A stretch of 64,000 bases of DNA, from assembly GCA_001002765.1 (NCBI GenBank), contig LCMS01000007.1:8170-72169 (forward strand), read 5' to 3'. The DNA comes from Candidatus Uhrbacteria bacterium GW2011_GWE2_46_68. GTDB lineage: Bacteria > Patescibacteriota > Patescibacteriia > UBA9934 > GWF2-40-263. Below the pieces are notes generated by a model. It had not been told where the DNA came from and did no database searches. It was given only the letters and a program-made list of their open reading frames with translations. The position numbers and the translations under genes were made by a program. Positions 1 through 64,000 of the stretch are shown here, piece by piece. Numbering within the stretch: position 1 is the stretch's first letter; each line of letters begins with the position of its first letter.

Positions 1-82
1 ATTGGAATAAGATCTTGAGTGTAGTGTAGAACGACACACCCATAATAAATTTGTCATTCCGGGTTGAACCAGGAATCTTCTT

Positions 83-967
83 ATGTCCATGATTGACACA
101 CATTGTCACGTTCACTTTCGCGCGTATCGTGAAGATATGGACAAGGTCATTTGTCGCAGTCTAGAAAAGGGGGTCAAAATGATTACAGTGGGAACCCAAC
201 TTGACACAAGTCAAAGAGGTCTGGAAGTTGCAGAGCATTATGATGGCGTGTGGGCAACCGTTGGTATGCACCCCAGTCATCTTTGTGCACAAAATTTTGT
301 GGATGATGAAGAGCTTGATCCTTCTGCACAGCAGATGATCCATACAGGTGGTCATACCTTTGACCCTGCGGATTTTTTACCTTTGGCGCGTCATCCCAAA
401 TGTGTGGCGATTGGAGAGTGTGGTTTGGATTATGTTCACATTCCTGAAAATCTGAATCGAGAAGAAGTGATCGCCAAACAAAAACAAACCGTGCGTCAGC
501 ATTTTGATCTGGCATCTGAAGTCGGGCTTCCTTTGGCCATTCATTCGCGTGAAGCACAAAAAGATCAACTCGCGCTGATCAGAGAATATATCCAAGCGGG
601 AAAGTTGGCTCGACGCGGAGTCATTCACTGCTTTACTGGAACCTTGGAAGAAGCGCAGGAATATCTGGAAACAGGTTTTCTCATTTCTTTTACCGGCATT
701 ATCACATTTTCTCCACGCAAAAAGGATTTGCTTGTAGGCGGACTCTCTCCGCTTCAAGAAGTCGTACGACAATTACCTTTGGAATCCATTATGATCGAAA
801 CCGATGCTCCATATATTTCCCCCGAGCCTTATCGAGGAAAACGCAATGAGCCTTGGCAAGTGGAGTTTGTGGCAAGAAAAATCGCCGAGATCAAAAAAAT
901 TTCTTTTGAAGAAGTTTGCGAGGTGACCACAAAAAACGCGGAAAAACTTTTTGGTATACACGTGTAG
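83..967 (+). CDS. tatD: TatD-family metal-dependent hydrolase/DNase
   Basis: 294-aa ORF; N-terminal IDTHCHVHF metal-binding motif and TIM-barrel hydrolase signature spacing typical of TatD (PF01026). Confidence 0.85.
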   Translation: MSMIDTHCHVHFRAYREDMDKVICRSLEKGVKMITVGTQLDTSQRGLEVAEHYDGVWATVGMHPSHLCAQNFVDDEELDPSAQQMIHTGGHTFDPADFLPLARHPKCVAIGECGLDYVHIPENLNREEVIAKQKQTVRQHFDLASEVGLPLAIHSREAQKDQLALIREYIQAGKLARRGVIHCFTGTLEEAQEYLETGFLISFTGIITFSPRKKDLLVGGLSPLQEVVRQLPLESIMIETDAPYISPEPYRGKRNEPWQVEFVARKIAEIKKISFEEVCEVTTKNAEKLFGIHV

Positions 968-984
968 ATCCCATTTTTGAGAAC

Positions 985-1027
985 GAAAAAACGGCTGGCA
1001 CTGCGTGTGCTAGCCGTTTGTTGTAGC
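985..1027 (-). terminator. Rho-independent terminator (bidirectional hairpin between convergent genes)
   Basis: A-run then imperfect 12-bp stem aacggctggcac/gtgctagccgtt (989-1018). On the minus strand it is followed by TTTTTTCGTTCTC, 20 nt after the stop of the 1038-2432 gene. Confidence 0.6.
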
Positions 1028-1037
1028 TTAGAAGCAG

Positions 1038-2432
1038 CTACTCGTTGGTATCGTCGGGCATCTCTGGCGGAGCCTCGCTGTCGGCGATCTGTTCGGCCGC
1101 AGGCACCTGGTCGGGTGTCTCATCGGGCCGTACCTCTTCCTCGGGAGGCTTGGCTTCCTCCTGCGGGGCATCGGGAGTCTTCTCGCACTTGGTCTTGAAA
1201 ATCCAGGCACGCAGGGCGCGGTGCCAGGGGTTTCGAGCATCGAAGACCACCTCACTACCGAAGATCAGGCTCATGCGAGCCGTCACGATCGGGGCGACCA
1301 GATCGCCCTCCTTGACCTGGCGGTACCAGTCCCGCCGCTCGCGTCCCTGGAGTGCTTCCGCCTGGGTGGGGAAGGCAACTCCGGTCCAGGAAATCGTGGG
1401 ATCCGTGATCCTGTCCCAGCGCAGCCGTACCTCCTCGAGGATCACAGGCTCGGCCTGACGAAGCAGGCTCACAGCCAACTGGTGGCACATGGGAACCGTG
1501 TCCGTCTGCACGGTCAATCCGGAGTCCAAAACGACCTTTTGGAGACGTTCATCACCAGGGTTGCCGATGATCCTCGCGATCATCTGACGCACGGTCCAAG
1601 GGGACTTGCTATAGGGATCAGGATCGATCTGTTCGATCGTCACACCCAGAAGGGCGAAGGGGTCGATGCCGGCCCGATCTTCCACATCCATGTTGATCTC
1701 GAAGCGATCGAGGTTCACATCCTTGGCCGCGCCAAGGACCGTGATATAGGCCCGTCCTTCCATGAACTTGTTGACTGCAAACGCGGTCTCGATCGGCTTG
1801 CCCTTTCCTGAAGTGGGCAAGTTGTCACTCATCTTATCGAGGAACAGCTGCATGCCCATGCACGATCCGATGAAATACCCGGCCTTCTGATCTTCCCCGT
1901 GGGTGGGGGTGAAGGCAAAGACGATCGAACCCATGGTCCGCAGGATATGCGGAATCTCGGGGATCATGGTCTGGCCCTCACGATCGAGGAGTCGATTCAA
2001 TTGATCGAGGAGATCAGGGTTGGCGTATCCGAAGGGGAGGAGCTTCCAGTACTGACCCTTGCGATCCCAGGGCGCCGGACGCATGAGAAGACCTGGCACA
2101 CCGCCTTGGGTCAAGGGATGACCCTTCTTGAACTCAACACCGAAAGGATTGAAGAGGCGTACGCGCACGACATGTGCGCGGCCATCTTCGACGATCCTGG
2201 CATTGGCCTGGAGGACGACATCATCGCCCACCTTGACCGGGGCGAAGTTCACGGCCACGGCCTGGTACTTGTTGGTGCCAGGCTGGCGCAAGGTGCGCTC
2301 CTTGACCTCTTGGGCTCCACCCTTGACGGTTTCACCCGCCAAGGTGAACAGGTCGAGGATGATGCGGGTCCAGGCAATCGGAAGAGAGTCGACCGCAAGC
2401 GCGGTCTTCGGGAGCTCATGGGTTGTGGTCAC
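1038..2432 (-). CDS. hypothetical protein, compositionally foreign (high GC), acidic Pro-rich C-terminal tail
   Basis: 464-aa ORF spanning the whole GC-rich block; GTG start at 2432 preceded by AGGAGG 5-6 nt upstream; balanced protein-like composition; no family recognised by eye. Confidence 0.6.
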   Translation of the reverse strand: MTTTHELPKTALAVDSLPIAWTRIILDLFTLAGETVKGGAQEVKERTLRQPGTNKYQAVAVNFAPVKVGDDVVLQANARIVEDGRAHVVRVRLFNPFGVEFKKGHPLTQGGVPGLLMRPAPWDRKGQYWKLLPFGYANPDLLDQLNRLLDREGQTMIPEIPHILRTMGSIVFAFTPTHGEDQKAGYFIGSCMGMQLFLDKMSDNLPTSGKGKPIETAFAVNKFMEGRAYITVLGAAKDVNLDRFEINMDVEDRAGIDPFALLGVTIEQIDPDPYSKSPWTVRQMIARIIGNPGDERLQKVVLDSGLTVQTDTVPMCHQLAVSLLRQAEPVILEEVRLRWDRITDPTISWTGVAFPTQAEALQGRERRDWYRQVKEGDLVAPIVTARMSLIFGSEVVFDARNPWHRALRAWIFKTKCEKTPDAPQEEAKPPEEEVRPDETPDQVPAAEQIADSEAPPEMPDDTNE

Positions 2433-2590
2433 GAGGACCTCCTTGTTTTGGGGTTAAAGGAACGTTTGCCGCAGTTGGCAGCCAAAGACAGTAGGAAAAA
2501 TAAGGGGTTTAGTCAAGGTACAAGTTACCACCTTTTGACAGAACCCCTTATTTTTGTTAGGTTTTAGTGCTTTCTTTCCGGAGGAAACCC

Positions 2591-3466
2591 ATGAAAGAAG
2601 CCATTGAAGCTCTTTTCACAGACAATGGGAAACCCACGCAAGCCCACGTGGATGCACTCAAGGGAGTGCGCTCACTTAATGATGTGAGCGCAGATGGAAT
2701 TGATCCCGATGCCATGGATCGCTTTTCTTATTTTCTCGACGCCCCTAAGGAAACGGCAGAAAGTCAGGCAGATGAAGATCGTCGCAGCCTTCTTCTTGCC
2801 CTTGCCAGCCATCTGGCTCCTACATCAAAAAACGAAAAACCTGATGAACCAAAAGAGCCGCGGCGTCCAATCGTACCTTCGAAACAAGAAAAAGAAGAAA
2901 AAAAGAAGGGAGTTCGAGACCCCAGAGAAAGTATACTTGGAGCATTTGATACAGTAGAAATCGAAGAACAAACAGGAGAGGATGAGGAGGAAGAAGTGGA
3001 AGAAGAGCGTCCGCAAAGAGGGAATCGTCGGGGACAACAAAACGGCGACCGTCCCAACGGACGCACACGAGATCAAGATGATCAGCAATATCGTCGTGAT
3101 CGTTGGCAACAAAGAAAGGATGAAAAAAAAGATCCTCAACCTCCACGGCCTGCTATTGTACAGGGAAGCCAAGATCATCTTCTCGCTCGTGTTCAAGCGG
3201 ATCCTCAATGGGTTGAGTTGCGGAATTACATTTTCGGAGAAATCTTGATTGTGCGAGGAAAAGATTCCACAAAGGTTGCCGGAGCCCTTTGGCAACTCTC
3301 TGAGCTTACTGATAGGTTGGTACATGGAGAAGTCATGGCAAGCCGATACACACACAATATGCGCGTTTTGGCCGGTGAAATGGTAACGAATCTTCACCTG
3401 CACAAAGATATCGAAAATCCCGCATGGTTTGAGAAACGCTACGGAGCGCTCCCCAAGAGTGTCTAA
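2591..3466 (+). CDS. hypothetical protein with central K/E/R/D/Q-rich low-complexity region
   Basis: ATG at 2591 with GGAGG 6 nt upstream (the longer ORF from 2567 lacks an RBS); ordered C-terminal ~130 aa. Confidence 0.55.
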   Translation: MKEAIEALFTDNGKPTQAHVDALKGVRSLNDVSADGIDPDAMDRFSYFLDAPKETAESQADEDRRSLLLALASHLAPTSKNEKPDEPKEPRRPIVPSKQEKEEKKKGVRDPRESILGAFDTVEIEEQTGEDEEEEVEEERPQRGNRRGQQNGDRPNGRTRDQDDQQYRRDRWQQRKDEKKDPQPPRPAIVQGSQDHLLARVQADPQWVELRNYIFGEILIVRGKDSTKVAGALWQLSELTDRLVHGEVMASRYTHNMRVLAGEMVTNLHLHKDIENPAWFEKRYGALPKSV

Positions 3467-3468
3467 GA

Positions 3469-3500
3469 CCGCCACGCCAGCGGTCTTTTACTTTTTTGAT
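3469..3500 (+). terminator. Rho-independent terminator
   Basis: aagaccgc-cacgcca-gcggtctt hairpin followed by TTACTTTTTTG immediately after the stop at 3466. Confidence 0.6.
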
Positions 3501-3564
3501 AAACAAAGGGGTCAGGTCTTTACCTTTTACCTTATCCAATATTTTGGCTTTAAACTTGCTTATT

Positions 3565-3584
3565 CCGCGCAGCTTGCTGCGCGG
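3565..3584. repeat. GC-rich palindromic hairpin CCGCGCAGC-TT-GCTGCGCGG (copy 1)
   Basis: Perfect palindrome inside the IR-bounded element; a second near-identical copy lies 240 bp downstream. Confidence 0.55.
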
Positions 3585-3804
3585 TTACCGCTTAAGTACG
3601 ATAGGAGGGTATGAGAGCGGTCAGAACAACAGAACACAATGTTTATCAAAGAACTTTGGGGCGGTGAACTCTGGACGGATGGTTTCTTTGTCTCCACGGT
3701 TGGTGAAGGAGGAAACCGAGACGTGATTCGGATATATGTTGAGAAACAAGGAAACAAATCAGATATCACCCAGCTTAAGCTTTTCAATTTTTAACCTCTG
3801 ATAC

Positions 3805-3824
3805 CGTGCAGCTTGCTGCGCGGA
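3805..3824. repeat. GC-rich palindromic hairpin CCGTGCAGC-TT-GCTGCGCGG (copy 2, stem extended by aacctc/gaggtt)
   Basis: Direct repeat of the 3565 hairpin with one substitution. Confidence 0.55.
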
Positions 3825-4037
3825 GGTTCATATAAAACTCATTATTTTTATTTATTGAATTAATAAGGTTTTTGAAACAAAGTTGATTATGCGTTGTTTT
3901 ACTCATCACCTGTGAAAAAGTTTGATCTCTTCGTATATAGTCTCAAAAAACAAGAAATATCCTCCGTTAACACAACAAAAGGGTAAAAGGTAAAGACCTG
4001 ACCCCCTTTGATATCCCCAGTTCACCCCTTTTCACCG

Positions 4038-4066
4038 TTGACCCAAGGAGGGAAAAAACCTATAAT
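4038..4066 (+). promoter_or_regulatory. sigma70-type promoter for the atp operon
   Basis: TTGACC (4038-4043), 17-nt spacer, TATAAT (4061-4066); ~22 nt upstream of the atpI-like start. Confidence 0.65.
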
Positions 4067-4088
4067 AACGGCGCCATTTGGCCTTTCT

Positions 4089-4370
4089 ATGTCTAATGAG
4101 GCTGTCTACTATCGTCTTGCTATGCGCATTTTTGCTGATTTTGGCATTACCATTGCCATTCCTTCGGTAGGTGCTGCTCTCCTTGGATCATGGCTTGATG
4201 ATCGGTATGAGACCGAGCCTCGATATCTCATCATCCTCCTGATTCTCGCTCTTGTTCTCACAGCCTTTTCCATTTATCGCAAAGCCACTTATTACGGACG
4301 CGTTTTCAATTCCTTATCAAATCCTTCGGACAAAACCTCTTCTTATGACGATCCCTCCAGCCGCCGCTGA
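4089..4370 (+). CDS. atpI: AtpI/AtpZ-like small membrane protein preceding atpB
   Basis: 93 aa from ATG 4089; two predicted TM helices; LLGSWLDDRYETEP motif resembles the AtpZ/AtpI family; first gene of the atp operon. The longer ORF from 4008 has no start support. Confidence 0.5.
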   Translation: MSNEAVYYRLAMRIFADFGITIAIPSVGAALLGSWLDDRYETEPRYLIILLILALVLTAFSIYRKATYYGRVFNSLSNPSDKTSSYDDPSSRR

Positions 4371-5145
4371 ACCTCTTTGGCACCTTGGCAGTCTTCCCCT
4401 TACCAATGCCATGATAAACGGTTGGATTGCAGTCGTCTTTTTTGTTTGTGTGGCTTTTGTTCTTCGCCGCGCGTTACAGGAAAAACCAAAAGGTTTGCAA
4501 AATCTTGCCGAGGCTTTGGTGGAATTTTTTCTCGATCAGATCGAAAAGGTTACAGGAGATAAAGAACGTGCTCGCAAATTTCTTCCTCTTATCGGTACGA
4601 TTTTTCTCTTCATCCTCTTTTCCAACTGGCTTGGACTATTGCCGGGCACGGGATCGATCGGGATTTGGGAAATGATTCATGGGGAAAAGGAATTGGTACC
4701 GTTGTTGCGTCCCGCAGCCAGCGATCTGAACCTGACCCTTGCTATCGCCATATTCGCTGTGTTTGCTTCTCATGTTTTCGGCATCCTTTCTATCGGACCT
4801 TTTCATCATGTCAGCAAATTCGTCAATATTGCCGGTATTATCAAAGCGCTTAAAAAAGGACCCATGGCCATTATTGTCGCTTGCATTGAGTTTGGTGTGG
4901 GATTTATTGAGATCATCAGCGAAATCGCCAAGGTACTTTCCCTTTCTCTCCGGTTATTTGGAAATATTTTCGCAGGAGAGGTGCTCATGACCGTGATGCT
5001 TGGTCTTTTTTCTCTTTTTCTCCCCATCCCTTTTATCTTTCTTGAAATTTTGGTTGGAGCCATTCAAGCGACCGTATTTGCCATGTTAACCTTGGCCTAT
5101 CTCACCGTTGCCACGACTCCACACACACAAGAAGAACATGCATAA
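4345..5145 (+). CDS. atpB: F0F1 ATP synthase subunit a
   Basis: Multi-TM protein with LRLFGNIFAGE (conserved Arg of subunit a); start taken at ATG 4345 (MTIPPAA), overlapping the atpI-like stop. Confidence 0.9.
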   Translation: MTIPPAAAEPLWHLGSLPLTNAMINGWIAVVFFVCVAFVLRRALQEKPKGLQNLAEALVEFFLDQIEKVTGDKERARKFLPLIGTIFLFILFSNWLGLLPGTGSIGIWEMIHGEKELVPLLRPAASDLNLTLAIAIFAVFASHVFGILSIGPFHHVSKFVNIAGIIKALKKGPMAIIVACIEFGVGFIEIISEIAKVLSLSLRLFGNIFAGEVLMTVMLGLFSLFLPIPFIFLEILVGAIQATVFAMLTLAYLTVATTPHTQEEHA

Positions 5146-5204
5146 TTGTCTTTTGTCGCTTGTTTTTAAACAGACGAGAAAAGATAATCTTTAATCCTTA
5201 CCCT

Positions 5205-5423
5205 ATGGACGCAGAAACTATTGCGATCTTGATCAAAGGAGTGACCATCGCCTTTGGCGGTCTTGGACCGGCCATTGGTATCGGGATGATTGGAGCCAAA
5301 GCTATGGAAGGCATCGGCCGCAACCCCGAAGCTGCAGGTAAATTGTTCGTGCCTATGCTTTTGGGCATGGCCTTTGCTGAGGCTATTGCGATTTATTCCT
5401 TGGTCGTTTCTTTCACATTGTAA
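5205..5423 (+). CDS. atpE: F0F1 ATP synthase subunit c
   Basis: 72-aa two-helix proteolipid: GIGMIGAKAMEGIGRNPEA loop and ion-binding Glu in AFAEAIAIY; start at MDAETIA. Confidence 0.9.
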   Translation: MDAETIAILIKGVTIAFGGLGPAIGIGMIGAKAMEGIGRNPEAAGKLFVPMLLGMAFAEAIAIYSLVVSFTL

Positions 5424-5486
5424 TGTCAAACGACTCCAGGTTGCCTCAAAGGAGGCAGCCCTCGGCTGTTTGTTATTACATTTTCT

Positions 5487-6032
5487 ATGTCACAAGAAGT
5501 CGCTCTCATTCACGAAGCCGCGGAGGCTGTGGAAACCACCGGAGGTTTGGGAACCCTTGGAATCAATGTCAAAATTTTTCTGGCGCAACTCGTCAATTTT
5601 ACGATTGTGCTTTTGGTGCTTTGGCGTTGGGCTTATCGTCCCATTGTAAAACTTCTGGAAGATCGTCAGAAAAAGGTGGAAAAAAGCCTTCAAGATGCTG
5701 CAGACATTGAAAAACGCGTTGTGAGTTTAGAGGAGGAACGTAAAAGTATTTTGAGTCAGGCAAAACACGAAGCACATGTGGTTTTAGAAAAAGTGCAAAC
5801 TGATGCCGAGGTTCGTCGCGTTGAACTTCTTGCGAAGGCAAAAGAAGAAGTGTCTCAAGTGGTGCATCAGGGGAAAGTACAATTGCAAGCAGAAAAAGAA
5901 GCCATGTTGCGCGAGACGCGTCAAGAAATTGTAAATCTTGCCATTGAATCTGCACGTAAAATATTGGAAGAATCCATTTCCGAGAAAAAATCTCAAGCTC
6001 TCGCGGAAGAGGTGATAGAAAAAATGTCTTGA
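5487..6032 (+). CDS. atpF: F0F1 ATP synthase subunit b
   Basis: N-terminal TM helix then long charged coiled-coil; position between atpE and atpH. Confidence 0.85.
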   Translation: MSQEVALIHEAAEAVETTGGLGTLGINVKIFLAQLVNFTIVLLVLWRWAYRPIVKLLEDRQKKVEKSLQDAADIEKRVVSLEEERKSILSQAKHEAHVVLEKVQTDAEVRRVELLAKAKEEVSQVVHQGKVQLQAEKEAMLRETRQEIVNLAIESARKILEESISEKKSQALAEEVIEKMS

Positions 6033-6033
6033 T

Positions 6034-6420
6034 ATGGCCGCCACTCCAAAACAACTTGCAACCGTTTATCTTAAAGCCACGGAATCCTGCGAAGAAAAAG
6101 AACTGGAAGAAATCTCAAAACAGTTCGTGGTTTACCTGAAAGAGCATTATCTTCTTCCAAAAACACATGCCATTCTCGCGGCCATCGATCAAGCGTGGAA
6201 AGAGCAATACGGCGTCTCCCAAGTAAAAATAACGACCGCTTATCCGCTCACAAAAAAAGCTCTGCAAACTTTGGAAAAATATGCTCATGGCGCCAGTGTG
6301 GAAACGTGTGTGGATCCCGCTTTGATCGGAGGCGCGCGCTTGCAAATAGATGACCGCATTTTAGACGGATCCGTTCAAGGGCAATTATCTTCTCTCAAAC
6401 AAATTCTTTTGGAAATATAA
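6034..6420 (+). CDS. atpH: F0F1 ATP synthase subunit delta (short, 128 aa)
   Basis: Operon position between b and alpha; C-terminal [18 protein letters not shown] matches the OSCP/delta C-terminus; about 50 aa shorter than typical. Confidence 0.75.
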
Positions 6421-6424
6421 ATGT

Positions 6425-7939
6425 ATGGCAAAGAAAACTGAAATCATTGATGCGCTTAAAACGCAACTCGCACGCTTTTCAGCCGAAGCGAAAGAAGAAC
6501 AAATCGGCACAGTACTAAGTGTTGGAGACGGTATTGCACGCATGTCCGGGCTCTCTCAAGTACAATCCATGGAAATGTTGGAGTTTCCCGGTCAGGTCTA
6601 TGGTGTGGCATTCAATTTGGAAGAAGATAGCGTAGGAGCCATCTTGTTTGGAGATACCAAGGAGATCAAAGAAGGCGACACCGTAAAATCCACAGGACGT
6701 ATTTTATCCATTCCCGTATGCAATGGTGTTCTTGGTCGTGTGGTAGATCCACTGGGGCATCCGCTTGATGGAAAAGGGAAAATTCAGGCAAAGGAATACC
6801 AGCCGATTGAAAAAATCGCTCCTGGCGTCATGACACGCAAGTCTGTGCATGTGCCACTTCAAACGGGCATTAAGGCGATCGATTCCATGATTCCTATCGG
6901 TCGTGGGCAACGCGAACTTATTATTGGCGATCGTCAAACAGGAAAAACCGCCATTGCCATTGATACGATCGTTAATCAAAAAGGACAAAACGTAAAATGT
7001 ATTTACGTGGCAATCGGGCAAAAAGAATCCAAAATCGCCAAAATGGTGGCGCGACTTGAAGCAGCCGGCGCAATGGAATACACCACAGTCGTCGTCGCAG
7101 GGGCGTCTGATCCTGCCTCTATGTCTTACATTGCTCCTTACGCCGGTTGTACGATTGGAGAATTTTTTCGCGACAAAGGTGAGGATGCTTTGGTCATCTA
7201 CGATGACCTTTCCAAACATGCTTGGGCGTATCGCGAAATTTCCCTTTTATTGCGCCGTCCACCCGGTCGCGAGGCTTATCCGGGAGATGTATTTTATCTC
7301 CATTCCCGTTTGCTTGAACGGGCGACCTGCATGAATGAAGAAAATGGAGGGGGAACATTAACCGCACTTCCCATTATCGAAACCCAATCGGGCGATGTAT
7401 CCGCGTACATTCCCACAAACGTCATCTCCATTACAGACGGACAAATTTATTTGGAAAGCGATTTGTTTTATCGCGGGATCCGTCCTGCCTTAAACGTGGG
7501 TCTTTCGGTTTCGCGCGTGGGTTCTTCAGCGCAAACCAAGGCCATGAAAAAAGTGGCGGGAAAGCTGCGTCTCGATTTGGCACAATTCCGTGAGCTCGAA
7601 GCGTTTGCCCAGTTTGCAACCGATCTTGATGAAAATACTCGCAAACAAATCGAACGAGGACGACTCACTACCGAACTTCTCAAACAACCTCAATATCAAA
7701 CTTTACCGTTTGAGGAACAGGTGGCCACCATCTACGCCGTCATCAACGGTTTGCTTGATACGTTCAAGCCGGAACAAATGCATGCGTGGGAAAAAGGACT
7801 CTATGTATTTTTGCGATCAAGCAGCACCAATGTCCTTGGTATGATTCGTGAAAAAAAACAACTGGATGAGGAGGTGGAAAAAACACTCAAGCAAGCAATC
7901 AACGACTATAACGAAGAATTTATCCGATCACAGTCATAA
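6425..7939 (+). CDS. atpA: F0F1 ATP synthase subunit alpha
   Basis: 504 aa; Walker A GDRQTGKT; alpha-subunit signature throughout. Confidence 0.97.
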
Positions 7940-7945
7940 TCTTGT

Positions 7946-8854
7946 ATGGCAGTTCAAACACGAGCCATCAAACGTCGCATCAAATCCGTAACCAGTACAC
8001 GTAAGATCACCAAGGCCATGGAATTGGTAGCGGCAAGCAAAATGCGCAAAGCCGTAAGCGCGGTTTTGGGGACACGACCTTATGCAACTCTGGCTTGGGA
8101 TACGGTCAAATCCGTGAGCAAAGTAACGCAGATCGATCTTCACCCCTTGCTTTATACCCACGGATCATCCAACAAAATTTTGTTAGTCCTCCTTTCTTCT
8201 GATCGTGGATTGGCTGGAGGGTTTAATGTGAATATGGTCCGCAAAACGTTCGAACGTTTGCGCGCATGGGAAGGAAAAGAAGTGGAAGTTATTTGTATTG
8301 GGCGGCGCGGTGCACACGCCATGAAAAAGGCGGGAAAAAATATTATTGCCAGTTTTACGGATATTACTACTGCTCCCACGTACAAAGATACATTACCTAT
8401 CGGACGTTTGATCGTGAACGAATTTGTCAAAGGAAGCTATGAGCAAGTTTTTGTTGCTTATACGGATTTTGTCAGCGCCATTGCTCAACAGCCAACTATT
8501 TTTCAGCTATTGCCTCTTGGTGCCTTAGAGGAATCAAAAGAATTGGGAAAAGTTTCACAAACAACTCCTGTCGAAGTGATCCGAGGGTCAAGAGAATATA
8601 CGTTTGAACCAAGCCCTGCTGATGTTCTCAATTTTCTTTTGCCAAAACTCATTGAAACCATGCTTTATCAAGCTGTTTTGGAATCCGCCGCCTCTGAACA
8701 TTCCGCGCGCATGATGGCCATGCGCAATGCCTCGGAGGCAGCGTCTGATATGATTCATGATCTTACTTTCACTTATAACCAGGCACGCCAAGCCGGGATC
8801 ACGCAAGAAATTGCGGAAATCAGCTCAGGCAAAGCCGCTTTGGAACAAACATAA
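7946..8854 (+). CDS. atpG: F0F1 ATP synthase subunit gamma
   Basis: 302 aa; gamma N- and C-terminal helices; operon position. Confidence 0.93.
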   Translation: MAVQTRAIKRRIKSVTSTRKITKAMELVAASKMRKAVSAVLGTRPYATLAWDTVKSVSKVTQIDLHPLLYTHGSSNKILLVLLSSDRGLAGGFNVNMVRKTFERLRAWEGKEVEVICIGRRGAHAMKKAGKNIIASFTDITTAPTYKDTLPIGRLIVNEFVKGSYEQVFVAYTDFVSAIAQQPTIFQLLPLGALEESKELGKVSQTTPVEVIRGSREYTFEPSPADVLNFLLPKLIETMLYQAVLESAASEHSARMMAMRNASEAASDMIHDLTFTYNQARQAGITQEIAEISSGKAALEQT

Positions 8855-10246
<1,392 letters not shown>

Positions 10247-10249
10247 ACT

Positions 10250-10705
10250 ATGGACATGCTTTCTTTGAAAATCGTTACTCCGGAAAAAATCGTGTTTGAA
10301 GATTCTGTCGCCTCCATTACGGTGATGACTCAAAACGGTGAGATCACGATTTTGCCGCATCATATTCCACTTGTCACACGAATGCGTGCGGGAGAATTGT
10401 GTTGTAAAAAAAATGGGGAGGAAATTTATCTGGCCGCTTCCACAGGTTTTTTAGAAGTGCGTCCGGGAAATCAAGTGATCATTTTGGCAGATACGGCCGA
10501 ACGCGTGGAAGAATTGGAATTACAAAAAATCGAATCGGCAAAAATAGCCGCGCAAAAATTACTCGAAGAGACACAGGGAGCCGATGATGTGGCATTTGCA
10601 AATGCACTGGCAGGTATGGAACGTGAAAGTGCTCGCTATAAAGTGGCCATCAAACGCCGGCATCCTAAAACTCCTCCTGCGCCACTTAATCCTAAAACAT
10701 CTTAA
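10250..10705 (+). CDS. atpC: F0F1 ATP synthase subunit epsilon
   Basis: 151 aa; beta-sandwich N-domain plus C-terminal helices; operon position. Confidence 0.9.
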   Translation: MDMLSLKIVTPEKIVFEDSVASITVMTQNGEITILPHHIPLVTRMRAGELCCKKNGEEIYLAASTGFLEVRPGNQVIILADTAERVEELELQKIESAKIAAQKLLEETQGADDVAFANALAGMERESARYKVAIKRRHPKTPPAPLNPKTS

Positions 10706-10714
10706 ATTTTTTCT

Positions 10715-11128
10715 ATGTCCCATACCTGTAAAGCCGCCTTGGTGCGTTGTATGGATTTTCGACTAGATCCGGAACTTACGGATTATGTACGTTCACAAAA
10801 TCTTCTGCACGACATTGATGTCATCTCGATTGCCGGAGCGGCAAAAAATATCGTGGATGATCCGCAAGGGTTTGTCATGACCCAAATCGGACTATCCGTG
10901 AAACTTCATGAAATCACCGAAGTGCATTTGATGCATCATTCCGATTGCGGAGCCTACGGTGGAAGCAAGATGTTTGCTTCTTTGGAAGAAGAAAAAGCCA
11001 TGCATATCGAGCAAATGCAAAAAGCAAAAGAGGTGATTTCCACCTCTTATCCCTCATTGATCGTTACAATGTTTTTTGCGGTGATCGGGGAAAATCAACA
11101 CATAAGTTTTGTGGAAAAAGTGGGCTAA
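10715..11128 (+). CDS. compact Cab-type beta-carbonic-anhydrase-like protein (paralog A)
   Basis: 137 aa; zinc-ligand motifs CMDFR (CxDxR) and HHSDCG (HxxCG) spaced ~60 residues; VISIAGAAKNIVDD and EVHLMHHSDCGAY align with M. thermoautotrophicum Cab (VIRNAGGRVTDD / VVLHHTDCGAQ); starts 10 nt after atpC. Confidence 0.7.
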   Translation: MSHTCKAALVRCMDFRLDPELTDYVRSQNLLHDIDVISIAGAAKNIVDDPQGFVMTQIGLSVKLHEITEVHLMHHSDCGAYGGSKMFASLEEEKAMHIEQMQKAKEVISTSYPSLIVTMFFAVIGENQHISFVEKVG

Positions 11129-12159
11129 GATTTGCCCGCCAATTGTCCGCAAGCCGCAGAAATCTCTTGACCATAAGAAGTACGCAAAGTGGTTATGATA
11201 TCTGATTCTTTGAGGAGACGCTGAAACGCGTCCCTTTGTTTTTTTGTACTGGAACGTAGATCACCCTCGGCTTTATTGTAAGGAATCAAGTTAACGCGAA
11301 TGCGATGGGAATCAATGGAATGAATAAAAGTGATAAGTTTTTTTGCATCTTCCGGACGATCATTGATGCCATCAAGAAGGATATATTCAAACGTAAGATG
11401 ATGGGTGCGGTTTCCTTGTTTTTCCAAATAGGCTTTTGTCCAATCGCGCAGATGATCAAAAAAATCATAAGGGGTGGACGGCATGATACGCGGACGCACC
11501 AAAGGGTCGGCACTATGAAGAGAAATGGCCATACGCACAGGCGGCCAAAGAGTATCTTCCAAAAGATGATCCAAGGAGGCAAAAATTCCTGCCGTGGAAA
11601 CCGTTATTTTTGTAGGACCCACATCCGTATACTCACACAAAATATTCAAGGCATCGCGAACATTCTCATAGTTTGCCATGGGTTCGCCCATGCCCATCAC
11701 GACAATATTGCTTATCCGCCCATGGATCTGTTCTTGTATTTTATACTGCTGCCAAAAACGATATTGATCCACGATTTCATCTTGACTCAACTGGCGTTTA
11801 AGCCCCATGGCACCGGTTGAACAAAATGCACAACGCATAGCGCAACCTACCTGGCTTGAAATACAAATGGTCCAGGCATCCCGCGCATTGCGCATAAGAA
11901 CAGATTCTATTTCAAGGCCATCGGTCAGTTGCAACAGAGATTTTATGGTTTCGTTGTCCTTTGTTTTTTCTATGGTTTTTACCTGCACTGATATCCAAGA
12001 AATGTCTTTTTCCACGGCTTCCCTCAAAAAAGAGGGGAAAGCACTCACTTCCTTCCATCCCTTTGCCTGTGAAAAAAGACCGGATAAGGCTTGTTTCCAT
12101 CGATAAGAAGGCTCGTTGGGGAAAAGTTTCTGGAATAATTGTTGTCGTGTGGGTATCAT
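11125..12159 (-). CDS. rlmN: 23S rRNA/tRNA adenine C2-methyltransferase (radical SAM)
   Basis: 344 aa; radical-SAM CAMRCAFC (CxxxCxxC); RlmN/Cfr family architecture. Confidence 0.9.
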   Translation of the reverse strand: MIPTRQQLFQKLFPNEPSYRWKQALSGLFSQAKGWKEVSAFPSFLREAVEKDISWISVQVKTIEKTKDNETIKSLLQLTDGLEIESVLMRNARDAWTICISSQVGCAMRCAFCSTGAMGLKRQLSQDEIVDQYRFWQQYKIQEQIHGRISNIVVMGMGEPMANYENVRDALNILCEYTDVGPTKITVSTAGIFASLDHLLEDTLWPPVRMAISLHSADPLVRPRIMPSTPYDFFDHLRDWTKAYLEKQGNRTHHLTFEYILLDGINDRPEDAKKLITFIHSIDSHRIRVNLIPYNKAEGDLRSSTKKQRDAFQRLLKESDIITTLRTSYGQEISAACGQLAGKS

Positions 12160-12301
12160 AGAATTACCATGATTCCATCATATGGAAGGACGCTTGGCAA
12201 TGAAACCCTTGCAAAAGGGAATTGTTGACAGGCATCTTTTTATTGCCTGTTGTCCTTACATCATGAAAGATCATAAGGATTATAGAACAAAAAATGTTTT
12301 T

Positions 12302-12754
12302 ATGCCTACTTATGTTTCGCAAAAAGGTTTGGATGATCTGAAAAAAGAATTTGAAAAACGCAAGGCTGCCCGCATGATTATTGCTGAAAAAATCGGGGAC
12401 GCAAAAGAATTAGGTGATCTGTCCGAAAATTTTGAATACCATGCGGCCAAAGAAGAACAGGGACTCAACGAGGCGCGTATGGCACAACTTGAGGAAATGA
12501 TCAAAGATTCAGTCATGATTTCCGAACAAAAAGGAGGCACCATCATTACGCTTGGCACATCTTTTAAGATTTCTTGCGATGGGGAAGAGAAGCGATTTGA
12601 AATGGTAGGATCAGCCGAAGCACATCCTTTTGAAGGAAAAATCAGCAATGAGTCTCCGCTTGGAGCCTCTTTTATGGGACACAAGGTAGGGGACACGGTC
12701 AACGTAGACATTCCATCTGGAACAAAGACCTATCAAATTTTAGAAATCACCTAA
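12302..12754 (+). CDS. greA: transcription elongation factor GreA
   Basis: 150 aa from ATG 12302; N-terminal coiled-coil with conserved acidic residues (GDLSENFEYHAAKEEQG) and C-terminal FKBP-like domain; aligns with E. coli GreA. Confidence 0.9.
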   Translation: MPTYVSQKGLDDLKKEFEKRKAARMIIAEKIGDAKELGDLSENFEYHAAKEEQGLNEARMAQLEEMIKDSVMISEQKGGTIITLGTSFKISCDGEEKRFEMVGSAEAHPFEGKISNESPLGASFMGHKVGDTVNVDIPSGTKTYQILEIT

Positions 12755-12780
12755 GCAGAAGAACTCATCACCTCATTTCT

Positions 12781-14265
12781 ATGATCCAAGAAGAACAACA
12801 ACGCCGCGAGCGTCTGGCACACTTGCGCGAGATCGGTCAAAATCCTTATCCCGCTCGTGTAAAACGCGACCTGTCCATACAGAAATTTTTGAAAGATTTT
12901 GAAGATCTTACAGCATCACAAAAAAAAGTCTCTCTTGTCGGACGCCTACGCTCTTTGCGTAAACACGGTGGACTTACTTTTTTGACGCTTGATGATGGTT
13001 CTGGAGCTGTGCAAATTGTCTGCACCAAGGATGCGCTTAGCGAAGATGTGTATGCAACATTTGGAAAAACTGTAGATGTCGCGGATTTTCTTGAAGTCAC
13101 CGGTCATCCGTTTCTCACACAAAAAGGAGAACGTTCTTTGAAGATCACTCATTATCAAATCATTACAAAAACATTACTTCCGCTTCCGGAGAAATGGCAT
13201 GGACTTTGCGATGTAGAAACTCGTTACCGTCAGCGGTATTTGGATTTGATCATGAACACGGAAGTAAAACAAAAAATGATGCAACGTTCATTGATCATCA
13301 CCGCCATCAGAACCGTTATGCAGACAAAAGGTTTTATAGAAGTGGAAACACCAACACTGCAACCTATCTATGGTGGAGGGTTTGCTCGTCCGTTTAAAAC
13401 CCATCATCACACATTGGATGCGGATTTTTATTTGAGAATTTCAGATGAAATGTATTTAAAACGTTTGCTCGTGGGTGGATTTGAAAAAGTGTACGAGATT
13501 ACAAAAGTTTTTCGAAACGAAGGAATGGATCGTGATCACAATCCTGAATTCACCATGTTCGAAGCCCAAGTGGCCTACGAAGATTATCGCTATGGCATGG
13601 ATTTATTTGAAGAGATTTTTGAGACATCGGCAAAAACCGTTTTGGGAACAACACAGATCGTCCATGAGGATATGGTGATTGATGTGAAGCGTCCTTGGCC
13701 GCGACTCACTCTTGTTGAATCCGTACAGTCTATCGGTGGAGTAGACGTTTCGCATTGGCAAAATGCAGATGAAGCAAAAAAAGAATTGGCAAAAAAATTA
13801 CCGACAAACAAAGGGACCGAACTTGAAAGAATGCACACGATCGGTGAAATCATCGCCTTTGCTTTTGAAGAACTGGTGGAAGAAAAACTCCTACAGCCCA
13901 CCATCATTTATGATTATCCCGTGGAAGTTTCTCCTTTGGCGAAAAAAGGTGTTGATCCGCGTTTTTCCGAACGCTTTGAAGCGTTTGCTCTTGGAAGTGA
14001 GATCGGGAATAATTATTCCGAACTCAATGATCCGCTCGATCTCACACAACGTTTTATCGAAGAAAAGAAAAAAGCTGAAGCCGGTTTTGAAGAAGCTCAT
14101 CAAACTGATCTTGATTATTTGGAAGCGATTAAACATGGTATGCCTCCGGCCTGCGGTCTTGGAATAGGAATTGATCGCATGGTCATGCTTCTTACCGGTT
14201 CATCCAATATCAAAGAAGTTATTTTGTTTCCCACCTTGCGTCCTCTTGATACGGATGCCTCCTAA
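12781..14265 (+). CDS. lysS: lysine--tRNA ligase (class II)
   Basis: 494 aa; N-terminal OB anticodon-binding domain; class II motifs (FRNEG, GLGIGIDR). Confidence 0.95.
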   Translation: MIQEEQQRRERLAHLREIGQNPYPARVKRDLSIQKFLKDFEDLTASQKKVSLVGRLRSLRKHGGLTFLTLDDGSGAVQIVCTKDALSEDVYATFGKTVDVADFLEVTGHPFLTQKGERSLKITHYQIITKTLLPLPEKWHGLCDVETRYRQRYLDLIMNTEVKQKMMQRSLIITAIRTVMQTKGFIEVETPTLQPIYGGGFARPFKTHHHTLDADFYLRISDEMYLKRLLVGGFEKVYEITKVFRNEGMDRDHNPEFTMFEAQVAYEDYRYGMDLFEEIFETSAKTVLGTTQIVHEDMVIDVKRPWPRLTLVESVQSIGGVDVSHWQNADEAKKELAKKLPTNKGTELERMHTIGEIIAFAFEELVEEKLLQPTIIYDYPVEVSPLAKKGVDPRFSERFEAFALGSEIGNNYSELNDPLDLTQRFIEEKKKAEAGFEEAHQTDLDYLEAIKHGMPPACGLGIGIDRMVMLLTGSSNIKEVILFPTLRPLDTDAS

Positions 14266-14268
14266 CAC

Positions 14269-15423
14269 ATGTCCCGCCATCGAACCTGGATCGAAATCAA
14301 CGAGCGTGCATTGCAACAAAACATCAACACGCTCCAAGGACTTCTCTCCGGAGGGGCGCGTTTTTGTGCAATCGTCAAAGCAAACGCTTATGGACACGGA
14401 TTGAAAGAAGTCACACATATTGCCGCAAGACAGGGGGTGGACGCGTTTGGAGTGGACACCATTGAGGATGCTCTTTTAATTCGTTCCTGGCTCCCCAGCG
14501 CCCTTGTGCTTACCTTGGGGTATGTATTGCCCGAGCAATATGAAGAAGCCGTCCATGAGCGCATTCATCTCACCATGTATGATTTGGATGCCCTGCGACT
14601 CCTTGAGGAGGAAGCAAAAAAACAAGCGGGAACAGCCTTTGTTCACTTGAAGATTGAAACCGGCACCCAACGTCAAGGTTTGTCTGAATTTGATCTTAAA
14701 CGATACTTGCAATCACTTTCTACGTTCCCGCATATTCAAATTGCAGGGGTGTCCACTCATTTTGCCAATATCGAGGATACCTCTGACACGAGTTTTGCCA
14801 CCTTGCAATTTCACCGATTCCAAAAAACTGTGGAGCAAATACAAACCGCTGGGATTCAACCAGAACATATCCATTGCGCATGCAGTGCGGCTATCATTTT
14901 ATATCCTTCCACCCACGGTTCTTTAGTGCGAGCGGGAATTTCTCTCTATGGTGTTTGGCCGTCTGAAATCACGGAGACAACGACACGGCGCCACGGAATC
15001 GCCTGTGACCTACGACCCGTCTTGTCGTGGAAAACGCGCATTGCTCAAGTACGATCCATTCCTGCCGGAACACCCATTTCGTATGGGATGACCGAGACTG
15101 TGTCAAAACCCACCCGTATTGCTGTGATTCCTGTGGGCTATTGGGATGGATATGATCGATCCCTTTCCTCTGTTGGAGAAGTATTGATCGCAGGAAATCG
15201 TTGTAAAGTTCTTGGGCGCATTTGTATGAACATGATGATGGTGGATGCATCGAGCGTCCCTCACATAGAGCCGGGACAAGAAGTGATTTTGATCGGGCGA
15301 TCCGGAAGACACGAAATCTCCGCATCGGTTCTTGCCAAACAAGCGAAGACTGTGCCCTATGAAGTTTTAGCGCGTCTCAATCCTTTATTGCCTCGGCAGG
15401 TCATTTCAGAAACCATCGTATGA
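14269..15423 (+). CDS. alr: alanine racemase
   Basis: 384 aa; PLP-lysine motif AIVKANAYGHG; alanine-racemase fold signature. Confidence 0.92.
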   Translation: MSRHRTWIEINERALQQNINTLQGLLSGGARFCAIVKANAYGHGLKEVTHIAARQGVDAFGVDTIEDALLIRSWLPSALVLTLGYVLPEQYEEAVHERIHLTMYDLDALRLLEEEAKKQAGTAFVHLKIETGTQRQGLSEFDLKRYLQSLSTFPHIQIAGVSTHFANIEDTSDTSFATLQFHRFQKTVEQIQTAGIQPEHIHCACSAAIILYPSTHGSLVRAGISLYGVWPSEITETTTRRHGIACDLRPVLSWKTRIAQVRSIPAGTPISYGMTETVSKPTRIAVIPVGYWDGYDRSLSSVGEVLIAGNRCKVLGRICMNMMMVDASSVPHIEPGQEVILIGRSGRHEISASVLAKQAKTVPYEVLARLNPLLPRQVISETIV

Positions 15424-16319
15424 CACGCCGACCGCGTCCTATTCTCCGCTTTCAAAAAACGCAATATGCGCGTCGACGATTTCAAAATCCTTATTTTCGT
15501 CATACTCCTCCTTGTTTTTGGAAAAAAATACTTCCTTGGTTGGTACTTATTTTTCTTTTCTTTTCTTTTTTGCTCTGGGTGGTTTTTGGCTCGCCCATTT
15601 TCCGCATCACTCAAGTCACCCTACAAGGAGCAAGCCCTTCTTCTTCCGGTGAACTGCAAATCCAAGTGGATTCTTTTCTTTCCACACGTCGTTTTCTTTT
15701 TTTTCACAATCACAATCATTGGTTATTCGATGAGGAATCATGTCGATCTTATCTTGAACAATTTTATGCGTTTGAAACGCTGATATTTGAATTCATTGAT
15801 CTTCATCAATTGTTTATCACCGTGCAAGAAAAAACTTCTTCCTTCCTCTGGGAAACCGACAATCATACCTTTGTCGTTGATCTACAAGGAACCGTGGTGC
15901 GTGAAATAACCCCCACAGAACAACAATGGCTCACCTCTGCTGCGCCTCCTGCGGAAAACGACCCCCTCCCCGAAGAACAACAGTCTTTTTTAAAACTTCC
16001 TCGTTTTCGTGATCTTAACAATGCTCCCATTGCTCCGGGTCTTGTTGTGGCTTCCCGGGAAGAAATCACTTCCATTTTTTCTTTTCAGCAAACGCTCACA
16101 ACACTCTCTATCCCTTTTTTGGAAACACAAATCGATCGACTTTCAGGAAAATGGATTGGGATCCTGACAAGTGACGGATATCTGGTGTTATTTGATGCGG
16201 CGGGAGATGTACAAGCACAAGCGATGCGACTGCAAAGTGTATTGAAAGAATCCATCCCCGATCCTTCTGTCTTAGATTATATCGACTTACGCTTTGGAGA
16301 CCATGTATACTTTAAGTGA
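15420..16319 (+). CDS. FtsQ/DivIB-like POTRA-domain membrane protein (putative)
   Basis: Basic cytoplasmic N-terminus, one TM helix, then a POTRA-like pattern (FRITQVTLQG..., FVVDLQGTVV); directly downstream of alr with ATGA overlap. Confidence 0.5.
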   Translation: MTRRPRPILRFQKTQYARRRFQNPYFRHTPPCFWKKILPWLVLIFLFFSFLLWVVFGSPIFRITQVTLQGASPSSSGELQIQVDSFLSTRRFLFFHNHNHWLFDEESCRSYLEQFYAFETLIFEFIDLHQLFITVQEKTSSFLWETDNHTFVVDLQGTVVREITPTEQQWLTSAAPPAENDPLPEEQQSFLKLPRFRDLNNAPIAPGLVVASREEITSIFSFQQTLTTLSIPFLETQIDRLSGKWIGILTSDGYLVLFDAAGDVQAQAMRLQSVLKESIPDPSVLDYIDLRFGDHVYFK

Positions 16320-16354
16320 TAGAATCCGTCTGCCACCACTCACAATAATTTCAA

Positions 16355-17644
16355 ATGATTCCTATGAAAACCATTTTTTCTTACGACAAACGATATCTTT
16401 GGACAAAAGGGGAGAGGAGTCTTTCCAAAATCGCTTTCCGCCAACTTCTACAGACAAAAACAAAAGGGGCTGTGGAAACCGTGAGAAAAAATCTCATGAC
16501 CCATGAAACGTCGGTTGTTTCTTTACCGTTTGCTTCTACAGAAGAAATACAATCGTGGGCTTTTCATATCCAGAAAACCTATACTCACCTTTTAGTGATT
16601 GCCACGGGTGGATCGAGTTTGGGTGCACAGGCAATAATACATGCCATTGCAGGGAGCACTTCAAAAACCAAGGTGCTTTTTCTTTCCAATCCTGATCCGG
16701 ATGAATACAGACGTATCACAAAAGGATTACCTTGGGTAACCACCGGTGTTTTGGTTATTTCAAAGTCTGGAAAGACGCTTGAGGTACTTTCTCTTTTTCT
16801 TCTTGTGCGCGAGCAACTCCAAAAAAAATTGGGAAAGCAACACACTTCTCATCTTTTTATTTTAACCCAATTTGATGAAAATCCTCTTTACCTTTTTGCA
16901 AAAGAACAAGGGTATACTCTTTTGCCTCATGTTGATATCGGTGGACGATTTTCCGTTCTTTCTTCTGTGGGTCTTCTTCCGGCAGCGGTATCGGGAGTTC
17001 CCATTGCCGATCTTTTAAAGGGAGCAGCCGATCTTTTAGGAGAGTATCAAAAGCAAGGATTCTCACATGCGGTGAGTCATTTTGTCACGGCCCAATACCT
17101 TGCCTACACGCTTGGAAAAACAGAACAGATCCTCATGCCTTATACGGAACGTTTGACACTCTTTACCAAATGGTACCGACAATTGTGGGCAGAATCTCTT
17201 GGGAAAGAACGGCGGGGAAGGGGAGTGGGTCCTACCCCCATTGATGCCTTGGGGACTGTGGATCAACATTCACAAATCCAGCTTTACAATCAAGGATTGA
17301 AAAACAAAATTTTAACATTTATAGAACTGACAAATTTTGATGAAGAGTCTCCTGTTCTTCGGAAGATTGCTGGGCTCCCTGACGCATTTAAAGAGGCTGC
17401 AAGCCCCCTTTCACTGATCGTGCGAGCTTCCTGTCGTGGAACGGCCTGCGCATCTGCTACACACGAAAGTCCGGGAGGAATTCTTTCCGTTCCAAAACTT
17501 GATGCTTATCATCTTGGAGCATTATTCCTATTTTTTGAACTGGCCGTTATTTTGTATGCGGAGCTTCTTCAGGTGAACCCCTATGACCAGCCGGGTGTAG
17601 AAGAAGGAAAAAGACAAATCAAAAAATTATTATCTTCCTTATGA
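16355..17644 (+). CDS. pgi: glucose-6-phosphate isomerase
   Basis: 429 aa; SIS-domain motifs LVIATGGSSLGAQA and VISKSGKTLE; DQHSQIQLYNQG. Confidence 0.9.
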   Translation: MIPMKTIFSYDKRYLWTKGERSLSKIAFRQLLQTKTKGAVETVRKNLMTHETSVVSLPFASTEEIQSWAFHIQKTYTHLLVIATGGSSLGAQAIIHAIAGSTSKTKVLFLSNPDPDEYRRITKGLPWVTTGVLVISKSGKTLEVLSLFLLVREQLQKKLGKQHTSHLFILTQFDENPLYLFAKEQGYTLLPHVDIGGRFSVLSSVGLLPAAVSGVPIADLLKGAADLLGEYQKQGFSHAVSHFVTAQYLAYTLGKTEQILMPYTERLTLFTKWYRQLWAESLGKERRGRGVGPTPIDALGTVDQHSQIQLYNQGLKNKILTFIELTNFDEESPVLRKIAGLPDAFKEAASPLSLIVRASCRGTACASATHESPGGILSVPKLDAYHLGALFLFFELAVILYAELLQVNPYDQPGVEEGKRQIKKLLSSL

Positions 17645-18030
17645 ATGAAGATATAACCCCACCTTCTCCCTTTTATGGTGTCGTAAAATAGGATTATTTT
17701 TTTAAGTACCTTACAGGGAAGGGGATTTTCATTTTTCGTTTGAATGATGGTCTTTTTTAAAAATCTTATAAAAAATGTATAGAAGAACTAGATGGGGTTA
17801 AATCCCATAAAAAAATACGGATGATCTAAAGATCTTAAAAAAGTATTCGACACCTGTTTTTATTTAAAAAAGATAAGGTATCGCTCTTTCTTGGTCGTTT
17901 AGGGGGGAGGAACCCTCCTTACAGGGACAAGAAGGACAGGAAGATGCGTTGTGAAAGGTACGATCCTATAGGTCTTTTCTTTCCCTAGTGTCGTCTAAGT
18001 CTTATTGTGCGACACTACAGAGATAAAAAG

Positions 18031-18062
18031 AAAATGTCCTTATTTGGGACATTTTTTATTTC
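18031..18062. terminator. bidirectional Rho-independent terminator
   Basis: aaaatgtcc-ttatttg-ggacatttt hairpin flanked by T-runs on both strands, in the convergent gap between pgi (+) and the minus-strand genes. Confidence 0.6.
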
Positions 18063-18088
18063 TCACCTTAGTCTTTTTTCCTCCCCCC

Positions 18089-18301
18089 CTACCCTAAAAC
18101 AGCCGGAAGAATATCCGTCATGTAGATGAGTAAAAGCAAGATTGCTCCTATAAGGAAAAAAGCGATACCCAACATTGTTAACGCTTTAATAATTGCATCG
18201 TCTTCCATAATTCCTCGAAGCATATGGATACTCAATCCCAAAAAAACGATAAGCGGTGTAAGGAAAAGAAACCAGCTAATAATTTTTACAGCAAGAATCA
18301 T
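18089..18301 (-). CDS. small membrane protein (2 TM), hypothetical
   Basis: 70 aa; two strongly hydrophobic helices; abuts the end of the M23 peptidase gene. Confidence 0.4.
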   Translation of the reverse strand: MILAVKIISWFLFLTPLIVFLGLSIHMLRGIMEDDAIIKALTMLGIAFFLIGAILLLLIYMTDILPAVLG

Positions 18302-18302
18302 A

Positions 18303-19574
18303 TTAATAAGAAAGTAGATACGTCATGGGATCCACAGGAATACCGTTTAAACGCACTTCAAAGTGCAAATGAGGTCCGGTTGATAATCCCGCCCCTTGCG
18401 TACCAGGCATGCCACCCGTATAACCGATGATATCCCCTCTTGAAACAAATTGATCTGCTGTGACCTCAATCCCAGACATGTGGGCGTACAAAGTTGCAAT
18501 ACCATTGGCATGGATGATCATCACGTAATTACCATACATGTTTCCAAGACGTGTCCAAGCAACGTATCCAGGAGCTGCTGCTTTAAGCGGTGTCCCCTGC
18601 CCTGCTGGAATATCGATCCCGGAATGCTCGAATAAATGGCGGAACGGATACGTAGGGTCGTGAAATGTCGCAGAAAGTCCACGCACCGGATCCACCGGCC
18701 AAGAAAGGACCGTATTATCCCCATACTCATCATTTTGTGTGATTCTTGACTCCATTTCCTTTTGAAGCAAGGAAACCTCGTAGTTCAAGTATTGTTGTTC
18801 CTGCTGCACTTCTTTTAACAATTCTTGAAATTGGGTTTCTGATCTTGCGGTTGCAAGCAACAAACTGTCCTTGGCATAACTTTCTTTTTCCAGGGCGACA
18901 AATTGTTGTACCAAATCTTCTCCCAATTGATCCAACTGTTCCCGTTTCGTCTGTTGAATTGTTTTTGCGCTGACCACTTGATTTTTTGATGTTTGTGTCG
19001 CCTCCAGGGAATCTTTCAAATCGCGATTCATATCCTCCAAATAACGGAGGTGATCAAAAATGTCAGAAAAAGATTGACTGCCAAAATAGACTTCCAAAGA
19101 CAATTTATTATCTTGAACTTGCATGGATTGCAACACTTCTTTAAGGACCATTTTTTGATCTTCCCACTGCTGTTCCAAAACAGTTAACTGTTTTTCCAAT
19201 AAAACGATTTGTGTGTTGACAAGATCAATTTCTTCGTTGGTTGCTTCAATATCAAGCTTGGCCTTTGCCATTCGATTTTCCAAAAGCTCCATTTCATTTT
19301 GAATGGAAACTTTTTCCGATTCTTTTTGCCGAATCTTTTGACTGTAAGCTTCAATCTTTTGATTAAGATAATCGATGTCTTCTTGTTTGGTTTTGATATC
19401 TTGATTGAGATCATTGATTTCTGCGCTGACATCCTCTTGTGCCCACAGGGGCGAAACATAAAAACCTCCGACCATACAGATACAGAAAATCAAAACCGCG
19501 CCTACGAAGAAGCCGCGACCTTTTGCAGAGCGCATTGAAGACGTTGAAGACTTTCCTCCTTTCCACATACCCAT
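18303..19574 (-). CDS. M23-family metallopeptidase with N-terminal coiled-coil (EnvC-like)
   Basis: Signal/TM N-terminus, ~250 aa coiled-coil, C-terminal LytM/M23 motifs (YAHMSGIEV, TGPHLHFEVR). Confidence 0.85.
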   Translation of the reverse strand: MGMWKGGKSSTSSMRSAKGRGFFVGAVLIFCICMVGGFYVSPLWAQEDVSAEINDLNQDIKTKQEDIDYLNQKIEAYSQKIRQKESEKVSIQNEMELLENRMAKAKLDIEATNEEIDLVNTQIVLLEKQLTVLEQQWEDQKMVLKEVLQSMQVQDNKLSLEVYFGSQSFSDIFDHLRYLEDMNRDLKDSLEATQTSKNQVVSAKTIQQTKREQLDQLGEDLVQQFVALEKESYAKDSLLLATARSETQFQELLKEVQQEQQYLNYEVSLLQKEMESRITQNDEYGDNTVLSWPVDPVRGLSATFHDPTYPFRHLFEHSGIDIPAGQGTPLKAAAPGYVAWTRLGNMYGNYVMIIHANGIATLYAHMSGIEVTADQFVSRGDIIGYTGGMPGTQGAGLSTGPHLHFEVRLNGIPVDPMTYLLSY

Positions 19575-20974
19575 AAAAGTTCAAAGGGACTTGAAGAATG
19601 CTGAGCGCCTGAAAGCGCTACGCGCAATGGCCAAAGCACATTCCCACTGGGAATTTCATTACTCTCAATATACTGCCAAATGGCCTTCTCGATCAATGGA
19701 AGATCTTCCCATGTTGCTTCGGGAAAATCGGTACACATCCGCAACAAAGCTTCCATGTGTTTTTTTGCATCAAGAACATCGGACTTTTTCCACACCAAAA
19801 GTGCCACATCATACTCTGGAATGATGAGATATTCCTGAATCTTGGATGGAATTTCATCAAAACGAACAAGACGCTCTTTTTCCACGTGATAGATACGTTG
19901 TAATTTTTCTTGAGAAACACCAAAATCGGACAGAGTGAATTTTTGGCAGTACTCAAGGTAAGTCTCCTCTGGCAATTGACGAATATACATTCCGTTCATC
20001 CAATCTAATTTTTCTCGATTAAAAATTGCTCCGCTTTTGTTGATTTTTTCCAAGGCAAATTCTTCGGTGAGCTCGGACACGGAATAAATCTCTTGATTCC
20101 CTTTTGGATTAAATCCCAGAAGGGCGATAAAATTCAACAAAGCTTCAGGCAAATACCCTTTTGCCAAATAATCTTCCACAGCCACATCTCCTTGACGTTT
20201 AGAAAGTTTGGAACGGTCTTCATTCAAAATAAGAGGCACGTGGGCAAAAACCGGAAGCTCCCAACCAAACGCACGGTACAGCAAAACATGTTTTGGCACA
20301 GAAGAAATCCACTCTTCTCCACGAATGATATGCGTGATCCCCATATAGTGATCATCCACAACAACCGCGAGATGGTATGTGGGGAATCCGTCAGATTTAA
20401 GAAGTACTTGATCATCCACCTCTTGATTGGCAATGGTGATTCTTCCGCGAATCACATCTTCAAAAGAGGTCTCCCCTTCCGGCACCAACAATCGAATAAC
20501 ATACGATTCCCCCTGTTCCAATCGTTTTGTTATTTCTTCTTTTGACAACGAAAGGCAATGACGATCATATTTGGTCGGCATCTTGGCGATTTCTTGTTGA
20601 TATCGCAATTGCGCCAAACGATCTGATGAGCAAAAGCAATAATAGGCTTTCCCTGATTCTACGAGTTCTTTTGCGTGCTTTTGATAAATGGCTAAGCGTT
20701 GCGATTGAATATAAGGGCCATGATCCCCTCTTTGCTCCAATGTGCCATTGACGGAAAACGGACCCTCTTCATAGATGATTCCCGTTATGGCTAAGGTGCG
20801 CAAAAGACTTTCTATGGCGCCCTCCACATAACGTTGCTGGTCCGTGTCCTCAATGCGTAATACCATTTTCCCCCCTTGTTTTCGCGCAAAAAGATAATTA
20901 TAAAAAGCTGTCCGAAGACCGCCGATATGAAGAAATCCTGTGGGTGACGGAGCAAAACGTGTTTTCACATTCAT
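19502..20974 (-). CDS. gltX: glutamate--tRNA ligase
   Basis: Start at MNVKTRFAPSPTGFLHIGG (HIGH motif) with ATGA overlap onto the upstream gene stop; KLSKR (KMSKS) motif. Confidence 0.93.
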   Translation of the reverse strand: MNVKTRFAPSPTGFLHIGGLRTAFYNYLFARKQGGKMVLRIEDTDQQRYVEGAIESLLRTLAITGIIYEEGPFSVNGTLEQRGDHGPYIQSQRLAIYQKHAKELVESGKAYYCFCSSDRLAQLRYQQEIAKMPTKYDRHCLSLSKEEITKRLEQGESYVIRLLVPEGETSFEDVIRGRITIANQEVDDQVLLKSDGFPTYHLAVVVDDHYMGITHIIRGEEWISSVPKHVLLYRAFGWELPVFAHVPLILNEDRSKLSKRQGDVAVEDYLAKGYLPEALLNFIALLGFNPKGNQEIYSVSELTEEFALEKINKSGAIFNREKLDWMNGMYIRQLPEETYLEYCQKFTLSDFGVSQEKLQRIYHVEKERLVRFDEIPSKIQEYLIIPEYDVALLVWKKSDVLDAKKHMEALLRMCTDFPEATWEDLPLIEKAIWQYIESNEIPSGNVLWPLRVALSGAQHSSSPFELLWVCGKEESLQRLQCALQKVAASS

Positions 20975-21759
20975 ACATTCTTTTCCTCTTTTTTTCTTAC
21001 AAATAGCTTTCGTATTGTATCCCAAATAACCAGGGTCGGGAAGATGATCACAGCTGTAAAAATGCGCTTTAAACGTTTAGGTTCACACCAAAGTCTCCAT
21101 AACCATTCAAACCCAAAACGTTGAAAAATTTTTGGAGCGCGTTTTATTTTTCCTGATAAAAAATCAAATGCTCCTCCTACGCCCACGGCGATTTTTACGG
21201 ACGGGAAAAAATCCTTATGTCCTAAAATCCAACGTTCTTGTTTTTCGTGACCCAAAGCCACAAATAAAATATCCGGCTGTACTTCTTGAATGCGCCCCAC
21301 CACTTGAGCGTCTTCTTTAAACTTCCATTCTCCTTCTTTATACAAAAGTTCTCCCCCGCTTTCGCCAAAAATTTGAAGATGAGGAAAGTTCACATGAAGC
21401 TTCTGCAGGGTTAGCCCGATAACCTCATCTGTTGATCCCAAAAGAAAAACCGTTTTTTTATGTAAAGCCGCATACATAAGTAGCGCATGTATGATGTCAT
21501 TTCCTGTCAGACGTTGAAGCCCTCTTCCCTGTGTGAGAAAAACGAGCCAGGAAACTCCTACCCCATCGGCAACGCACAGAGACATTTTTTGAAGCGCTTG
21601 TTGAAATTCCTTATGATTATGAGAGGCGACAAGCATCTCGGGATTAACGGTCGCAATCGCGTGAAACCCGGGATCATCAAAAAAACTTAAAAGGAGTTCG
21701 TGAATTTTTTCTCGCGAAAGAGCACAGACGGGAATATCGAGTACACATGTTTTTTTCAT
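20971..21759 (-). CDS. WecB/TagA/CpsF-family glycosyltransferase
   Basis: 262 aa; GFEWLWRL motif diagnostic of the family. Confidence 0.8.
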   Translation of the reverse strand: MKKTCVLDIPVCALSREKIHELLLSFFDDPGFHAIATVNPEMLVASHNHKEFQQALQKMSLCVADGVGVSWLVFLTQGRGLQRLTGNDIIHALLMYAALHKKTVFLLGSTDEVIGLTLQKLHVNFPHLQIFGESGGELLYKEGEWKFKEDAQVVGRIQEVQPDILFVALGHEKQERWILGHKDFFPSVKIAVGVGGAFDFLSGKIKRAPKIFQRFGFEWLWRLWCEPKRLKRIFTAVIIFPTLVIWDTIRKLFVRKKEEKNV

Positions 21760-22298
21760 AAAGGAAACGAGGCGAGTGTCTCATACAAACTTCCCGCAGG
21801 CGTGAGTTTGCTTTTCATCAGCTCAAAAGAGGTGACAGAAAAAGAAAGAGGCGACCATGGTATTTTTTCCGGCTGCAAAACTTCGGACTGAACTTTTACG
21901 CGCCCCAAAGTGATATGAGGAGTCCAAGGTCTTGTATCCACAGAAAGACCCATACCCACAAGGACATCAGCCAAACGTTTATAAAGCCCTAATGCTTGCG
22001 TCGGTAAAGAAGTGGAAACAAGCAAGGTGTGTGGTTGCTTTTTATGGGGAAACGCTCCGACTTCTTTCAAAGTCAAAAAAAATTCTTCCGGGTAGCTGCG
22101 CGCGGCCAACTGTTCCCTCAATATCACCTCTAAAACTCTTTTTTCTTCCACTAAAAAATGTAAGGTGACATGAAAATTTTCAGGTTCTACCCAAGAAACC
22201 TTGCTATATACCATCTGTATCCGCATCGCTTCCTTTATTTTTGACAACTCTTGTTTGACTTCGGAAGGAAGATTGATTGCTAAAAATAATCGCCACAT
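21756..22298 (-). CDS. thpR: RNA 2',3'-cyclic phosphodiesterase (2H family, LigT/ThpR)
   Basis: Two H-x-T-x motifs (HVTLHFL, HITLGRV); start taken at MWRLFLAINLP. Confidence 0.8.
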   Translation of the reverse strand: MWRLFLAINLPSEVKQELSKIKEAMRIQMVYSKVSWVEPENFHVTLHFLVEEKRVLEVILREQLAARSYPEEFFLTLKEVGAFPHKKQPHTLLVSTSLPTQALGLYKRLADVLVGMGLSVDTRPWTPHITLGRVKVQSEVLQPEKIPWSPLSFSVTSFELMKSKLTPAGSLYETLASFPL

Positions 22299-22325
22299 AA
22301 TTCTGTAAATCAGTGTACCAAATTT

Positions 22326-22366
22326 TTGACAATCGTGATCTGGCACTCTATACTTGAGAGTGCTAA
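22326..22366 (+). promoter_or_regulatory. clpB promoter (TTGACA-17-TATACT) overlapped by a CIRCE-like inverted repeat
   Basis: -35 at 22326-22331, -10 at 22349-22354. CTGGCACTC-N9-GAGTGCTAA (22340-22366) matches CIRCE TTAGCACTC-N9-GAGTGCTAA (right half 9/9, left 7/9, N9 exact length). ATG at 22382. Confidence 0.65.
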
Positions 22367-22381
22367 ATTCATTGTTTTTTT

Positions 22382-25015
22382 ATGATTCCAAACAATTTTA
22401 CCCACAAGGCACAAGAAGCGATCCAAAATGCCCATAACTTGGGTGTGGAAAACGGACAACAAGGTGTAGACCCCATTCATCTGCTTGCCGTTCTCGTGAG
22501 TCAAGATGACGGGGTGGTAACCGCCGTCGTCAATAAAATCACTCCACAACTGACCGATCTGCGTGCCAATATCGATAATATTCTCGAAGGCCTTCCAAAA
22601 TCCGCGCATCATACACAAGGAGGTTTGGGTCAAGTTTTTCTTTCTCCCGATGTCGTTCGTGCATTTCAACAAGCGCATAAAAAAGCAAAAGGGTTTGGAG
22701 ATGAGTTTATTTCAACCGAACATTTGCTCTTGGGTCTTCTTGTGATCAAACCAATCAACAGTCTTCTGGCTCGTTATGAAGTAACAGAGGAGACCATCAT
22801 GCAAGCGCTCAAAGATATTCGCGGCAATCAAAAAGTGGATTCTCCCGAGCCGGAATCTCGTTATCAAGCGCTTGAAAAATATAGTTTGAACTTAACTGAA
22901 ATGGCGCGTAAAGGCGAGCTTGATCCCATCGTCGGACGCGATGCGGAAATCCGGCGTGTCATGCAGGTTCTTTCCCGTCGCACAAAAAATAATCCTGTTT
23001 TGATCGGAGAAGCCGGGGTGGGAAAAACCGCCATTGTCGAAGGGCTCGCGCAGCGCATTGTCGCCGGAGATGTCCCCGAAATGCTCAAAGATAAAGAAAT
23101 CGTTTCTCTGGATTTGGGATCCATGGTTGCCGGAACAAAATATCGTGGAGAATTTGAAGATAGGCTTAAGGCAGTCATCAAAGAAATCGAGCAATCCGCA
23201 GGCAAAATGATTCTCTTTATTGATGAGCTCCATACCCTGGTGGGTGCGGGCACATCCGAGGGAAGCCCTTTGGATGCCTCTAACATGCTTAAACCATCTT
23301 TGGCGCGCGGTAAGCTCCATGCCATTGGCGCCACGACCATCAAAGAATATCAAAAACATATCGAGAAAGATCAGGCTCTCGAACGTCGCTTTCAGCCTGT
23401 CGTTGTGGAAGAACCATCAGTTGAAGATACCATCGCTATTTTGCGCGGTATTAAAGAAAAATATGAGGTACACCACGGGGTGCGCATCAGTGATCCCGCC
23501 TTGATCGCCGCCTCTGAACTTTCTCATCGTTATATCACGGATCGTTTTCTTCCCGATAAAGCCGTGGATTTGATCGATGAAGCCAGCTCGGCCTTGCGTA
23601 TGCAAATTGATTCCATGCCCGAAGAACTTGATATCATGAAACGCGATTTGATGCGCCTCGAAATCGAGCGCAAAGCTCTCGAAAGCGAAGAAGATAAACA
23701 TTCCAAAGAACGCAAAAAAGAAATTGAAGAACAAATCGCAAACCTGCGTGAAAAAACCGATGCGCTGGAAGGCAAATGGAAAAATGAAAAAGAAAAGATT
23801 ACGGCGATTCGTACCATTAAATCCGAAATTGAAAAACTCCGTGCCGAAGCTGAAATACAAGAACGCAAAGGAGACTTGGAAATGGTGGCAAAAATTCGTT
23901 ATGCGCAAATTCCGGAAGCGGAACGAAAATTAACCGACGCTACAAAATCCCTTGCACGTTTACAAAAAGAACGCGGCATTTTGAAAGAAGTGATTTCTGA
24001 AGAAGACATTGCTAACGTTGTTTCCCGCTGGGTGCATATCCCGGTTTCCAAAATGTTGGAATCCGAATTGCAAAAACTCACTCACATGGAAGAAGAGCTG
24101 CAAAAACGCGTGGTGGGTCAAAAGGAAGCCATTCTTGCTGTCAGCAACGCTCTACGTCGTTCTCGAGCCGGCATTGCTGAGGAAAATCGCCCCATAGGCT
24201 CTTTTATCTTCTTGGGTCCCACAGGGGTGGGAAAAACCGAGCTGGCACGCGCCTTAGCCGAATTCATGTTTCATGATGAATCCGCCTTGATCCGCCTCGA
24301 CATGTCCGAATATATGGAAAAACACGCTGTGTCCAAAATGATCGGATCCCCTCCCGGTTATGTGGGCTATGACGAAGGTGGGCAGTTAACCGAACTTGTG
24401 CGCCGCAAACCCTATTCGGTTCTCTTGTTTGATGAAGTGGAAAAAGCGCATCCCGATACGTTCAATATCCTGCTTCAAATCATGGATGATGGGCACTTAA
24501 CCGATGCTAAGGGCCGTAAAGTCAATTTCAAAAACACCATCATTATCATGACGAGCAATATCGCGACAGATCTCATCCAACACACGGGGCATGCCATGGG
24601 CACCATGGGATTTGTAAGCGAGGAGGGCGAGGAAGAAAAACAATCCAAAGAAATGATCATGGAACGCATGAAAGAACATTTTCGCCCAGAATTCTTGAAC
24701 CGTCTGGATGAAATCATCGTCTTTCACTCTCTCGCTGAGGATCAAATCGCGGATATTGTGGAACTGCAAATCAAGCGCGTGGCTACCCGTCTTGTAAAAC
24801 AAAGAGATATCGAGCTCATTGTCACTCCAGCCGCCAAAAAACTTCTGGCCAAGAAGGGGTATGAACCCGCTTATGGGGCTCGTCCGCTCAAACGTGTGAT
24901 CCAACATTTGATTCTCGATCCTCTCTCTTTGCAAATCGTCAGTGGAGAAGTGAAAGGAGGAGCCAAAGTAACGATCGGAGCCAAAGGAGAAGAAATCGCA
25001 ATCACAACAAAATAA
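22382..25015 (+). CDS. clpB: ATP-dependent chaperone ClpB
   Basis: 877 aa; Clp N-domain, two AAA+ modules ([16 protein letters not shown]), long middle coiled-coil. Confidence 0.97.
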
Positions 25016-25025
25016 TATTACTCAA

Positions 25026-25068
25026 GCAAAATTACCCGTCACACACGGGTGATTTTGCTCTTCATCTC
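25026..25068 (+). terminator. terminator after clpB
   Basis: Long hairpin gcaaaattacccgt-cacac-acgggtgattttgc followed by a T-rich tail. Confidence 0.5.
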
Positions 25069-25111
25069 TGAGGTGAGGTACAAAAAGAAAAACCTCTCCT
25101 ATGAGAGGTTT
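25069..25111 (-). terminator. Rho-independent terminator for the minus-strand beta-CA-like paralog B
   Basis: aaacctctc-ctatg-agaggttt hairpin; on the minus strand it is followed by TTTCTTTTTG, 4 nt after the stop at 25115. Confidence 0.6.
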
Positions 25112-25114
25112 GCG

Positions 25115-25525
25115 CTAGACAGGTTCTACACAAGTGATCCGATCGTTTTCCCCGATCACCGCAAAAAACATTAGAACGGTCAATGAGGGATAAGAGGTGG
25201 AAATCACCTCTTTTGCTTTTTGCATTTGCTCGATATGCATGGCTTTTTCTTCTTCCAAAGAAGCAAACATCCTGCTTCCACCATAGGCTCCGCAATCGGA
25301 ATGATGCATCAAATGCACTTCGGTGATTTCATGAAGTTTTACGGATAGTCCGATTTGGGTCATGACAAACCCTTGCGGATCATCCACGATATTTTTTGCC
25401 GCTCCGGCAATCGAGATCACATCAATGTCGTGCAGAAGATTTTGTGCACGTACATAATCCGTGAGTTCCGGATCCAGCCGAAAATCCATACAACGCACCA
25501 AGGCGGCTTTGCAGGTATGAGACAT
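25115..25525 (-). CDS. compact Cab-type beta-carbonic-anhydrase-like protein (paralog B)
   Basis: 136 aa; protein near-identical over most of its length and ~93% nt identical to paralog A where compared (diverges only over the last ~16 residues); same CMDFR / HHSDCG motifs; opposite orientation. Confidence 0.7.
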   Translation of the reverse strand: MSHTCKAALVRCMDFRLDPELTDYVRAQNLLHDIDVISIAGAAKNIVDDPQGFVMTQIGLSVKLHEITEVHLMHHSDCGAYGGSRMFASLEEEKAMHIEQMQKAKEVISTSYPSLTVLMFFAVIGENDRITCVEPV

Positions 25526-25539
25526 AGGAGGACCTCGTT

Positions 25540-26160
25540 CTAAAAGAAGTTGCTCATTTTGGTCAAAAGCGATGGTTCATCCGCAGGGCGTGGAAACGCA
25601 GCGATCACACCTGCTTTGACAGGCTGTACTGTAAAAACAACGGGTTCTTCTCCTACAATACCAACTGGGGTTACAAAAACCGACTGGCCACCTTTGATAT
25701 GAGGCGTCATCCGAACAACCGTGATCTCGTTGCCAGACACTTTCTCGCGTTCGGCAGGTGGGGAAACAAGAAACTCAATCGTATAATCAGATGTTTCCGA
25801 TACATGATTATCTTTCAAAAACCAATCCGGCGGGATGAGCGCGCAGGTGTCCATGGAAAATTCTTCCAAAACAACATTGGCGTTCATAAACACATCCCCG
25901 TGAGCGTTATAAAGGACGATCCATCCGGAGAGAGCCGAAGGAAATTCCCAATTGGTGGTAGACTTGTGCACGCAAATCGCCACTTCGATATCTCCCGGCC
26001 TGGTTTCTTCGCTTGTGACCGGATCTGATTTGCCGCATCCGGGAAAGAGGAAGATCCCAGCTCCAATAATGATGCAGAAAAACAGACCAACGATCACCAC
26101 CCGAATCCAAATGGGAACATCGGTTTTTCCATTTTCGTCTACGAAAAAGCGAAAGCACAT
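25540..26160 (-). CDS. membrane-anchored hypothetical protein
   Basis: Start taken at MCFRFF (the ORF could extend to 26241); one N-terminal TM helix (VVIVGLFFCIIIGAGIFLF), then a ~150-aa extracytoplasmic domain; immediately upstream of paralog B on the same strand. Confidence 0.5.
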   Translation of the reverse strand: MCFRFFVDENGKTDVPIWIRVVIVGLFFCIIIGAGIFLFPGCGKSDPVTSEETRPGDIEVAICVHKSTTNWEFPSALSGWIVLYNAHGDVFMNANVVLEEFSMDTCALIPPDWFLKDNHVSETSDYTIEFLVSPPAEREKVSGNEITVVRMTPHIKGGQSVFVTPVGIVGEEPVVFTVQPVKAGVIAAFPRPADEPSLLTKMSNFF

Positions 26161-26336
26161 GGTCTCTCCTGTGTAGGGACGGGGGGTTTCCTCGCCCATG
26201 TATTTTGAATTTTGTGTAGATTGAAAAGAACAACTCACCACAAAAGTGATAGCTCACTATGTTTGAAAACCGCTATTTTGTCAATGGAAAAATACAAAAA
26301 ATCCTTCAAAAATAAGCAAAAAAGTAAAAGCTGATC

Positions 26337-26346
26337 CATGTTATAA
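26337..26346 (+). promoter_or_regulatory. extended -10 promoter element (TGtTATAAT)
   Basis: TGTTATAAT ends 9 nt before ATG 26356, so the transcript may be near-leaderless; weak -35. Confidence 0.4.
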
Positions 26347-26355
26347 TAGAACCAT

Positions 26356-27768
26356 ATGCGTCAATGGATTGCTTTTTTAAGTGTTGTCTCCATTTGTACT
26401 TCTCTTACTCCCCTCCCCCTCTTTGCAGAAACCGAGGTGGATTACAATTATCTTCTCGGGGACGATGAACTCACGGATATGACGGCCATGGATTTTGAAA
26501 CCCTCGAGGCCTTCTTAACTCGCGGGTCACTTGCAGACTATGAAACCGAGGATGTAAATGGACATTGGGAATCTGCCGCTCAAGTTATTTGGGATTCTGC
26601 TCAAGCATTTGATCTCAACCCGCAATTCATCTTGACGATGTTGCAAAAAGAACAAAGTCTCATTGAGGATCCTGATCCATCACAAGATCAGCTCGCATGG
26701 GCCATGGGCTATGCGGTTTGTGACGATTGTTCCAAATCTGATCCTTTTATTCAAAAATACAAAGGCTTTGGTAATCAAATCTATTACGCATCCAAGCGCA
26801 TTCGTGAATCTTTTTTGGATGATCTGGAATCTCGCGGTTATACCGAAAACGGTCTGGGACCCGGAATCGAAATCGAAATTGATGACATCTTGGTTGTGCC
26901 TGCCAATAATGCCACCTCGATTCTCTATGCCTACACACCGCATCTTCAAGGTAATGAAAATTTTTCTTTAATCTGGGATCGTTGGTTCACTCACACCTAT
27001 CCAAGCGGTACTTTACTTCAAGACAAAGAAACCGGCGGCATCTGGTATATCCAATTTGGCCGACGTCGCGCCATCACCTCTCGATCTGCTTATCTATCCC
27101 GCTTCCCTACTCAACCGGTCATCGCGGTATCTGAATCTGTCATCAATCAATATCCCGAGGGTGATCCCATCAGTTTTCCTAACTACTCTCTCTTACGCTC
27201 TCCCCGAGGTACGGTGTATTTGATTGTGGATGATACGCGTCGAGGAATTGATTCCCAAGAGGCGTTCCGTGCTATTGGATTTAACTCGGACGAAATCATT
27301 GATGTGACATGGGACGATCTTGCTGTTTATGAAGAAGGAGAACCTATCACGATCGCTTCTGTCTCTCCCGGCGGATCTTTGATGCAAAACACGACAACCG
27401 GAGGAGTCTATTTTGTGGAAGAAGGAAAAAAATATCCGATCATGTCCAAACAAATTTTAAAAGCGCGTTTTGATGGATGGGCTATTTTTCCACAATCACC
27501 GGAGGATTTGGAAGCCTATCCCACAGGTGATTATGTCACCTTCCCCGATGGAACCTTGGTCTTAGCCGAAGGATCACCTGACGTCTTTGTGATCTCCGAA
27601 GGTAAACGCCGCCTGATTCCGGATGAATCCACTTTTTTGGCTTATGGCTGGGAGTGGCCACAAATCATCGTAACCAACGAACGCTCAGTTCTCCTCCAAT
27701 CTTTGGGAGAAGAAATACCTTCGATTTTAGATCAGTCTGAATCCACTATTTTTGATACGGCTTATTAA
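26356..27768 (+). CDS. secreted protein with four ~55-aa C-terminal repeats (putative cell-envelope binding)
   Basis: Signal peptide (MRQWIAFLSVVSICTSLTPLPLFA). Four degenerate repeats of the form G-T/S-L...GG-I/V-Y/W...G-K/R-R-R-x-I (GTLLQDKETGGIWYIQFGRRRAI, GTVYLIVDDTRRGI, GSLMQNTTTGGVYFVEEGKKYPI, GTLVLAEGSPDVFVISEGKRRLI). Stop overlaps the first paralog. Confidence 0.6.
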   Translation: MRQWIAFLSVVSICTSLTPLPLFAETEVDYNYLLGDDELTDMTAMDFETLEAFLTRGSLADYETEDVNGHWESAAQVIWDSAQAFDLNPQFILTMLQKEQSLIEDPDPSQDQLAWAMGYAVCDDCSKSDPFIQKYKGFGNQIYYASKRIRESFLDDLESRGYTENGLGPGIEIEIDDILVVPANNATSILYAYTPHLQGNENFSLIWDRWFTHTYPSGTLLQDKETGGIWYIQFGRRRAITSRSAYLSRFPTQPVIAVSESVINQYPEGDPISFPNYSLLRSPRGTVYLIVDDTRRGIDSQEAFRAIGFNSDEIIDVTWDDLAVYEEGEPITIASVSPGGSLMQNTTTGGVYFVEEGKKYPIMSKQILKARFDGWAIFPQSPEDLEAYPTGDYVTFPDGTLVLAEGSPDVFVISEGKRRLIPDESTFLAYGWEWPQIIVTNERSVLLQSLGEEIPSILDQSESTIFDTAY

Positions 27769-27775
27769 GTCGCTT

Positions 27776-29149
27776 ATGTTTCCTTTTTCACACTCTTCCC
27801 GTCGCGATGGTATAGATCGATCACCTTCCGAATCCGTCGCTCATCCCTTTGCCGCCCCTGCGGAGGCAGTCCCGCCTGTGGCGGATCCCGCCGTAGGCGG
27901 GAGGGTCCGGCGTACTTCGGCAAACCTAAGCGAAGCCATCATGGATTCGGTTTCAAGTGTCCGTGATTCTCTTCACGAACGTTATCGCTCACACTTCAAT
28001 ATTCTCCGCAGGGAGATTATTGATTTTACAAAAGCTCACGACATTCCAATAGAATCTCTTGCCAAACCAGATCTCCTCCGTGAAGCTGCCGGCAAACTCT
28101 CCACCCAAGATCTTGAGCGACTTGCCAATCTTCTTGAACGCTTTGAGTACCTCATTGTCAAAAAAGAACCTGGGAAAGAAAAACTCCCCGAACATCTTCA
28201 AGAAATTGAGCGTCTTTACCATCTTGAGGATCAATACACTTCCCAAGTGACATTTCTTGAATACGTAGGGATTCTCAAAGAAGGAGCCATTATTGGGATA
28301 GATGGTCACGAGTACCCCATCCCAAAGCTTGAACAAATAGCTCTCCGTCTATTTGAACGCCGTGGCGAACTTTCCGCTAAGCACGACCAAGGTTTTACCA
28401 AACTTCTTTTGGTTCCTTTTGGAATGAACCTCGATATGCTTATCTCCACTCTCAAACAATTCCTTCTGGATTATAAAGGGTCCCATCCTGATTTTATGTT
28501 TGACACAGATGATCCCATCTCAAACATAAGAAAGCGCCTGAAAAGATCCGATACTACGGACACAGAAGCTTTTCAAAATGCAAATGGAGGAGATCATCAA
28601 GAACTTGTTTACTACCCACTGTTTTTTAATGAAAATCATCAAGGTAAAACAAAAACGAAAATCCTTGAAGATCAAAGTGTTAACCCAGCTTCCTTTCCTG
28701 GCTGGACAGTCCATTTGTTTCAACCTTCTGATCCTTCAAATCAACATTCCCTAGGCTTTGCCCCCATTCCCGAAGAAAAAGGAACAACCCAGGGAAATGA
28801 AATTCCTCGACAAGATTTGAAAACAGGAAAATACAGCTGTGAATATCTCGATATTCTTGGAAGTGCGAAACAACAAGATTCTCCTTATTGTCATGAATCC
28901 GGCCTCACCCCAGAGGACTGGATTAGTGCTTTCATGATGCATCTTCATGAAACCGGAAAACCTTTAGACGAGAATAAAAGTTGTTATCTTGTGGGAGCTT
29001 TTTTCCCTTCCCTTGGTATTCCGCGAGCTTCTTGGAGTATAGATTATATGGACGGGCGTAGTTATGGGAGTAATCGTGTATCTTTGAATATTCAATATAT
29101 TCACGGGACATCTTCTGACATAGGCTCTCGTTTTTCAGTGATTATTTAG
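27776..29149 (+). CDS. tandem paralog 1 of an unrecognised protein family
   Basis: ATG at 27776 (the ORF-track start at 27752 is TTG); conserved core EAIMDSVSSVRDSL...DLERLANLLERFEYL...GFTKLLLVPFGM shared with the next two genes; no signal peptide. Confidence 0.7.
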   Translation: MFPFSHSSRRDGIDRSPSESVAHPFAAPAEAVPPVADPAVGGRVRRTSANLSEAIMDSVSSVRDSLHERYRSHFNILRREIIDFTKAHDIPIESLAKPDLLREAAGKLSTQDLERLANLLERFEYLIVKKEPGKEKLPEHLQEIERLYHLEDQYTSQVTFLEYVGILKEGAIIGIDGHEYPIPKLEQIALRLFERRGELSAKHDQGFTKLLLVPFGMNLDMLISTLKQFLLDYKGSHPDFMFDTDDPISNIRKRLKRSDTTDTEAFQNANGGDHQELVYYPLFFNENHQGKTKTKILEDQSVNPASFPGWTVHLFQPSDPSNQHSLGFAPIPEEKGTTQGNEIPRQDLKTGKYSCEYLDILGSAKQQDSPYCHESGLTPEDWISAFMMHLHETGKPLDENKSCYLVGAFFPSLGIPRASWSIDYMDGRSYGSNRVSLNIQYIHGTSSDIGSRFSVII

Positions 29150-29157
29150 CTCTATTT

Positions 29158-30624
29158 ATGTCTCCTCTCCGTTCATCTTTCGAATCCACCCCATCCGTCA
29201 TCCCCACAGAGGCACATTCCTCCAATGACCGCCATCCCCGCGGAGGCGGGGATCCATCGTCTTCTGCGCTTCTTGGCGAAGCCATCATGGATTCTGTTTC
29301 AAGTGTCCGTGATTCTCTTCCCGAACGTTATCGCTCACACTTCAATATTCTCCGCAGCGAGATTATTGATTTCACAAAAGCTCACGGGATTCCAAAAGAA
29401 TCTCTTGGCAAGCCTGACCTCCTCCGCGAGGCGACCTGTAAACTTTCCACTTCAGATCTTGAACGACTTGCCAATCTTCTCGAACGCTTTGAGTATCTTG
29501 TGAAACACAAAGAACTCATGAAAGAAGACTATACTGAAGCCCTCGAGTATGTGGAGAAGTATTATCACCTCAAAAAGCAATACGATTCCCAAGTCTCCCT
29601 TCTTGAACAAGTAGGTATTCTTCATCCAAAGAAAAAATCAAAGCACATACAAAAACTTTCTACTTTTTTTCGCTCCCTTCTTCCTTATGGAAAAAAGAAA
29701 AGACCCGAAGTTTCAACTGTTCCTGAGACCCCAGAGATACTTTGTATAACTGGTATTGATGACAACGAGTATCCCATTCCCACACTTGAGCAGATTGCTT
29801 CTCGTCTCTTTGAGCGTCGTGAAACTCTAAAAACCAAACACGACCAAGGCTTTACCAAACTCCTCCTTGTTCCCTTTGGGATGAGTCTTGATAGTCTCCG
29901 AGAAACACTCAAACAATTCCTTCTTAAGTATAAGAAGGGTCATCCCTCTTTTGGTCTTGATACTGATAATCCTCTCTACACATGGTTAAACTATCAGGGA
30001 GCAGACATGGGGGATTTCCCAAACCTTGTCTATTATCCACAGTTTCTTACAAAAAAAGGTCATGGAGGGAAGACAAAAGCACAGATACTCAAAGAACAAT
30101 CCGAAGGACAATGGACCCCTGCCTTCGCAGGGGTGGCAGGAGGGAGTGGAACAAGGTTCCATGGCTGGATCGTTCATCTTCTCCAACCATCAAACCCAGA
30201 CTCACAAGACATCGAAGTTCCCATGGGCTTTGCCCTTATTCCTCGTGAAGGCCAAGAAACACCCAAAGGTGACCTCACCCCTCGTCCTTCTCTTGAAGCA
30301 GGTAAATCTCCTGATGAATATCTTTCCATTCTTCAAAAAGCTCAAGATGACAAAGGCTCTCCCTATCATGGTGAAACAGGCATGACTCCCGAAGATTGGA
30401 TCATGGCCTTTATGCTTCATCTTTCTGAAACAGGAAAACCACTGGACAACTTTGCAAATGGCATGGAGAGCATCTCTTACCTTACGGGAGCTTTTTTTCT
30501 TTCTTCCAGCCTTGTGCCAGGCGTGTATTGGAGCAGTGTTGATGATGGTCGGGCTTTTCTTGGCGGGGACGGATATTACGATCGAGCCAGCAATTTCGGC
30601 GCGCGATCTTCGGTGATCGTTTAA
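29158..30624 (+). CDS. tandem paralog 2 of the same family
   Basis: 488 aa; starts 8 nt after paralog 1; ends ...ARSSVIV-stop. Confidence 0.75.
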   Translation: MSPLRSSFESTPSVIPTEAHSSNDRHPRGGGDPSSSALLGEAIMDSVSSVRDSLPERYRSHFNILRSEIIDFTKAHGIPKESLGKPDLLREATCKLSTSDLERLANLLERFEYLVKHKELMKEDYTEALEYVEKYYHLKKQYDSQVSLLEQVGILHPKKKSKHIQKLSTFFRSLLPYGKKKRPEVSTVPETPEILCITGIDDNEYPIPTLEQIASRLFERRETLKTKHDQGFTKLLLVPFGMSLDSLRETLKQFLLKYKKGHPSFGLDTDNPLYTWLNYQGADMGDFPNLVYYPQFLTKKGHGGKTKAQILKEQSEGQWTPAFAGVAGGSGTRFHGWIVHLLQPSNPDSQDIEVPMGFALIPREGQETPKGDLTPRPSLEAGKSPDEYLSILQKAQDDKGSPYHGETGMTPEDWIMAFMLHLSETGKPLDNFANGMESISYLTGAFFLSSSLVPGVYWSSVDDGRAFLGGDGYYDRASNFGARSSVIV

Positions 30625-30630
30625 TCTTTG

Positions 30631-31915
30631 ATGTCTATGTCTCTTTTTCGACCAACTTTTGAATCCTCTCCCTCCGACACCCCTGCGGAGGCAGGGGTCC
30701 AGCGTACTTCGGCAAACTTCCACGAAGCCATCATGGATTCGATTTCAAGTGTTCGCGATTCTCTTCCCAAACAACACCGCGCGCACTTTGAAACTCTGCG
30801 TCAAGAGATCATCATTTTTACCGAGGTTCACGGGATTCCAAAAGAATCTCTTGGCAAGCCCGACCTCCTGCGCGAGGTGACCGGCAAACTCTCCACTTCA
30901 GATCTTGAGCGACTTGCCAATCTTCTCGAACGTTTTGAATATCTGCTTAAGAATGGGGAACCAAAGAAAGAAGAGATAGACCTTGTCAAAGCCATTGAGT
31001 ATGCAAAGGAGCATTATCATCTTCGTGAGCAATACGATTCTCAAGTAGAGCTTCTTGAGGAAGTGGGCATCCTTAAAGAAGGAGTCATCCTAGGCATAGA
31101 CGGTAACACCTATCCCATTCCCACCTTGGAACAAATAGCCGTCCGTCTTTTTGAACGACGTGAGACTCTCGAGACTAAACACAACCAAGGCTTTACCAAA
31201 CTCCTCCTCGTTCCCTTTGGCATGAGTCTTGATAGTCTCCAAGAAACACTCGAACAATTTCTTCTCGAGTACAAGAAGAATAATCCCTCCTTTAATCTAA
31301 ATATGGATGATCCTCTCTGCACATGGTCAGTATATCAAAGAGCAGACATCGGAGATTCCCCCAAGCTTGTCTATGAGCCACAGTCTTTTACAGAAGAAGG
31401 TCATGGGGGGAAGACAAAAGCACAGATACTCGAAGAACAATCCGAAGGACGATGGACCCCTGCCTTTGCAGGGGTGAAAGGAGAGAAGGGATTGGGAACC
31501 CCAGGTTGGACTGTTCATCTTCTCCAACCATCAAACCCGAACGAACAAGACATCGAAACTCCCAAAGGCTTTGCTCCCATTCCCAGAGAAGGACGGGGAA
31601 CACCTCAAGAAAATCTCGTCCCTCGACATCCCCTTGAAGCAGGTAAATCTCCCAATGAATATCTTTCCATTCTTCAAAATGCTCAAGGTGATAAAGACTC
31701 TCCCTATCATGGTGAAACAGGCATGACTCCCGAAGATTGGATCGAACCCCACAAACAAAGAATGTATCTCTTACCTTACAGGAGCTTTTTTTCGTTCCTC
31801 CATCGCTGTGCCTTGCATGTATTGGTGTCGCGGCAATCGTCAGGCCGACCTCGACAGGGATGATCCTCGTATTCGGGATGGGAACATTGGTTTGCGGTCT
31901 TCGGTGATCGTTTAA
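30631..31915 (+). pseudogene. tandem paralog 3; apparent frameshift near 31740-31765
   Basis: Matches paralog 2 through ...GETGMTPEDWI, then the frame slips relative to paralog 2. The conserved C-terminus (ISYLTGAFF...DDPRIRDGNIGLRSSVIV-stop at 31913-31915) continues in the +1 frame; the called ORF ends early at 31863. Confidence 0.5.
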
Positions 31916-31959
31916 TCTTTGATACGTATACGCATCGGTCATTGTTTAACTTTTCTCTT

Positions 31960-32751
31960 ATGCTTACCTTTGCCGCTTTTGTTCCGCATAGTCCGCTTCT
32001 TTTGAAAACTGTGGGAAAAGAGCACACACAAAAAGCCAAACAAACTCTCACTGCATTGCATACATTGGCTGATCGTCTGGAGGCTGCAAAACCGGATCTC
32101 ATCGTAATTATATCGGCTCATCAAGCCGCTCAACCCAAAGCATTCTCTGGAAACTTGAGCGAAACCTATCGAGCACATCTCGAAGCATTTGGCGATATGG
32201 GGACGCAAAAAAAATTCTCCGGAGATCCTGCATTTTTTGACAGTGTACAAAGACACTTGCGTAAGCAATCCATTCCTTTTGTTTTGCAAACATCGGAGGA
32301 TTTAGATCATGGGGCCAGTGTGCCTCTCTTGCTCCTCACAAAATCCTGGTTTTGCCCCCTTTTGCCGATTACCTATGCAAGCCAACTTTCCGTACGCGTA
32401 CACCGACAATTCGGATATGCGCTTAAAGATGAGGTGGTGAACTCTCCTAAACGGATTGCTCTCTTGGCTTCGGGTGATCTTTCTCATGCTCTACGCACCG
32501 AATCACCGGAAGGTTTCCATCAGGAAGGGATGCTGTTTGATGAAGCAGTGCAAGAGGCCGTTACTCATCAATCCATCTCTAAATTACTGGCACTCAAAAA
32601 AGAAGTGATTGAGCAATCAGTGCAATGTGCATATCGTCCGCTCCTCATACTTTTTGGACTTCTCGAACACATCCAAACAACACCGGAGATTCTTTCCTAC
32701 GAATCTCCTTTTGGTGTGGGATTTTTGACTGCGGATTTTCGTTTGGAATAA
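31960..32751 (+). CDS. class III extradiol dioxygenase family protein (LigB/DODA, YgiD-like)
   Basis: Start at ATG 31960. Motifs align with E. coli YgiD: FVPHSP (GHGSP), PDLIVIISAHQ (AIVVVSAHW), DLDHGASVP (GFDHGSWGV), LLASGDLSHAL (LVASGNVVHNL). Confidence 0.65.
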   Translation: MLTFAAFVPHSPLLLKTVGKEHTQKAKQTLTALHTLADRLEAAKPDLIVIISAHQAAQPKAFSGNLSETYRAHLEAFGDMGTQKKFSGDPAFFDSVQRHLRKQSIPFVLQTSEDLDHGASVPLLLLTKSWFCPLLPITYASQLSVRVHRQFGYALKDEVVNSPKRIALLASGDLSHALRTESPEGFHQEGMLFDEAVQEAVTHQSISKLLALKKEVIEQSVQCAYRPLLILFGLLEHIQTTPEILSYESPFGVGFLTADFRLE

Positions 32752-32753
32752 AA

Positions 32754-34592
32754 ATGCGTATGCCCTCTCTTGTTGCTCGTATTTATCCGATCCAGCGTAT
32801 GCCGAGAACATTCGGCATATTTGATTATGATGTGCCCGAAGGAATGTCCGTGACAAGAGGAGATGTGGTGATGATCCCCTTTCGCAAAACGATGATCTGT
32901 GGAGTGATAGCGGAAATCATCCAGGCAACCAAAAGTTCTTACGCACGCAAACCCATCCGTACAAAAATAGAAAATCTACATCTGTCACAAAATGAAATCG
33001 CATTTTTTGAATTCCTCGCCCACGATCTTGCTCAATCAGTTCCTTCGGTTTTGGATGCCGCTCTTCCCACTCCACCCAAACGAATATCAAGTCGCGGCTT
33101 GACTCTTCCATCCGAGCCCCTGCTGATTCCAAAATCCGAAGCGCCTATTGTCATGGAGATCGCCAAGCGTCTGGCGACAACATCTCAGGCCTTTGTGATG
33201 TCTCCGGATTTACGTCGCAGTGCTTCCATTATTGCCGCCTATGCAGGATCTCAAACAAAACGCGTGATCACGGTTATTGCACCAACCATCAAAGACGCTA
33301 CACTTCTTGCTTCTCATCTTCATCATCTTTCCCCTCTTTTGCTCACAGGGGAAGAAACCAATGCTTCGCGTTATCGTCTGTGGAGTGCCTGGCGCGCGCA
33401 GACAAGCGGCATGCTCATAGGAACGCGCCTGGCTTTGTTGCACACACATCCGGACCTTTCGACTATCTTTCTTGTGCGCTCAGGTCATGAACAACATAAA
33501 CAGTCTCATCGCAATCCTCGCTATGATGCCAGGCAAATCACTTTACAGTTCGCCAAGCAATCCCATATCTCTTTATATTTTCTCGATACTATTCCACTTG
33601 TAGACGACCTGGAAATTTTTAGCCGCGCCGACGTGATTGATCTTTTTGAAAAACCGGAAACTCGGATCATCTCTCTGACAAGATCCCCGCACCAACCTCA
33701 CCCGCTTCTTGCCTATCAAACAAGTGAACTCATGGAAGAGATGTTACGCCAAGGCAAACAGATCCTTTGCGTCTATAACAAAAAAGGCATGTCACGCCAA
33801 TTGCTTTGTCAGGATTGCGGCTATGATTTTCTCTGCGATAAATGTCTGCGTCCCTGTGTTCCCTATGAGCAAACTCTTCATTGTCCCGTTTGTCTTTCCA
33901 CTCGTCCCATACCCATGAGCTGTCCTTCATGTAAGGGCGTGCGACTGCAACCCAAAGGGTTTGGAAATCGCGCGCTTGTACAGGTTCTGAAATCTCTTTT
34001 TCCTGCGGCGACTGTGACACGTGTGGACAGTGACGAACCTTCTCCGGCCATGAACGCTTCATTGCTTTTGGTCACGGATTATTATTTGGAACATTTTTTT
34101 GATGCCTTTCATCCGCCTGCACTTGGATGTGTTATAAAACTGGATACAGATCTTCTTCTTACTTCTCCATCATTTCGCGCCACCGAGCAGGCCATGCGCT
34201 CTTTGGAAGACTGGCGCGGAATAGCACGCGCGTGCAAGGCAACCTTTATCGCACAAACACGTCACAGTGAACTGATGGAAGAATGGCTTTCTCATCCCTA
34301 TCGCGTTCATCAAAAAGAACGATCGTTTCGACTGATGTTCGGTCATCCTCCTTTTGAGCGCTGGATGAAGGTGGAATATAAAACCGCTAAAGATCAAAAT
34401 CGCGAACAAGCTCTTCTTGAATTGCAAAAATCTCTTCGTTGTCTTGATCCCGCTCCTCACATCATCAAACGAAAAAAAGGTGTACAATTTTATTTGGAAG
34501 TTTGTTGCCCTTTATCTTCTGTTCCTTCCGTTTTATCAATCTTTTCAAAACTTCCGGATGCTTACATCATTGACACCAACCCGCTTTTTTGA
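32754..34592 (+). CDS. priA: primosomal protein N' (PriA-like; degenerate helicase motifs)
   Basis: Start at ATG 32754, right after the dioxygenase stop. N-terminal 3'-DNA-binding-like domain and the PriA Cys-rich zinc region (CQDCGYDFLCDKC...CPVC...CPSC); Walker A not evident. Confidence 0.6.
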   Translation: MRMPSLVARIYPIQRMPRTFGIFDYDVPEGMSVTRGDVVMIPFRKTMICGVIAEIIQATKSSYARKPIRTKIENLHLSQNEIAFFEFLAHDLAQSVPSVLDAALPTPPKRISSRGLTLPSEPLLIPKSEAPIVMEIAKRLATTSQAFVMSPDLRRSASIIAAYAGSQTKRVITVIAPTIKDATLLASHLHHLSPLLLTGEETNASRYRLWSAWRAQTSGMLIGTRLALLHTHPDLSTIFLVRSGHEQHKQSHRNPRYDARQITLQFAKQSHISLYFLDTIPLVDDLEIFSRADVIDLFEKPETRIISLTRSPHQPHPLLAYQTSELMEEMLRQGKQILCVYNKKGMSRQLLCQDCGYDFLCDKCLRPCVPYEQTLHCPVCLSTRPIPMSCPSCKGVRLQPKGFGNRALVQVLKSLFPAATVTRVDSDEPSPAMNASLLLVTDYYLEHFFDAFHPPALGCVIKLDTDLLLTSPSFRATEQAMRSLEDWRGIARACKATFIAQTRHSELMEEWLSHPYRVHQKERSFRLMFGHPPFERWMKVEYKTAKDQNREQALLELQKSLRCLDPAPHIIKRKKGVQFYLEVCCPLSSVPSVLSIFSKLPDAYIIDTNPLF

Positions 34593-34608
34593 TTTTCTAT
34601 ACTTCTCT

Positions 34609-35082
34609 ATGAGCACGCTTTCCATCGTCATCCACCCCAATCCGATTCTCCACCACATGGCAAAACCCATGAACCTTTCCGAGATACAAAATCCGTCTTT
34701 TCAGAAACTTCTCGATGATATGATAGAGACGATGTTTGCCGCACAAGGCATTGGATTGGCTGCCCCGCAAATTGGCATTTCAAAACGCATAATCATTGTC
34801 CAGATGGGACAAAAATCCGAGGCTTTTATCAATCCAGAAATAGTGGGTCATTCTTGGCGAACGCTTTGGTATGAAGAAGGATGTTTATCCGTACCCGGTG
34901 TCTATGGAAAAGTGAAGCGCTTTCGCGGAGTAAAAATTCACGCGTGGATGCGTGATGGAAAAGAAATCACTCTTGATGTTGCCGGACTTCCTGCCATTAT
35001 TTTTCAACATGAGATGGATCACTTGAACGGTATTTTATTTATCGAAAAAGCCAAGTCGCTCAGTGATAAACGAACGGAATAA
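34609..35082 (+). CDS. def: peptide deformylase
   Basis: Motifs GIGLAAPQIG, EGCLSVPG, QHEMDHLNG; start at MSTLSIV. Confidence 0.93.
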   Translation: MSTLSIVIHPNPILHHMAKPMNLSEIQNPSFQKLLDDMIETMFAAQGIGLAAPQIGISKRIIIVQMGQKSEAFINPEIVGHSWRTLWYEEGCLSVPGVYGKVKRFRGVKIHAWMRDGKEITLDVAGLPAIIFQHEMDHLNGILFIEKAKSLSDKRTE

Positions 35083-35083
35083 T

Positions 35084-36025
35084 ATGCGTATTGTCTTTTT
35101 TGGAACTCCGACGTTTGCTCTTCCCTTTCTTCTTGATCTTACCCAAGACAAAGAAATCGAAGTTGTAGGTGTGGTGACCCAACCGGATAAACCGGCGGAT
35201 CGCGGACAAAAACCCCATACCTCTCCGGTAAAAGTATTGGCGCAAAAACATAACATCCAGGTCTTTGATTTTTCCTCTCTTAAAACTCCTGAGGTTGTTT
35301 CTTCTCTTGGGGCGCTTCAAGCGGATGCCTTTGTGGTTGTGGCCTATGGAAAAATCATTCCAAAAACCCTGTTGTCGCTGGCTCGTCTTGGGTGCATCAA
35401 TGTGCATCCTTCTCTTTTACCCCGTCATCGCGGACCTTCCCCTATGCCTTGGACGATCTTGGAAAATGATCTGGTGGGAGGAGTGACAATTATGCAATTG
35501 GATGAAGGGATGGATACGGGTCCTCTACTCACGCAAGAACAAATCCCCATTGATCCGAACGAAACCGTGGAAACGTTACAAGCCAAAATCCATTTGATCG
35601 GTCCTGATCTGCTCATAAAAACTCTTAAACTTTTTGCCTCCGGAGCCATACATCCTCAACCTCAAGATCCTGCAAAAGCCACGGTGACCAAGTTGCTTCA
35701 AAAAGAAGATGGAAAGATACATTGGGAACAGTCAGCAAAAACATTGGAGCGCCTCTGGCGCGCCTATGAACCTTGGCCCGGCATGTGGACCACGTGGACG
35801 CGAAAAGGAAAAACATTGAGACTCCTTTTAAAAAATGTCTCTGTTGTGGCAAAGTCTTGTGAAACCCCCGGACGCGTACACACCACAAAAGAAGGCGATC
35901 TCTTTGTGGAAACCGGGGATGGATATCTGGAAATTCATCATCTGCAACCAGAAGGAAAATCTATCATGAGTGCGGAAGCGTTTGTCCGAGGGCATCGAGA
36001 TATTGATGGTGTGGTGCTTTCATAA
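35084..36025 (+). CDS. fmt: methionyl-tRNA formyltransferase
   Basis: Start at MRIVFFGTP; formyltransferase N-domain (HPSLLPRHRG) plus C-terminal domain; follows def. Confidence 0.93.
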   Translation: MRIVFFGTPTFALPFLLDLTQDKEIEVVGVVTQPDKPADRGQKPHTSPVKVLAQKHNIQVFDFSSLKTPEVVSSLGALQADAFVVVAYGKIIPKTLLSLARLGCINVHPSLLPRHRGPSPMPWTILENDLVGGVTIMQLDEGMDTGPLLTQEQIPIDPNETVETLQAKIHLIGPDLLIKTLKLFASGAIHPQPQDPAKATVTKLLQKEDGKIHWEQSAKTLERLWRAYEPWPGMWTTWTRKGKTLRLLLKNVSVVAKSCETPGRVHTTKEGDLFVETGDGYLEIHHLQPEGKSIMSAEAFVRGHRDIDGVVLS

Positions 36026-36060
36026 AAAAATCCCCGATCTTTGTCGGGGATTTTTTTATT
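36026..36060. terminator. bidirectional Rho-independent terminator
   Basis: A-run, atccccgatc-tt-tgtcggggat hairpin, T7 run; between convergent fmt (+) and the Wzy/WaaL-like gene (-). Confidence 0.7.
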
Positions 36061-37594
36061 CAAAACGGATTGAGCCAAGAACAGGAGAGGTTTGCGTTTG
36101 AGGACGCGCCTCTTTTTTTGCACACACGCGTGTGGGTTGCTTTGTGAAAGGGATTTCGAGAAACGGTGCAAGGAAAAGAAGAAACCCTATTCCCAGAGGA
36201 TGATTGAGATAGGGAGAAAATATATGAATCGTGTAAAGCAAGGCAAGAGAAGCCAGACCCCCAATCGCTAGCCAACGCGCAGGTTGTGCCAAAAGAGGTA
36301 TGAGACCACGAATAACGACATACGCGATCCAGAGAAACACCAAGGGCCCCAGAATGCCCATCTTAAGCCATAGCTCCAACCACCCCCATTCCATGGCATA
36401 GGTGGTCCAAATTTTGTCTCCGGTTACGGCTTCCGCGCGCGGGTCATCGGTTTCAAAAGAAACGGTTTTTCCAAACCCCGATCCTAAAATCGGATGCTCT
36501 TTGATGGTTTGCCACATGGGATCTAATAATTTCCAACGACTGGAGATCGCCGCGTCTTGTGTACTTCCCGCGCGAGAAGAAAACATGTCTGCCCAGTCCC
36601 CCGCTTGCCCATGCAGATAAGAAACGGGAAGAAAAAGAGCTGTAGCTAAAAAAATCAACCCGAATATTTTTGAGAGAGCATGCCAACCGATTGCCGGAAA
36701 GATTTGTTTGAGAGAAACGGATTTGGAAAAAAAGAGAGCGAGAACAAACGTACACATACCGACAAAAAGTCCAACCAAATAACTGCGAGAAAGACTGACG
36801 AGCAAGGTGGCGATACTGATTCCCTGTACGCTTGCAAAAATGACCCCTTCTTTCCAAGATACAGAGCGGAGCCAGAAAAAAGGTGCAAGGAATAAAAGAA
36901 GAAAAAGAAGATAAATTTGAGAGGGAAGAAAAACACGAAAAATGGCATCCGTCATTTTTGTGATTTCGGCAAGCCTTGTATCGCGTAAAAATGCATAGGT
37001 ATTGACGAGCATCCATTCGGGCGTATGACTGAAAATAAAAACGATGCCCAGAGTGAGAAATCCCACCCAAAGGCTCGCCGCAACAAAGACTTGAATCCAC
37101 TGATGCTTTTGTAAACTTTTCCAAGGGATGGAAAGAAGCGGAAGAAAATAGAGTGTATAAAAATACGCGTTCCCGTCTTGCAGAGCTGTTGTGATATCAC
37201 CGCGCAAAAGAAAGGATTGACCTAACGCGCAAAGCGCCAAAAAAAATAATCCAGTAAAAGGAAAAAATAAGGGGTGATGAAAAGAAAGGGAAACCTTCTG
37301 TCTTAGATATTGAACGGTCCAGGCAAAAAGAACGGCTCCAAAAATCACCATGCGTAAAGAAATTCCATGGAATTCTATGAGATGACCGTGAGAAAAAGCG
37401 ATCAATTCCGCCAGTGCCACAAAAAGTCCTATTTCCGGTTTCCAAAGACTGAAAGCAAAGACACTTCCTCCGATGGCGATAAGGAGAAGAAGAGACAGTG
37501 TTGGGAAAAAATACGCGGGAATGGCAAAAAGAAAAACCAATGCGATGCCAATCAAAGTCCGCCAAAATGTTTTTCCAAAAAATTGTTTCCACAT
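36056..37594 (-). CDS. O-antigen ligase/polymerase-like (Wzy_C) multi-TM protein
   Basis: 512 aa; ~12 TM helices with a large periplasmic loop, as in the WaaL/Wzy family; first gene downstream of the glycosyltransferases. Confidence 0.6.
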   Translation of the reverse strand: MWKQFFGKTFWRTLIGIALVFLFAIPAYFFPTLSLLLLIAIGGSVFAFSLWKPEIGLFVALAELIAFSHGHLIEFHGISLRMVIFGAVLFAWTVQYLRQKVSLSFHHPLFFPFTGLFFLALCALGQSFLLRGDITTALQDGNAYFYTLYFLPLLSIPWKSLQKHQWIQVFVAASLWVGFLTLGIVFIFSHTPEWMLVNTYAFLRDTRLAEITKMTDAIFRVFLPSQIYLLFLLLFLAPFFWLRSVSWKEGVIFASVQGISIATLLVSLSRSYLVGLFVGMCTFVLALFFSKSVSLKQIFPAIGWHALSKIFGLIFLATALFLPVSYLHGQAGDWADMFSSRAGSTQDAAISSRWKLLDPMWQTIKEHPILGSGFGKTVSFETDDPRAEAVTGDKIWTTYAMEWGWLELWLKMGILGPLVFLWIAYVVIRGLIPLLAQPARWLAIGGLASLALLYTIHIFSPYLNHPLGIGFLLFLAPFLEIPFTKQPTRVCAKKEARPQTQTSPVLGSIRFE

Positions 37595-37595
37595 A

Positions 37596-38438
37596 TCAGC
37601 GTGGTTTTATGATACTCGCCATCAAAGCGAGAAGAATAAAAAATGGTTCTCCTAAGGTAAATAATGTCCAGGCAATGATTCCTTTGTGCCTGCGCATGTA
37701 CCGACGAAGACTCTGCCGAATCATAGCTTGTTTTTTCACGGTCAATATTTTCTCAAAACTGCTTCCGCCTTTATGTATGGCGGAAATCTGGGAAAAATAA
37801 TAGGTGAGCCATCCGTGATCATACGCACGCTTGGCAAAGTCCACCTCCTCATACCACATAAAAAACTTTTCATCGAGAAGGCCGATCTCTTCCAAAACGT
37901 TCCGACGAATACAAAAAAACGCACCCATGACCTGATCCACCTTTGCATCTTTTGAGTAATCAAAATTTTTCATGGTCCAAGCGTCTATGGCATGACAATG
38001 AAACAGATGAGGAATCTTGGAAAGGACAAGGAGCTGATCCCAAACACCGGGAAATCTCCAGACACATTTTTGCTGAGTCCTATCTTCATACAAAAGACAA
38101 ATGCCCCCGATCCCCACTTTGGGATGTTGTTGCATGGCATCTTCTATTTGATAAAGAGCATTCGATTGAAAACGAATATCCGGATTTACAAGCACACAAA
38201 ACTCTCCTGTTGCCAAACGCAGCGCCATATTACATCCACCGGCAAATCCACGATTTCTCACACTATAAAGAAATGTCACCTGTGGGAACTGTGATTCAAG
38301 AGAAGAAAGATCATCTCCGGAATTATTTTCCACCACAAATACCTCCACTCGATCATCTTGATGGTACTTGAAAAGCGAGATGAGCATGCGCTCAAGATGA
38401 GAAGCGGTTTTATAATTGACCGTGATCACGGAAAGCAT
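37596..38438 (-). CDS. family 2 glycosyltransferase
   Basis: N-terminal SVITVNYK..., DxD-like region, GT-A fold. Confidence 0.8.
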   Translation of the reverse strand: MLSVITVNYKTASHLERMLISLFKYHQDDRVEVFVVENNSGDDLSSLESQFPQVTFLYSVRNRGFAGGCNMALRLATGEFCVLVNPDIRFQSNALYQIEDAMQQHPKVGIGGICLLYEDRTQQKCVWRFPGVWDQLLVLSKIPHLFHCHAIDAWTMKNFDYSKDAKVDQVMGAFFCIRRNVLEEIGLLDEKFFMWYEEVDFAKRAYDHGWLTYYFSQISAIHKGGSSFEKILTVKKQAMIRQSLRRYMRRHKGIIAWTLFTLGEPFFILLALMASIIKPR

Positions 38439-38439
38439 A

Positions 38440-39144
38440 CTAGAGATGATGTTTTTCTTTAATCACTCCTTTTCCGGTTTCATATCGACGACGCGCTTCT
38501 TTTTTCCATCGCAGCAAACGCCATGGCCAACGATACATGAATGCCGGCATCCAATGGGAAATCCCTCCGCGTTTTCCATCTACCTGCACACAAAAAAGTA
38601 CTTCGGGAATGAAGACCCCCGTCTTCCCCACCTCAAGCATCGCAAGCCAGACATCCCAATCCTGAAATTTTTTGATAGCAGGATCAAACCCCGGAAAATC
38701 AGAACGACGTATAAGAGAACTCGTGTGAATATAATTCATGTGACGTAAGCGAACGGGATCAAAAGGAAAGCTGCGAAATATCTTCCATCCGAAACGAAAA
38801 GAAGAATACGCAAAAGACGCTCCGGGATGATCTAAAAGCGCGCGTTCCATTTTTTCCAACATGGTGGACTGTAACACAACATCTGCATCACAAAATAAAA
38901 TGAACTCCCCTGTTGAAGCCTGAAAACCTCGTGTCCGCGCCGCTTGTTCTCCTTGATTCTCTTGATACATCGAAATAATGCGATGCCGATAAGGAATAAG
39001 AGCCTCTTGTGTATTATCGACCGATCCGTCATCCACCACAATGATTTCATCAGGTAGACGTGTTTGGGAACACAAACTCTTCAGGCATTCCCCGATGACG
39101 AAACCGTGTTGATAGGTGGGAATAATTACGGAAAGACGCTTCAT
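38440..39144 (-). CDS. family 2 glycosyltransferase
   Basis: LSVIIPTYQ..., VVDDGSVDNT, CDADV motifs. Confidence 0.8.
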   Translation of the reverse strand: MKRLSVIIPTYQHGFVIGECLKSLCSQTRLPDEIIVVDDGSVDNTQEALIPYRHRIISMYQENQGEQAARTRGFQASTGEFILFCDADVVLQSTMLEKMERALLDHPGASFAYSSFRFGWKIFRSFPFDPVRLRHMNYIHTSSLIRRSDFPGFDPAIKKFQDWDVWLAMLEVGKTGVFIPEVLFCVQVDGKRGGISHWMPAFMYRWPWRLLRWKKEARRRYETGKGVIKEKHHL

Positions 39145-40232
39145 AAAAACGGTTCCAATTTTTTAAACTGTTTGGCAGCGATATATTCGTGACAAACTCG
39201 TTGTTTCGCTTTCTCCCCCATGGCCTGTCTCTTTTCCGGATGGAATAAAAAATCTTTGATGCTTGCGCAAAGCGCCTCTATGTCTCCTGAGGAAATGAGC
39301 ACTCCGGTTTCTTGATCCAAAACAGCCTCGCCTACTCCGGATATGCGCGTGGCAATGGCGGGAAGGCCTTGAGACGCCGCCTCGATATACACGATACCAA
39401 ATCCTTCTTTGTCCTGAGGATCATCCACAACAGGCATGACAAAAAGATCAGATTGGCTGTAAGCGACAAGAATTTGTTCATCCGTGGCTTGAGGATAAAA
39501 ATGAACGATGTCTTCCAGATTTTCTGCGACGACAAATGCTTTCAGGGATGTTGCTTCCGGTCCATCGCCATAGATATTATACGTAAACGAAAAAATTCCT
39601 TCTTTACGCAATCGTTTAAGCGCTTCTAAAACTAAACGATGTCCTTTGCGTGGAACAAGACGACTCACGGTCATCAAACGTAAAACCGAAGGATCAGACG
39701 GCGTGGCACGCGGTGTTTCAACAAAAAAAATAGGATCTACGCAAGGATACATAACTTCAAGATGTCGCAGGTGAACATGTTGTTGCACTTCTTGTGCAAG
39801 AGCCTGCGAATTCACGATCACGCATTTTGCTCGAGAAAGAATCTTACGTGCAAGAAAACGTTTGAATGGATGGTGAAATGCCAATCGCATATCCATCCCG
39901 TGCAAGATCACCAGATAAGGTTTGTGCGTGATGAAGGAAGAAATCCATGCGGCTGTTCCAAGCGGTAATAGATGACTCACAAGAACTTGTTGATACTCTT
40001 TTCGTTTTTTCCAGAGAATCCAAATCGAACGAATCCAGTGAGGCCAAAAAAGAGAGAAAAGGAGCGGTTGCCGTATAAGAGTAAAAGGATAATGCGGATC
40101 TGATTCATTTGTGGGAGGAGCAATCACAAAAAGACGATCAGAAAAAAACGTTGCAAGATGAGAAAGATAACGTGCCACTCCTCCTCTGTTGGGAGGAAAA
40201 TCGAGAGTGATCAATACGGTTTTATTCAACAT
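39141..40232 (-). CDS. family 4 (GT-B) glycosyltransferase
   Basis: EGFGIVYIEAASQGLPAIAT (E-x7-E region) typical of GT4. Confidence 0.8.
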   Translation of the reverse strand: MLNKTVLITLDFPPNRGGVARYLSHLATFFSDRLFVIAPPTNESDPHYPFTLIRQPLLFSLFWPHWIRSIWILWKKRKEYQQVLVSHLLPLGTAAWISSFITHKPYLVILHGMDMRLAFHHPFKRFLARKILSRAKCVIVNSQALAQEVQQHVHLRHLEVMYPCVDPIFFVETPRATPSDPSVLRLMTVSRLVPRKGHRLVLEALKRLRKEGIFSFTYNIYGDGPEATSLKAFVVAENLEDIVHFYPQATDEQILVAYSQSDLFVMPVVDDPQDKEGFGIVYIEAASQGLPAIATRISGVGEAVLDQETGVLISSGDIEALCASIKDFLFHPEKRQAMGEKAKQRVCHEYIAAKQFKKLEPFL

Positions 40233-41676
40233 AGATCGAAGGTTCCTTTTGCCAGAATGTTTGTATAGAAACCTGGTACTCCTTGGGAATACTTTTGGTG
40301 ATAAAAAGCATTGCTAGATATGTGAGAGCGGCAAAAGGAATAACTGCCCAAAATGGAAAAATAAAAAGAAGAAATTTCGCCACGATAGCCATAACTCCTC
40401 CGCTTAAAAAAATGGGGAGACACATTTTTCCTAGGGCCCAAAGAGGATAACCGGGGATAATCTTTGGTACAAAAAAAAGCCCGGCAAAAAACATGAACGT
40501 AAAGCTGACCAAGGCGGCAATCGCCGCACCAGGAACACCAAAAAGTGGAATAAACCAGATATTAAGAAAAACGTTGATGCTCATTGTTGCACCCATGATG
40601 ACTGTCTTAGTGGACTGCCGATACGCGGCGTTCAAAAGAGAACCGATGGGATAATCGAGAAAAATCGGAAGAAGGACAAAGACTAAAATAGCGAGTACTG
40701 GTCCGGAGTTTGTATACCCCTCTCCTGCCAATCGCACCACAGGGGAAGCGATGGCCCAAAGACCAAACACAATGGGGGTGGCAAGAACAGCCATATACCA
40801 CATGGCTTTTTCAAAAATGTGACGTAAAGCTACAAGATCTTTTTCTATAAGTTCACTTAATCCAGGATAAAGAGCTGCCACAAAAGCGAGAGGGAGAAAT
40901 TGAAATGCATAGGTGTATTTATATGCAACACTATAAATACCTACAGCTTCGGTTCCAAGATATTTTGCAATCAAAATAGAATCCGTATAGGAATAAATTT
41001 TGACGAAGATGGCTGCAAGGGCAAAAGGAAAGGCTGCACGCAAAAAAAGTAAACTTGTTTCTTTTTGCCAAGAAGGAAAAAGACAATGTATTCCATAAAG
41101 ATGCGCCACCCGAGACGCAGAAAAAAGAACATTAAATCCACTACCGGTGACAAGAGCAATGATCAACAGAGGGAGGGAGGGGGAAAAAAAAAGGACAATA
41201 GATCCAAATAAAGCTGTGATGCCTTGTCCGACAAACATGCCCAATGATTCATACTGCAATCGATGTTGACCGCGCAGTACTCCGTAATATAGCAGGGAAA
41301 ATGCATCTAACGTCAAAACAAAGCAGGCGATGACAATTAACGAGCGTAAAAAAGGATCATATCCAAGAAAAAATCCTGCCCCCAGAGACCCCAATATCCC
41401 CAAAAAAAGAAAAGGAATTTTCAATCCAAGTGCGCGACGGATAATAGAAACAGTCTGCTCGGGGAAACGGGCTATCTCACGGATCACAACCGAAGTAATG
41501 CCAAAATCCGCAACAACAGAAAAAATCGTGGTAATGGAAAGGGCAAGAAAATAAACACCCGTATTTTCTGGCATCATGATTCTGGCTACAAACAAAAAAT
41601 AGAGAAAAGCGATCACTTTTTGCCCAATGGAAGCCGTGGTAAAAAAGAAAGTATTTTTGGCTATTTTATGCACCAC
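40222..41676 (-). CDS. oligosaccharide flippase (Wzx/MOP superfamily)
   Basis: 484 aa; ~12-14 TM helices; polysaccharide-biosynthesis-protein family layout. Confidence 0.75.
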   Translation of the reverse strand: MVHKIAKNTFFFTTASIGQKVIAFLYFLFVARIMMPENTGVYFLALSITTIFSVVADFGITSVVIREIARFPEQTVSIIRRALGLKIPFLFLGILGSLGAGFFLGYDPFLRSLIVIACFVLTLDAFSLLYYGVLRGQHRLQYESLGMFVGQGITALFGSIVLFFSPSLPLLIIALVTGSGFNVLFSASRVAHLYGIHCLFPSWQKETSLLFLRAAFPFALAAIFVKIYSYTDSILIAKYLGTEAVGIYSVAYKYTYAFQFLPLAFVAALYPGLSELIEKDLVALRHIFEKAMWYMAVLATPIVFGLWAIASPVVRLAGEGYTNSGPVLAILVFVLLPIFLDYPIGSLLNAAYRQSTKTVIMGATMSINVFLNIWFIPLFGVPGAAIAALVSFTFMFFAGLFFVPKIIPGYPLWALGKMCLPIFLSGGVMAIVAKFLLFIFPFWAVIPFAALTYLAMLFITKSIPKEYQVSIQTFWQKEPSIYVE

Positions 41677-41711
41677 AATGCTCGTATGGTATCAAAAAAG
41701 ACTTGTTTCCT

Positions 41712-41740
41712 CAAACAAAAAAAGGCAGCCGTTTGCTGCC
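41712..41740 (-). terminator. Rho-independent terminator
   Basis: ggcagc-cgttt-gctgcc hairpin; on the minus strand followed by a T7 run, 6 nt after the stop of the 41746 gene. Confidence 0.6.
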
Positions 41741-41745
41741 TGCCA

Positions 41746-42660
41746 TTACCCTCCAAAGAGCGTAAGATTCCCGAGATTCGCGATATTGCGTTCATACGCT
41801 TTCATCATATCTGCCAATTTGCCACCCGCATCAAAAACCGTATGATCTTGTCCTTGGAATTTATACCCGTGTCTTTCTTGTAATTCCCTGGCAGACGAAG
41901 GGTTTTCTACAAAAATAGCGCGCCATAAGCTATCCAACGGACGCTGCAGCTGTTTTTCAAAGAGCCTCCTGCAGGCCTCACGCGTCTCATTTTCCTTCCA
42001 TCGATCCATGAGAGGAACTGTAGGAACAGAAACCGGAATCGGAATTTTTTCACTGAGCCTATCGCCAAGAAAAAATCGAGCTGTGGGAATACCTACTCGT
42101 TTTGTGAGTGGATCGACCCATGAACGCGGAAGAAAAAAGTAATAGGTGGCGTGTACGCGTCGGTTGATTGCTTCTGCAGTGCGTGCTTCATAACGCAATC
42201 CTTCAAACGCATCAGGAACAAACCACATGATAGGAAGATGATTTGGAGTCAAAAAATAGAAAATATCCACAACACCACCTTCGTGCTCGGGGCGAAGGAT
42301 GGCCGTCAGACCCAAGAGCATTTGTTCGATATCTATTTGGATGCTATAGCGAACTCTGTCTGCTCTGGCAAACATACGACGAGTCACATGCTCATGAGCA
42401 GGACTGAATGTCACACTCCAACGTACCAACACGGCATTCTCATCATTTTGAGCACATGTGGTGATAGAGTGAATGCGTATGCGCATACCGATGAGTGCAG
42501 GCACTTCACCCGTAGAAATGGGAGCGGAAAAAGAAACCATTGGGACGTTCAATTCCTTCAAAAACTTCTGCACTTGGGCGTTGTTGGTACTGACAATTTC
42601 CCGGCGTCCTGGATAACGAACCTGTTCTGTGAGGGAAAGCTCACTTTTCCAGATAATCAT
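41746..42660 (-). CDS. hypothetical protein
   Basis: Start taken at MIIWKSELS, which has GGAGG 8 nt upstream (the ORF could extend to 42711); no family recognised. Confidence 0.5.
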   Translation of the reverse strand: MIIWKSELSLTEQVRYPGRREIVSTNNAQVQKFLKELNVPMVSFSAPISTGEVPALIGMRIRIHSITTCAQNDENAVLVRWSVTFSPAHEHVTRRMFARADRVRYSIQIDIEQMLLGLTAILRPEHEGGVVDIFYFLTPNHLPIMWFVPDAFEGLRYEARTAEAINRRVHATYYFFLPRSWVDPLTKRVGIPTARFFLGDRLSEKIPIPVSVPTVPLMDRWKENETREACRRLFEKQLQRPLDSLWRAIFVENPSSARELQERHGYKFQGQDHTVFDAGGKLADMMKAYERNIANLGNLTLFGG

Positions 42661-42724
42661 GAAAAGGGCCTCCGTGGGTTGGAAAGAGCGTCTGTAGTAA
42701 ACCAAAACCATTCCTAAAAGTCAA

Positions 42725-42753
42725 AACACTCCCGAAGGAGTGTTTTTTTGTTT
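42725..42753 (-). terminator. hairpin terminator downstream of rpsI
   Basis: acactcc-cgaa-ggagtgt perfect hairpin 12 nt after the rpsI stop. The U-run is stronger on the plus strand (T7) than on the minus strand (TTGACTTTT). Confidence 0.45.
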
Positions 42754-42755
42754 GT

Positions 42756-43163
42756 CTAACGCTTGGACCACTGAGGACTGCGGCGTGCGGATTTTTTTCC
42801 GTATTTTTTTCGTTCTCGTACGCGAGCATCTCGACTCAAATAGCCTTCTTTCTTTAATGTCGTGCGTAAGGAAGCATTCCACTCAACAAGAGCTCGTGCA
42901 ACCCCCAATTGAACACTGTCGGCCTGCCCTGTAATTCCTCCACCCTTTACCTGAACCGTCACATCGAATTGGTTCGCCATACCAATTTTTTCAAAAGGAA
43001 GCATAACCTTTTGTAGCATGGTTTCGATCGTAAAATATTCTTTAGCCTCACGCTTATTGATCGTTACCTTCCCTGTCCCATTGGGATAGAGACGAACTTG
43101 TGCCACAGCCTCCTTTCGTCGACCGATGGTTTGAATATAGGTCTTGTTCGGTGTGTCTTCCAT
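42756..43163 (-). CDS. rpsI: 30S ribosomal protein S9
   Basis: C-terminal ...KKSARRSPQWSKR and GGGITGQA motifs. Confidence 0.95.
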   Translation of the reverse strand: MEDTPNKTYIQTIGRRKEAVAQVRLYPNGTGKVTINKREAKEYFTIETMLQKVMLPFEKIGMANQFDVTVQVKGGGITGQADSVQLGVARALVEWNASLRTTLKKEGYLSRDARVRERKKYGKKSARRSPQWSKR

Positions 43164-43164
43164 A

Positions 43165-43521
43165 CTAGTTTGAAATAGTCAAACGCTTCATGCGTTCTTT
43201 ACGCCAAGAATTTTTTGGGAGCATGCGTGAAACAGCTCGACGTAATACTTCGGCTGGATCCTTCTGCCATATTTGTTTTACAGAAGTTGTCTTTAAACCA
43301 TGAGGATAAGTGGAATGATGGTAATAGGACTTTTGATCCATTTTCTTTCCGGTTAAAATCATTCCTGCCGCATGAATCACTTCTATAAAATCTCCTTCGT
43401 CCAAATGAGATTGAAAACTCGGTTTATGCTTTCCGATCAAATGTGCTGCAATATCAGTCGCAATACGCCCCACAGCTTTTCCTTTCGCATCAACCGTATA
43501 AATATTTTTTTTGGGTGTTGC
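43165..43521 (-). CDS. rplM: 50S ribosomal protein L13
   Basis: Start at MATPKKNIYTVDAKGK; L13 family. Confidence 0.9.
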   Translation of the reverse strand, partial: ATPKKNIYTVDAKGKAVGRIATDIAAHLIGKHKPSFQSHLDEGDFIEVIHAAGMILTGKKMDQKSYYHHSTYPHGLKTTSVKQIWQKDPAEVLRRAVSRMLPKNSWRKERMKRLTISN

Positions 43522-43525
43522 CATA

Positions 43526-43876
43526 CTAAACAAGTTCAATAAGAACCATATCGGCGCCATCATTGGGGCGATGGCCTAATTTTGTGATACGTGTATATCC
43601 TCCTTGTCGATCGTGATAGCGAGGACCAAGAACTTCAAAAATTTTTTTAATAGGATGATCTGTGTAGAAAAACGTGAGGAGAAGACGACGAGCGCTTAAA
43701 GAATCTTTTTTTCCTTTTGTTATCGCTTTCTCAACCAATGGTTGAACGGCTTTTGCTTTTGCAGCTGTTGTTTTTACTTTTTCATATAAAATAACGCTCG
43801 CTGCTAAATTGCGCAGCATAGCCTCTCTGGGAGCTTTTGCTCGATCAAGAATGGTTCCTGATTTTCTATGACGCAT
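43526..43876 (-). CDS. rplQ: 50S ribosomal protein L17
   Basis: MRHRKSGTILDRAKAPREAMLRNL N-terminus typical of L17. Confidence 0.93.
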   Translation of the reverse strand: MRHRKSGTILDRAKAPREAMLRNLAASVILYEKVKTTAAKAKAVQPLVEKAITKGKKDSLSARRLLLTFFYTDHPIKKIFEVLGPRYHDRQGGYTRITKLGHRPNDGADMVLIELV

Positions 43877-43898
43877 ACATCACGTAATAATTCATTCG

Positions 43899-44642
43899 TT
43901 AACGATCCTCCTCGGTTGTAAAATTCTCTTGCTCAGTGCGATGAAGAATAGAATCTGCATGAGGCATAAGAAGCATGAAATGATCCATAAGGATCTTTGC
44001 TGACTGACGCACTGCTTCTTCGGCAGTGATAGTACCATCTGTTTCAATGGCCATGACCAAACGATCGTAGTTCGTAATTTCTCCCACGCGTGTGTTTTCG
44101 ACGCGATATCCCACATTGCGCACAGGCGAAAAAAGGGCATCGATTGCAATCATTCCAATCACTTGACTCTCTGTTCGTCGTTCTTCAGTGGGACTATATC
44201 CACGACCTCGAGAAACAACCAATTCCATATCAATCTCTGATTTTGTATCAGTCAAGGTCGCAATTTTATGATCACCATTGATGATTTCCACATCGGCGTT
44301 TGCTTCAATATCCTCTGCGGTCACTTCCTTTTTCCCTGAAGTTTTCAAACGAAGCAAGACGGGTTCTTCTTGAAAACATTTCAAACGGAGACCTTTGATA
44401 TTTAAAATGATTTCCAGTGCATCTTCCTTCACACCTTCAATAGCCTGAAATTCATGGTTCACGCCTTTAATTTTTACAGCCGTGATAGCGGCGCCGGCAA
44501 GAGAAGAAAGCAATACACGTCGAAGAGCGTTTCCAATGGTTGTTCCATACCCATGAAAACAAGGCTCCATGATCAGTGTCCCCTCATGGGGCCTCTCACC
44601 TGCCTCAAAGGTGATGTGATTAGGAAGAAGGATATTCTCCAT
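43899..44642 (-). CDS. rpoA: DNA-directed RNA polymerase subunit alpha, N-terminal domain only
   Basis: 247 aa; alpha-NTD dimerisation/assembly region conserved; ORF ends 22 nt before rplQ, leaving no room for an alpha-CTD. Confidence 0.9.
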   Translation of the reverse strand: MENILLPNHITFEAGERPHEGTLIMEPCFHGYGTTIGNALRRVLLSSLAGAAITAVKIKGVNHEFQAIEGVKEDALEIILNIKGLRLKCFQEEPVLLRLKTSGKKEVTAEDIEANADVEIINGDHKIATLTDTKSEIDMELVVSRGRGYSPTEERRTESQVIGMIAIDALFSPVRNVGYRVENTRVGEITNYDRLVMAIETDGTITAEEAVRQSAKILMDHFMLLMPHADSILHRTEQENFTTEEDR

Positions 44643-44669
44643 AGATGTTCAAGCAAATTATGCTTGCTA

Positions 44670-45290
44670 TTAACGAGAATAAAATTCCACGATAAGGGTC
44701 GGATCGAATACCTGTCGAAGATCCTCCCCCTCAGGAATGGCTGTTATTTTCCCTGTTGTTGTTGTGCTATCGAAACTCAACCATTTTGGTGTTTCGTGTT
44801 TTTGGATACCATCTAAATTCTCTTTTGTAACCCCCTTCTGTATCTTTGAATCTTTAATTTTGATTTCATCTCCAATCTGTACACGGAAAGAAGGGATGTC
44901 CACTGATTTTCCGTTGACCATAATAAAACCATGAGAAACCATTTGACGTGCTTGTCGACGAGTTTTTCCTAAACCTAAACGATAAATGACATTATCTAAA
45001 CGGCTTTCTAAAACTTGTACGAGAAATTCCGCTGTATTGCCTTTGCGACTTGAAGCTTCTTCCACATAACGGACAAATTGTTTTTCCAAGATTCCATATA
45101 ACCGTTTTGCTTTTTGTTTCTCACGCAACTGCAATCCATATCCGGAAAGACGAGGTCGATGTTTCAAATATTTAGGACCGTGGACACCTGGTGGAAAATG
45201 ACGACGCTTGAGTGCACAATGATCTTTTCCACAAAGCGAAACTCCTTCGCGACGGCACATTTTGCAACTTATTTTCATTTTTGATGCCAT
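44670..45290 (-). CDS. rpsD: 30S ribosomal protein S4
   Basis: N-terminal Cys cluster (CKMCRREG...CGKDHC) and S4 domain. Confidence 0.93.
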   Translation of the reverse strand: MASKMKISCKMCRREGVSLCGKDHCALKRRHFPPGVHGPKYLKHRPRLSGYGLQLREKQKAKRLYGILEKQFVRYVEEASSRKGNTAEFLVQVLESRLDNVIYRLGLGKTRRQARQMVSHGFIMVNGKSVDIPSFRVQIGDEIKIKDSKIQKGVTKENLDGIQKHETPKWLSFDSTTTTGKITAIPEGEDLRQVFDPTLIVEFYSR

Positions 45291-45298
45291 AGATTCCT

Positions 45299-45700
45299 TT
45301 AAACTCTACGTGGACGTGATGGCCGACAACCATTGTGTGGGAGTGGCGTAATGTCCTTAATTGACAATACATGGAAACCATTTGCATTGAGAGCTCGTAC
45401 GGCTGAATCACGTCCAGAACCAACGCCTTTTACATAGACATTCAATTCTTTGACTCCAATGTCTTTTACCTTTTCTGCAACAGATTTTACAATTGTACTT
45501 GCTGCATAAGGTGTAGACTTTTTTGGTCCTTTGAAACCACAATTTCCTGCACTCGCCCATGCAAGCGTATTTCCATTCAAATCTGTAATCGTAATAATGG
45601 TGTTGTTGTATGTTGCCTGAATATAAGCGCAACCATGAGAGACTTGCTTAACAATTTTTTTCTTTTTCGTCTTGGTTTTTACGCTAGGGGTCGTTGTCAT
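45299..45700 (-). CDS. rpsK: 30S ribosomal protein S11
   Basis: [32 protein letters not shown]. Confidence 0.95.
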
Positions 45701-45701
45701 A

Positions 45702-46088
45702 TTAGGTCTTTGTCAAGGTGCGTTTACCGCTTCCTGTTGTGCGTCTCACATTGCCGCGCACTGTACGAGAATTCGTTTTCGTTCGTTGACCACGTACCGG
45801 CAAATGTTTCATATGTCGTGTCCCACGATAACAATTGATATCCTTTAGACGCTTAATAAAAGAGAGGACGTCACGTCGTAAATCACCCTCTAGACGATAT
45901 TGTTTCTCGATCAACTGACGCAGTTGATTCACTTCTTCCTCTGTAAGATCTTTTGTACGCTTTTCTGGATCAACACCTGCGGTTTTTAATGTCTGTAAAG
46001 CACGTGTCTTTCCAATACCATAAATATACGTGAGAGAAACGACGATGCTTTTATTTGTAGGGAGGGTTACTCCGGCTATACGTGCCAT
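45702..46088 (-). CDS. rpsM: 30S ribosomal protein S13
   Basis: [26 protein letters not shown]. Confidence 0.95.
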
Positions 46089-46091
46089 AAT

Positions 46092-46205
46092 TTATCCTTG
46101 ACGTTGCTTATGACGTGGATTTTTACAAATAACGATAACGCGCCCCTCTCGACGAAGGACTTTACAATCTCGACAAATTTTTTTTGCAGAAGCTCGAACC
46201 TTCAT
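46092..46205 (-). CDS. rpmJ: 50S ribosomal protein L36
   Basis: Not in the ORF track (under 60 aa). Minus-strand translation is [37 protein letters not shown] with a C-x2-C...C-x4-H zinc ribbon, in the canonical infA-rpmJ-rpsM position. Confidence 0.9.
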
Positions 46206-46268
46206 ACAGTAAGAGATGAACAAACGCCATCGAACTTCATTCGATGACGTTGTAAAAGAGAATAAAGA

Positions 46269-46493
46269 TTAGTATCGGTAGACAATGCGTCCTTTCGTTA
46301 CATCATAAGGACTCATCTCCATTTTTACTTCATCCCCCGGAAGAAGACGAATGCGATTCATGCGCATCTTTCCTGAGAGATGTCCGATCACTTTTTGCCC
46401 ATTTTCAAGACAAACTCTGAAGTTGGCTGAAGGAAGCAATTCCTCAACGATTCCGTGTACCTCAATAAAATCTTTTGCTAACGTTTGACTCAT
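46269..46493 (-). CDS. infA: translation initiation factor IF-1
   Basis: 74 aa S1-like OB fold: [43 protein letters not shown]. Confidence 0.95.
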
Positions 46494-46602
46494 ACATGAT
46501 TAAAAGTGCGAGAATTCGCACGACTTTTTTACACAAAAACTGCTAAAAGTCTATCAATTTCTTTTACGTCGTGCAAACCTCCTCCTAAACAAATGCGCGG
46601 CT

Positions 46603-46631
46603 ATTGTAGGGTTTTCTGTTTTGACTGTCAA
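46603..46631 (-). promoter_or_regulatory. sigma70-type promoter for the infA-rpmJ-rpsM... operon
   Basis: On the minus strand: TTGACA (plus 46626-46631), 17-nt spacer, TACAAT (plus 46603-46608). The ~100-nt leader contains AGGAGGAGG and a GTGCGA-attc-TCGCAC hairpin followed by UUUUAAUC just before the infA ATG. Confidence 0.6.
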
Positions 46632-46658
46632 GGAATCAGAGGGGAGTTTTCCCCAATT

Positions 46659-48446
46659 TTAAGCCATTTTCTCAAGAGTGGCTTTGATTCTCCTAATACC
46701 TGCGGCCACCGCTTCTTCTTTGGTGATCTTAAAATGCCCCAAATTGGCTGTATTCTCTACATGAGGCCCCCCGCAAACCTCTTTGCTCACATATCCTCTT
46801 TTTTCATCCCCAATAAAATATACTTTTACTTGAGAACCTAATTTTTCGTATTTTTCTTCAAAAACACCCAAAGCTCCTTTTTCTTTCGCTGTGGCCAACG
46901 GCATATTCTCAAACCTTACGGGCAAAGCCCTCTTTATCTGTTCATTCACAAACTGCTCTACTGCTTGAAGTTGTTCGGAAGAAAGTTTTTCCCCATGAGA
47001 AAAATCAAAACGCAATCTCTCCTCGGTAATATTGGATCCTCGCTGAAAAACATGAGGACCTAATGTTTGACGAAGAGCTGACTGCAATAAGTGTGTAACC
47101 GTATGGAGTTTGGTTGTTTTCTCTGAATGATCTGCAAGACCTCCGGAAAACTTCCTCTCTGCTCCGGCACGGGAAAGATCCTGATGTTTCTTAAATTCCT
47201 CAGTAAACTTTTGACGATCAACCGTTTGTCCCTTCTCTTGTATTAATTCTTCCGTGAGTTCTAAAGGAAAACCAAACGTAGAATAAAGAATAAAAGCACT
47301 TTCTCCACGAATCTGGTGATCCTTTTCAAACATCTTTTCAAATTCTCTCAACCCTTTTTCTAGTGTTTTTAAAAACTTCTCTTCCTCTTGTGTCAAAGCA
47401 GAAAAAATGGATTGTGCGTTTTTTTCTAGCTCTGGATAAAATTCTTGGAGATCCTTAATGACAACAGATGCGAGAGCGGACAAAAAAGGTTTTGTCATGC
47501 TCAATGATCTACCATAACGAACGGCACGACGAATTAAACGCCTTAAAACATACCCCTGATCCTTATTGGAAGGAGTAATCCCCTCACTTATGATCATGGT
47601 TGCTGCGCGCACATGATCCGCAATGATACGCATGGCACGAATTGTATCCTCAGATTGACGATAGGCCTTTCCACTCATAGCCTCTTCTGTCTGTATCAAA
47701 CGTTGAAATGAATCGATTTCATAGACAGAAGGCAAATCGTTCAACGCCACGACTGTTCGTTCCACACCCATCCCCGTGTCCACATTTGGTTTTGAAAGAA
47801 GATGAAGGTTTCCCATCTCATCTTTACGATATTGCATAAATACATTGTTCCAAATCTCCACCCACCGTTTTTCTTTGGAATCAAACGTTTCTGGTGCCGG
47901 ATCAGAACCTGTCCAAAAGAAAATTTCCGTATCAGGTCCGCACGGACCAGTCTGGCCGGCAGGCCCCCACCAATTGTCTTCTCGTCCAAGATAAGCAATA
48001 CGCTTTTCAGATACACCTAAAGAAATCCAAAGAGCGGCAGATTCCTCATCTCTCGGCACATTCCCTTCCCCTGCAAAAACTGTAAAAGCCAATTTTTCCA
48101 AAGGAAGCTGTAATACTTTGGTCAAAAACTCAAAACTCCAAATAATAGACTCTTTTTTGAAATAATCTTGTAACGACCAATTTCCTAACATCTCAAAAAA
48201 GGTAAGATGCGTATCATCACCTACTTCATCAATGTCCCCTGTCCGAATGCATTTTTGTATATTGACCAAGCGTCGTCCTGCCGGATGAGCCTCACCCAAA
48301 AGATAGGGAACCAAAGGTTGCATTCCCGCAGTAATAAACAAAGCGGTTGGATCATTTTCCGGAATCAAAGATGCCGAAGGAATAACGGCATGATCTTTCT
48401 GGGAAAAAAAATGTAGATACGCTTCGCGTAATTCTCGTACGGTCAT
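46659..48446 (-). CDS. alaS: alanine--tRNA ligase, truncated form lacking the C-Ala domain
   Basis: 595 aa; class II catalytic core; editing-domain motifs HTVTHLLQ and CGGPHV; no C-terminal oligomerisation domain. Confidence 0.9.
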   Translation of the reverse strand: MTVRELREAYLHFFSQKDHAVIPSASLIPENDPTALFITAGMQPLVPYLLGEAHPAGRRLVNIQKCIRTGDIDEVGDDTHLTFFEMLGNWSLQDYFKKESIIWSFEFLTKVLQLPLEKLAFTVFAGEGNVPRDEESAALWISLGVSEKRIAYLGREDNWWGPAGQTGPCGPDTEIFFWTGSDPAPETFDSKEKRWVEIWNNVFMQYRKDEMGNLHLLSKPNVDTGMGVERTVVALNDLPSVYEIDSFQRLIQTEEAMSGKAYRQSEDTIRAMRIIADHVRAATMIISEGITPSNKDQGYVLRRLIRRAVRYGRSLSMTKPFLSALASVVIKDLQEFYPELEKNAQSIFSALTQEEEKFLKTLEKGLREFEKMFEKDHQIRGESAFILYSTFGFPLELTEELIQEKGQTVDRQKFTEEFKKHQDLSRAGAERKFSGGLADHSEKTTKLHTVTHLLQSALRQTLGPHVFQRGSNITEERLRFDFSHGEKLSSEQLQAVEQFVNEQIKRALPVRFENMPLATAKEKGALGVFEEKYEKLGSQVKVYFIGDEKRGYVSKEVCGGPHVENTANLGHFKITKEEAVAAGIRRIKATLEKMA

Positions 48447-48481
48447 ACTGTGGACATTGTAAAGTATCTCATTTAGAGCGT

Positions 48482-50104
48482 CTATGTGGAGAATCCTCCA
48501 TCCAGTGGTACAGATTCGCTTGGCTTATATGCTCTCAAAAATTTCTTTCGCATTCCCATGATGATTGCCTGCAATTCCTCAGATCGCAAGAGAAAAGAAA
48601 CAAGGAGATAACTGGAAAGTCCTATTCCTCCGGCAAAACACCCTTGAAAAAATACACCTAAAAATGTGTCTAGAGAAAACAATTGAACAGCCACGGGTTT
48701 TAGAAGCTGTGTCACTAAGGCACATACCAAACCGGCCACTGTTGTTTTGAATAAAGCGGAAATCATTTTAGATTCCCCCAAGGTTCCTAACCGTTGTCGA
48801 AGAGGCACCCATAAAAGAGCGAGTTGAATAATGGAAGCGATGGAAAAAGCTATACCAAGCCCGATGACACCAAATATTGAGGTGAGCCAAAAAGCACTGA
48901 CAAGCCCCACCACAACAGACACAATTCCTGCCATCATGGGAGTGACAGTATCATGAAGCCCAAAAAAAGCTCGAGCCAATACATAGACAAGAGATTGTGG
49001 AATAAAAGTAAGAGAAAAAAATGCCAATGTATCTGCGGTAAGAATTGTTGCCTCCCAATCAAAGGCTCCTGCTCCTACGACCAGACGCACCATTTGCGCG
49101 CGTAAAACAAGAAAAAGAATAGTCATAGGTACCAAAAGGAACAAAAGCTGTCGCACCACATTCACAAATGTTTCCACAAAAGCCTCCACCCGTTTTCCCT
49201 CTAACAATTCTGTAAAGGTGGGAAAAGCCGCGATCGCATAAGAAATCCCAATGATCCCAACGGGAAAATATTCAATGTTATAAGCGAATTGAAAAATAGA
49301 AACACTTCCCACAGCCAATCCTGAAGCAATCATGGTAAAAAAAACAAACATGATTTGTTGCACAGCAATTCCGAGCATGCGAGGACCTGTCAGACGTATC
49401 ACTTCTTTCGTGTCATGATCCCGCGGATGAAATGTCCACTGGTAACGATATCCTGACCCATATACACCCACCACTTGTACCCCCAAGTGCAAAAGAGCCC
49501 CAAAAACTACTCCCCAGGCAAGTCCAATATCTCCCCACCAATCTACAAACCACAATGCTCCTGCAATAATGCCCAAGTTATAAAAAATGGGTGCGATCGC
49601 ATAAAGTGCAAAACGTTTCAAGCTTTGTAGTGCGCTGCCAAAAACCATGGAACAAGCCAATAGCACTTGTGCCAATAACATGATGCGAAAAAAAACCATG
49701 ACTAATTCTTGTTTTGCAAGAGAAAACCCCGGTGCAATCAAAGAAGAAAAAAATGGAGCAAACACCGCAAGAAGCAAGGAAACTCCTCCGACAGAAACTA
49801 CCACTAAATGCAAAAAATTATTTGAAAAAATCCAAGCCTTCTTTCGATCAAACGGATGGTGGTAGTACTTGCTAAAAAGAGGAATAAAGCTCGCGGATAA
49901 AGATCCGACCACAAGCAAACTGAACATGAAATCGGGAATTTTAAACGCCGCATAATAGGCATCAAGTGTATCTCCTGCTCCAAAGGCTCCGGCTAAAATA
50001 CGATCGCGTGCAAATCCCACCAATCGACTTACAAAAGAAAACAGGCCCACCATGACGGCTGCACTAATAATCGTTTTTGATTCGAGGTGAAAGAATTTAA
50101 ACAT
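48482..50104 (-). CDS. murJ: lipid II flippase MurJ
   Basis: 540 aa; 14-TM MviN/MurJ family; N-terminal FVSRLVGFARDRILAGAFG. Confidence 0.9.
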   Translation of the reverse strand: MFKFFHLESKTIISAAVMVGLFSFVSRLVGFARDRILAGAFGAGDTLDAYYAAFKIPDFMFSLLVVGSLSASFIPLFSKYYHHPFDRKKAWIFSNNFLHLVVVSVGGVSLLLAVFAPFFSSLIAPGFSLAKQELVMVFFRIMLLAQVLLACSMVFGSALQSLKRFALYAIAPIFYNLGIIAGALWFVDWWGDIGLAWGVVFGALLHLGVQVVGVYGSGYRYQWTFHPRDHDTKEVIRLTGPRMLGIAVQQIMFVFFTMIASGLAVGSVSIFQFAYNIEYFPVGIIGISYAIAAFPTFTELLEGKRVEAFVETFVNVVRQLLFLLVPMTILFLVLRAQMVRLVVGAGAFDWEATILTADTLAFFSLTFIPQSLVYVLARAFFGLHDTVTPMMAGIVSVVVGLVSAFWLTSIFGVIGLGIAFSIASIIQLALLWVPLRQRLGTLGESKMISALFKTTVAGLVCALVTQLLKPVAVQLFSLDTFLGVFFQGCFAGGIGLSSYLLVSFLLRSEELQAIIMGMRKKFLRAYKPSESVPLDGGFST

Positions 50105-51236
50105 GAAAATGATCGTCTTCGCGTACGCTAATCTTTCTTTGCTTCATTTTCTTTGTCCGTGCATTTTTCTCAAAAAAATGTAACCCCCACGCTCCCAATA
50201 CTCCACCCCCCACCAAACAAGCAAGAATCCCCTGCACCAAAGGATTTTCTAACACCCAAAAAGGAATATCTAAAAACACCTGATCCTCGGATACAACTCC
50301 CTGATCATTGGTTATTTGTAAAGAAACTTCGTAAGATCCTGCTCTTGTAAAACTGTGTTCCAGGGAACGTTTCTGTGAAGTCACTCCATCCCCAAAATCC
50401 CAAGTCATCACCACACCTTCTTTCTCTGGGGTTAATGCTTCGAATTGAAAGGTCTTCCACGATTGACGTTTAAACGTAAAAAGAGCTTGAGGAGAAGATA
50501 AAAGTGGGGCTGCCGACTGCCAATCCTCATCACCATTCTCTGTCGGCAAAACAAAAACGACTTGTTCAAACGTTTCTTGCATGTTTTCAACTACCTGTTG
50601 CACCAAGGTTGAAGATGCCGCCTCTTTGGAAGAATCTTTTTCGATTGGTTCTTCTTCCTCTTTTTGTTCTTCAAAACGATCTGGATCATCGGGATATACA
50701 TCCTCTTCGTTCTCTACACGATCCCCATCGCGATCACTATCGCAGATATCTCCCTTTCCATCATGGTCTGCATCGTTTTGATTCGCATTCGAGCTCGTAG
50801 AGCAATTATCATCTTCATTTAAAATTCCGTCCCCGTCATCATCAAACACGGGCTCATACGTTCCGGTGAGAGCAAAATTATTTTCGGCATATATATCTTC
50901 CGGAACTGTTCCACGAATTTCCGCACGCAAGTTAAAAGAACTCGAGGGCACCACAAAATCCACATACACCTCTTCTGGCGCCCCATCATGCAAAACCGAA
51001 ATCATCTGTGAATCTCCCACAGGAATCGATCCTTGGAAAAAACTCACATATCCTGTGACATCCATGTCCCCCGCATTACGCACGGTCGCATAAATACGTA
51101 CCGTGGATCCGGCGACCAAATCATCAGAAAAACGAATTTCTGAAGCTTGAATGGAAAGATTGGCTGTCTGTGCGTATAAGACCAGAGGCCAAAACCCTAT
51201 ACTCACAACAAAAAGAAAAAGAGAAAAATAACGCAT
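50097..51236 (-). CDS. secreted/anchored surface protein with CARDB-like, thrombospondin type-3 Ca-binding repeats and a PKD domain
   Basis: Signal peptide from MRYFSLFLFVV; Asp-rich DDDGDG...DADHDGKGD...DSDRDGD repeats; PKD motif TWDFGDGVTSQ; C-terminal TM anchor plus basic tail. Confidence 0.7.
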   Translation of the reverse strand: MRYFSLFLFVVSIGFWPLVLYAQTANLSIQASEIRFSDDLVAGSTVRIYATVRNAGDMDVTGYVSFFQGSIPVGDSQMISVLHDGAPEEVYVDFVVPSSSFNLRAEIRGTVPEDIYAENNFALTGTYEPVFDDDGDGILNEDDNCSTSSNANQNDADHDGKGDICDSDRDGDRVENEEDVYPDDPDRFEEQKEEEEPIEKDSSKEAASSTLVQQVVENMQETFEQVVFVLPTENGDEDWQSAAPLLSSPQALFTFKRQSWKTFQFEALTPEKEGVVMTWDFGDGVTSQKRSLEHSFTRAGSYEVSLQITNDQGVVSEDQVFLDIPFWVLENPLVQGILACLVGGGVLGAWGLHFFEKNARTKKMKQRKISVREDDHFHV

Positions 51237-51240
51237 AAAA

Positions 51241-51804
51241 TCAAAGGGGTTGAAAAGTGTCGCTTGAGTGGAGACCGTACAAAATCGCTTCGTCAATCGT
51301 CAGGTGCAACACAGGATGAAAACTTGGGTGCACGCGTACGACGACATAAGGAATCACGCGTGAAGGAGAGGAGGTTGTGACAAGAGAAATCACGTCTGAA
51401 TGATGGAATCCAAATTGCTTTGCTCGTTTTTCGCTGAGATGAAGATGGCGAATGGGAAGAATGGCACACGCAAGTTTTTTGATGGAACCAGCCGCTCCCT
51501 CAAGTGCCACCACCCCTGCACGACCCATATCACCCGAAAGACGAGAAGGCGCCTTAATCCCCAAAGCCATCGCGTCTGTAGCTGTTAATTCCACTTGTGT
51601 TTTTTGACGTTCAGGCCCCAAGACAGGTACGAACAACTCTTTTCCCTTTCCTCCTTTTACCAAAACGCAATCGCCCGAAAAAAACTGACCTTGATGTTTT
51701 GTGGACGATTGTTTGGTCCAAGGAAAATCTCCAAATAACATCTGACGATCTTTGGAAGAAAGATGGATATGTCGATAAACGATTTCAAGAGGAATAGGTG
51801 TCAT
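51241..51804 (-). CDS. pduL: phosphate propanoyl/acetyl-transferase PduL
   Basis: Two PduL half-domains: RHIHLSSKDRQMLFG, VPVLGPER, RHLHLSEKRAKQFGFHHSDVI, VVVRVHPSFHPVLHLTIDEA; aligns with Salmonella PduL. Confidence 0.8.
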   Translation of the reverse strand: MTPIPLEIVYRHIHLSSKDRQMLFGDFPWTKQSSTKHQGQFFSGDCVLVKGGKGKELFVPVLGPERQKTQVELTATDAMALGIKAPSRLSGDMGRAGVVALEGAAGSIKKLACAILPIRHLHLSEKRAKQFGFHHSDVISLVTTSSPSRVIPYVVVRVHPSFHPVLHLTIDEAILYGLHSSDTFQPL

Positions 51805-51806
51805 AC

Positions 51807-52529
51807 TTAAACATCTTTTTTCTTTTTGTCGTACCCAAATGTGTAATGAAATTTGTTATGTCGAATCGGACCCAAAAACCAAAGATGCAGTTCTCCCAAC
51901 AGATACTTCCACACAATAGTCAAACGGCCGTCCCGATCAAGCCGACGCACGGAAACAGGAACCGCGTGATGTAAAAAACCGAATTTTCCCTGTTTACACG
52001 CACGCACGGCATAATCATGATCTTCACAAAAAATAATCTCTTCATCAAACCCACCGATTTTTTCATGTAAATCGCGGCGAGAAAAAATACAAAATCCGGG
52101 AGCGTGAGGATGCCATGACCCAAGCAGACGCGCATAGGCGTTGTATCCTTTATGAAGCCAGTGATCGAGGTGACGGTTGGAAATCGGGAGCACATCGCAG
52201 GTGCCTATATCCAACCTGCGTGTTTGCATCTCGGCAACGGCTTTTTCCAAAAAATAAGGATCGTGAAGCTCTACATCTGCATCCAAAAAAAGGATAAATT
52301 CCGTTTGCGCTTGCGCGGCCCCACGATTGCGTCCCACCGAAGGCAACCCACCATCTACAATATCCACGCCAAATTTTGCTGCGATCTCACGCGTTCTGTC
52401 TGTAGAATGCGCGTCAGAAACGATAATTTTTGAAGGCGTGAAGGTTTGTTTTTTCAACGAAGATAATAAACGAGGAAGATAGTGTTCCTCATTTTTTGTG
52501 ATAACGACAACGGTCAACATAGGTGTCAT
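51807..52529 (-). CDS. family 2 glycosyltransferase
   Basis: Start at MTPMLTVVVITKNEE; DAHSTD and LDADVEL motifs. Confidence 0.75.
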   Translation of the reverse strand: MTPMLTVVVITKNEEHYLPRLLSSLKKQTFTPSKIIVSDAHSTDRTREIAAKFGVDIVDGGLPSVGRNRGAAQAQTEFILFLDADVELHDPYFLEKAVAEMQTRRLDIGTCDVLPISNRHLDHWLHKGYNAYARLLGSWHPHAPGFCIFSRRDLHEKIGGFDEEIIFCEDHDYAVRACKQGKFGFLHHAVPVSVRRLDRDGRLTIVWKYLLGELHLWFLGPIRHNKFHYTFGYDKKKKDV

Positions 52530-52533
52530 TATT

Positions 52534-52986
52534 TTACCGCATTTGTGTTCCAAACCAAAACAAAGCAATCCCCGCTGCAACAGATACGTTAAGTGAGCGC
52601 TTCACCCCTGGCATGGGGATCTCGGCTATCGCATCACAGGCAGTACAAAATTCCGATGATAAGCCCTCCACTTCGTTTCCTACAAGGAGAACAATCTTCC
52701 CATTTTTCCTCTTTACCTCTAAAAGTGATTTTGCTTCTTTGTTTGTTTCCAACGCACAGATAAACCATCCTTGCATCTGCAATTCTCGAATGAGCTCCAA
52801 TGTATTTTCTCGCTGTTCCCATGGCACGCGATGTTCAGACCCCAATGCCACCTTAGCGATTTCTTTTCGTGGTGGCGTTCCCGTGATTCCGGTCAAATAT
52901 ATTTTTTCCACTCCAAACGTGTCGGAAGATCGAAATAAAGATCCGACATTATGCAGAGAGCGGATATCATGAGCGATAAGACGCAT
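52534..52986 (-). CDS. SpoU/TrmH-class RNA 2'-O-methyltransferase
   Basis: SPOUT motifs HNVGSLFRSSDTFG, LLVGNEVEGLS, IPMPGVKRSLNVSVAAGIALF; start taken at MRLIAHDIRS (upstream in-frame extension to 53115 possible). Confidence 0.7.
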   Translation of the reverse strand: MRLIAHDIRSLHNVGSLFRSSDTFGVEKIYLTGITGTPPRKEIAKVALGSEHRVPWEQRENTLELIRELQMQGWFICALETNKEAKSLLEVKRKNGKIVLLVGNEVEGLSSEFCTACDAIAEIPMPGVKRSLNVSVAAGIALFWFGTQMR

Positions 52987-53022
52987 ACGCTTGCGCAAAG
53001 GTATTATGACTGCCAGAATACC

Positions 53023-54168
53023 ATGCAGCAAACCTTTATGTCTTCTTGCCCACAAAAAGATCGATGTGGATCTTGCGGATGGTCGCATATCCCCTATCAA
53101 AAACAACTTGCGCAAAAACTCGCTGACATCAACGGATCGTTGGCACTCAAAAAACTTTCTTTACGTTGCAAAGAGATTCTTCCCTCTCCTCGTATTGAGC
53201 ATTACCGCAACCGCATGGACTTTGTGATTGATTTTGAAGGACGCATGGGACTGCGGGAAAAAGGAAAATGGTGGAAAGTAATTGATGGGCATCCTTGTTT
53301 TTTGGCAGATGAAAAAATCGAATCACTTTTCCATTCTATTCATGCCTGGCTTCCAACAAGCGGTCTCACTTATTTTGATCGCAAAGCCGCGACCGGTCTT
53401 TTGCGTTATGCCGTTATCCGCGCTCTGCAAACGGGAGAAACCATGGTGGACATGATTACAAGTGCCCCCGTGGATTCTTTCGAGGAGGAACGGACACATG
53501 CCGCTTTTTTCTCTCTTGCCCAACATCTTTCTCCCACCTCATTTTTTTGGTCCATCAATTCCACGATCTCGGATGTTTCTTTCGGAGACAAACACGAGCT
53601 CATTTCCGGACGTCCAGACATCGAAGAAGTTGTGGATCATGTTCGTTATCAAATCGGCCCTCACACGTTTTTTCAAACCAACTCGCACGCATCTCCTCTA
53701 CTCCTTCAAACCGTGAAAGAATTTGCCGGACCAGTCAAAAATAAAACGGTTTTAGATCTTTACTGCGGCACAGGATTTTTTGCCCTGGCATTTGCCAAAG
53801 ATGCCAAGCGAACCATTGGAGTGGAACTGGCGCCCGAGGCGATTGTCGAAGCGAAAGAAAACGCGCGTATCAACGAACTTTCAGCCGAGTTTTTTGATGC
53901 TAAAACCGAATCCTTTCCTTGGCAGGATTTCCACCCCGATGTTGTTATCTTAGATCCGCCACGTGCGGGGATGCATGACCGAGCGCTGAAAGATATTTTA
54001 GAAGCCAAGCCACCACGCATTGTGTACGTTTCCTGCAACTATAAAAACTTTGCTCGCGAAATGGTCATCCTACAAAATCTGTATCGCATGGAAAACATCC
54101 GTGCCATGGACATGTTTCCCCACACCCCGCATGTGGAATTAGTCGCGGCTCTCACTCTGTCCGATTGA
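53023..54168 (+). CDS. 23S rRNA (uracil-C5)-methyltransferase RlmD/RumA family
   Basis: N-terminal Cys cluster (CPQKDRCGSCGW), SAM-MTase motifs LDLYCGTGFFALAFA, ILDPPRAG, YVSCN; exact start uncertain (52969/53023/53038). Confidence 0.75.
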   Translation: MQQTFMSSCPQKDRCGSCGWSHIPYQKQLAQKLADINGSLALKKLSLRCKEILPSPRIEHYRNRMDFVIDFEGRMGLREKGKWWKVIDGHPCFLADEKIESLFHSIHAWLPTSGLTYFDRKAATGLLRYAVIRALQTGETMVDMITSAPVDSFEEERTHAAFFSLAQHLSPTSFFWSINSTISDVSFGDKHELISGRPDIEEVVDHVRYQIGPHTFFQTNSHASPLLLQTVKEFAGPVKNKTVLDLYCGTGFFALAFAKDAKRTIGVELAPEAIVEAKENARINELSAEFFDAKTESFPWQDFHPDVVILDPPRAGMHDRALKDILEAKPPRIVYVSCNYKNFAREMVILQNLYRMENIRAMDMFPHTPHVELVAALTLSD

Positions 54169-54203
54169 CGTAACGTCTTTTTCGTGATTGTATAGCCTTT
54201 CGT

Positions 54204-55073
54204 ATGAAGAAAATAATTGGTCCAAAAAAATCCGGATTCGTCGTGATGGTTGGACGATCTAATGTCGGCAAGTCCACCTTGCTCAATGCTCTTGTGGGTT
54301 CCAAGATCGCCATTACCTCTCCCAAAGCGCAAACAACCCGCGTTCCCATTCATGGAATTGTTTCGAGAGAAGAAGGCCAAATCGTTTTTGTGGATACGCC
54401 TGGCGTCTTTACACACATGCACGATTCGCTCAGTAAGCGCCTCACACATTCTGTCTCCGAGTCGCTGCAAGATATCGACATGGTTCTCTATGTTGTGGAT
54501 CCCACACGAGAAATCGGAGATGAAGAAAAAGCCGTCTTACGCCTGTTGGATCATGTCACCTGCCCAAAGATTCTTGTCGTCAACAAAATCGATATTTATC
54601 GCAAACCTTTTTACGATTTTTTCATGGACCTGAAGGATAAGTTTACGGATGTGATCGAAATATCAGCTAAACAAGGAACCCATATTCAAAGCTTAATCGA
54701 GATGATCTATACCTATCTTCCCGAATCTGAAGAACTGTTTTACCCCGAAGGTCAGCTGACCAATATTTCAAACGAACGATGGTTGGCAGAACTCATTCGG
54801 GAAAAATTATTCTTGCGTCTGCGGCAAGAGGTTCCCTACTCCGTACATGTGGAGGTGGAGACTGTGGAAGAACGCGAAAAAGTTCTCTATATCAAAGCGA
54901 CTATTTACACGACGGATGATCGCTATCAAGGCATGATTATCGGCAAAGGCGGACGAGGCATTCGAGAAATCGGTCAATCTACGCGTAAGGAACTCGAAGC
55001 TGTTATGGATCGTCAAATTTATTTGGACTTGAATGTGGAAGTCAATCCTCATTGGGCAGAACAATATTTATAA
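54204..55073 (+). CDS. era: GTPase Era
   Basis: G1 GRSNVGKSTLLNAL, G3 DTPG, G4 NKID, C-terminal KH domain. Confidence 0.93.
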   Translation: MKKIIGPKKSGFVVMVGRSNVGKSTLLNALVGSKIAITSPKAQTTRVPIHGIVSREEGQIVFVDTPGVFTHMHDSLSKRLTHSVSESLQDIDMVLYVVDPTREIGDEEKAVLRLLDHVTCPKILVVNKIDIYRKPFYDFFMDLKDKFTDVIEISAKQGTHIQSLIEMIYTYLPESEELFYPEGQLTNISNERWLAELIREKLFLRLRQEVPYSVHVEVETVEEREKVLYIKATIYTTDDRYQGMIIGKGGRGIREIGQSTRKELEAVMDRQIYLDLNVEVNPHWAEQYL

Positions 55074-55078
55074 AAAAC

Positions 55079-55112
55079 TCACCGGCCGAAAGGTCGGTGA
55101 TTTGTTTTTCTG
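55079..55112 (+). terminator. Rho-independent terminator after era
   Basis: tcaccggcc-gaaa-ggtcggtga hairpin followed by TTTGTTTTTC. Confidence 0.7.
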
Positions 55113-55127
55113 CTATGATAAACTCCT

Positions 55128-55751
55128 ATGCATCTTAAGACGACTATTTTTATTCTTTTCTTCAGCCTCCTTCTTGTCACTCTCCTGATTGGCCATAGGT
55201 TTGGTGCAACCTGGGCCGGAGGAGAAGGAGTCACCGAAAATCTCGATGTCATGATTACCGAAATGCAAGGGTCTTTGGAAATGATGCATCATGACGATAC
55301 AAGAGTTGTAATGGCAGATGACATTCTGATGCGTGGTGAAGTAATCCAAACGGGCGATGATGGATATATCCGATTCGTGATCGGCGAAAATGTTCTCGTG
55401 GGGATGGCGGAACGGACAACATTGACTCTCGAAAGCATAACGTCAAACAACCTCCGTATCCTTGTCACGCGCGGACGGATCGTTGTGGAACAAACCGGAT
55501 CCGAGCCTCTCCATATTCAAACAAACTTTACTGATACAACTCTTGAAAACGGAGCCATTACTCTTGTGAATTATGACTTTTTGGAAACCGTGATGATCGC
55601 TCCCTATCCTGTAGCAAAGGCTTCTGTGAAAACTTCTTTGGGCTCTATACCTCTCTCTTCTGCTCTGAGTATTCATGAAACTCCTGAAGTAAAAATCGAG
55701 GGAACCTCCCCTACCCTGACCTTGCCTTTTTACGAGTGGTATCAACGATAA
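55128..55751 (+). CDS. secreted hypothetical protein (FecR-like beta-rich domain?)
   Basis: Signal peptide/TM (MHLKTTIFILFFSLLLVTLLIG); 207 aa. Confidence 0.5.
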   Translation: MHLKTTIFILFFSLLLVTLLIGHRFGATWAGGEGVTENLDVMITEMQGSLEMMHHDDTRVVMADDILMRGEVIQTGDDGYIRFVIGENVLVGMAERTTLTLESITSNNLRILVTRGRIVVEQTGSEPLHIQTNFTDTTLENGAITLVNYDFLETVMIAPYPVAKASVKTSLGSIPLSSALSIHETPEVKIEGTSPTLTLPFYEWYQR

Positions 55752-55839
55752 AAATCTCCAAAACATCGTCGGCGATTGACCGGCCATTCTTGTTTTGCTA
55801 CGGTTGTTGTCCTCGTTCTTTTCATACCATGGAGGCGAC

Positions 55840-56802
55840 ATGTCTACTTCTTCTCGCAAAAGGTTGGTCTATCGTTGTGATGACGCAAGCCGGTTACAAA
55901 GTCGTATTTTACGCGCCGTGAAAGAATACCCGCTCCAAGGCCCGATCATTCTGACCCATGACGGCTCAATCACAAATTTCCTTTGGCGCTTGTACCTTAC
56001 GGAACACTTCTTGTGTGACTTTGATGAAACCGCTTGTGCAGATAATGAATGGGCTGTCCTTGACGACCTTATGGCAGAGCGTGCAAAGCAAGACCCTTTC
56101 CTTGCTCGTCAGTTGCATCATTTGCGACGAGTAATCGCTCCACACAACCTTGGCAATCTGCATGGTGGACATTCTTGGAGAAAATGGTTCAGTTTTGAGC
56201 GCGTAATTATCGACACCCCTCTATTGGCCGCCACCATGGCTGCTGAACAATCCATGTGGGGTACGGTCAATGTAGAGCGTTCTGTGATTGGAATGACGCG
56301 TACGGATATTCGCGCGCTTGCGCAACACCTGCATCTGCGTCCGGGAATTGTCGAGCTCTTTGGCATGATCGATGATGCAAGAATTGTAAGCGGTGGCATT
56401 CATGACATCATCGCGGAAACATTTGCACGACATGGGTTCATTCTTTCGGATCATCACATCCGGGCCATTCGTCTGGATTATGATGAAGAAGAGCGCGCTC
56501 TTGGAATCAAACCCAAGGATGTGATGGTTGTGGGAAGACGCAAGGAAGAAACACTTGCAGAATTGAACCATGGGATGTTGACCCTTGGGGATAGCATCTG
56601 GGATATGCATCTATGGTCTTTGCGCGGGATCAATGGCATTATCGTTGACCCCCGATGGCCTGAAGATAAAATCAAAGGAAAGATGCCCAAGGATGCACTA
56701 AAGGCTGCCTGGGCCCACGAGTATTTGGACTTCATCTTGATTGGGGAAGATGTGCTTCCGCTTGCCGATAGTGTGAGACGGGCGCAAAAAAGACACTGGT
56801 AA
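55840..56802 (+). CDS. hypothetical protein
   Basis: Start at MSTSSRKR (ORF opens at 55795); 320 aa; no recognised motifs. Confidence 0.5.
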   Translation: MSTSSRKRLVYRCDDASRLQSRILRAVKEYPLQGPIILTHDGSITNFLWRLYLTEHFLCDFDETACADNEWAVLDDLMAERAKQDPFLARQLHHLRRVIAPHNLGNLHGGHSWRKWFSFERVIIDTPLLAATMAAEQSMWGTVNVERSVIGMTRTDIRALAQHLHLRPGIVELFGMIDDARIVSGGIHDIIAETFARHGFILSDHHIRAIRLDYDEEERALGIKPKDVMVVGRRKEETLAELNHGMLTLGDSIWDMHLWSLRGINGIIVDPRWPEDKIKGKMPKDALKAAWAHEYLDFILIGEDVLPLADSVRRAQKRHW

Positions 56803-56806
56803 CGCA

Positions 56807-56842
56807 AAACCGCGAGGATGATCCCGCGGTTTTTTTGTTTAC
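56807..56842 (+). terminator. Rho-independent terminator
   Basis: aaaccgcg-aggatgatcc-cgcggttt hairpin followed by TTTTTTGTTT. Confidence 0.7.
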
Positions 56843-56869
56843 CAAAAAAAGAGGAGAGAACCCCACCTC

Positions 56870-57943
56870 CTACTCCAAAATCACTCCTCCTCCGATCATC
56901 TCTTCTCCATCATAAAATACAATGGACTGGCCCGGGGTCACGGCACGTTGATCTTTTTTGAACACAACAAACACGTTATCCTCTTCGATTTTTTCTATCA
57001 CACACGCCTCTGGCGCTTGACGATAACGCACACGAGCCACACAAGCATGAGGAAAAATACTCGGACGATGAAACCAATTTAATTGATCCGCCACAAGATT
57101 TTTATGATAAAGCGTTGGATGAAATTGGCTCGACACCACTAAACGCTTTGTCACTTGATCTTTTGCTATCACGTAATATGGACCGCCAGGAGCGTTCAAT
57201 CCCTTACGTTGTCCGATGGTAAAAAACGCCACACCTGGATGAGTACCCACTACCTTCCCTTCGGTTGTTATAATCTCTCCCGGATCCTCGGGAATCCGCT
57301 CCCGCAGAAAACTCATAAAATCCACTTCTCCCACAAAACAAATCCCCACACTGTCTTTTTTATCATGAACCGGAAGTCCTAGAGCTTTGGCTTTTTTTCG
57401 TACCTGTGGCTTCTTCATCCCGCCCACAGGAAACAAGACACGATCAAGCGAAGAAGGAGGGATGGCCCAAAGAAAATAACTTTGATCTTTATGTTCATCC
57501 TTGCCGACCAAAATCCTTGTGCGATTATTTTGGTAATCCACACGCGCATAATGTCCGGTCGCAATAAAATCGCACCCGAGTTTATCCGCCTCTTTCAAAA
57601 ACAAATCAAACTTTACGATCTTATTGCACAAAATGTCCGGATTGGGTGTTCTCCCTTTCTGAAACTCGGCAAACATCGTATCAATGACTTGCGTGCGATA
57701 GGCTTCTTCAAAATCAAACGTGACAAACGGAATCCCAAGGTGCGCGGCCACACGCATCGCATCCCGACGTTCTGTACGCCATCCGCACTCTTGTTCTTCT
57801 CCATGACACTTCGTGGTCGCTGACCAATTTTTCATAAACGCTCCGATCACCTCATACCCTTGTTCCAACAACAATGCCGCAGAGACCGCCGAATCCACAC
57901 CACCGGAAAGACCAACTAAAACTTTTTTCTTTTGCTGCGACAC
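56870..57943 (-). CDS. mnmA: tRNA 2-thiouridine(34) synthase MnmA
   Basis: PP-loop SGGVDSAV; catalytic Cys residues; 357 aa. Confidence 0.93.
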   Translation of the reverse strand: MSQQKKKVLVGLSGGVDSAVSAALLLEQGYEVIGAFMKNWSATTKCHGEEQECGWRTERRDAMRVAAHLGIPFVTFDFEEAYRTQVIDTMFAEFQKGRTPNPDILCNKIVKFDLFLKEADKLGCDFIATGHYARVDYQNNRTRILVGKDEHKDQSYFLWAIPPSSLDRVLFPVGGMKKPQVRKKAKALGLPVHDKKDSVGICFVGEVDFMSFLRERIPEDPGEIITTEGKVVGTHPGVAFFTIGQRKGLNAPGGPYYVIAKDQVTKRLVVSSQFHPTLYHKNLVADQLNWFHRPSIFPHACVARVRYRQAPEACVIEKIEEDNVFVVFKKDQRAVTPGQSIVFYDGEEMIGGGVILE

Positions 57944-57946
57944 AAA

Positions 57947-59308
57947 TTATTTTTCTTGCTTTATGATTTCCTCAAACCGCTCCACATCTTCTCGATGCAC
58001 ATAAAAATCCGCGAACGCAAGCATCTCGTTATATTTTTGCAGCAAATCGGAGTAAGTAAATACGGAAACATATTCCTTTCCTCCCAAGACTTTCTTTTCC
58101 ACGTAAATATCCGAGGAAGGACTGGTTTGTTTTGATAAGGCGAGTGTGTGCGTATAGGTGAAGGAATGAATGTGGTGGGTCTGACACAGGGTCTGAAGTT
58201 TCACCAAAGTTTTCCGATCCTCTGCCTTTCGATCATAGAGTCGCAACACACGACGCGCCGGCAGACGACGCATCAAATGATACGCATAATAATTTTTTGG
58301 ATCTTTGGCTGCGACAAATAATTTTTCCAAAATCTGGCCGTCGCGCATATCAGCATACTCATAAGGATCTGTGGGGATCGTCATCTCAATTTCTTTTTGC
58401 TCGATCGCCTGTTCGAGATAGTGAGCGAATCCCGCCTTGGTTTTGTGATAATACACTTGATCAATCATGTGATAACGAGCGAGAAGCAAATCTTCAAGCG
58501 CGCGCACGCCGTTTTCTGTCACCGTCCGAATCAAACCCCCATCCTTTTGTGCTAATCCCAAGCTTGAAATCATCCAATCCATATCATACTGACCATAGGC
58601 GACCCCGCAGTAATAACTGTCGCGCAACAAATAATCCATACGATCGCAATCAATGACTCCGGAGATCAAGGTTTTCATAACCGCTTGAATCGTGGGAATA
58701 CGTTCCTCCAGTTCTGTAAAAAATGGACCTGGAATAATATCTCCATGAATCAAAGAAGCGACGTCTTGCGCAAATCCAGCTTCCAAGACCCCCTCTTTTG
58801 CCAAGGTCTCAATAAAAAGCACAGAATAATCTTCATGCTCGGATTGACGCTCGTCGGTTTTTTTCCACCAAGATAGTTCCAAAGGAAGATCACGAAGACG
58901 AGGAAATAATTTTTCCGAGGAATGGGAAAAAGGACCGTGGCCAATATCATGAAGCAACCCGGCGATTTTTACACGATCAATCAAGGATTGCTGTTCTTCT
59001 TTAGACAGTGTCATGCGTAAAAGTTCAGAACTGGAAAGACAGCGTCCAATCAATCGGCCGGCCACATGCATGGATCCAATACAATGCATAAACCGATCAT
59101 GATTGGCACCTGGATACACATACGTTTGCAGAAAAGAAAGCTGGCTCACATAGCGAAGACGTTGAAAAAACGGATGATCAATAAGACGACGCTCCTGCTC
59201 GGTAAACTTGATGCGTTTATGAATAGGGTCACGCAATTCGTAGGTTTGCATATGACAAAAGTCTAGCAGACAGATGAGAGATGTCCAATAAAGAGGTGTC
59301 TTGTACAT
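57947..59308 (-). CDS. HD-domain dNTP triphosphohydrolase-like protein (dGTPase family)
   Basis: HD motif LLHDIGHGPFSH; 453 aa architecture of Dgt-like enzymes. Confidence 0.8.
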   Translation of the reverse strand: MYKTPLYWTSLICLLDFCHMQTYELRDPIHKRIKFTEQERRLIDHPFFQRLRYVSQLSFLQTYVYPGANHDRFMHCIGSMHVAGRLIGRCLSSSELLRMTLSKEEQQSLIDRVKIAGLLHDIGHGPFSHSSEKLFPRLRDLPLELSWWKKTDERQSEHEDYSVLFIETLAKEGVLEAGFAQDVASLIHGDIIPGPFFTELEERIPTIQAVMKTLISGVIDCDRMDYLLRDSYYCGVAYGQYDMDWMISSLGLAQKDGGLIRTVTENGVRALEDLLLARYHMIDQVYYHKTKAGFAHYLEQAIEQKEIEMTIPTDPYEYADMRDGQILEKLFVAAKDPKNYYAYHLMRRLPARRVLRLYDRKAEDRKTLVKLQTLCQTHHIHSFTYTHTLALSKQTSPSSDIYVEKKVLGGKEYVSVFTYSDLLQKYNEMLAFADFYVHREDVERFEEIIKQEK

Positions 59309-59379
59309 TTTGACTCCTCGTTCTTTTTATGACTACAATAACGCGCGTTCTTTTTCCCTTTTCACGGAGTGCTACAAAT

Positions 59380-59661
59380 ATGCGCAATCGTAACTCGACC
59401 TACGAAGACATCGCACATTTTCTTGAAAGCAGGAAACAACATCTAGAACTGTTGTTCTGCACTCTGATTACCACACCACTCTTTTCTTGCGCTCTTTACG
59501 AATCTGGAAATCGGATTCTTTTTCTTTGCGTGACCACCATTGGGATTGTCTTTTGCGTCATCTATGTGCTCTTCATCTGCTGGCATACATGGAATCTCTG
59601 GTACCTACGTCATCCCTGTCCTGATGAAGACACCCAAGAACAAATTTCCACGCGCTCCTAA
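59380..59661 (+). CDS. small membrane protein, hypothetical
   Basis: Two hydrophobic helices; followed directly by a strong plus-strand terminator; no RBS support. Confidence 0.35.
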   Translation: MRNRNSTYEDIAHFLESRKQHLELLFCTLITTPLFSCALYESGNRILFLCVTTIGIVFCVIYVLFICWHTWNLWYLRHPCPDEDTQEQISTRS

Positions 59662-59683
59662 GCGCCCCAGACGCCGCACCACA

Positions 59684-59720
59684 AAACCGCCCACGAGGGG
59701 CGGTTTTTCTTTTATTTTTT
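59684..59720 (+). terminator. Rho-independent terminator
   Basis: aaaccgccc-acgag-gggcggttt hairpin followed by TTTCTTTTATTTTTT. Confidence 0.7.
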
Positions 59721-59738
59721 CCAAAACGGGGTCAGAAC

Positions 59739-59948
59739 GGGGTCAGGTCGTGAATCGTAGCGTCTTTAATAAAGCTTAATATTGTCAAAGCACTGTTTCT
59801 TAAATAAATACATTGTACAAATGAAAGAATCTAAAAAATCTCAACAAAATTTTATTATTTGAACAAAGACATTAAGATAAAATTTCAACGTTTTATAGCC
59901 CTAAAGCTAATAAAGTTAACTTAACGCTACGATTCACGACCTGACCCC
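59739..59948. repeat. noncoding element bounded by perfect 25-bp inverted repeats, sharing its outer 11 bp with the 3504-4010 element
   Basis: ggggtcaggtcgtgaatcgtagcgt (59739-59763) is the exact reverse complement of acgctacgattcacgacctgacccc (59924-59948). Interior 160 bp is very AT-rich. Outer termini GGGGTCAGGTC...GACCTGACCCC are identical to those of the first element. Confidence 0.6.
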
Positions 59949-59958
59949 CCTAACCCCC

Positions 59959-60738
59959 CTAAAAAAACAAAATCAAAAATCCAAGAACGACGCGGGCGAC
60001 GGCGATCCATGCATATCCGGCGCGACGTAAAAACATCAACAAAAACTTGATGGTAAAAAAAGCAGAAATACAAGCGCTTGCCCATCCAACCATGATAGGT
60101 ACCCAATCCACAGATCCTCCTTGACTTACCAGAATAAACAGATGATATCCGCCGGCAGCCGCAATCGCGGGAATACCCAGCAAAAAGGAAAAACGTGTTG
60201 CTGTCTCGCGCGAAAGTCCACTTACCAATCCGGCGCTGATGGTTATCCCCGATCGAGACGTTCCTGGAATCAAAGAAATGACTTGAGCGCATCCTGTCAC
60301 GAAAGCTTGTTTCCAACCAGTTTTTTCCACGCTCGTCACATTTTTCCTTCCCCATCGATCAGAGGCATACAACACAATGCCCCACACGATAAAGGACGCG
60401 GCCACCACTTCCTTCGCCCGCAAACTCGTCTCAACAAAATCTTGCGCAAAAAATCCAATTAAAAAAACCGGGAATGTCGCAATCAAAATCTTCCATCCCA
60501 ATCCTCCCCATACGCGATCTTTTTTTATCATCCCTACACACATCCGCCGTACATCTCCTGACAAAGCAATGAGCACAGCGGCCAAAGTCCCCAAATGGAT
60601 AAATGCATCAAATGACAATCCTTGCTCTTCCCATCCAAGCCACTGTGGCACCAATACCAAAAAACCAGAACTCGAGATCGGAAGAAATTCGGCAACACCT
60701 TGCACGAGCCCCAAAATAAACGCGTGAAAAATACTCAT
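59959..60738 (-). CDS. uppP: undecaprenyl-diphosphatase
   Basis: 8-TM BacA/UppP family; GVAEFLPISSSG and PGTSRSG motifs. Confidence 0.92.
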   Translation of the reverse strand: MSIFHAFILGLVQGVAEFLPISSSGFLVLVPQWLGWEEQGLSFDAFIHLGTLAAVLIALSGDVRRMCVGMIKKDRVWGGLGWKILIATFPVFLIGFFAQDFVETSLRAKEVVAASFIVWGIVLYASDRWGRKNVTSVEKTGWKQAFVTGCAQVISLIPGTSRSGITISAGLVSGLSRETATRFSFLLGIPAIAAAGGYHLFILVSQGGSVDWVPIMVGWASACISAFFTIKFLLMFLRRAGYAWIAVARVVLGFLILFF

Positions 60739-61376
60739 GGAAGATAGGTAAGAAGTTGATCAATGAGCATGGGTTGTTTCAAAAACATCTGTGTTCCATG
60801 TCCGCTTTTTTCCAAAAAAACACCTGTCACCTGAGAGGGGCGAGAGGAGACGAGAACCTGTGTATCTTTGTAAGACTCCGGATCATCTGTACTGGCAACG
60901 ACGATTGCCTTTTGAGAAAGAGACAGATGTTCTACGGCATCTTTTGTTTTCACTCCTCGATAATCCAATCCTGGTGACAATGCGATCGCCACCGGACTTT
61001 TTGGATGCTCGGCTAAAAACCGCAGGGCAAAATTAGCTCCGATTGAAGCACCGATCACGACCGTTGTCTCTTCCTTGGCTCCGAGTAGTTCCATATACGC
61101 AAATGCCGCTTCCACATCGAACCGTTTGGCCTGCTGTTCCTCATCAGAAAATTTTCGATAATCCAACGCGCCTCCCATAGTGCTTTCTCCATGCCCGCGT
61201 TCATCGATCGCCAAAACCGTATATCCTTTTTGAACCAAGGCTTCGGCAAAATCTCTCCAACTTTCTTTAGTTTCCGGCATCATGTGAAACAGAATGGCGA
61301 ACCGCGATCCACCATCATACAAATCGCCGACAATAGTCACTTTGTCTTGTGTTTGAAACGTTACGCGCTCCACCAT
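60735..61376 (-). CDS. alpha/beta-fold hydrolase
   Basis: HGxxS region (ERGHGES), nucleophile elbow GASIGANFAL (GxSxG), C-terminal His. Confidence 0.75.
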   Translation of the reverse strand: MVERVTFQTQDKVTIVGDLYDGGSRFAILFHMMPETKESWRDFAEALVQKGYTVLAIDERGHGESTMGGALDYRKFSDEEQQAKRFDVEAAFAYMELLGAKEETTVVIGASIGANFALRFLAEHPKSPVAIALSPGLDYRGVKTKDAVEHLSLSQKAIVVASTDDPESYKDTQVLVSSRPSQVTGVFLEKSGHGTQMFLKQPMLIDQLLTYLP

Positions 61377-61379
61377 ATC

Positions 61380-63404
61380 TCATTTGAAAGAAACCGATGT
61401 ACCTGGCGAAACTTTTCCCGATTGAGACGTCGGTGGTTTGGGGGTGGGTGCCAAGGATGATAGAGAAATCTCCTTTGCTATCGGAGGTTTAGATGGTGCC
61501 GCGACCGCATGAGAAACCGATGGAGCCAATCGACGTTCGGGTGTGGGAAATGGACGTGATTCTGGTCTTCTTTGCGGCGGCCGGCGATCTCTCCTTTGCT
61601 CGCGATCAGAAGGGGTCGAAACTCGCATGGGAGCCTCCCTTGTTTGCCGCGGTCTTTCCACAGGCGCCGCAAACGCTGCAGGAATCTCTCGTTTTTCTTG
61701 AACAGGCGCAATTTTTTCTCGAACATCTTCTGGTGGCTTCACGTCCGCACGACTGGCAAGTGCGTTTAAAGAAATCGCTGGTGTATCAACAGTTTTCTGC
61801 ACCAATTCTCCTTCCGTGATTTTTAATTCCGGTCGTGACGACAAAGAAGATGGAGGTGGGCGTCGATCCCCTCCTCGATCCCCTCTCCGGTCTCCCCCAT
61901 CTCCCCCCATTCCTCTTCCCCCACCTTTTCGTCGCTCGCGAATCTTTGCAATACAATCATCACAATAAATCGGACGTGAACGATCCAACTCCACGGGCAA
62001 CACAACTTGGGCACCGCATTCTGTACAGTTGTATTCGAATCGTGGTTTACGCGATTCTTTCACGGATTTTTTCTTTTCTTCGGCTTCTTGCAACGCCTCG
62101 TCGATATCCACATCCCCCATGCCGCTCCATTTCAAAATTTTATCTTCGATTTCCGCACGCGGTTTGGAATAGCGTTCACGCGACACGCGAACCACTTTTT
62201 CCTCCGAATGCGTACGCTCGGCAATCGGCGGCAAAGTGGCGGCGGAAAACGGCTGGCTTGTCACGCCATCGATCAACAGTTTGAGATAAATATTGTACTT
62301 GGGAATGTTGATCAAATCCTCGGGCATAAACCGCGGACCAAATTCGGTTTCCATGTACTGAGCGTCCGGTGAGCCCACCCGAAATGTAATAATGGTTCCC
62401 ATGTTGCCGAACACGGCCTCACGTACAACATCGGTGAGTTGAGCAATATATTGATGCGCCATGATAAGACATAGGTGATATTTACGCGCCTCGGACAAAA
62501 TGGAAGCGAACGATTCCACGGCAAAGTTTTGAAACTCATCCACGTACATGTAAAAATCTTTGCGATCCGCTTCGGGCATATCCACCCGCTCCATGGCAGC
62601 CAATTGCATTTTGGTGATGAGCATGCCCCCCATGAGTCGCATGCTGTCTTCTCCGATACGCCCCTTGGACAAATTGATGATGAATATTTTTCCCTCATCC
62701 ATCATGGCGCGAATATCGATCGTGGATTTCACTTGCGCCACGATATTGCGAATCACGGCCGAAGATAAAAATTGTCCGATTTTGTTTTGGATAGGCGCCA
62801 CGGCTTCTTGCGCGTACTTTTCGTTGTAAGACGCAAACTCTTTCAGCCAAAATTGTTTGACGATTGGGTCTTTCACATTTCCCACAATACGTTTGCGATA
62901 ATCCGCATCAGACAAAAGTCGATTGATACCAAGCAAGGTAGATCCTGGATTATCGAGCAGCGCCAAAATGGAATTATTCAAAATATATTCCATACGGGAA
63001 GACCACATGTTTTCCCAAATCTTTTTGAAAACCCCCATCATGCCGCTTGCGACTAAATGCTTGTGTCGCTCGTCCACGGCCTCCAAAATATTAAATCCGA
63101 CCGGATAATCAATGTCAGACGGATTGAAATAAATCACGTCATTGATGCGATGACTCGGAATAAAATCAATAAGCTTCTCTGCCGTGTCCCCATGCGGATC
63201 CACATAACAACATCCATGCCCGGCGTAAATATCAGAGAGAATCATGTTTTCCAAAAGCACGGTTTTGCCCATACCGGTTTTTCCGATCACATACATATGC
63301 CGACGACGGTCATCGGTTCGTATGCCAAACTTGATCATCTGATTGCGAAAGTTTGTGCGAGCAAAATACGTTACTTCTTTTTCGTGGTTTTCATCGTAGG
63401 ACAT
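61380..63404 (-). CDS. HerA/VirB4-superfamily (DUF87-like) P-loop ATPase with C-terminal zinc ribbon and Arg/Gly/Pro-rich disordered tail
   Basis: Walker A GKTGMGKT followed by the HerA-type YVDPHGD motif; Walker B YMYVDEFQNF; CTECG...CDDC zinc ribbon; ~200-aa RGG/Pro-rich tail. Confidence 0.6.
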   Translation of the reverse strand: MSYDENHEKEVTYFARTNFRNQMIKFGIRTDDRRRHMYVIGKTGMGKTVLLENMILSDIYAGHGCCYVDPHGDTAEKLIDFIPSHRINDVIYFNPSDIDYPVGFNILEAVDERHKHLVASGMMGVFKKIWENMWSSRMEYILNNSILALLDNPGSTLLGINRLLSDADYRKRIVGNVKDPIVKQFWLKEFASYNEKYAQEAVAPIQNKIGQFLSSAVIRNIVAQVKSTIDIRAMMDEGKIFIINLSKGRIGEDSMRLMGGMLITKMQLAAMERVDMPEADRKDFYMYVDEFQNFAVESFASILSEARKYHLCLIMAHQYIAQLTDVVREAVFGNMGTIITFRVGSPDAQYMETEFGPRFMPEDLINIPKYNIYLKLLIDGVTSQPFSAATLPPIAERTHSEEKVVRVSRERYSKPRAEIEDKILKWSGMGDVDIDEALQEAEEKKKSVKESRKPRFEYNCTECGAQVVLPVELDRSRPIYCDDCIAKIRERRKGGGRGMGGDGGDRRGDRGGDRRPPPSSLSSRPELKITEGELVQKTVDTPAISLNALASRADVKPPEDVREKIAPVQEKREIPAAFAAPVERPRQTREAPMRVSTPSDREQRRDRRPPQRRPESRPFPTPERRLAPSVSHAVAAPSKPPIAKEISLSSLAPTPKPPTSQSGKVSPGTSVSFK

Positions 63405-63409
63405 AGGCC

Positions 63410-63985
63410 TTACACGGGCAGATTGGGAGGAATATATGCTTTTTCTTCTTCATTACCTTTTGGAAGATCGGGCGGACGTAGTCCTGCGGGCACGGAAATA
63501 TTGGGAGCTTCCACGGAAAAAACCGCAATCTCATCATCTTTGAGTGGTGTAATGGGTATCTGTGTTTCTCCTTGTTTATGCTGATCATCCTTTGAAGATG
63601 CCAAGCGTACAACAGAAATTTCTTGCCCATCCTCAGCAGGAATGAGTCGCGGAAACGTCGCAAAATCTTTTTCTCCCTTGGCTGACATTCCGGGAAGCCC
63701 AGCCTCCATGGCACCTGGCAAGGTAATGGGTAACCCCACTGGCGGTTCGCCGCGCTTGGCCTCGGACTTTTTGATAAGAGGAGCTTTGATCGTGATCGGA
63801 GGGAAATGCCAAAGCGAAGCAATCTCCTCCACATTCATATAAAACTGATTTGCTCCTTTGCTAAAACTGCGCCCCTTAAACGCCGCCGCTAAAATTTGCT
63901 TTTTCTTCGTAGTGGTCCAGCGCTGCCAAAAATAATCATCACGAGGAATCGAAGGAGGATAGAGACTAAACGCATTCAGGTTCAA
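63410..63985 (-). CDS. hypothetical protein upstream of the ATPase (may be N-terminally incomplete at the window edge)
   Basis: 191-aa ORF on the same strand, 6 nt upstream of the ATPase; Pro-rich; no recognised family. Confidence 0.4.
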   Translation of the reverse strand: MNLNAFSLYPPSIPRDDYFWQRWTTTKKKQILAAAFKGRSFSKGANQFYMNVEEIASLWHFPPITIKAPLIKKSEAKRGEPPVGLPITLPGAMEAGLPGMSAKGEKDFATFPRLIPAEDGQEISVVRLASSKDDQHKQGETQIPITPLKDDEIAVFSVEAPNISVPAGLRPPDLPKGNEEEKAYIPPNLPV

Positions 63986-64000
63986 ATGTGTAAATTGATG

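Follow-up and report, generated by a model that had tools for sequence, protein, structure and literature searches.

Palindromic repeats inside genes

The defining features of CGTC-1 REPs are a stem of 8 bp with A/T at its first positions, a loop of 4 nt and a CCA tail, together with a tag that is often degenerate and may also read TGTC or CCTC (Di Nocera et al. 2013, BMC Genomics 14:522). The class includes RPE-6 of Rickettsia and dRS3 of Neisseria, RPE-6 and RPE-4 having been equated with CGTC-1 and CGTC-4, respectively (Di Nocera et al. 2013). In-frame intragenic REPs are documented for CGTC and GTAG REPs and for the Rickettsia palindromic elements (RPEs) (Di Nocera et al. 2013).

RPEs are palindromic repeats located in frame in protein-coding genes and translated as extra peptide segments, of which one gene may contain more than one. 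The element described here resembles them in these respects, and the likeness of its hairpins to such in-frame palindromic insertions, proposed in a preliminary description of this DNA, is borne out by their CGTC-1 geometry, by the inclusion of RPE-6 in that class and by an identical 18-nt core. RPEs occur in intergenic DNA and throughout many unrelated genes, some of them essential, whereas the A and C types of the present element were found only in one paralogous family. RPE-1 (~100-150 bp) is also far longer than the 27-nt element. The dRS3 of Neisseria (ATTCCC-N8-GGGAAT) has the same stem-loop architecture and is a target site for the insertion of other elements, a parallel to the nested insertion at a fixed position reported below. 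In contrast to the intragenic element of this study, dRS3 is intergenic and highly abundant, and prophages and IS elements insert into it instead of hairpins of 33-36 nt.

The element agrees with CGTC-1 REPs, e.g. those of Sphingomonas wittichii, in an 8-bp stem starting from A:T, a 4-nt loop, a CCA tail with a 4-nt tag at the opposite end, and complementary stem variants within a family, and in-frame intragenic copies are documented for them as well. It is moreover related to accepted members: the exact 18-mer CCCCTGCGGAGGCAGGGG, identical to the core of the present element, recurs in several copies with a CGTC tag in Sphingomonadales, Massilia, Planctomycetota and Dehalococcoidia. It occurs at no fewer than 119 loci of other phyla (at least 119), with several copies per genome that often form inverted pairs 60-105 nt apart; its flanks carry the tag CGTC or TGTC in 79/132 copies and the tail CCA in 61/132. 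For the CGTC-1 class we know of no dedicated transposase, as for the element here. The differences concern the tag, which is mostly YGCC instead of CGTC or TGTC, the host, a CPR bacterium with a small genome, and the distribution. The known CGTC-1 REPs are spread through their genomes and for the most part follow genes on the downstream side, whereas every copy found here lies in one gene family at two sites; a high-copy, genome-wide, mostly extragenic dispersal downstream of ORFs was not seen in these partial genomes. Close head-to-head dimers are likewise missing save for a few N-terminal clusters.

Copies of the element in three tandem paralogs

The hairpins are probably copies of a CGTC-1-type REP and lie in frame in the coding sequences of a Candidatus Uhrbacteria gene family with many members. 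In the window, i.e. the whole 64-kb stretch of DNA analysed, three tandem paralogs hold five copies of one 27-nt element, in which a GC-rich stem of 8 bp with a GGAG loop stands between a 4-nt tag and a CCA tail. Three copies are N-terminal, one of which (paralog 1) is split by a 33-nt nested palindrome, and two are located mid-gene in reverse orientation (paralogs 2 and 3). The features are as follows.

27776..29149, plus strand: paralog 1 of the host gene family, 457 aa (ORF call and family membership)
27854..27869, plus strand: 5' part of the REP of paralog 1, with arm GCCCCTGC, loop GGAG and GCAG, the first 4 nt of the 3' arm
27870..27902, plus strand: nested 33-nt insert of type B2 in paralog 1, TCCCGCC-TGT-GGCGGA followed by TCCCGCC-GTA-GGCGGGA (the latter at 27886-27902)
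27903..27909, plus strand: rest of the split REP of paralog 1, GGGT (end of the 3' arm, 27903-27906) and tail CCG, by comparison with uninterrupted copies
29158..30624, plus strand: paralog 2 of the host gene family, 488 aa (ORF call and family membership)
29196..29211, plus strand: half REP of paralog 2 that has lost its 3' arm but keeps the canonical CGTC tag, the arm ATCCCCAC on the 5' side and an AGAG loop; encodes IPTEA
29230..29256, plus strand: intact CGTC-1-type REP of paralog 2, CGCC (29230-29233), ATCCCCGC (29234-29241), GGAG, GCGGGGAT (29246-29253) and CCA (29254-29256)
30112..30138, minus strand: intact REP of paralog 2 at the mid-gene hot spot, with minus-strand sequence TGCC-ACCCCTGC-GAAG-GCAGGGGT-CCA; encodes WTPAFAGV
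30634..31915, plus strand: paralog 3 of the host gene family, with a frameshift due to a deletion near 31745
30675..30701, plus strand: intact CGTC-1-type REP of paralog 3, tag CGAC, ACCCCTGC (30679-30686), GGAG, GCAGGGGT (30691-30698) and CCA
31453..31479, minus strand: intact REP of paralog 3 at the mid-gene hot spot, with minus-strand sequence TTTC-ACCCCTGC-AAAG-GCAGGGGT-CCA; encodes WTPAFAGV

Searches of Pfam and NCBIfam with paralog 1 gave no family match. Paralog 3 is probably a pseudogene because of its frameshift.

The GGAG-loop hairpins reported earlier from the 5' part of all three paralogs agree with the sequence at every coordinate. In paralog 1, the pairing of GCCCCTGC-GGAG-GCAG extends over 4 bp only, and the B2 insert that splits the 3' arm is in frame, encoding VPPVADPAVGG. 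The N-terminal REP of paralog 2 (29230..29256) is read in codon phase 1 as HPRGGGD and that of paralog 3 (30675..30701) in phase 0 as TPAEAGV; these peptides differ, as had been pointed out, because the hairpin sits in a different codon phase in each paralog. The stems of the two copies were thought to differ by a single paired change. The change is indeed compensated, but two pairs differ, position 2 being T:A versus C:G and position 6 C:G versus T:A. All four intact copies in the window end in the CCA tail.

The reverse mid-gene copies of paralogs 2 and 3 and the half copy at 29196-29211 are additions to the preliminary description. The mid-gene palindromes span 30115-30134 (paralog 2) and 31456-31475 (paralog 3), with the loops CTTC and CTTT on the plus strand, respectively, and the truncated form of the half copy is also present in homologues L010 and L074.

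With up to 3 mismatches, CCCYGCGGAGGCRGGG has 5 matches in the window versus 0.66 expected, a number reached by none of 100 shuffles, and all 5 fall inside the paralog cluster. Likewise, 5 of the 9 distinct GC-rich perfect hairpins of at least 7 bp in the 64-kb window lie within these 4 kb. RNA folding, which had been suggested as a check, distinguished the composite structure of paralog 1 (z = -3.15), while the z-scores of the other hairpins (-0.5 to -1.7) are unremarkable alone. An intrinsic terminator was ruled out: the hairpins are followed by CCAGCGTACTTCGG or CCATCGTC with no T run, and they are located inside ORFs. Against Rfam 15, the region 27000-32500 had no hit with E <= 1, and no family reached its gathering threshold anywhere in the window.

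Variation among homologues

The host gene family is large and fast-changing in Candidatus Uhrbacteria, and it forms tandem arrays; a single contig of 158 kb carries at least 10 copies. Comparison of ~120 homologues showed that the presence or absence of the element varies at two hot spots. The first is the N-terminal tail between MSLFRPxxES and LxEAI(M/L), the second a mid-gene segment between KTKxxILxEQ and PGWTVHLLQPS, where the copies are flanked by conserved coding sequence. Empty sites are known at both (MSLTRPSPEFTPSATLHEA and EQEDNQDSFPGW). Many family members carry no element, deep-branching members are mostly empty, and the states of the two sites combine freely.

By site, orientation and phase the copies fall into four classes, encoding TPAEAGV (21 copies), HPRGGGD (9), GPLPPQGL (6) and TPA[FS]AGV or TPTSVGV (21). 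The peptide, which is short and rich in Pro, Ala and Gly, is set by orientation and phase only; the element is a DNA-level unit and not a protein motif. That such low-complexity peptides are encoded in segments modelled with very low confidence would suit selection at the protein level for a flexible Pro/Ala/Gly-rich linker, the palindromes being a by-product of codon choice. The AlphaFold model is weak (mean pLDDT 49, with very low confidence in the insert segments) and hints that the insertion sites may be disordered and tolerant. We nevertheless consider linker selection scarcely credible as the origin of the palindromes. One 20-nt palindrome yields four unrelated peptides by phase and orientation, the stem changes are complementary, non-coding repeats of other phyla contain the identical 18-mer, and a second hairpin enters at one fixed nucleotide position in two codon phases. 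The selection on nucleic-acid structure put forward in the preliminary description holds as a constraint or origin at the DNA level, because the same hairpin is read in four classes giving unrelated peptides; this does not demonstrate ongoing selection, the palindromy being inherited from the repeat.

Among 42 unique intact copies the stem is 8 bp long in all 42, the loop is GGAG in 36, AAAG in 5 and GAAG in 1, and the tail is CCA in 36. The first stem pair is A:T (A:U) in 30/42 copies and G:U or G:C in 4; the ATCCCCGC stem variant starts with A:T, then T:A. The tag is TGCC in 15 and CGCC in 14 (YGCC in 29/42), with CGTC in 1; the canonical CGTC precedes the half copy at 29196, the E-type copies and the L035 copies. 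The systematic difference in the third base of the tag possibly results from coding constraint (GCC = Ala).

There are three stem variants, each with a matching arm. A variable dinucleotide, TG, CA or CG, is paired with its complement in 30, 13 and 11 cases, respectively, with 5 off-diagonal cases, a count in which independent events are overstated since the copies are related by descent. The sequences were picked on the left arm and loop only, and the stem covariation is robust to ascertainment. The covariation looked for across homologues is thus present as matched arms, but the variants look like REP sub-families and not like many independent compensatory events.

The same comparison bears on a regulatory function at the mRNA level, in which translation would really begin at the Met of EAIMDS and the stem-loop would lock up a Shine-Dalgarno-like GGAGG in the 5' leader. 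GGAGG does occur in or beside the loop, the hairpins lie 55-90 nt downstream of the stop codon of the preceding gene, and many N-terminal "intragenic" REPs may in reality be extragenic (Di Nocera et al. 2013). However, 64 of the 121 homologues scored for the downstream Met have Leu at this position and no alternative start codon nearby, while a conserved upstream ATG motif is in frame in 76/76 cases across 24 insert lengths. The distance between GGAGG and the internal ATG exceeds 40 nt, compared with 5-10 nt for an occluded ribosome binding site. The same element also occurs mid-gene in reverse orientation, is absent altogether from many family members, and its GGAG loop is common to REPs of unrelated phyla. 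Judged by its reading frame, the N-terminal region is translated, and the insertions appear to be co-translated as in RPEs; on these grounds the hidden Shine-Dalgarno sequence suggested in the preliminary description was rejected, and we regard a regulatory mRNA hairpin of this kind as highly improbable.

Nested hairpin and distribution outside the family

In 22 unique copies a second hairpin interrupts the element at one exact point, after nucleotide 4 of the 3' arm (after GYRG). These copies comprise all three stem variants, both orientations and both codon phases. The B2 insert of paralog 1 is found, identical, in reverse orientation at the mid-gene hot spot of homologues, and blastn detected 18 copies of it inside the family and 1 partial copy outside. 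With its 7-bp stem and 3-nt loop directly after GYRG, the nested B element fits the geometry and the degenerate tags of GTAG-type REPs (Di Nocera et al. 2013). Small hairpins with a terminal tetranucleotide, as here, are also typical of the GTAG REPs and REPINs that RAYT (Y1 HUH) transposases mobilise, and a related contig holds one Y1_Tnp gene. The main hairpin, in contrast, is CGTC-type and not GTAG-type. The Y1_Tnp (IS200-like) gene, the only one in 914 kb (L028 16223-17092, Pfam E = 2e-14), has 27-bp inverted repeats of its own on either side, which are unrelated to these hairpins. A RAYT-mobilised GTAG REP or REPIN was ruled out on the missing GTAG tag of the main hairpin and these unrelated flanks.

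The search for the hairpin beyond the three paralogs recovered it in homologues of the family, with more than 60 copies inside family genes, but no A- or C-type copy outside them in ~707 kb of related-contig flanks and the rest of the 64-kb window (~770 kb in total, from partial genomes). Since no copy lies outside the family in this DNA, the element is not a dispersed extragenic repeat in these genomes, although dispersal is part of the REP definition. Small hairpins of types B, D and H do occur outside the family, beside the 3' ends of tRNAs, in 5' regions and in other ORFs; the dispersed B-type hairpins have no consistent GTAG tag, and the unrelated H type was the only one in other ORFs. 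The copies showed no target-site duplication, and a search for a mobilising enzyme found none, nor a recombinase linked to the family.

Origin and role of the elements

We propose that a few independent insertions of REP-type elements brought the copies to these sites, that only insertions which were a multiple of 3, stop-free and located in dispensable, probably disordered segments would have survived, and that duplication and gene conversion later spread and reshuffled them among the paralogs. Palindromy and the "compensatory" stem variants would be inherited properties of REP sub-families, and both may be reinforced by arm-to-arm template switching or conversion. Neither would then be evidence for a regulatory RNA structure serving the host gene.

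A single ancient acquisition would dispense with transposition in this lineage altogether: one REP-bearing ancestor, followed by duplication, intragenic inverted duplication and gene conversion. Neither extragenic copies nor a dedicated transposase were found on the sampled contigs, the N-terminal and mid-gene copies have ~12 nt of 3' flank past the tail in common (CCAKCGTMCTTSGG), suggesting that a larger block was copied instead of independent transpositions, and an ongoing extinction has been proposed for CGTC REPs in general (Di Nocera et al. 2013). Such a fossil is possible, if doubtful, given the four site/orientation/phase classes, the several unrelated REP types at the N-terminal site (E and F, plus the dispersed D and H), the recurrent nested insertion and the mostly empty deep-branching members.

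The paralogs are mosaic in sequence identity, with tracts that shift abruptly beside the hot spot. At 29290-29360, paralogs 1 and 2 are 95-98% identical versus 62-72% for paralogs 2 and 3, and the tandem pair of L050 reaches 99.4% identity from the anchor onward only. Together with the freely combining states of the two hot spots, the confinement of the elements to the family in ~770 kb and the large tandem arrays, these breaks could mean that the hairpins are functional cassettes, kept as hot spots of recombination or replication stalling that shuffle paralog modules in a contingency or variation system, a role that would account for their confinement. We consider this quite improbable: any tandem family should become mosaic even if it has no special sites, the family has no linked recombinase, many paralogs lack elements, and elsewhere the elements are ordinary REPs.

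As in-frame REP copies, the elements most likely have a passive present role as variable linker peptide, with a possible side effect as recombination-prone homology patches. The locus is a clear new example of an already known phenomenon, REP-type palindromes inside genes; its unusual aspects are the confinement of all copies to one gene family in ~770 kb and the CPR host. A further, rather improbable reading is that in these CPR genomes CGTC-type REPs survive only inside the coding sequence of this one expanded family and are not mere passengers there. With the second hairpin after GYRG they would form self-renewing cassettes that diversify two protein segments and seed gene conversion. If true, such a REP-driven contingency or variation system would provide a natural setting in which to work out how CGTC REPs are mobilised.

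Hairpin copies in the tandem paralogs

Three tandem paralogs occupy positions 27776-31915 of the window on the forward strand. All five matches to the hairpin pattern in the 64-kb window (0.66 expected) and 5 of its 9 distinct GC-rich perfect hairpins fall within this cluster, whose features are:

27776-29149, forward strand: paralog 1
27870-27902, forward strand: 33-nt palindromic insert splitting the 3' arm of the paralog 1 hairpin
29158-30624, forward strand: paralog 2
30115-30134, reverse orientation: additional copy of the palindrome, mid-gene in paralog 2, encoding WTPAFAGV
30634-31915, forward strand: paralog 3
31456-31475, reverse orientation: additional copy of the palindrome, mid-gene in paralog 3, encoding WTPAFAGV

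The preliminary description had placed a short perfect hairpin with a GGAG loop in the 5' part of each paralog. Those of paralogs 2 (29234-29253) and 3 (30679-30698) are present, with a perfect 8-bp stem around the loop. The copy of paralog 1 (27855-27869) is located as described but is not a short perfect hairpin: it pairs over no more than 4 bp, because its 3' arm is divided by the 33-nt insert, beyond which the missing GGGT resumes at 27903-27906. Both reverse mid-gene copies had been overlooked. Folding with shuffles yielded z values of -0.5 to -1.7 for single hairpins, which are no thermodynamic outliers in their GC-rich context; for single hairpins, folding energy alone proves nothing. 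Rfam matched neither the region nor any other part of the window, and the hairpin region lacked similarity to E. coli genomes.

The host gene family

The host proteins had no match in Pfam or NCBIfam. A protein search retrieved 307 relatives, of which all named ones belong to Candidatus Uhrbacteria (CPR), with several per genome; the viral contigs searched contained none. The family is strongly expanded, with at least 10 copies on one 158-kb contig (Ga0209417_1000207, the source of metagenome loci L009, L007 and L004) and seven family N-terminal cores inside 21 kb of locus L073. For a CPR-sized genome to devote this many copies to a protein of unassigned function is a considerable outlay.

Paralog 3 carries a frameshift near 31745. 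Compared with its intact counterpart P0056 from Candidatus Uhrbacteria GW2011_GWF2_46_218, it lacks the segment between EDWI and NPTNKEC (window 31740-31915) and continues in another frame ending in RSSVIV*, the probable explanation being a pseudogene or an assembly error. Paralog 2 alone contains an AT-rich, Lys-rich insert of 42 aa (29620-29745; HPKKKSKHIQKLSTFFRSLLPYGKKKRPEVSTVPETPEILCIT), which forms no hairpin and is represented by KEGAIIG in paralogs 1 and 3.

Hot spots and reading modes

With the family alignment (A1), 75 metagenome loci (about 850 kb) were collected, from which 121 unique N-terminal and 111 unique mid-gene regions were extracted. Each region is a hot spot that exists in discrete states. 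The basal N-terminal form without insert is MSLTRPSPEFTPSATLHEAILAS; in other members, at least one GC-rich hairpin cassette separates the conserved MSLFRPxxES from LxEAI(M/L). The basal mid-gene form is EQEDNQDSFPGW, instead of which many members possess a block with the same palindrome reversed (TPAFAGV, TPASAGV or TPTSVGV). The intact copies fall into four classes of site, orientation and phase that encode unrelated peptides, namely TPAEAGV (n=21), HPRGGGD (n=9), GPLPPQGL (n=6) and TPA[FS]AGV/TPTSVGV (n=21). Hairpin dimers with a CGTC tag and loops of 5-6 nt make up other N-terminal cassettes, for example CGTC-ATCCTGAA-CTTGA-TTCAGGAT ... ATCCCGGG...GACG, encoding RHPELDSGS...DPGSKPGMTT.

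A different mid-gene cassette, TNYKLPTLTPTQ (L035 10835, L030 10823 and L072 10772), varies by expansion of (Thr-Pro)n or LTPTxT units, e.g. TPTPTPTPTPTPTQ, which suggests slippage at this hot spot; a further one, ETPGQARGDNGRT, likewise shows repeated-unit variation. An AlphaFold model based on a 31-sequence alignment (mean pLDDT 49, pTM 0.29) was too poor for a fold search. Its pLDDT stayed below 35 across both hot spots in a model poor overall, which weakly supports their predicted placement in low-confidence segments.

Di Nocera et al. (2013) cautioned that REPs (repetitive palindromic elements) annotated as intragenic near the N-terminus may be extragenic, and the preliminary description had offered an alternative, in which the hairpins would hide a Shine-Dalgarno sequence upstream of a start at the methionine of EAIMDS. 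A frame-blind search placed the conserved start motif in the reading frame of the downstream anchor for 76 of 76 sequences, over 24 distances (48-216 nt). That methionine is replaced by leucine in 64 of 121 homologues, with no alternative start nearby. Together with the reverse copies in mid-gene, these observations rule out the hidden Shine-Dalgarno sequence. Contrary to the caution on extragenic REPs, the N-terminal region here reads as coding from its sequence.

Identity of the element

The stem of the copies exists in three versions, ACCCCTGC, ACCCCCAC and ATCCCCGC, and in each the opposite arm is the exact complement. Among the 42 intact copies, 97% of the cells pair and double changes were found in 33 cells vs 11 in shuffles, in an alignment pre-selected for pairing and with copies that are kin by descent. 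Copies in the first covariation count had been pre-selected at ≤1 mismatch, and the count was therefore repeated with ascertainment on the left arm. With only left arm and loop used for ascertainment, the variable dinucleotide and its complement were matched in 30, 13 and 11 copies, and mismatched combinations numbered 5. The paired change had earlier been taken as a sign of selection on nucleic-acid structure; it is no evidence of a structure serving the host gene, and flawless pairing and "compensatory" variation would come with the repeat sub-families.

A scan with the exact 18-mer CCCCTGCGGAGGCAGGGG, restricted to one genome per species, located at least 119 loci. Hosts among the matches listed include Sphingomonas, Novosphingobium, Massilia, Planctomycetota, Dehalococcoidia, Desulfobacterales and others, with several copies per genome and frequent inverted pairs 60-105 nt apart. 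The flank consensus of these listed matches is CGTC[G/A]-core-[C/T]CCA, a CGTC or TGTC tag being present in 79 and a CCA tail in 61 of 132 copies. Di Nocera et al. (2013) define CGTC-1 REPs in just this way, by an often degenerate CGTC tag, a CCA tail and, between them, an 8-bp stem that opens with A/T and encloses a 4-nt loop. The same authors equated Rickettsia RPE-6 and Neisseria dRS3 with CGTC-1, documented in-frame intragenic REPs and noted the absence of a dedicated transposase for CGTC REPs. A spanning-ORF test on the matches in other phyla was dropped as uninformative because of long spurious ORFs in high-GC genomes.

The Uhrbacteria copies resemble CGTC-1 REPs in stem, loop, A:T start and CCA tail (36/42), whereas the CGTC tag is replaced by YGCC (29/42). 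A second difference lies in the distribution. Hairpins numbered 124 in 207 kb of family-gene DNA vs 75 in 707 kb outside. CGTC-1-type matches at ≤2 mismatches numbered 63 inside family genes against a single, chance-like one outside, and intact copies 42 against none in the 707 kb searched. Likewise, blastn with cassette types A, C, E, F and B1 retrieved nothing outside family genes. CGTC-1 REPs are dispersed by definition, whereas the GGAG-loop element was seen in one family only and therefore departs from the REP definition; this is the main reason against calling it a typical member.

Small palindromic elements that are dispersed and able to end up in ORFs do exist in these genomes. The TCCCGCC-NNN-GGCGGGA hairpin is dispersed and adjoins the 3' ends of tRNA-Ile and tRNA-Val genes. 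An H-type element (PPFQGG...) sits at the 5' end of each of two unrelated L067 ORFs and forms an in-frame linker in a DUF559-like/MiaA-like ORF of L072. The stretches of these two loci that contain the palindromic element of ~70-100 nt, also an N-terminal cassette in some family members, are:

L067 19086-20144 and 20233-20943, minus strand: element as the first ~20 codons (MVAEAPATPSISPFERGRN) of two unrelated neighbouring ORFs
L072 4061-5422: element in frame between DUF559-like and MiaA-like parts, with peptides PSISPLERGRN and PPFKGGDRGG-type

Directly 3' of the CCA end of tRNA-Ile(TAT) and tRNA-Val(GAC), the hairpin AGTCCCGCC-AAA-GGCGGGACT (L001 5657-5677, L007 16822-16842; also at L001 5548 and L007 16608) is followed by the repeated sequence ctagaatctagagtctagttactagattct. 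A perfect intergenic hairpin, CCGCGCAG-CTTG-CTGCGCGG, at window 3565-3584 has a conserved flank of ~25 nt (taccgcttaagtacgataggagggtatga) and no Rfam match; it recurs in both orientations in the related contig L004 (5665-5684 and 6161-6180).

Nested insertion

In 22 unique sequences, among them paralog 1 of the window, the 3' arm is broken exactly after nucleotide 4 (GCAG^, GCGG^ or GTGG^) by an element of 33-36 nt that starts with TCCCGCC-NNN-GGCGGR. Nesting occurs in all three stem variants, both orientations, both hot spots and two different codon phases (AEAVPPVAGSPDAEVRV vs GGGPACGGITGDRNEDP). The inserted hairpin (7-bp stem, 3-nt loop) fits the geometry of GTAG-type REPs, and GYRG, the tetranucleotide just ahead of the insertion, fits their degenerate tags (Di Nocera et al. 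2013). The nested insert may take the arm of the first element as tag or target.

Dynamics and mobilisation

States found at one hot spot combine freely with those at the other. A 780-bp segment, invertible or mobile, between the N-terminal forward and the mid-gene reverse copy was considered and rejected, because the sites vary independently and inversion would destroy the ORF. The tandem paralogs are mosaics: right after the hot spot (29290-29360), paralogs 1 and 2 are 95-98% identical and paralogs 2 and 3 62-72%. In a tandem pair of locus L050, the core is 99.4% identical and the N-terminal cassettes are unrelated, homology starting from CTCCAYGARGCC. About 12 nt beyond the tail (CCAKCGTMCTTSGG) are common to N-terminal and mid-gene copies; some of the spread would therefore reflect larger blocks being copied from one site or paralog to another, and not the bare hairpin transposing.

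Probing 914 kb with E. coli RayT for a mobilising enzyme detected one Y1_Tnp gene, in L028, unassociated with these hairpins. Within 16180-17106, this IS200-like or RAYT-like gene (289 aa) is flanked by its own perfect 27-bp inverted repeats GGTGTCAGGTCCGACTACGGACTTTTT, resembling the arrangement that Di Nocera et al. call "TIRYT". The repeat pair encloses only ~190 bp, MITE-like, at L005 7053-7296 (same contig as L071 20004-20247), and a solo copy lies at L030 12923.

At two permissive sites in coding sequence, a REP-type element and a second hairpin nested in it occur in several orientations and phases, and are read through. A few insertion events would have occurred, selection would have kept only in-frame, stop-free copies in dispensable segments, and duplication and gene conversion would then have redistributed them. 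Perfect stems and their variants would be inherited sub-family traits, with no evidence of a structure serving the host gene. It seems rather unlikely that the elements act as cassettes for functional diversification or recombination.

Palindromic repeats that lie in frame are well known from RPEs and from intragenic GTAG and CGTC REPs, and the literature searched contained no report of CGTC-type REPs in CPR. What is new is that the host belongs to CPR, that the element is confined to two hot spots within a single expanded family, that it is read in four ways, and that nesting takes place at a fixed site. The finding accounts for the puzzling, discrete "variable regions", GC-rich and hairpin-forming, of a large uncharacterised Candidatus Uhrbacteria family. 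In annotation, they should be treated as repeat-derived inserts, not as protein motifs or regulatory RNAs, and the upstream start codon should be kept. The range of CGTC-type REPs is extended to the Candidate Phyla Radiation, and the four reading combinations and the hairpin-in-hairpin at a single nucleotide position provide evidence on how the element behaves. With copies apparently confined to coding sequence, the family bears on how CGTC REPs without known transposase move and on why streamlined genomes might keep such repeats only where read-through is possible.

What the first reader, a model, noticed from the sequence alone, without database searches (positions are those of the whole stretch)
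59739..59948. Second inverted-repeat-bounded element sharing the same outermost 11 bp (GGGGTCAGGTC...GACCTGACCCC)
A perfect 25-bp inverted repeat (59739-59763 and 59924-59948) encloses a 160-bp, roughly 80% AT segment. It lies between convergent genes, 11 nt beyond the uppP stop. Its outer 11 nt on each side are identical to the outer 11 nt of the 3504-4010 element. The subterminal sequence and interior differ. Conserved termini with divergent interiors suggest a common recognition site, either a transposase or recombinase end, or a DNA-binding-protein site, rather than a simple duplication. A direct repeat ACGGGGTCAG x2 precedes the left arm.
Basis: seen in the sequence. Interest (0 to 1): 0.6.

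Follow-up and report, generated by a model that had tools for sequence, protein, structure and literature searches.

The report
Miniature tyrosine-transposase inverted-repeat element
The 210-bp inverted-repeat element after uppP is a gene-less miniature relative of a known but little-studied mobile element, the "TIRtron", whose full-length copies carry a single-strand-DNA (IS200-like) tyrosine transposase between the same repeat ends; it is a new example, not a new kind of thing.

Summary
A perfect 25-bp inverted repeat (59739-59763 / 59924-59948) encloses 160 bp of 22% GC DNA. Its outer 11 nt, GGGGTCAGGTC, also cap the element at 3508-4005.

The 11-mer fits the GGGGWSAS consensus of the terminal inverted repeats (TIRs) that flank TIRYT genes. 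TIRYTs are RAYT-like Y1/HUH transposases with a C-terminal HTH ("TIRtrons", Di Nocera 2013; TnpA_REP subclass 2.1, Quentin 2018).

Main evidence:
I expect about one by chance.
- Compact elements of 0.9-1.2 kb with the same ends encode a TIRYT of 277-297 aa. One has arms identical to the 3508-4005 element. Two have arms 24/25 and 17/25 identical to this one.
- Four of four TIRYT genes chosen by protein similarity alone carry the 11-mer at their ends.
- There is no target-site duplication.
- A relative with 73% identical UppP has an empty site. A 77% relative has a different TIR hairpin at the same site.

No TIRYT gene lies in the window. Mobilisation in trans is inferred, not shown. Verdict: new member of a known kind, modest interest.

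The parts
59739..59763 (+). Left arm (TIR) of the element. The tip GGGGTCAGGTC is 59739-59749. The lineage-specific part GTGAATCGTAGCGT is 59750-59763.
   Evidence: The arm is 24/25 identical to the TIR of the TIRYT-encoding element L213 8385-9290 and shares its first 17 nt with L248.
59764..59923 (.). Interior of 160 bp at 21.9% GC. It holds no TIRYT remnant and no promoter-like site. Its origin is unknown.
   Evidence: GC; no tblastn or blastn match to TIRYT genes or TIRtrons; no promoter-like site inside; no Rfam family. There is only subterminal similarity to the 188-bp copy in L150.
59924..59948 (-). Right arm (TIR), the perfect reverse complement of the left arm.
   Evidence: As single-stranded DNA the two arms are predicted to form a 25-bp stem: MFE -42.9 kcal/mol, z = -8.6 against 200 shuffles.
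59728..59735 (+). Partial outer copy of the tip (GGGGTCAG), 3 nt outside the left arm.
   Evidence: Similar partial tips occur in the 25-nt flanks of 31 of 169 elements elsewhere.
59949..59962 (-). Right-flank mirror of the partial tip. CCCCCCTAA occurs twice (59945-59953 and 59954-59962), and the reverse complement contains GGGGTTAG. The second copy holds the uppP stop codon at 59959-61.
   Evidence: Read directly from the sequence. It pairs with the left partial tip in the predicted fold.
59683..59707 (+). Intrinsic terminator hairpin shared by the convergent genes. The element sits between the uppP stop codon and this terminator.
   Evidence: In the relative with the empty site (L244/L245) the equivalent terminator follows the uppP stop after 15 nt.
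3508..3531 (+). Left arm of the sister element (E1): GGGGTCAGGTCTTTACCTTTTACC.
   Evidence: It is identical to both TIRs of the 926-bp TIRYT-encoding element L192 397-1322 / L252.
3982..4005 (-). Right arm of the sister element (E1).
   Evidence: With the 5 interior bases next to it (3977-3981) it is 29 nt identical to the left end of L192.
3639..3794 (+). C-terminal fragment (51 aa) of an ordinary IS200-type TnpA inside E1. It is flanked by two copies of the hairpin CCGCGCAGCTTGCTGCGCGG (3564-3585, 3803-3824). It is a separate nested remnant, not the TIRYT.
   Evidence: Pfam Y1_Tnp 1.2e-6, profile positions 89-121 of 121; hairpins (pair I10).

Best explanation
The 59739-59948 element is a non-autonomous "TIR dimer": two inverted copies of the terminal repeat of a TIRtron. 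A TIRtron is a compact mobile unit of about 0.9 kb made of TIR, TIRYT gene, TIR. TIRYT is a RAYT-like Y1/HUH tyrosine transposase with a C-terminal helix-turn-helix.

Shown here:
- The arms belong to this TIR family.
- Full-length units with the same or nearly the same arms encode TIRYTs with an intact HUH motif (NHYHL) and a Tyr in a conserved RY..LNPVR stretch.
- Such genes are common in Candidatus Uhrbacteria, the window's lineage.
- Copies with the same arms sit at other loci as solo arms, compact hairpins and 190-210-bp units.
- The uppP site is empty in a relative.
- There is no target-site duplication.

Inferred, by analogy with IS200/IS605 TnpA and E. coli TnpA_REP, which act on single-stranded DNA hairpins:
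- When the region is single-stranded, for example on the lagging-strand template, the two arms pair into a 25-bp stem.
- A TIRYT supplied in trans recognises the stem. The invariant 11-12-nt tip would be the catalytic or cleavage context. The lineage-specific inner 13-14 bp would be read by the HTH domain.
- The enzyme cuts and rejoins at the base of the stem, moving the unit without a duplication.

In its present place the element lies in the uppP 3' untranslated region, upstream of the shared terminator. It may act there only as a passive RNA or DNA hairpin.
For: - Tip motif. GGGGTCAG fits the GGGGWSAS consensus reported for TIRs flanking TIRYT genes (PMC3733652; restated for TnpA_REP subclass 2.1 with HTH_23, HTH_28 or DnaA_C tails in PMC6006769).
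- Abundance. They come from Acidobacteriota, Burkholderiales, Vibrio, Arcobacter, Actinomycetota, Elusimicrobia, Atribacterota and others. My arithmetic gives a chance expectation of about 1 (596e9 x 31 / 4^22).
- Enriched protein. Clustering the ORFs of those loci gave one family lying between inverted 11-mers (L062, L081, L085, L096, L105). It matches Pfam Y1_Tnp at 2e-13 with HTH_28/HTH_23, and NCBIfam REP-associated tyrosine transposase at 81.2 bits against a cutoff of 80.
- Deletion derivatives. Some 200-bp elements retain TIRYT N-terminal coding fragments (L035, L062, L071). The L081 miniature shares the TIRYT-proximal end sequence of the full unit 2.4 kb away.
- Matching arms. A metagenome scan with an arm pattern covering both window elements found full units. 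L192 is 926 bp with a 289-aa TIRYT and arms identical to E1. L174 has one arm mismatch to E1. L213 is 906 bp with a 277-aa TIRYT and an arm 24/25 identical to this element.
- Independent test. Four of four TIRYT genes picked only by protein similarity (three Uhrbacteria assemblies and one other contig) are bracketed by TIRs with this tip. L248 reads GGGGTCAGGTCGTGAATTGACGG.
- Same environment. The TIRYT with E1-identical arms comes from the same Rifle aquifer project as the window.
- Other loci. The same 25-nt arm occurs in L150 (188-bp unit), L178 (59-bp hairpin), and L147 and L198 (solo arms).
- Site occupancy. It is empty in L244/L245, and holds a different perfect TIR hairpin in L241.
- No target-site duplication in 169 elements compared with shuffled flank pairs.
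- Strong predicted ssDNA stem, z = -8.6.
Against: - No TIRYT gene or remnant is in the 64-kb window or inside either element. The rest of the genome could not be read, so a cognate enzyme in this organism is not shown.
- The 160-bp AT-rich interior is unrelated to any TIRtron, so descent by internal deletion is not demonstrated for this copy.
- All nine assemblies checked carry the element in one orientation: eight have the 290-bp stretch base-for-base identical, and L131 aligns at 100%. There is therefore no direct sign of recent movement.
- Each TIRtron recovered repeatedly sat at a single locus.
- To my knowledge no TIRYT has been tested biochemically. The literature searches here surfaced no such work. 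Quentin et al. report finding no REP-like sequences next to subclass 2.1 genes.
- The hairpin-recognition and HTH-reading steps are analogy, not data.
Confidence: 0.8

Rival explanations
1. It is a classical MITE of a DDE transposon. Tn3-family ends also begin GGGG, so this could be a Tn3-derived miniature element moved by cut- or copy-and-paste.
For: It has perfect terminal inverted repeats, small size, no coding capacity and a GGGG tip.
Against: There is no target-site duplication at this element, nor statistically in 169 family members. Every full-length unit recovered with these ends encodes a Y1/HUH protein, never a DDE enzyme. The arms are 24-25 bp, not about 38 bp, and lack a consistent internal TAAG.
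Confidence: 0.03
2. It is an invertible DNA switch (inverton). A site-specific recombinase would flip the AT-rich segment between the inverted repeats to turn a promoter on or off.
For: Inverted repeats flank a short AT-rich segment, and two loci share repeat cores, as with invertons served by one global invertase.
Against: Eight independent assemblies and one JGI contig show a single orientation. No sigma-70-like promoter lies inside. Either orientation would read antisense into convergent gene ends. The arms are shared with transposase-bearing units, solo arms and 59-bp hairpins, which cannot be switches.
Confidence: 0.03
3. Whatever its origin, the element is now kept for a host function as a structured 3'-UTR or terminator-proximal hairpin. 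It could stabilise uppP mRNA or insulate the convergent genes, as described for REP sequences.
For: It lies between the uppP stop codon and the shared terminator. A relative has another TIR hairpin at exactly the same place. The arms are perfectly complementary while the interior is not conserved. Tips are depleted from long open frames: 51% inside against 87% background, a crude measure.
Against: The 73% relative has no element, with the terminator directly after uppP. There is no Rfam match and no expression data. Perfect arms are equally expected for a young insertion.
Confidence: 0.12
4. It is a chance palindrome, or a local duplication unrelated to the other element.
For: None beyond the small number of copies in the window.
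Against: Four exact 11-mers sit at exactly the four element ends, against 0.76 expected even with one mismatch allowed. More than 120 paired loci were found in other genomes.
Confidence: 0.01

Closest known systems
TIRtrons and TIR repeats associated with TIRYT transposases (Di Nocera, De Gregorio & Rocco 2013, PMC3733652), equal to TnpA_REP subclass 2.1 with C-terminal HTH/DnaA_C (Quentin et al. 2018, PMC6006769)
   Same: The tip GGGGTCAG fits the GGGGWSAS consensus. The same arms bracket Y1/HUH genes with HTH tails. The repeats occur as solo, dimer and grouped copies, as that paper describes. No REP-type GTAG tag is present.
   Different: The host is a Candidatus Uhrbacteria (CPR/Patescibacteria) genome, a group not among those named in the passages of those papers that I read. 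This copy has a 160-bp AT-rich filler, whereas the commonest layout is a short loop. The conserved tip is longer than published: 11 nt was fixed by the search, and position 12 is T in 87% of 246 distinct arms. No TIRYT gene was seen in the window.
REPINs / REP-BIME elements mobilised by RAYTs (TnpA_REP)
   Same: They are non-autonomous inverted doublets predicted to fold into a hairpin. They are extragenic, often just after genes. They are associated with a RAYT-like Y1 transposase and make no target-site duplication.
   Different: A single arm here is not itself a palindrome and has no 5' GTAG or GTGG tag. The tip is conserved across phyla, whereas REPs are species-specific. The full-length unit looks like a compact insertion sequence rather than a domesticated single-copy gene.
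IS200/IS605 insertion sequences (Y1 TnpA; IS608, ISDra2)
   Same: The catalytic family is the same (Pfam Y1_Tnp, HUH plus Tyr). The chemistry is presumed to be on single-stranded DNA, and there is no target-site duplication.
   Different: IS200/IS605 ends are subterminal hairpins on one strand with no terminal inverted repeats. TIRtrons have 24-25-bp TIRs and an extra HTH domain. A genuine IS200 remnant with such hairpins is nested in the sister element at 3564-3824.
Tn3-derived inverted-repeat miniature elements (TIMEs) and other DDE-type MITEs
   Same: They have GGGG-initiated terminal inverted repeats around a short non-coding interior. This comparison is from my own knowledge of Tn3 ends.
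   Different: This family makes no 5-bp duplication, has shorter arms, and its partner gene is a Y1 transposase, not a DDE one.

Membership tests
TIRYT-associated TIR repeats (TIRtron family) | The inverted repeat begins with the motif GGGGWSAS | tested here: met
   Both arms begin GGGGTCAG. The consensus is from PMC3733652 and PMC6006769.
TIRYT-associated TIR repeats (TIRtron family) | The same repeats bracket a RAYT-like Y1/HUH transposase gene (TIRYT), typically with a C-terminal HTH | tested here: met
   L213 has an arm 24/25 identical and L248 shares the first 17 nt with this element. L192 and L252 arms are identical to the sister element. The proteins match Y1_Tnp, HTH_28 and NCBIfam REP_Tyr_transpos. 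Four of four TIRYT genes chosen by protein alone carry the tip.
TIRYT-associated TIR repeats (TIRtron family) | A cognate TIRYT gene is present in the same genome | not testable with these tools
   None is in the 64-kb window, and the remainder of the MAG (GCA_003506835.1) could not be read. A TIRYT with arms identical to the sister element occurs in the same Rifle project, and TIRYTs are common in Uhrbacteria.
TIRYT-associated TIR repeats (TIRtron family) | The repeats form a dispersed family of solo, dimeric or grouped copies | tested here: met
   There are two elements in the window. The same 25-nt arm occurs at four other loci as a 188-bp unit, a 59-bp hairpin and solo arms. The size classes are and nested arrays.
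TIRYT-associated TIR repeats (TIRtron family) | Insertion without target-site duplication, as expected for Y1 transposases | tested here: met
   Adjacent direct repeats average 0.44 nt observed against 0.38 in shuffled flank pairs over 169 elements. None is present at this element.
REP / REPIN (RAYT-mobilised) | Each unit is itself a short imperfect palindrome carrying a 5' GTAG-type tag | tested here: not met
   A single 25-nt arm has no self-complementarity and starts GGGG. Only the pair forms a stem.
REP / REPIN (RAYT-mobilised) | Two inverted units form a hairpin-capable doublet in extragenic DNA | tested here: met
   There is a 25-bp predicted stem with z = -8.6, and the location is intergenic between convergent genes.
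DDE-type MITE (including Tn3-derived TIMEs) | Target-site duplication flanking the TIRs, and TIRs shared with a DDE-transposase element | tested here: not met
   There is no duplication. All full-length partners encode Y1 proteins.
Invertible promoter (inverton) | Both orientations are present in populations, and there is a promoter inside | tested here: not met
   Nine assemblies show one orientation, and no promoter-like site lies inside. Raw reads were not available, so minority inversion is not excluded.
IS200/IS605 | Subterminal hairpins on one strand, no TIRs, and a TnpA of about 130-150 aa | tested here: not met
   The element is bounded by a perfect TIR. Only the nested fragment in the sister element (3564-3824) has IS200 features.

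The most novel reading that the evidence does not exclude
TIRtrons may be a very large, cross-phylum insertion-sequence family that is barely catalogued. Their Y1/HUH transposase would work on a "panhandle": the two TIRs of one strand pair, the invariant 12-nt tip GGGGTCAGGTCT forms the cleavage context, and the lineage-specific inner stem is read by the HTH.

The tip may also be the preferred insertion target. That would explain three things seen here. Nested >>>...<<< arrays occur with a 27-31-nt period. Partial tips flank 18% of elements. A tandem "partial tip + 3-6 nt" duplication is seen at this element, L241, L150 and L196.

CPR genomes of about 1 Mb would then carry active populations of such hairpin elements. 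This would be a transposition geometry not described for HUH enzymes.
Probability: 0.25. Interest if true: 0.6.

Novelty: new member of a known kind. Interest (0 to 1): 0.33.

Why it matters
For annotating this genome, the result turns two odd palindromes into recognisable mobile-element relics. It shows that a reduced Candidatus Uhrbacteria genome carries repeats of the TIRYT type.

More broadly, the searches suggest the 2013 description (26 genes, 8-nt consensus) understates the family:
- The tip is invariant over 11-12 nt in many phyla.
- Thousands of TIRYT homologues exist.
- Miniature derivatives are common.

No TIRYT has been studied biochemically as far as I know. These compact 0.9-kb units with defined 25-bp ends would make simple substrates for testing how an HUH tyrosine transposase handles terminal inverted repeats. 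None of this makes the present element itself surprising.

Tried and rejected
- Rfam scan of the whole window at gathering thresholds: no family.
- Similarity between the two interiors, or to anything else in the window: none beyond the arms.
- A small ORF or promoter inside the 160-bp interior: only a 13-codon ATG frame without a ribosome-binding site (read by eye) and no promoter-like site. Dropped.
- Literature search for the 11-mer itself: only eukaryotic or viral primers and probes.
Only the 165-195 nt spacing class was scanned in genomes, so counts at other spacings come from the arm-based metagenome scan.
- TIRYT remnants in the window or inside either element, using five non-CPR and six CPR-type proteins: nothing.
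- Multiple insertion sites for one TIRtron: P0122 and P0121 each occur at a single locus in all contigs recovered.
- P0239 could not be looked up.
- Target-site duplication, whether adjacent or within 25 nt: no signal above shuffled controls.
- Tn3-type end: considered because of the GGGG tip and a TAAG just inside the right arm. Rejected on arm length, absence of duplication and the Y1 partner genes.
- Integron attC and CRISPR-like readings: considered from the array layout. Rejected because there is no R''/R' core, and the units are 24 nt with about 7-nt spacers flanking a Y1 gene.

Full report
**Observation**

The window sequence shows GGGGTCAGGTCGTGAATCGTAGCGT at 59739-59763 and its exact reverse complement at 59924-59948. 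The repeat finder reports this pair as 25 nt, 100% complementary and 160 nt apart. The interior is 21.9% GC, against 44.9% for the window.

The 11-mer GGGGTCAGGTC occurs exactly four times, at the four ends of this element and of the one at 3508-4005. With one mismatch allowed there are 5 matches against 0.76 expected, and no shuffle reaches 5. The interiors of the two elements are unrelated.

uppP (59959-60738, minus strand; Pfam BacA 2.7e-70) ends 10 nt from the right arm. The convergent ORF 59329-59661 ends in an intrinsic terminator at 59683-59707. The direct repeat ACGGGGTCAG x2 is real, and the right flank has a mirror-image counterpart.

**Source**

Identical copies of the uppP protein lie on contigs from the Rifle aquifer project and on the MAG GCA_003506835.1. 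NCBI names that protein as from Candidatus Uhrbacteria, a CPR/Patescibacteria lineage. All eight retrieved contigs carry the 290-bp stretch around the element base-for-base identical and in the same orientation.

**What the ends are**

I scanned one genome per species (185,579 species) for GGGGTCAGGTC, 165-195 nt, GACCTGACCCC. My own arithmetic gives about one chance match for 22 fixed bases and 31 spacings in 596 Gb.

The hits come from many groups: Acidobacteriota, Burkholderiales (many copies in Massilia and other Oxalobacteraceae), Vibrio, Pseudoalteromonas, Arcobacter, Desulfobacterota, Nitrospira, Actinomycetota, Elusimicrobia, Atribacterota and others. In every locus the 11-mer is followed by a lineage-specific stretch of about 13 nt that is mirrored in the partner arm. 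Among 246 distinct arms, position 12 is T in 87% and positions 13-24 carry little information.

Many loci show nested arrays, with several direct copies followed by the same number of inverted copies at a 27-31-nt period.

**The partner gene**

All-against-all clustering of ORFs from those loci gave one family that lies between inverted 11-mers (L062, L081, L085, L096, L105). It matches Pfam Y1_Tnp (2e-13) plus HTH_28/HTH_23. It matches NCBIfam "REP-associated tyrosine transposase" at 81.2 bits against a cutoff of 80; a second member scores 72.6.

L085 4572-5485 is a complete 914-bp unit whose TIRs abut the start and stop codons. Several 200-bp elements still contain the first 20-40 codons of this gene (L035, L062, L071). 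The L081 miniature shares the gene-proximal end sequence of the full unit 2.4 kb away. At least some miniatures are therefore deletion derivatives.

**Literature**

Di Nocera et al. 2013 named exactly this arrangement. "TIRtrons" are RAYT-like genes (TIRYT) flanked by terminal inverted repeats that share GGGGWSAS, with the TIRs found as single, dimeric or grouped repeats (PMC3733652). Quentin et al. 2018 placed 20 of the 26 TIRYTs in TnpA_REP subclass 2.1. That subclass is characterised by C-terminal HTH_23, HTH_28 or DnaA_C domains (PMC6006769). GGGGTCAG fits the consensus. I found no paper that quotes the 11-mer in a bacterial context, and few papers mention TIRYTs at all.

**Link to the two window elements**

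I scanned the metagenome collection with a degenerate 24-mer covering both arm types. It returned more than 112 loci. They include the following:

| Locus | Size | TIRYT | Arms |
|---|---|---|---|
| L192 397-1322 | 926 bp | 289 aa | both TIRs identical to the 3508-4005 element |
| L174 | 950 bp | 297 aa | one mismatch to the 3508-4005 element |
| L213 8385-9290 | 906 bp | 277 aa | right TIR 24/25 identical to this element |

L213 is probably the locus of protein P0232, which NCBI names as Candidatus Uhrbacteria GW2011_GWD2_52_7. I infer that only from the equal length and contig size.

A protein search with the L192 TIRYT found 7,641 homologues at E <= 1e-20 among the 8,000 candidates scored. 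Many are named as Uhrbacteria or Patescibacteria. As a test independent of the 11-mer, I fetched four of them chosen only from that list. All four are bracketed by TIRs carrying the tip. L248 and L251 are exact on both sides. L247 and L249 are exact on one side and slightly degenerate on the other. L248 (Uhrbacteria) reads GGGGTCAGGTCGTGAATTGACGG, sharing 17 nt with this element.

The TIRYT with arms identical to the sister element occurs in the same Rifle project as the window. These proteins keep the HUH motif (NHYHL) and a Tyr in a conserved RY..LNPVR stretch, which I take to be the catalytic one.

**What this copy is and is not**

Neither the window nor the two elements contain any TIRYT coding remnant. 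The sister element instead holds a 51-aa C-terminal fragment of an ordinary IS200 TnpA between two CCGCGCAGCTTGCTGCGCGG hairpins, which is a separate nested relic.

The same 25-nt arm occurs at four other loci:
- L150: a 188-bp AT-rich unit with subterminal similarity and a similar partial-tip flank, in a related organism.
- L178: a 59-bp hairpin.
- L147 and L198: solo arms.

In the arm-selected metagenome set, 25 inverted pairs span 50-80 bp, 13 span 80-120 bp, 6 span 160-260 bp and 8 span 800-1300 bp, and there are many solo arms. The 210-bp layout is therefore a minority form.

**Site comparison**

| Relative | UppP identity | State of the site |
|---|---|---|
| L241 | 77% | 4 nt after the stop codon lies a different, perfect TIR hairpin: GGGGTCAGGCCTGGTTATCGACTT, a 10-nt loop, then its complement. 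The tip variant is mirrored in both arms. |
| L244/L245 | 73% | no element; the terminator follows the stop codon after 15 nt |

The site is therefore variably occupied. Whether the two occupied states share one ancestral insertion or arose independently cannot be decided.

**Mechanism**

Over 169 non-redundant elements there is no target-site duplication above shuffled controls. That fits a Y1 enzyme and argues against a DDE enzyme. As single-stranded DNA the element folds into the 25-bp stem, extended by the flanking partial tips (-42.9 kcal/mol, z = -8.6).

By analogy with IS608 TnpA and E. coli TnpA_REP, which are established ssDNA hairpin enzymes, I infer the following. A TIRYT acting in trans recognises the paired arms on single-stranded DNA. 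The invariant tip would be the catalytic context, and the HTH would read the variable inner stem. These steps are inference. To my knowledge no TIRYT has been assayed.

**Rivals**

- An inverton is disfavoured. There is one orientation in nine assemblies, no internal promoter, and the same arms occur as solo copies and around a transposase gene.
- A DDE or Tn3-type MITE is disfavoured by the lack of duplication and by the partner genes.
- A secondary host role as a 3'-UTR hairpin remains possible. The element sits between uppP and its terminator, a hairpin occupies the same site in a relative, and tips are under-represented in long open frames (51% against 87%, a crude measure). It is untested, and the empty site in another relative shows the element is dispensable.

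**Verdict**

The element is a new, gene-less member of the known TIRYT/TIRtron repeat family, in a CPR genome.

Three observations go beyond the papers I read: the 11-12-nt invariant tip, its breadth across phyla, and the abundance of miniature and nested forms. These describe the family, not this locus. Interest is modest.

Noticed in passing
window 3564-3824 (inside the 3508-4005 element): There is a 51-aa C-terminal fragment of an ordinary IS200-type TnpA (3639-3794, Pfam Y1_Tnp 1.2e-6). In it the residue expected to be the catalytic Tyr reads Phe (LWTDGFF). It is bracketed by two copies of the perfect hairpin CCGCGCAGCTTGCTGCGCGG. So an IS200/IS605 relic is nested inside a TIRYT-type TIR pair, two different Y1 systems in one spot.
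   Followed up: partly
window 27752-31863: Three tandem paralogues of a hypothetical protein of about 465-490 aa lie at 27752-29149, 29158-30624 and 30628-31863. Their DNA repeats are 72-85% identical, and the third copy appears to end early. A related contig (L150) carries the same family at 73-80% nucleotide identity. The 35-nt inverted repeats reported at 30101-31476 lie within these genes.
   Followed up: partly
window 60083-60148 versus locus L131: One JGI contig (L131) is otherwise 100% identical but lacks 66 bp inside uppP, an in-frame loss of 22 codons. This may correspond to the 247-aa variant P0004. It could be population polymorphism or an assembly artefact.
   Followed up: no
window 59726-59749 and 59938-59962; L241 4830-4850; L150 about 4250-4275; L196 about 5840-5870: A recurrent flank signature appears outside one arm. 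The last 8-10 nt of the tip plus the next 3-6 nt are tandemly duplicated: CTGACCCC-GTT x2 here, GCCTGACCCC-TAA x2 in L241, CTGACCCC(C)-TCT x2 in L150, and GACCCC-AAAGCA x2 in L196. Partial tips occur in the 25-nt flanks of 31 of 169 elements. This may be a footprint of the insertion chemistry or of tip-targeted insertion. It is unexplained.
   Followed up: partly
loci L048, L111, L096, L082, L044, L060 and others (genome contigs): Nested arrays of 2-8 direct TIR units are followed by a similar number of inverted units at a 27-31-nt period. In L111 the 4-nt A-tract between units stays A-rich on the same strand on both sides. It would therefore form A-A internal loops in a hairpin rather than pairs.
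   Followed up: partly
L085 (Betaproteobacteria bacterium CG2_30_68_42), 157-5485: Five TIR-bounded units lie within 5.4 kb: four of about 200-245 bp at intervals of about 700-940 bp, plus one full TIRtron. It was not checked whether the intervening genes form a cassette-like array.
   Followed up: no
L192 397-1322 and L174 1622-2571: The TIRYT reading frame runs into the TIR itself, with the stop codon at element positions 13-15. The last residues (…KGKR / …GGKG) are encoded by the lineage-specific part of the repeat. In L085 the start codon also abuts the other TIR. Protein tail and DNA end are therefore physically coupled.
   Followed up: no
L241 4785-4842 versus window 59739-59948: The orthologous site just after the uppP stop holds a TIR hairpin with different inner arms. 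It also has a tip variant (GGGGTCAGGCC) that is present compensatorily in both arms.
   Followed up: partly
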